Below are positions 1 through 11,107 of a DNA stretch of 11,107 nucleotides, piece by piece. The position numbers and the translations under genes were made by a program. The notes under the pieces were generated by a model. That model was given only the letters and a program-made list of their open reading frames with translations. It was not told the origin of the DNA and made no database searches. Every line of letters begins with the position of its first letter. The stretch's first letter is position 1. Source of the DNA: Planctomycetota bacterium (GTDB lineage Bacteria; Planctomycetota; MHYJ01; WSZJ01); assembly GCA_038060895.1 (NCBI GenBank), contig JBBTCT010000009.1, positions 36,965 through 48,071 on the forward strand. The letters are read 5' to 3'.

Positions 1-53
1 CAGGCCTCAACGACTGGCACCGCACGGGTTATGGCGGACCTTGCCCGCCGATT
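1..53 (+). pseudogene. Fragment of a YbhB/YbcL-family (PEBP / Raf kinase inhibitor-like) gene, entering from the window edge and apparently truncated
   Basis: The frame from position 3 reads GLNDWHRTGYGGPCPPI, matching the family's G-x-N-D-W/F-x3-G-Y-x-G-P-C-P-P motif. The expected continuation (GxHRY...LYALD) is not present in any frame I could find. Confidence 0.65.
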
Positions 54-110
54 GCCACCCGGGCTTTCTGGCTTCACGACTTCAAATCGGTGAAAACTGC
101 CCGGCCGACG

Positions 111-767
111 TTATTGGGGGCGATGCTGGCGCCAGCCTCCCTCGCCGATGAGTTTGACGAAGACGCACTCTCCGGCGTTGGACTTCTCGAAACCGCCGGG
201 CGTGCGCGTCACGACGATCAGGTCCTGCCGCCCCGGGCCGCCGATGGGAATGACCATCCGGCCGCCCACCGCGAGTTGGGCAGAAAGCGCGGGAGGAATT
301 TCGGGCGACGATGCCGATACGGCGATGCGGTCGAAGGGCGCCTGCCCGGGCCAGCCCAGGGTGCCGTCGTCCACCTTGAAGCGGATATTCGTGTAGCCGA
401 GCGCGTCGAGCCGCGCGCGCGCGGTTTTCGCGAGCGGCGCGATGCGCTCCACCGTGAGGACTTCGCGGGCCAGTTCGGCGAGAAGTGCCGTCTGGTATCC
501 GGAGCCCGTCCCGATTTCGAGCACCCGGTCGCCGGGCTGCGCGTCCAGGCGCTCCAGCGTCAGCGCGACGATATACGGCTGCGAAATCGTCTGGTCGTGG
601 TCGAGGGGAAGCGGGTGGTCGATATGAGCGCGATCGACGTCTACTTCACGCACGAACAGGTGGCGAGGAACTTTCAGGAACGCGTCGAGAATCCGCTCGC
701 TCCGGATGCCGCGGGAGGCGATCTGCGTGGCGACCATTTCGCGCCGGAGGTCGGCGAAGTCGGGCAT
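111..767 (-). CDS. pcm: Protein-L-isoaspartate(D-aspartate) O-methyltransferase
   Basis: 218 aa with VPRHLFV, QTISQP, the SAM-binding motif VLEIGTGSGYQ, DGTLGW...APFDRI, QLAVGGRMVIPIG and C-terminal FVKLIG. Confidence 0.96.
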   Translation of the reverse strand: MPDFADLRREMVATQIASRGIRSERILDAFLKVPRHLFVREVDVDRAHIDHPLPLDHDQTISQPYIVALTLERLDAQPGDRVLEIGTGSGYQTALLAELAREVLTVERIAPLAKTARARLDALGYTNIRFKVDDGTLGWPGQAPFDRIAVSASSPEIPPALSAQLAVGGRMVIPIGGPGRQDLIVVTRTPGGFEKSNAGECVFVKLIGEGGWRQHRPQ

Positions 768-774
768 GTGATGG

Positions 775-1440
775 TTACGTCGTCCCCACGCGAGCGGCCC
801 CTGCCTTTTCGATCCGGTACACGCACCGCCGCGCGCCCTCCATCATGTGCTCGGTCCTCTCCACCCGAACTCCCTTCCCGAGCACGGTCCGGAACAGGTC
901 GAGCTCTCCCCCGCAGATTCGCTGGCAGGACTTCGCGGCGTCGCAGATCGGACAGTGATTCTCGATCAGGGTGAATGACTCGTCGGAGTCCCGCGTCATC
1001 TCGGCCATGTACCCTTCTTCCTTGCGCACCGCTACCAGCGCAGCAATCCGGCGCTCCAGCGGCGCACGCCGGCCAGGCAACCGGCGGCGGTAGACGAGGG
1101 CCTGCTGCTCGAGCCGTTTGCGGATCAGGCGCTCCAGCCCCGGCTCGCCAAACGCCGATCGAACCGCGTCCAGCAGGCCGACGATCAGCTCGGCGTGGGA
1201 ATCGGGAAAACGGGCGGAAGCGACCGTCGTGAGAAACCAGTGGCGGGCGGGGCGGCCCACAGGCGCGGGCCGGTCCTCCCACTGGACCATGCCTCCGCTC
1301 TCCAGCTCATAAAGGTGCTGCCGCACGGCCATCGGCGTCACGCCGAGCCGGCGAGCAACCCCCGCCGCCGTCTGAGGTCCCTTCGTCTTCAGGTAGAAAA
1401 GAATCTTGTCGCGCGCTGAAGCGCTGCTTTCGGGTTTCAC
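775..1440 (-). CDS. SufR-like (COG2345-type) winged-HTH transcriptional regulator with Cys-rich C-terminal sensor domain
   Basis: N-terminal wHTH (ILFYLK...TAAGVARRLGVTPMAVRQHLYELE...VGRPARHWFLT), then EEGYMAE, ENHCPICDAAKSCQRICGGE and distal RRCVY. GTG start. Confidence 0.88.
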   Translation of the reverse strand: MKPESSASARDKILFYLKTKGPQTAAGVARRLGVTPMAVRQHLYELESGGMVQWEDRPAPVGRPARHWFLTTVASARFPDSHAELIVGLLDAVRSAFGEPGLERLIRKRLEQQALVYRRRLPGRRAPLERRIAALVAVRKEEGYMAEMTRDSDESFTLIENHCPICDAAKSCQRICGGELDLFRTVLGKGVRVERTEHMMEGARRCVYRIEKAGAARVGTT

Positions 1441-1447
1441 GACTGCG

Positions 1448-1453
1448 ATTATA
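1448..1453 (-). promoter_or_regulatory. -10 box (TATAAT) for the regulator-pcm transcript, probably leaderless
   Basis: The reverse complement of 1448-1453 is TATAAT, 7 nt from the GTG start at 1440. There is no SD and no good -35. Confidence 0.6.
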
Positions 1454-1494
1454 GCGATTGCGCGTCGTAAGCGAGAGGGGATCGGGACATGCCC

Positions 1495-1528
1495 TTGCCA
1501 TGCGCGCTGCCGCCAGATTCAATGAATC
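1495..1528 (+). promoter_or_regulatory. Putative promoter TTGCCA-N17-TTCAAT with overlapping palindrome GATTCA-A-TGAATC
   Basis: TTGCCA at 1495-1500, TTCAAT at 1518-1523, perfect inverted repeat at 1516-1528, ATG at 1532. Confidence 0.45.
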
Positions 1529-1531
1529 AAG

Positions 1532-2554
1532 ATGCGTGCCGCCGCTCTCCTCATGCTCGCCGCGCTGTTCCCTTTCTCCCTCGCAGGTTGCTCCTGCGAC
1601 CTCGAGGAAGCCGGTGAACTCGCGACCCGCGCCCGTTCGGAACAGGACGCGGGCCGTTCGGCGGAAGCTCTTCGGGCCCTGGCGAGAGCCGGGGATTGCG
1701 TCCGGGGAGATGCCGTGGACGACCCGCGTGCGACCTACCTGCTCGCCGCCATTTACTTCAACTTCCACCTCCTGGGCGCGCCTTCGGCGTTCCCGGCGGG
1801 AGATCCTGAATTCCAGTGGGCGCTGGACGATCTCCAGGAGAGAAAGGAGCGCGACTTCCTCGCTCTGGCGTTCCGCGACATGCTGACGCTGGAAGAGAAG
1901 ACGTTCACGCTCGAGGACGTTCCGCCCTGGGCCACGGTCGATCGGCTCCTGATCTCGGCGGACGAATTGAGGACACGCGCAGAGGCGCTTCTTGCAGGCC
2001 TCGCATCCGACACGTTTGAGGACGTTCCGTCCGAGTTCGCCTCCGCGCAGATGCGCCTGGCGGTGCTGGACATGTCGCGCGGTTTCTGTGTTCAGGCGTG
2101 GCGGCGCGCGCTGGATGCGGGCCAGTCGGTCGAGCCGGCGCGCACGCGGCTGACGGGGATCTATCGGTCGTCGGCGGAAGCCTGGGACCGGGTCGCGAAG
2201 GCGGCCGCGAGGGATGCGGCGCGCAAGGCGGCGCAGGAAGAGAGCGACCGGTTTCGCGGGCTGGCGGAGAGGTCGGCGATCGTCATCACGCCGGAGGACC
2301 TGAATCACCCCGTCGAGCGGGAGATGCTCAAGCTTCTTGCGAAGGAGCATCTGCAGCACGGTCGCGGCTCCGCGAACCAGGGATTCGACGAAAAGCTGGC
2401 CGGCAACCGTGCCCGCGCCGCCGCGACTCTTCGGCGATCCCTCGCTCACTTCGTGCTCGCGCTCTCCATCGGCGTCCCGGACGAGGGGGACCGCCGCGGC
2501 GCCCTCGGTTACCTTCATGACCTGATGCTCGCCCTGCGGGAACTCGAACGATGA
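1532..2554 (+). CDS. Hypothetical lipoprotein, predicted mostly alpha-helical
   Basis: 340 aa. Signal peptide MRAAALLMLAALFPFS with lipobox LAGC (Cys20). Ala/Leu/Arg/Glu-rich helical body. ATGA overlap with the next ORF. Confidence 0.8.
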   Translation: MRAAALLMLAALFPFSLAGCSCDLEEAGELATRARSEQDAGRSAEALRALARAGDCVRGDAVDDPRATYLLAAIYFNFHLLGAPSAFPAGDPEFQWALDDLQERKERDFLALAFRDMLTLEEKTFTLEDVPPWATVDRLLISADELRTRAEALLAGLASDTFEDVPSEFASAQMRLAVLDMSRGFCVQAWRRALDAGQSVEPARTRLTGIYRSSAEAWDRVAKAAARDAARKAAQEESDRFRGLAERSAIVITPEDLNHPVEREMLKLLAKEHLQHGRGSANQGFDEKLAGNRARAAATLRRSLAHFVLALSIGVPDEGDRRGALGYLHDLMLALRELER

Positions 2555-3411
2555 CGGATGAGGACGGAACACTGCCCGCCCCGGCTGTTCTGCGCCGCGC
2601 GATTCTCCTGGCGCTCGCCCTCGGCGCATGCGCCGCCGTTTTCGGCTTCGTCCACCTGGCACGCCGACTGGCCGACGCCCGCGCGAGCGGGGCCAGATTG
2701 GCCGGACGGCTCGAGCTGGCCGAGCGGGGGCAGGCCGCGACGGAAGCAATTCGCGGCGACCTCGAGTCGGCCCTCGTCACCTGGCAGGACGACGAGGCCG
2801 GACACGCCTGGCTTTCGCACTGCGCATTTCCCGTCGATGCGACGCCGGCCGGCGGAGCGGCCCTTCCCGCAAACGGCCGCTCAACCCTCCTTCTTCTCGC
2901 CCGGCCTCAACGGTTCGCGGATCCTTCCGGAACCGCGCAGGGCATGATCATGACCGTCCGACTCGTCGCCTGGTACCCGGCCGAGTCGCCGGACGCTCCC
3001 GCCTTGCTCTCCTGGGAGTCCGAGCCGCTGGCGTCGGCCGACTGGCTCGCCACGCTTCTGGAAGAAGACCGGAGAACCGCGGTCGAGACCCTGGTCGAAG
3101 GGGGCGTCCGACTGGCCTGGTCGTCCGCAGCGGCGAGCCCGCGAACTCTCGACACGATCTCCGGCGACGTCGCGGTCGATGAAGCGCTGCGGGTAACGAT
3201 CCGCGGAACCGTACGGCGCTGGTGCGGAGACGCGCCCGGAGCGCCGGTCCTCGCTCGCGGCCTGGGACACCCGGCCTTTTATGTCGAGTTCTCGGGCCCG
3301 CCCGGGTCGAGGCGAGGCGAGATCCACCTCACCATGGAGCTGCTCCTTCCCGGCCAGGAAGGAATTCTGCGCCGGGAGTCCGTCGCCGTCGCCTCCGGCT
3401 TGAAGGGCTAA
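2551..3411 (+). CDS. Hypothetical N-terminally anchored/exported protein, loosely pseudopilin (PulJ/PilW)-like
   Basis: 286 aa, translationally coupled through ATGA at 2551-2554. Hydrophobic N-terminal segment RRAILLALALGACAAVFGFVHL, helix AATEAIRGDLESA, beta-rich C-terminus. Confidence 0.7.
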   Translation: MTDEDGTLPAPAVLRRAILLALALGACAAVFGFVHLARRLADARASGARLAGRLELAERGQAATEAIRGDLESALVTWQDDEAGHAWLSHCAFPVDATPAGGAALPANGRSTLLLLARPQRFADPSGTAQGMIMTVRLVAWYPAESPDAPALLSWESEPLASADWLATLLEEDRRTAVETLVEGGVRLAWSSAAASPRTLDTISGDVAVDEALRVTIRGTVRRWCGDAPGAPVLARGLGHPAFYVEFSGPPGSRRGEIHLTMELLLPGQEGILRRESVAVASGLKG

Positions 3412-4778
3412 TCGCCCTTCAGGTTCATCAGCAACTCCGCGTTCGTCCGGTACTTCTTCATCTTCTGCTGCAGCAACTCGATCACGTCCCCCGGGTCCCG
3501 GATGTCTGCCACGAATTTCCGAAGCCACAGAACCCGCTTGAATTCGTCCGGGTCCATGATCAGCTCGTCCTTCCTCGTCCCGCTCTTGTTCAGATCGAGT
3601 GCGGGGAAAATGCGGCGGTTGCCGGCGCCGCGGTCGAGGTAGAGCTCCATGTTCCCCGTGCCCTTGAACTCCTCGAAAATCACCTCGTCCATCTTGCTCC
3701 CCGTGTCCACAAGGCACGTCGCCAGGATCGTCAGGCTCCCGCCGTTCTCGATCTGCCGCGCGCTGCCGAAAAACATCTTCGGCTTCATGAGCGCATCGAC
3801 GTCCATCCCGCCGCTCATGATCTTGCCGCTCAGCCCCGCGAGGTTGTTGAACGCCCGGCCCATCCGCGTGATCGAATCCACCAGCAACACCACATCCTTG
3901 CCGTATTCGACCAGCCGCCTTGCCTTCTCCAGCACCATGTCCGTCACCTGCGCGTGCCGCTGCGGCGCTTCGTCAAACGTCGAGGCCACGACTTCGCCCC
4001 TGATGAAGCGCTTCATGTTGGTGACTTCCTCGGGCCGCTCGTCGATCAGCAGCACCATCACCATGACCTCCGGGTGATTGACCTCGATCGCGTGCGCGAT
4101 GTTCGCCAGCAGGATCGTCTTCCCGACCCGCGGAGGCGCGACGATCAGGCCGCGCTGCCCCTTGCCGATCGGCGAGAAGAGATTGACGATGCGCGAAGAA
4201 ATTTCGTCCGGGTCGTGCTCGAGGAACAGGCGCTTGTGCGGGTGAAGGGGAGTGAGGTCCTCGAACGCTTTCCTCTTCAGCGCCTTCTCGGGCATTTCGA
4301 AATTGACGGAGTCGATCTTTAGAAGCGCGAAGTACTTTTCTCCCTCTCGCGGCGGACGGATCTGGCCGACGATCGTGTCGCCCTGCTTGATCCCCATGCG
4401 CCGGATGATCCCGGGCGGGATGTAGACGTCGTCCGGGGACGGCGTGTACGAGTACGCCGCGCTTCGCACGAACCCGTATCCGTCCGGCATCGCGTCCAGC
4501 ACGCCCTGGCAGATCGTCAAGCCGTTGAGTCGCGTGTGCTCCTTCACGATCCGGTAAATGGTGTCCTGCCGCGTCGCCCCCAGCGTGTCCGAGGCCCCCA
4601 GCGACCTCGCGAGCTTCACCAGGTCCGCCTGCCGGTACGCCTGGATCTTGTGCAGAAAGAGGTCCGGCGGCGGCGGAGGCGGAAGAGCCGCCGGCTCGGC
4701 GGCGGCGGGTGGTCCGTCCGGTACGCGGTCGGGCACGGGTTTCGGTGAATCCTGCGGGTTGGCCAGCGGCTCGGGCAT
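3408..4778 (-). CDS. rho: Transcription termination factor Rho
   Basis: [38 protein letters not shown] (P-loop), [46 protein letters not shown] 4778 is preferred over TTG 4805 because it follows AGGAAAGGA. Confidence 0.98.
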
Positions 4779-4881
4779 GACGTCCTTTCCTGTGGAGTGT
4801 CTCAAGGTGTCGGTCGAGTTGTCACACGCGACCGTGGCTCAAATGCCCCCGGGCGCGGGCGGAGCTTTCTTCCGGCGCGCT

Positions 4882-5478
4882 TCAGCGCGCCGACTGCCTC
4901 ATCACGGCTTCAACTTGTTTTTCCAGGTTCTCAACCGGCCCGCTGTTCTCGATCACGGCGTCCGATTCGGCTCGCTTCCGTTCCGGAGACCACTGCAGTC
5001 TTTCTCGCCGATCCAGCTCCCCATCCGCCCATCCCCTCTGCCGAGCCCGCTCCCGTCTTGCCGCTTCGGGCGCTTCTACGAAGACGACCTTGTGGACCGT
5101 TCCTTTCATTCCCGCTTCAAGCAGAAGCGGCGCATCGATCACGACGACGCCCCTGTAGCCCGCGTCCTGCCAGTTTCCAACGATGCTCGCGATTTCCCGG
5201 GACACGAGCGGGTGCATGATTGAGTTCAGTTTCCTGGCGCCCTCTGCGGTGGCAAACGCTTCGCGGGCCAGTTTCGCGTGGTCGATCCGTCCGCTTGTCT
5301 CGACGTCTCCAAAGGCGGCCACCAGGTCGCGGCAGGCTTCGGGGAGGTCGAGAAGGGACTTGGCGAGGGAATCGGCATCGATGACGCGCGCGCCGTGGCG
5401 CTGGAACGCGTTGGCGACGGTGGACTTGCCGCTGGCGATGCCTCCTACCAGGCCGATGAGGTACGGGCGATCGGTCAA
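4882..5478 (-). CDS. coaE: Dephospho-CoA kinase
   Basis: IGLVGGIASGKSTV P-loop, VIDAD, LNSIMHPLV, VVIDAPLLLE, VIEN. TTG start. Confidence 0.95.
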   Translation of the reverse strand: MTDRPYLIGLVGGIASGKSTVANAFQRHGARVIDADSLAKSLLDLPEACRDLVAAFGDVETSGRIDHAKLAREAFATAEGARKLNSIMHPLVSREIASIVGNWQDAGYRGVVVIDAPLLLEAGMKGTVHKVVFVEAPEAARRERARQRGWADGELDRRERLQWSPERKRAESDAVIENSGPVENLEKQVEAVMRQSAR

Positions 5479-5537
5479 GGGGCGCTGAGTGTGGAGAGAA
5501 GTGGGGAAGTGCGGGAGAGAGGAGGAATTGAGGTGGC

Positions 5538-5567
5538 AGTGTAGTGCGGATCAGGCGTGGGAGTCAA
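5538..5567 (-). promoter_or_regulatory. Sigma70-type promoter for coaE-rho (TTGACT-N18-TACACT)
   Basis: The reverse complement of 5562-5567 is TTGACT and of 5538-5543 is TACACT, about 60 nt upstream of the coaE start. Confidence 0.6.
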
Positions 5568-5621
5568 GTTGGAAGGGTTCGAGCGGCGAGCGGCCCAGGT
5601 CGGCTCGCAGCGTCATTTGAC

Positions 5622-5650
5622 TTGATCCTCGATCCGTCGCTGGCTATCCT
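5622..5650 (+). promoter_or_regulatory. Putative promoter TTGATC-N17-TATCCT
   Basis: TTGATC at 5622-5627 and TATCCT at 5645-5650, upstream of GGAGG and the ATG at 5703. Confidence 0.5.
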
Positions 5651-5702
5651 CTTCCCTCAAGAACGACCGGGGGGTCGTCTTTCTTCGTCACGGAGGGTAT
5701 CG

Positions 5703-5903
5703 ATGCGCTCCAGGCCCATCGCCATCGCCCTCTTCGTCGTCGCTTCCCTCGCCAGCGCCGAGCCACCCAGGTCAGCCCGACCCGAAACGGGCGGCGTCGT
5801 ATGCGACTCGTTCACGGCGTCGTTGGTGAACAAGCGCTGGAATTCAACGGAGGAAGTGGGGAAGGCAGAGGATTGGAACCGGCCGTTTCAGCAGAAGAAG
5901 TAG
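5703..5903 (+). CDS. Small secreted protein (66 aa) or 5' remnant of a decayed gene
   Basis: SD GGAGG at 5692-5696, ATG at 5703, classical signal peptide MRSRPIAIALFVVASLASA-EPP. The remainder is short and possibly frameshifted. Confidence 0.5.
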   Translation: MRSRPIAIALFVVASLASAEPPRSARPETGGVVCDSFTASLVNKRWNSTEEVGKAEDWNRPFQQKK

Positions 5904-6059
5904 CCGGAATAGATCGCGGTGTTCAACGCGCTGATGGCGGCGCGGCCGGACGACAGAGAAGCACAGCAGGTGAAAGTGACGCTCAAGAAGCCGGGGGTGA
6001 AGCTTGAGGAGCCCGCGAAAAAGTAGGGTGGAACGCGTTCAAGGCCAAGGCGTTAGGTT

Positions 6060-6109
6060 TTGACACGGCGGTTCCGAACCCTATAATCGCGACCCTCAAC
6101 ATTGGAGGT
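6060..6109 (+). promoter_or_regulatory. Consensus sigma70 promoter TTGACA-N16-TATAAT plus SD GGAGGT
   Basis: TTGACA at 6060-6065, TATAAT at 6082-6087, GGAGGT at 6104-6109, ATG at 6116. Confidence 0.85.
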
Positions 6110-6115
6110 TGCCGC

Positions 6116-7315
6116 ATGTCCAGAGCAAGTCGGGGCATCAGCATCATTTGGGTGATCCTCACCGTGGCGCTCGCGCTCGGTGCGTCGGTCACGGCGTTCC
6201 TCCAGTACCTGGAGGTCCAGACCCACAAGGAATGGAAAAAGCGGGCGGAGACCGAAGCCGCGGCGTTCGAGAAAGAGCGCCGCGAAGTCGGGTTCCGCGA
6301 CATCCAGGAGGTCTGCCTCCTGTTCGGCTTCAAGTTCGAACAGGAGTCGGACATCGAGAAGACCCTGGGCGCGATGAAGGATCGCCACGAGGCGAAGAAG
6401 ACGCAGTACGCCCTCCCCGGCAAGGCGATGGCGATGTGGGAAATCATCCACGCCGCGGAGATCAACTACGAGATCGCCGCGCATCGCAGCGTCACTGCCA
6501 AGCAGTTCAAGTCCGAATCGGAATCGGCGATGAAGTCGAGCCAGGAAGTCCTGAGCAACTACGCGCGCCTGAAGGACGAGGAAATCAACGAGCTCCAGGC
6601 GAACCTGACGAAGGTAACGGACGTGCAGACGGAAGACGTCCGCCGCTACGAGCTTCGCAAGAGCACGCTCGAGGCCGAAGTGACCAAGCTCACCCAGGCG
6701 AAAACGGACCTCACGAAGGCCCAGAACGCCGAGACGCTCGACCTGAACAATAAGGTCAACTCGGTGGATACGGCGCTACGCGAGCTGGTGAAGCAGGAGG
6801 CGATCTTTCACGACCTGACCGAAATGCAGGGGCGGATCGTGGACCCGCACCAGGACGAGAAGTACGCCTTCATCAACCTCGGCGCGCGCGACCGTCTGGT
6901 GCGCGGGCTGAAGCTGGTCGTCTTCGTCCGCGAGCCCGGCGGCAACGTCCGGTGGAAGGGCGAAGTCGAGGTGAAGGACATCTTTGCCGAGTCGGCGAAA
7001 GTTTCGATCACGGAGACCGTGGATCGCTTCGATCCGATCATCGAGGGCGATGTGGTCTTCAATCCGCTCTTCAGCCCGAGCCGCCCGCGCAAGGTTGCCT
7101 TCGTCGGCGAATTCGCGAAGACGAAGTACAGCAAGGAACAGGCGGCGAACCGGATCCGCAACATCGGCTCGATCGTGCAGGACGCCGTGACGGACGAGAC
7201 CGATTTCGTCATCGTCGGCGAGTCGTACCAGTCCGACCCGAACTTCGAGAAGGCGCAGCTCCTTTCCGCGCCGTGGCGCCCGCACTTTGAAATCTTCCGG
7301 TTCCTGGGTGACTAA
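6116..7315 (+). CDS. Membrane-anchored coiled-coil protein with beta-barrel and C-terminal BRCT domain (paralogue A)
   Basis: 399 aa. TM ISIIWVILTVALALGASVTAFLQY; K/E-rich coiled coil; barrel GRIV...AFINLGARDRLVRG...KGEVEV...PIIEGDVV (about 6824-7075); BRCT-like VAFVGEF...IRNIGSIVQDAVTDETDFVIVGE...FEKAQLL (7088-7315). Confidence 0.9.
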   Translation: MSRASRGISIIWVILTVALALGASVTAFLQYLEVQTHKEWKKRAETEAAAFEKERREVGFRDIQEVCLLFGFKFEQESDIEKTLGAMKDRHEAKKTQYALPGKAMAMWEIIHAAEINYEIAAHRSVTAKQFKSESESAMKSSQEVLSNYARLKDEEINELQANLTKVTDVQTEDVRRYELRKSTLEAEVTKLTQAKTDLTKAQNAETLDLNNKVNSVDTALRELVKQEAIFHDLTEMQGRIVDPHQDEKYAFINLGARDRLVRGLKLVVFVREPGGNVRWKGEVEVKDIFAESAKVSITETVDRFDPIIEGDVVFNPLFSPSRPRKVAFVGEFAKTKYSKEQAANRIRNIGSIVQDAVTDETDFVIVGESYQSDPNFEKAQLLSAPWRPHFEIFRFLGD

Positions 7316-7327
7316 GGAGACATAGCG

Positions 7328-8818
7328 ATGCAGAAAGATACGAGCGGACTCGTCGCGATCATCCTCAGCGCCCTCGTCTTTGTCGGAACGGGCGTCTGGT
7401 GGTACTTCAGCTACGACGAGGTGATGAACGAGCAGACCGGCCTGAAGAAGCAGCTTAAGGAGGCCCGCGAAGCGCGCAACCAGGCCGAGGAGAAGCTCGA
7501 CAAGATGACGCGCCAGGGCGACCAGCTCGCCGATCTGGTTGGCATGAATGCGACCATCGACGGACGGCCGAGCGTCAAGGCCATGATCGAGCACCTGAAC
7601 CTCTGGGCGGTGCGCCTGGGCACGACCCCGTGCAAGACCAAGTACGGCAGCTGGATGCAGGATCCCGATTCGCTCGAGATCAAGGTGGGGGGCTCCGCGG
7701 AAGCGGGCGGCCGCGATCTCTGCTACCTGAAGGATTCGCGCGCTTCCGCTGAAACCCGCATGGCCAACGAGACCGCCGACGTCCAGCAGTACCTCGTCGC
7801 CGAGCTCGAGAACATGACCGCGGCTCTTCTTGCCGAAGCCCAGACATGGGAGAACGAGGCCGTCCGCGCGATCACGACGCACAACGAGAACGTGGGAGAC
7901 GGGAAAAGCCAGGGCAAGCTGGGCACGCTGATCGAGGAAAAGACGCGCCGCATCAAGGAGCTGCGCGAGGCCATCCGCAACATCGAGGAGCAGATTGCCT
8001 CGAACCAGAAGAACAGCGAGCAGGCGATTGCTGATCTTGAAAAGGACGTTCGCACGAAGCTCGACGACCTGGACCAGATGAAGGCGAAGCAGGAAAAGGT
8101 CGTGGCCGACAAGCGGGCGAGGATCCAGGAGCTCCAGGACCGCGTGTTCGCGATTTCGACGAAGCGGCAGCTGGCGCGCGAGAGCACGGAAGCCGACGGG
8201 ATGGTCATCAACTCGATTCCGAACGAGCTGACGGCCTGGATCGACATCGGCCGCAAGGACGCACTTCTCAAGGGGACGATCTTCGAAGTGTTCGCCATGA
8301 ACAAGGGCGGGCGCAAGGAGAACAAGGGCAAGGCGGTCGTCATCTCGGTGAACGAGGACTACGCCGTGATTTCGCTTCTGCGCGACGGAATCGTGCAGAT
8401 GTTGGACGGCACGGTCTACGAGGGCAAGGTGGTCGAGAAGGGCAACGTGGTCGAGATCACCGAGCGGAACGGCAACAAGCTCATGATTCCTGCCGACCGC
8501 GTGAAGCGGCTCGACTACTACCAGGATTTCGGCCGGATCGAGAAGGGCGACTATGTTGCCAACGAGGTCTTTGACCGCAAGAAGTCAAAGACGTTCGTAT
8601 TTGGCGGCAAGCTGCGCGGGCGGTACACGAACGAGCAGATGACGCACCTGATCGAGGAGTTCGGAGGCGAGGTTGACGCGGAAGTCCAGAGCGAGACGAC
8701 GTATCTCGTGGTCGGCGCGGACTTCGAAAAGGACCCGAACTTCGACAAGGCGAAGAACCTGGCGGTCAAGATCATCCGGGAGGCGGATCTGTACGAAATG
8801 CTTGGTGTCTCAAGGTAA
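7328..8818 (+). CDS. Membrane-anchored coiled-coil protein with beta-barrel and C-terminal BRCT domain (paralogue B)
   Basis: 496 aa. SD AAGGAG overlaps the upstream stop. TM LVAIILSALVFVGTGVWWYF; long heptad coiled coil; barrel DGMVI...AWIDIGRKDALLKG...KGKAVV...IEKGDYV; LigA-like BRCT KTFVFGGKL...LIEEFGGEVDAEVQSETTYLVVG...FDKAKNLAVKIIREADLYEML (8588-8818). Confidence 0.92.
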   Translation: MQKDTSGLVAIILSALVFVGTGVWWYFSYDEVMNEQTGLKKQLKEAREARNQAEEKLDKMTRQGDQLADLVGMNATIDGRPSVKAMIEHLNLWAVRLGTTPCKTKYGSWMQDPDSLEIKVGGSAEAGGRDLCYLKDSRASAETRMANETADVQQYLVAELENMTAALLAEAQTWENEAVRAITTHNENVGDGKSQGKLGTLIEEKTRRIKELREAIRNIEEQIASNQKNSEQAIADLEKDVRTKLDDLDQMKAKQEKVVADKRARIQELQDRVFAISTKRQLARESTEADGMVINSIPNELTAWIDIGRKDALLKGTIFEVFAMNKGGRKENKGKAVVISVNEDYAVISLLRDGIVQMLDGTVYEGKVVEKGNVVEITERNGNKLMIPADRVKRLDYYQDFGRIEKGDYVANEVFDRKKSKTFVFGGKLRGRYTNEQMTHLIEEFGGEVDAEVQSETTYLVVGADFEKDPNFDKAKNLAVKIIREADLYEMLGVSR

Positions 8819-8835
8819 GTTGAGTGAAGGACGAC

Positions 8836-8865
8836 AAGCCCCCGGCGATGAGCCGGGGGTTTTTT
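8836..8865 (+). terminator. Intrinsic (Rho-independent) terminator
   Basis: AAGCCCCCGGC-GATGA-GCCGGGGGTTT stem-loop ending in a T6 tract, 17 nt after the stop of 7328..8818. Confidence 0.9.
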
Positions 8866-8873
8866 CGTACACA

Positions 8874-8992
8874 GGGGGTAGGAGGTAGGGGGTAGGAAGG
8901 GCCGGAATCATCCCGTCTTCGCGCCCCGACGGCTCCCTGAATGCCCTACCAACTACCAACTACCCCCTACCCACTCCCCCGAAGGGGGGTAG
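8874..8992. repeat. Inverted arrays of 7-bp tandem repeats (GRGGTAG x3 ... CTACCMM x4-5)
   Basis: GGGGTAG GAGGTAG GGGGTAG at 8875-8895; CTACCAA CTACCAA CTACCCC CTACCCA CTCCCCC at 8946-8980; a further GGGGGGTAG at 8984-8992. Confidence 0.8.
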
Positions 8993-9001
8993 ACTTCTCT
9001 G

Positions 9002-9787
9002 ATGGCACTTGCAGAGCACGACACGGAGCGCGACCTCGAAGGCCACCGCATGACGTTTGGTGAGCACCTGGAGGAACTGCGGCAGCGGCTCATCTACTCC
9101 TGCATCGGCGTCCTGCTTGCGGCGGGCATCTGCTTCTTCTGGCAGCAGGAGCTCATGTGGGCGGTGACATGGCCGCACCGCTCGGCGCAGGAGTCGCTCG
9201 GCAACCCCCCGGAACTCGTTGTGCTCGACTACGCCGACCGGTTCATGATTCCCATGAAGGTCGCGCTCATCTTCGGCCTCGCGCTCTCAGCGCCCGTGAT
9301 CCTCTGGCAGCTGTGGAAGTTCATCGCGGCGGGGCTGCACCCGAACGAGAAGAAGTACGCGCTCATCTGCGGACCGGCGTCCCTGCTGCTCTTCTTTGCG
9401 GGCGCCGCCTTCGGGTACATCGTCCTCATCCCGGTGACGCTCAAGTTCCTCGGCTCGTTCGCGGCCGACTGGAACATGTTCCAGGAGCAGATCGCGCTCG
9501 ACAAGTACCTCGACATGTTCTTCGCGCTGACCGTCGCGGCCGGCGCGATTTTCGAAATCCCCCTCATCATGACGTTTCTCTCATTCGTGGGCATCGTCCC
9601 CCCGAAGACTTTTGCATCGTGGCGCAAAATGGAAATCCTCGTCGCGGCCATCCTGGGCGCCATCCTGACGCCGGGTGGCGACCTGGTCTCGATGGCATCG
9701 CTCGCCCTTCCCATCGTGATCCTCTACGAAGTGGGGATTCTCGCGGGCCGGCTGGTTTACAGGGAGCCGGCGGAAGCGGCAGCCTAG
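9002..9787 (+). CDS. tatC: Twin-arginine translocase subunit TatC
   Basis: MTFGEHLEELRQRL, PVILWQLWKFIAAGLHPNEKKY, AIFEIPL, AILTPGGDLVSMASLALPIVILYEVGI, with about 6 hydrophobic segments. Confidence 0.97.
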   Translation: MALAEHDTERDLEGHRMTFGEHLEELRQRLIYSCIGVLLAAGICFFWQQELMWAVTWPHRSAQESLGNPPELVVLDYADRFMIPMKVALIFGLALSAPVILWQLWKFIAAGLHPNEKKYALICGPASLLLFFAGAAFGYIVLIPVTLKFLGSFAADWNMFQEQIALDKYLDMFFALTVAAGAIFEIPLIMTFLSFVGIVPPKTFASWRKMEILVAAILGAILTPGGDLVSMASLALPIVILYEVGILAGRLVYREPAEAAA

Positions 9788-9990
9788 TGGAACATCAAGC
9801 TCGTTTCAGGAGGCCATGAAGGCGTGCCTGGTGCCGGGTGCGACTTTTTACGCGAGGCACGGGGAACTTCCCGGAAAAGCAAACTTCCACCATCAACCCT
9901 GACGCTCCACGAGCCCATTCGCAGTTGTTCATTTCGCAAGCCCTACCCCGCGGCTATCATCCGCCCCCTTCTCCAACCTGGAATCCCTTC

Positions 9991-11070
9991 ATGCCCCGCC
10001 TGGCCCTCGTCGGAACTCCACAGACCGGCAAGACCACGCTCTTCTGTGCCCTCACCGGCACCGACTACGCCAACGCCGTCGTCCAGGCGGGCGCCGGCGG
10101 CGGCAAAGCGCGGATCGGTGTGGCGAAGATCCACGACGCGCGGCTCGACAAGCTCTCCGCGTGGCACAAGCCGAAAAAGCACACGCCCGCCGTCGTCGAA
10201 TTCGCGGACACCGCTTCCCTCGTCCTGACCCCTGAAGGCCGGGACAAAAACAACCAGCTCCTGGCTTCCTTCCGGAACGAGACGGACGGCCTCGTCCTAG
10301 TGGTCGCGGCCTGGAGAGGCGACGACCCCTCGGCGCTGCGGACCGAGGCGGAAATCAAGGCGGAGGTCGACCAGCTCGCGACGGAGTTCGTTTTCGCGGA
10401 CATGGCGATTGCGGAGTCGCGGATCGAGAAGCTGAAGGTGCAGGTGACGAAGCCGACGCCGACGCAGGAGAAGGACAAGAAGGAACTCGAAGTGCTGAAG
10501 GTTCTGTACGCGGCGTTCGGCGACGGGAAACCGGCTTCGGCCGTGGCGCTGAAAGGGGAGGACGCGAAGCTGGTGCGCGGATTCCGCTTCCTGTCCGAAA
10601 AGCCGACCATGGTGGCGCTGAACGTACCGGAGACGGCGCTGGGCAAGTCCTTCGCAGTGCCGGGGTACGCGGTTGTCCCGGTTTGCGCGAAGCTCGAGCT
10701 CGAGCTCCTCGGCATGGAGCCCGCCGAGCGCGACGCTTTCATGGGGGACTACGGCCTGAAGAAACTGGCGACGCCGGAGCTGATCCTCTGCGCCTTCCGT
10801 TCTCTCGGCCTGCAGTATTTCTTCACGGCCGGGGACGACGAGTGCCGCGCCTGGATCATCCGCAAGGGCGACGACGCAGTGGAGTCGGCCTCCAAAATCC
10901 ACAGCGACCTGGCGCGCGGCTTCGTGGCGGCCGAGGTGGTGTCGTTCGCGGACTGGGAGGCGGCGAACGGGGACATGAAGCTGGTGAAGTCGCGGGCGCG
11001 GCTGCGGCAGGAGGGGAAGGCGTACGTTGTCGCCGACGGGGACATCATTAATATCAAGTCCGGCGTCTGA
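9991..11070 (+). CDS. ychF: YchF/OLA1-family P-loop NTPase with TGS/DUF933 C-terminus; divergent motifs
   Basis: The start at ATG 9991 (MPRLALVGTPQTGKTTLF) matches the family N-terminus. DARLDKLS...PKK.TPA, FLSEKP, and C-terminal LGLQYFFTAGDDECRAW...KIHSDLARGFVAAEV...EGKAYVVADGDII. Confidence 0.85.
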   Translation: MPRLALVGTPQTGKTTLFCALTGTDYANAVVQAGAGGGKARIGVAKIHDARLDKLSAWHKPKKHTPAVVEFADTASLVLTPEGRDKNNQLLASFRNETDGLVLVVAAWRGDDPSALRTEAEIKAEVDQLATEFVFADMAIAESRIEKLKVQVTKPTPTQEKDKKELEVLKVLYAAFGDGKPASAVALKGEDAKLVRGFRFLSEKPTMVALNVPETALGKSFAVPGYAVVPVCAKLELELLGMEPAERDAFMGDYGLKKLATPELILCAFRSLGLQYFFTAGDDECRAWIIRKGDDAVESASKIHSDLARGFVAAEVVSFADWEAANGDMKLVKSRARLRQEGKAYVVADGDIINIKSGV

Positions 11071-11107
11071 GTTCGGTTGGGTGAAGCGGCCTTCGGCGCT
11101 AGTCGCG

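Follow-up and report, generated by a model that had tools for sequence, protein, structure and literature searches.

Membrane-anchored stalks that carry β-barrels have been described in several settings. MreC consists of a membrane helix, a coiled coil and β-barrels, and HlyD-type adaptors combine a membrane helix, a coiled coil and a barrel. EzrA and ZipA, which act in division, are anchored in the membrane by an N-out helix and lie in the cytoplasm. Among barrels of other origin, those at the N-termini of the F1-ATPase subunits pack side by side as a crown, and both these and the FliI barrel are cytoplasmic. In BRCT domains a Ser or Thr ahead of a conserved Gly makes up the phosphate pocket together with a basic residue, and every characterised BRCT domain is, to our knowledge, cytoplasmic or nuclear. 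Planctomycetes do without FtsZ when they divide, and their periplasm is unusual and enlarged; very few components of their envelope or division machinery are known. FlgT, which lacks a membrane anchor, a coiled coil and a BRCT domain, is a further point of comparison. According to a recent report, FlgT-C is a periplasmic docking module that touches FlgI and MotY in the Vibrio H ring, each H ring holds 26 FlgT subunits, and the domains of FlgT include an N-terminal and a TolB-like middle domain (bioRxiv 10.64898/2025.12.04.692373).

Here we describe two adjacent genes, A and B, in a stretch of 11,107 nucleotides of planctomycete DNA (the window). Each encodes a protein made of a signal-anchor helix, a long helical stalk that is partly of putative coiled coil, a six-stranded barrel and, at the C-terminus, a LigA/RFC1-type BRCT domain. 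We tentatively read the pair, at a little short of an even chance, as a non-enzymatic stalk scaffold specific to Planctomycetota that is probably periplasmic and probably an A:B heteromer.

A conserved two-gene transcription unit

The unit spans positions 6060-8868 of the window (Table 1). Just two promoter-like sites were found between positions 5400 and 9200, against 0.5 +/- 0.8 in shuffled sequence. Both promoter hexamers, -35 and -10, are identical in 6/6 sequences while the spacer between them is variable. The leader of A is almost invariant, one locus (L004) deviating at 2 positions, and the gap between A and B is 12 nt. The terminator hairpin has a predicted stability of -27.5 kcal/mol (z -4.65), which none of 200 shuffles equalled, and its stem is identical in all six sequences; it is absent from the output of a simple terminator scan. 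Promoter, Shine-Dalgarno sites and terminator are all kept in five related Planctomycetota loci. The initial annotation of this DNA had described a self-contained transcription unit with a full-consensus promoter, a pair of strong Shine-Dalgarno sites and an intrinsic terminator; these data bear it out. It had also raised the possibility of a planctomycete host, with which the related loci agree, all five being from Planctomycetota or Planctomycetia MAGs.

Table 1. Features of the A-B unit, in positions of the window.
Feature	Positions	Strand	Remarks
Sigma-70-type promoter	6060..6087	+	TTGACA 6060-6065, 16-nt spacer, TATAAT 6082-6087; 12/12 matches
Leader of gene A with Shine-Dalgarno site	6088..6115	+	GGAGG 6104-6108, 7 nt 5' of ATG
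Gene A, 399 aa, single-pass membrane protein	6116..7315	+	orthologs in 5/5 loci; dN/dS 0.086-0.210
A residues 8-29, sole hydrophobic segment, read as signal anchor	6137..6202	+	Kyte-Doolittle windows
A residues 127-237, heptad-patterned helical stalk	6494..6826	+	crude in-house heptad heuristic
A residues 238-322, six-stranded β-barrel, I-N-L-G-x-R-D motif	6827..7081	+	AF2 model, Foldseek
A residues 323-399, divergent BRCT domain	7082..7312	+	homology to the BRCT of B; LigA BRCT 1l7b
Shine-Dalgarno site of gene B	7314..7319	+	AAGGAG, 8 nt 5' of ATG; overlaps TAA stop of A
Gene B, 496 aa, single-pass membrane protein, paralogue of A	7328..8818	+	dN/dS 0.090-0.218
B residues 7-27, sole hydrophobic segment	7346..7408	+	acidic flank after it: D30, E31, E35
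B residues 72-140, without heptad pattern	7541..7747	+	cysteines C102 and C132, both invariant
B residues 141-290, helical or coiled-coil stalk	7748..8197	+	heptad signal peaks at 196-290
B residues 291-418, barrel homologous to that of A	8198..8581	+	beta-rich insertion of ~45-55 residues (~346-400)
B residues 419-496, BRCT domain of LigA/RFC1 type	8582..8815	+	Pfam PF00533
Intrinsic terminator	8836..8868	+	GC-rich hairpin 8836-8862, then six T

Conservation was assessed across these five close relatives, all at least 81% identical. Across them, identity amounts to 81-92% for A and to 83-93% for B, and tblastn against the same relatives gave 81-87% for Rho, 78-87% for TatC, 87-93% for YchF, only 69-73% for CoaE and 55-68% for orf340. 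Judged by these identities, A and B are conserved to the same degree as Rho, TatC and YchF. Gene B is intact in 4/5 of the loci and split into two frames in the remaining one (L005). A adjoins B in all five, which says little because the loci are close relatives. The neighbours in the window and in all five loci are rho, coaE, tatC, ychF and unknowns; the four named genes give no clue to the function of A and B. In the Atlas rows the family seems confined to Planctomycetota.

Parts of A and B and their relatives

In their C-terminal halves A and B are paralogous. BLASTP aligned A235-398 with B287-493 (E 1e-15, 25% identity, about 45 extra residues within the B barrel), and hhalign joined the two ortholog profiles with a probability of 97.8% (E 9.5e-13). 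Homology between the N-terminal halves was not detectable by these comparisons. The four motif pairs that the initial annotation had listed as shared all fall inside the BLASTP and hhalign alignments, and its claims of paralogy and of a common layout (membrane segment, helical stalk, barrel and BRCT in both proteins) hold as well.

All Kyte-Doolittle windows above 1.6 are N-terminal, giving one hydrophobic segment per protein. In A the tail ahead of this segment carries R3 and R6, both invariant. A residues 30-126 are probably helical, like the stalk that follows. A crude in-house heuristic, with register shifts, found a heptad pattern in B at residues 30-71, 128-189 and 196-290; on A the same heuristic gave register shifts and low core scores, and coiled coil in the two stalks is a possible but uncertain reading of these sequences. 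B keeps both C102 and C132 in 5/5 sequences, next to residues that vary.

The AF2 model of the A barrel (pLDDT 76) has six strands. Foldseek ranked FlgT 3w1e first (E 2e-3, TMq 0.55; 92 columns with an rmsd of 6.1); no match reached E <= 0.001. Next in the list come barrels from the N-termini of F1-ATPase and FliI, with the LPHT ring 8z5n at rank 4. FlgT also recurs among the fold matches of the B model, which is of low confidence over the barrel (pLDDT about 54-78). The N-terminal barrels of F1/V1-ATPase alpha/beta and of FliI are of the same class (E 3e-3 to 5e-2, TMq 0.5-0.6); those barrels, however, sit in cytoplasmic or matrix-side ATPases, and A and B have no P-loop domain. On these models the barrel falls, marginally, into the structural class that FlgT-C shares with the N-terminal barrels of F1-ATPase and FliI. 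In an Atlas structure search, four clusters of hypothetical proteins from Planctomycetota reached TM-scores of 0.85-0.90, and an FG-GAP cluster, 12% of whose members carry FlgT_C, reached 0.74.

At the sequence level the barrel had no match in Pfam or the PDB, and the barrel profile did not match FlgT in the PDB. Neither the A nor the B barrel matched FlgT_C (PF16538) at E <= 10 (0/12 aligned members). Of the earlier suggestion of a FlgT-C-like barrel, a likeness of fold is possible, with FlgT as the top but marginal Foldseek match; a counterpart in sequence at E <= 10 is missing. What A would share with FlgT, the best PDB fold match of its barrel, is a six-stranded barrel. A and B differ from FlgT in having an anchor, a stalk and a BRCT domain and in lacking a FlgT_C sequence match, and there are no flagellar genes nearby.

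The BRCT domain of B matches Pfam PF00533 over residues 421-491 with 36.9 bits (cut-off 21.3, E 4.2e-9). That of A scores 15.6 bits, under the 21.3 cut-off, and counts as a BRCT domain because it is homologous to that of B, which passes. The top PDB match for the BRCT of A is the LigA BRCT 1l7b (E 0.007-0.008), and a joint A+B profile matched both 1l7b (E 3.5e-9) and the LigA of E. coli, 2owo (E 8.5e-7). B also matched the RFC1 BRCT 2ebu (E 9.7e-5). The NCBIfam LigA model TIGR00575 matched B at the C-terminus alone (E 9.9e-9), over model positions 584-652 of 652, scoring 34.1 bits on B and 21.3 on A against a full-length cut-off of 444; neither protein qualifies as an NAD-dependent DNA ligase, with its adenylation, OB, Zn-finger and HhH domains. 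The AF2 model of B 277-496, made from a 12-row alignment, has a mean pLDDT of 56, and its BRCT part is mostly below 50 with three short helices only, so that it does not confirm the three-layer α/β fold of BRCT domains.

Sequence homology to LigA and RFC1 thus covers the last ~75 residues of A and B. In A and B, by contrast, the BRCT domain is fused to a membrane anchor, stalk and barrel, with no ligase or clamp-loader domain. Where RFC1 and LigA read 'ITG' in the alignments, B has 'FGG' and the profile 'FVG', so that the Thr-Gly position holds Gly-Gly in B and Val-Gly in A. The Ser/Thr-Gly of the phosphate pocket after strand 1, which marks the phospho-binding subclass rather than the fold, is lacking in the alignments of both proteins. 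The A domain has a pI of 6.8, the B domain one of 5.1. Compared with LigA/RFC1, the A and B domains therefore have Gly or Val for Ser/Thr, are neutral to acidic and are possibly periplasmic. Since Ser/Thr is replaced and the domains are neutral to acidic, we read them as protein-binding modules. The heads would then not be readers of DNA ends or phosphopeptides.

No full-length match to a known family was found in Pfam, NCBIfam, PADLOC, PHROGs or the PDB, in line with the initial annotation, which had recognised no named system. Searches of A and B found no catalytic domain. PADLOC gave nothing beyond coiled-coil noise (E >= 0.01). The strongest PHROGs matches (E 2e-8 to 2e-5) are the BRCT ends of ligases; the others cover coiled-coil or helix stretches, among them a single family without known function (E 1.5e-4), the rest being at E >= 0.003. 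Known anti-phage defence or phage proteins were considered and rejected, as neither PADLOC nor PHROGs gave a family match beyond the BRCT domain. The combination of a membrane stalk with a BRCT domain was not found in the published BRCT literature searched, and the family appears to be unstudied.

Orientation, pairing and competing readings

Flanking charges and the conserved cysteine pair suggest that stalk and head are probably periplasmic, with an N-in/C-out anchor. The flank after the B helix is acidic (net -1). Within 15 residues to either side of the A helix, however, 2 Lys+Arg precede it and 4 follow it, a count that points against this orientation. Sub-threshold matches would fit an extracytoplasmic location: the B N-terminus weakly resembles Rz-like i-spanins (E 0.003-0.056), and the insertion in the B barrel is similar to the C-terminal end of a Leptospira anti-sigma factor (E 0.0036). 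A periplasmic BRCT domain would be without precedent. The opposite topology, N-out/C-in as in ZipA and EzrA, would leave stalk, barrel and BRCT in the cytoplasm, where they could tether DNA or phosphoproteins to the inner membrane, for instance to anchor the nucleoid there or to scaffold Ser/Thr-kinase signalling. The Lys+Arg count of A favours it, as do the DNA-associated, cytoplasmic nature of LigA/RFC1-type BRCT domains, the cytoplasmic location of the F1-ATPase and FliI N-terminal barrels that rank among the best fold matches, and the N-tails of A and B, which at 6-7 residues are as short as N-out insertion requires. A and B share with EzrA and ZipA a single N-terminal helix, a very short N-tail and a long helical region after it. 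Their flanking charges differ, however, and a sequence or fold match is lacking: the residues right after both helices are acidic or neutral, without the RK cluster that follows the helix in ZipA, EzrA and RNase Y, and the two invariant Arg of the A N-tail would need to cross the membrane. The invariant Cys pair of B, the pI values and Gly or Val residues of the BRCT domains, and the periplasmic FlgT as top fold match also argue against a cytoplasmic head, and we consider this topology rather unlikely. If the BRCT head is periplasmic, the known range of the domain extends past DNA and phosphoprotein biology; if it is cytoplasmic, A and B are a new type of membrane tether.

Complex prediction with A127-399 and B196-496 gave a score of 0.48, against 0.00 for the best of 3 controls. 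At least 68% of contacts agreed between runs, and the pLDDT of the partners was at least 72. The pass mark is reached by 58/80 solved complexes and 2/110 mismatched pairs, and passes scoring 0.60 or under comprise 7/80 solved complexes and both passing mismatches, counts that hold roughly for A:B since the alignments used were shallow and self-made. By the tool's own statement a pass this weak is more often wrong than right unless pairing is likely beforehand. The proposal that A and B interact gains a pass clear of the controls, one that the tool itself grades as weak. In our reading A and B probably form a heteromer.

Three further readings concern what the proteins are. Highly diverged MreC-like elongasome scaffolds with an acquired BRCT tail would have the same order of parts, namely an N-terminal membrane helix, coiled coil and barrels, and the B barrel with its insertion could mimic the two barrels of MreC. 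MreC 6zm0 is indeed the top Foldseek match of the B C-terminal half (E 9.3e-3), with 7eft and 6zlv further down the list, but these fold matches are weak: they come from a low-confidence model (pLDDT 56) with TM-scores of 0.24-0.28, and MreC is missing among the best 50 matches of the better model, that of A. Pfam MreC (PF04085) gave nothing at E <= 10 for the barrels (0/12) or at E <= 0.1 for the full-length proteins, A and B carry an extra BRCT domain, and mreB, mreD, pbp2 and rodA are missing from the window and the five loci, giving no mreBCD context. An MreC relationship is accordingly a slim prospect. Slimmer still is a role as periplasmic adaptor-like or spanin-like parts of a trans-envelope export or membrane-fusion device. 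Its basis is the HlyD-type order of helix, coiled coil and barrel together with the weak spanin matches of B, but those matches span the helix and first coiled coil only and are probably compositional. HlyD, lipoyl and adaptor-barrel domains were not found in Pfam or NCBIfam, no transporter, outer-membrane factor or lysis gene is present in the window or the five loci, and PADLOC and PHROGs gave no indication of a prophage. A division or budding scaffold that specifically replaces the FtsZ-dependent machinery, the strongest proposal of the initial annotation, would be in keeping with the apparent restriction of the family to Planctomycetota among the Atlas rows, with conservation equal to that of housekeeping genes, and with a barrel class that builds the F1 crown and, in the H-ring report, a ring of 26 FlgT subunits. 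Against it, the window and the five loci contain no division, peptidoglycan or chromosome-segregation gene, a search of the literature on BRCT in Planctomycetes/Planctomycetota found nothing relevant, and the titles and abstract openings of the planctomycete divisome literature showed no such protein among the matches listed. We regard this specific role as very unlikely.

Proposed role in the envelope

Under the stalk-scaffold reading that we favour, A and B would pair side by side through the barrel-proximal stalk and the homologous heads. This would place two barrels and a pseudo-tandem BRCT pair roughly 15 nm or more off the inner membrane. In the planctomycete envelope the pair, constitutively and strongly expressed, would act as a structural scaffold or tether and not as an enzyme. 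A bolder version, which we hold to be unlikely, is a periplasmic heterodimeric or higher-order ring-forming stalk with FlgT-like barrels and the first extracytoplasmic BRCT domains, serving as a core envelope scaffold of Planctomycetota. Such a stalk might serve as a link from the inner membrane to either the wall or the outer membrane, or might organise a form of budding or division that does without FtsZ. Because of their Rho-like conservation, their strong and conserved expression signals and a combination of stalk and BRCT not found in the literature searched, A and B are a concrete candidate for an envelope or division component.

The strength of the expression signals suggests that both proteins may be abundant. 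GC by codon position in the + frames is 0.61/0.36/0.88, and the GC3 of A and B (0.87-0.89) resembles that of rho and tatC. The long antisense ORFs are shadows, with an atypical distribution of GC over codon positions.

The A/B operon and its conservation

We found that A and B, the two genes of a candidate operon in the window (6060-8868, plus strand), are a real, conserved and uncharacterised planctomycete gene pair whose combination of domains is unusual. Every expression signal described in the initial annotation was located, namely a promoter, two Shine-Dalgarno sites and a terminator.

Features of the A/B transcription unit (window numbering)
Feature	Position	Strand	Description
Gene A	6116-7315	+	ORF, 399 aa
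Gene B	7328-8818	+	ORF, 496 aa
Promoter	5' of A	+	TTGACA, 16-nt spacer, TATAAT; matches at 12/12 positions
Shine-Dalgarno site of A	7 nt 5' of A's ATG	+	GGAGG
Shine-Dalgarno site of B	8 nt 5' of B's ATG	+	AAGGAG; overlaps the stop codon of A
Terminator	8836-8862	+	Hairpin, then six T; -27.5 kcal/mol, z -4.65

Only two promoter-like sites, that of the operon included, were found in 5400-9200, compared with 0.5 in shuffled sequences. The terminator hairpin was overlooked by a simple terminator scan; none of 200 shuffles was as stable. The G+C content of the window is 60-70% (500-base windows), and the codon-position G+C of the forward frames (0.61/0.36/0.88) follows the pattern expected for real genes of this genome. 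Using codon-position G+C we rejected as shadows four antisense ORFs (6776-7882, 7723-8343, 5983-6465 and 6053-6484, minus strand) and an overlapping plus-strand ORF (6109-6753). An Rfam scan of the window returned no family.

A scan of genome contigs matched 37 stretches, 5 of which encode a relative. All five relatives (L001-L005) lie on Planctomycetota or Planctomycetia MAG contigs, and each keeps the order A, B, tatC, ychF. The full order orf340, orf286, rho(-), coaE(-), upstream gene, A, B, tatC, ychF was kept in the four loci whose contigs reach far enough upstream for it to be assessed. Identity was 81-92% for A (5 orthologs) and 83-93% for B (4 intact orthologs), with dN/dS of 0.086-0.210 and 0.090-0.218, respectively. 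By tblastn, conservation of A and B is on a par with that of Rho (81-87%), TatC (78-87%) and YchF (87-93%), and far exceeds that of CoaE (69-73%) and of two unknown proteins encoded upstream (52-68%). Both promoter hexamers (-35 and -10) are unchanged in all six sequences (the window and its relatives) while the spacer between them varies; the terminator stem is likewise unchanged in all six. Since the relatives are all close, these comparisons demonstrate purifying selection and conserved expression signals rather than family breadth. The B ortholog of L005 is split over two reading frames (6511-7560 and 7133-7804; whole 6511-7804) and about 50 of its stalk residues have no match, which may reflect a MAG assembly error or a real disruption or decay.

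Searches of Pfam, NCBIfam, PADLOC, PHROGs and, by sequence, the PDB gave no full-length match to A or B, the hits being confined to the BRCT domain and to coiled-coil noise, and tblastn of B against plasmids gave no match. When B was used in a feature search of the Atlas, a collection of protein clusters, the matches were clusters of hypothetical proteins, all bacterial, and Planctomycetota was the commonest phylum in each. The four clusters shown number 52-120 members each, 363-432 aa long, and in three of these four a BRCT domain is carried by 42-85% of members. These cluster-level matches, combined with those of an Atlas structure search using A, point to several paralogous lineages inside the phylum.

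Stalk, barrel and BRCT domains

A and B each carry just one hydrophobic stretch, read as the membrane segment, at the N-terminus (about 8-29 in A, about 7-27 in B). By our own heuristic, a heptad pattern follows at 127-237 in A and at 30-71, 128-189 and 196-290 in B. The sequence pattern makes a coiled-coil stalk likely, not proven, because the registers shift and the core of A scores low. Since the registers shift and the heuristic is unreliable, AA, BB and AB pairing are not comparable by heptad register.

Significant homology between A and B begins only at the end of the stalk (BLASTP E 1e-15; hhalign 97.8%, E 9.5e-13) and extends through the head, that is, the barrel and the BRCT domain. 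The barrel of B contains an extra insertion of about 45-55 residues. An AF2 model of A 228-326, built from a 12-row alignment, has six strands and a mean pLDDT of 76. Foldseek against the PDB placed the Vibrio flagellar protein FlgT first (3w1e, E 2e-3, TMq 0.55) and ranked the Vibrio LPHT ring fourth; N-terminal barrels from F1-ATPases, V-ATPases and FliI were interspersed with and below these matches, and no match reached E <= 0.001. FlgT is described as part of the H ring (bioRxiv 10.64898/2025.12.04.692373). The Atlas model of A matched four clusters of Planctomycetota hypothetical proteins at TM 0.85-0.90 (262-515 aa, 117-169 members) and, at TM 0.74, an FG-GAP cluster with FlgT_C in 12% of its members. 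The barrel returned no family from Pfam and its profile no sequence match from the PDB; hits to MtrB, KIN17, DbpA, NfeD and PilZN1 were at chance level. An Atlas feature search of A's barrel likewise gave no usable match among named clusters. Thus the proposal that the barrel is FlgT C-terminal-like is consistent with the structural matches but marginal, since none reached E <= 0.001 and sequence searches did not bear it out; FlgT is the best fold match for A's barrel without a sequence match.

Against the Pfam BRCT model B scored 36.9 bits, above the cut-off of 21.3, and A scored 15.6 bits, below it. A joint A+B head profile matched the BRCT domain of Thermus LigA (1l7b, E 3.5e-9), E. coli LigA (8.5e-7) and the BRCT domain of RFC1 (1e-4), and with the profile of A alone LigA BRCT was still the top match (E 0.008). 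The NCBIfam LigA models aligned only by their C-terminal ends. An AF2 model of the C-terminal half of B had a pLDDT of 56, with the BRCT part mostly below 50, and the BRCT fold was confirmed by none of the structure models. The Thr-Gly of RFC1 and LigA, at positions that we take to be the phosphate pocket, aligns with Gly-Gly in B and Val-Gly in A, and the BRCT pI is 5.1 in B and 6.8 in A. We infer from these sequences that both domains would be protein-binding modules, binding neither DNA ends nor phosphopeptides. By titles and abstract openings, literature searches on BRCT with Planctomycetes or Planctomycetota returned nothing relevant, and those on bacterial periplasmic BRCT domains returned none among the matches listed. 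No membrane-anchored bacterial BRCT was among the matches listed for prokaryotic BRCT architectures.

Pairing, orientation and possible role

We predicted the complex of A127-399 with B196-496 and obtained a score of 0.48, while the best of three controls scored 0.00. The runs shared at least 68% of contacts and partner pLDDT was at least 72; the output named no interface. Among solved complexes 58 of 80 reach the pass mark, as do 2 of 110 mismatched pairs; these counts hold only roughly here because we used shallow alignments of our own. Passes scoring 0.60 or less comprise only 7 of the 80 solved complexes together with both passing mismatches. The prediction, weak in grade, raises the odds of an A:B heteromer a little without establishing one.

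The proteins are probably oriented N-in/C-out, with stalk and head in the periplasm. Counted for this orientation are two invariant Arg in the N-tail of A, acidic or neutral residues right after both helices (the 15-residue flank of B has a net charge of -1), the invariant C102 and C132 of B amid an otherwise variable stretch, and the periplasmic location of FlgT. Sub-threshold matches to Rz-like i-spanins and to the C-terminus of a Leptospira anti-sigma factor point in the same direction. Counted against it is the K+R number around the helix of A, 2 before and 4 after. BRCT domains are, to our knowledge, all intracellular, and the barrels of F1-ATPase and FliI are cytoplasmic; both count against a periplasmic head. 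The alternative to which these points lead is a cytoplasmic A and B that would tether DNA or phosphoproteins, and we consider it rather unlikely.

The reading we favour, tentatively and at somewhat under an even chance, is that A and B are a constitutively expressed, non-enzymatic scaffold. In it a helical stalk anchored in the membrane, probably as an A:B heteromer, would keep the head away from the inner membrane; the head, with two barrels resembling that of FlgT and a pair of degenerate BRCT domains, would most likely lie in the periplasm and dock some partner there. A dedicated division or budding scaffold is a narrower form of this reading and an improbable one; the planctomycete divisome literature held no such protein among the matches listed. 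Foldseek with the low-confidence model of B returned MreC (6zm0, E 9e-3) and FlgT (E 1e-2), a list that is a lead at most because confidence in the model is too low, and a diverged MreC seems very improbable. An adaptor-like or spanin-like device would agree with the i-spanin matches, and we give it hardly any weight. No defence-system or phage family in PADLOC or PHROGs fits A or B. The initial annotation had proposed an envelope complex forming a hetero-oligomeric stalk or ring; its observation of the gene pair was confirmed and its interpretation partly supported, with location, assembly and function being what we infer.

Neighbouring sequences and genes

About 30 bases 5' of the -35 (about 6029-6059) are near-invariant in five of the six sequences and include the short inverted repeat AACGC...GCGTT. 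This stretch might act as an UP element or an operator, or be where the transcript of the upstream gene ends. Between the terminator of B and tatC lies an imperfect inverted repeat of GGTAGG-like units (8873-8980; arms 8873-8896 and 8945-8980, complementarity 83-86%). It is common to the window and L001 only, is absent in L002-L005, has no Rfam match and is possibly either an insertion or a small repeat element.

In L002 (4423-5208), L003 and L004 the product of the gene just 5' of A is thioredoxin-like and has a signal peptide. At all three loci an in-frame TGA stands at the first Cys of the would-be C-x-x-C, giving U-x-x-C; the protein is a candidate selenoprotein. In the window (5544-6026) this gene is reduced to a remnant, orf119 and, in frame with it, an ORF of 35 aa, with two TAG stops between them and the redox-motif part deleted.

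The ychF ORF (9838-11070) is listed with a GTG start at 9838. Alignment to its relatives does not begin before residue 24-44, and an internal Met near residue 52 precedes the G1 motif; translation probably begins some 150 nt further downstream. Further upstream, orf340 and orf286 (1532-3411) are overlapping ORFs of unassigned function without a Pfam or NCBIfam match, conserved as a pair in all four loci that reach them (identity 52-68%). A lipoprotein-like N-terminus (L-A-G-C) is seen in orf340, and a single hydrophobic segment in orf286. Rho (3408-4805, minus strand) is extended at its N-terminus by about 50 residues, rich in Pro and Ala, ahead of its RNA-binding domain.
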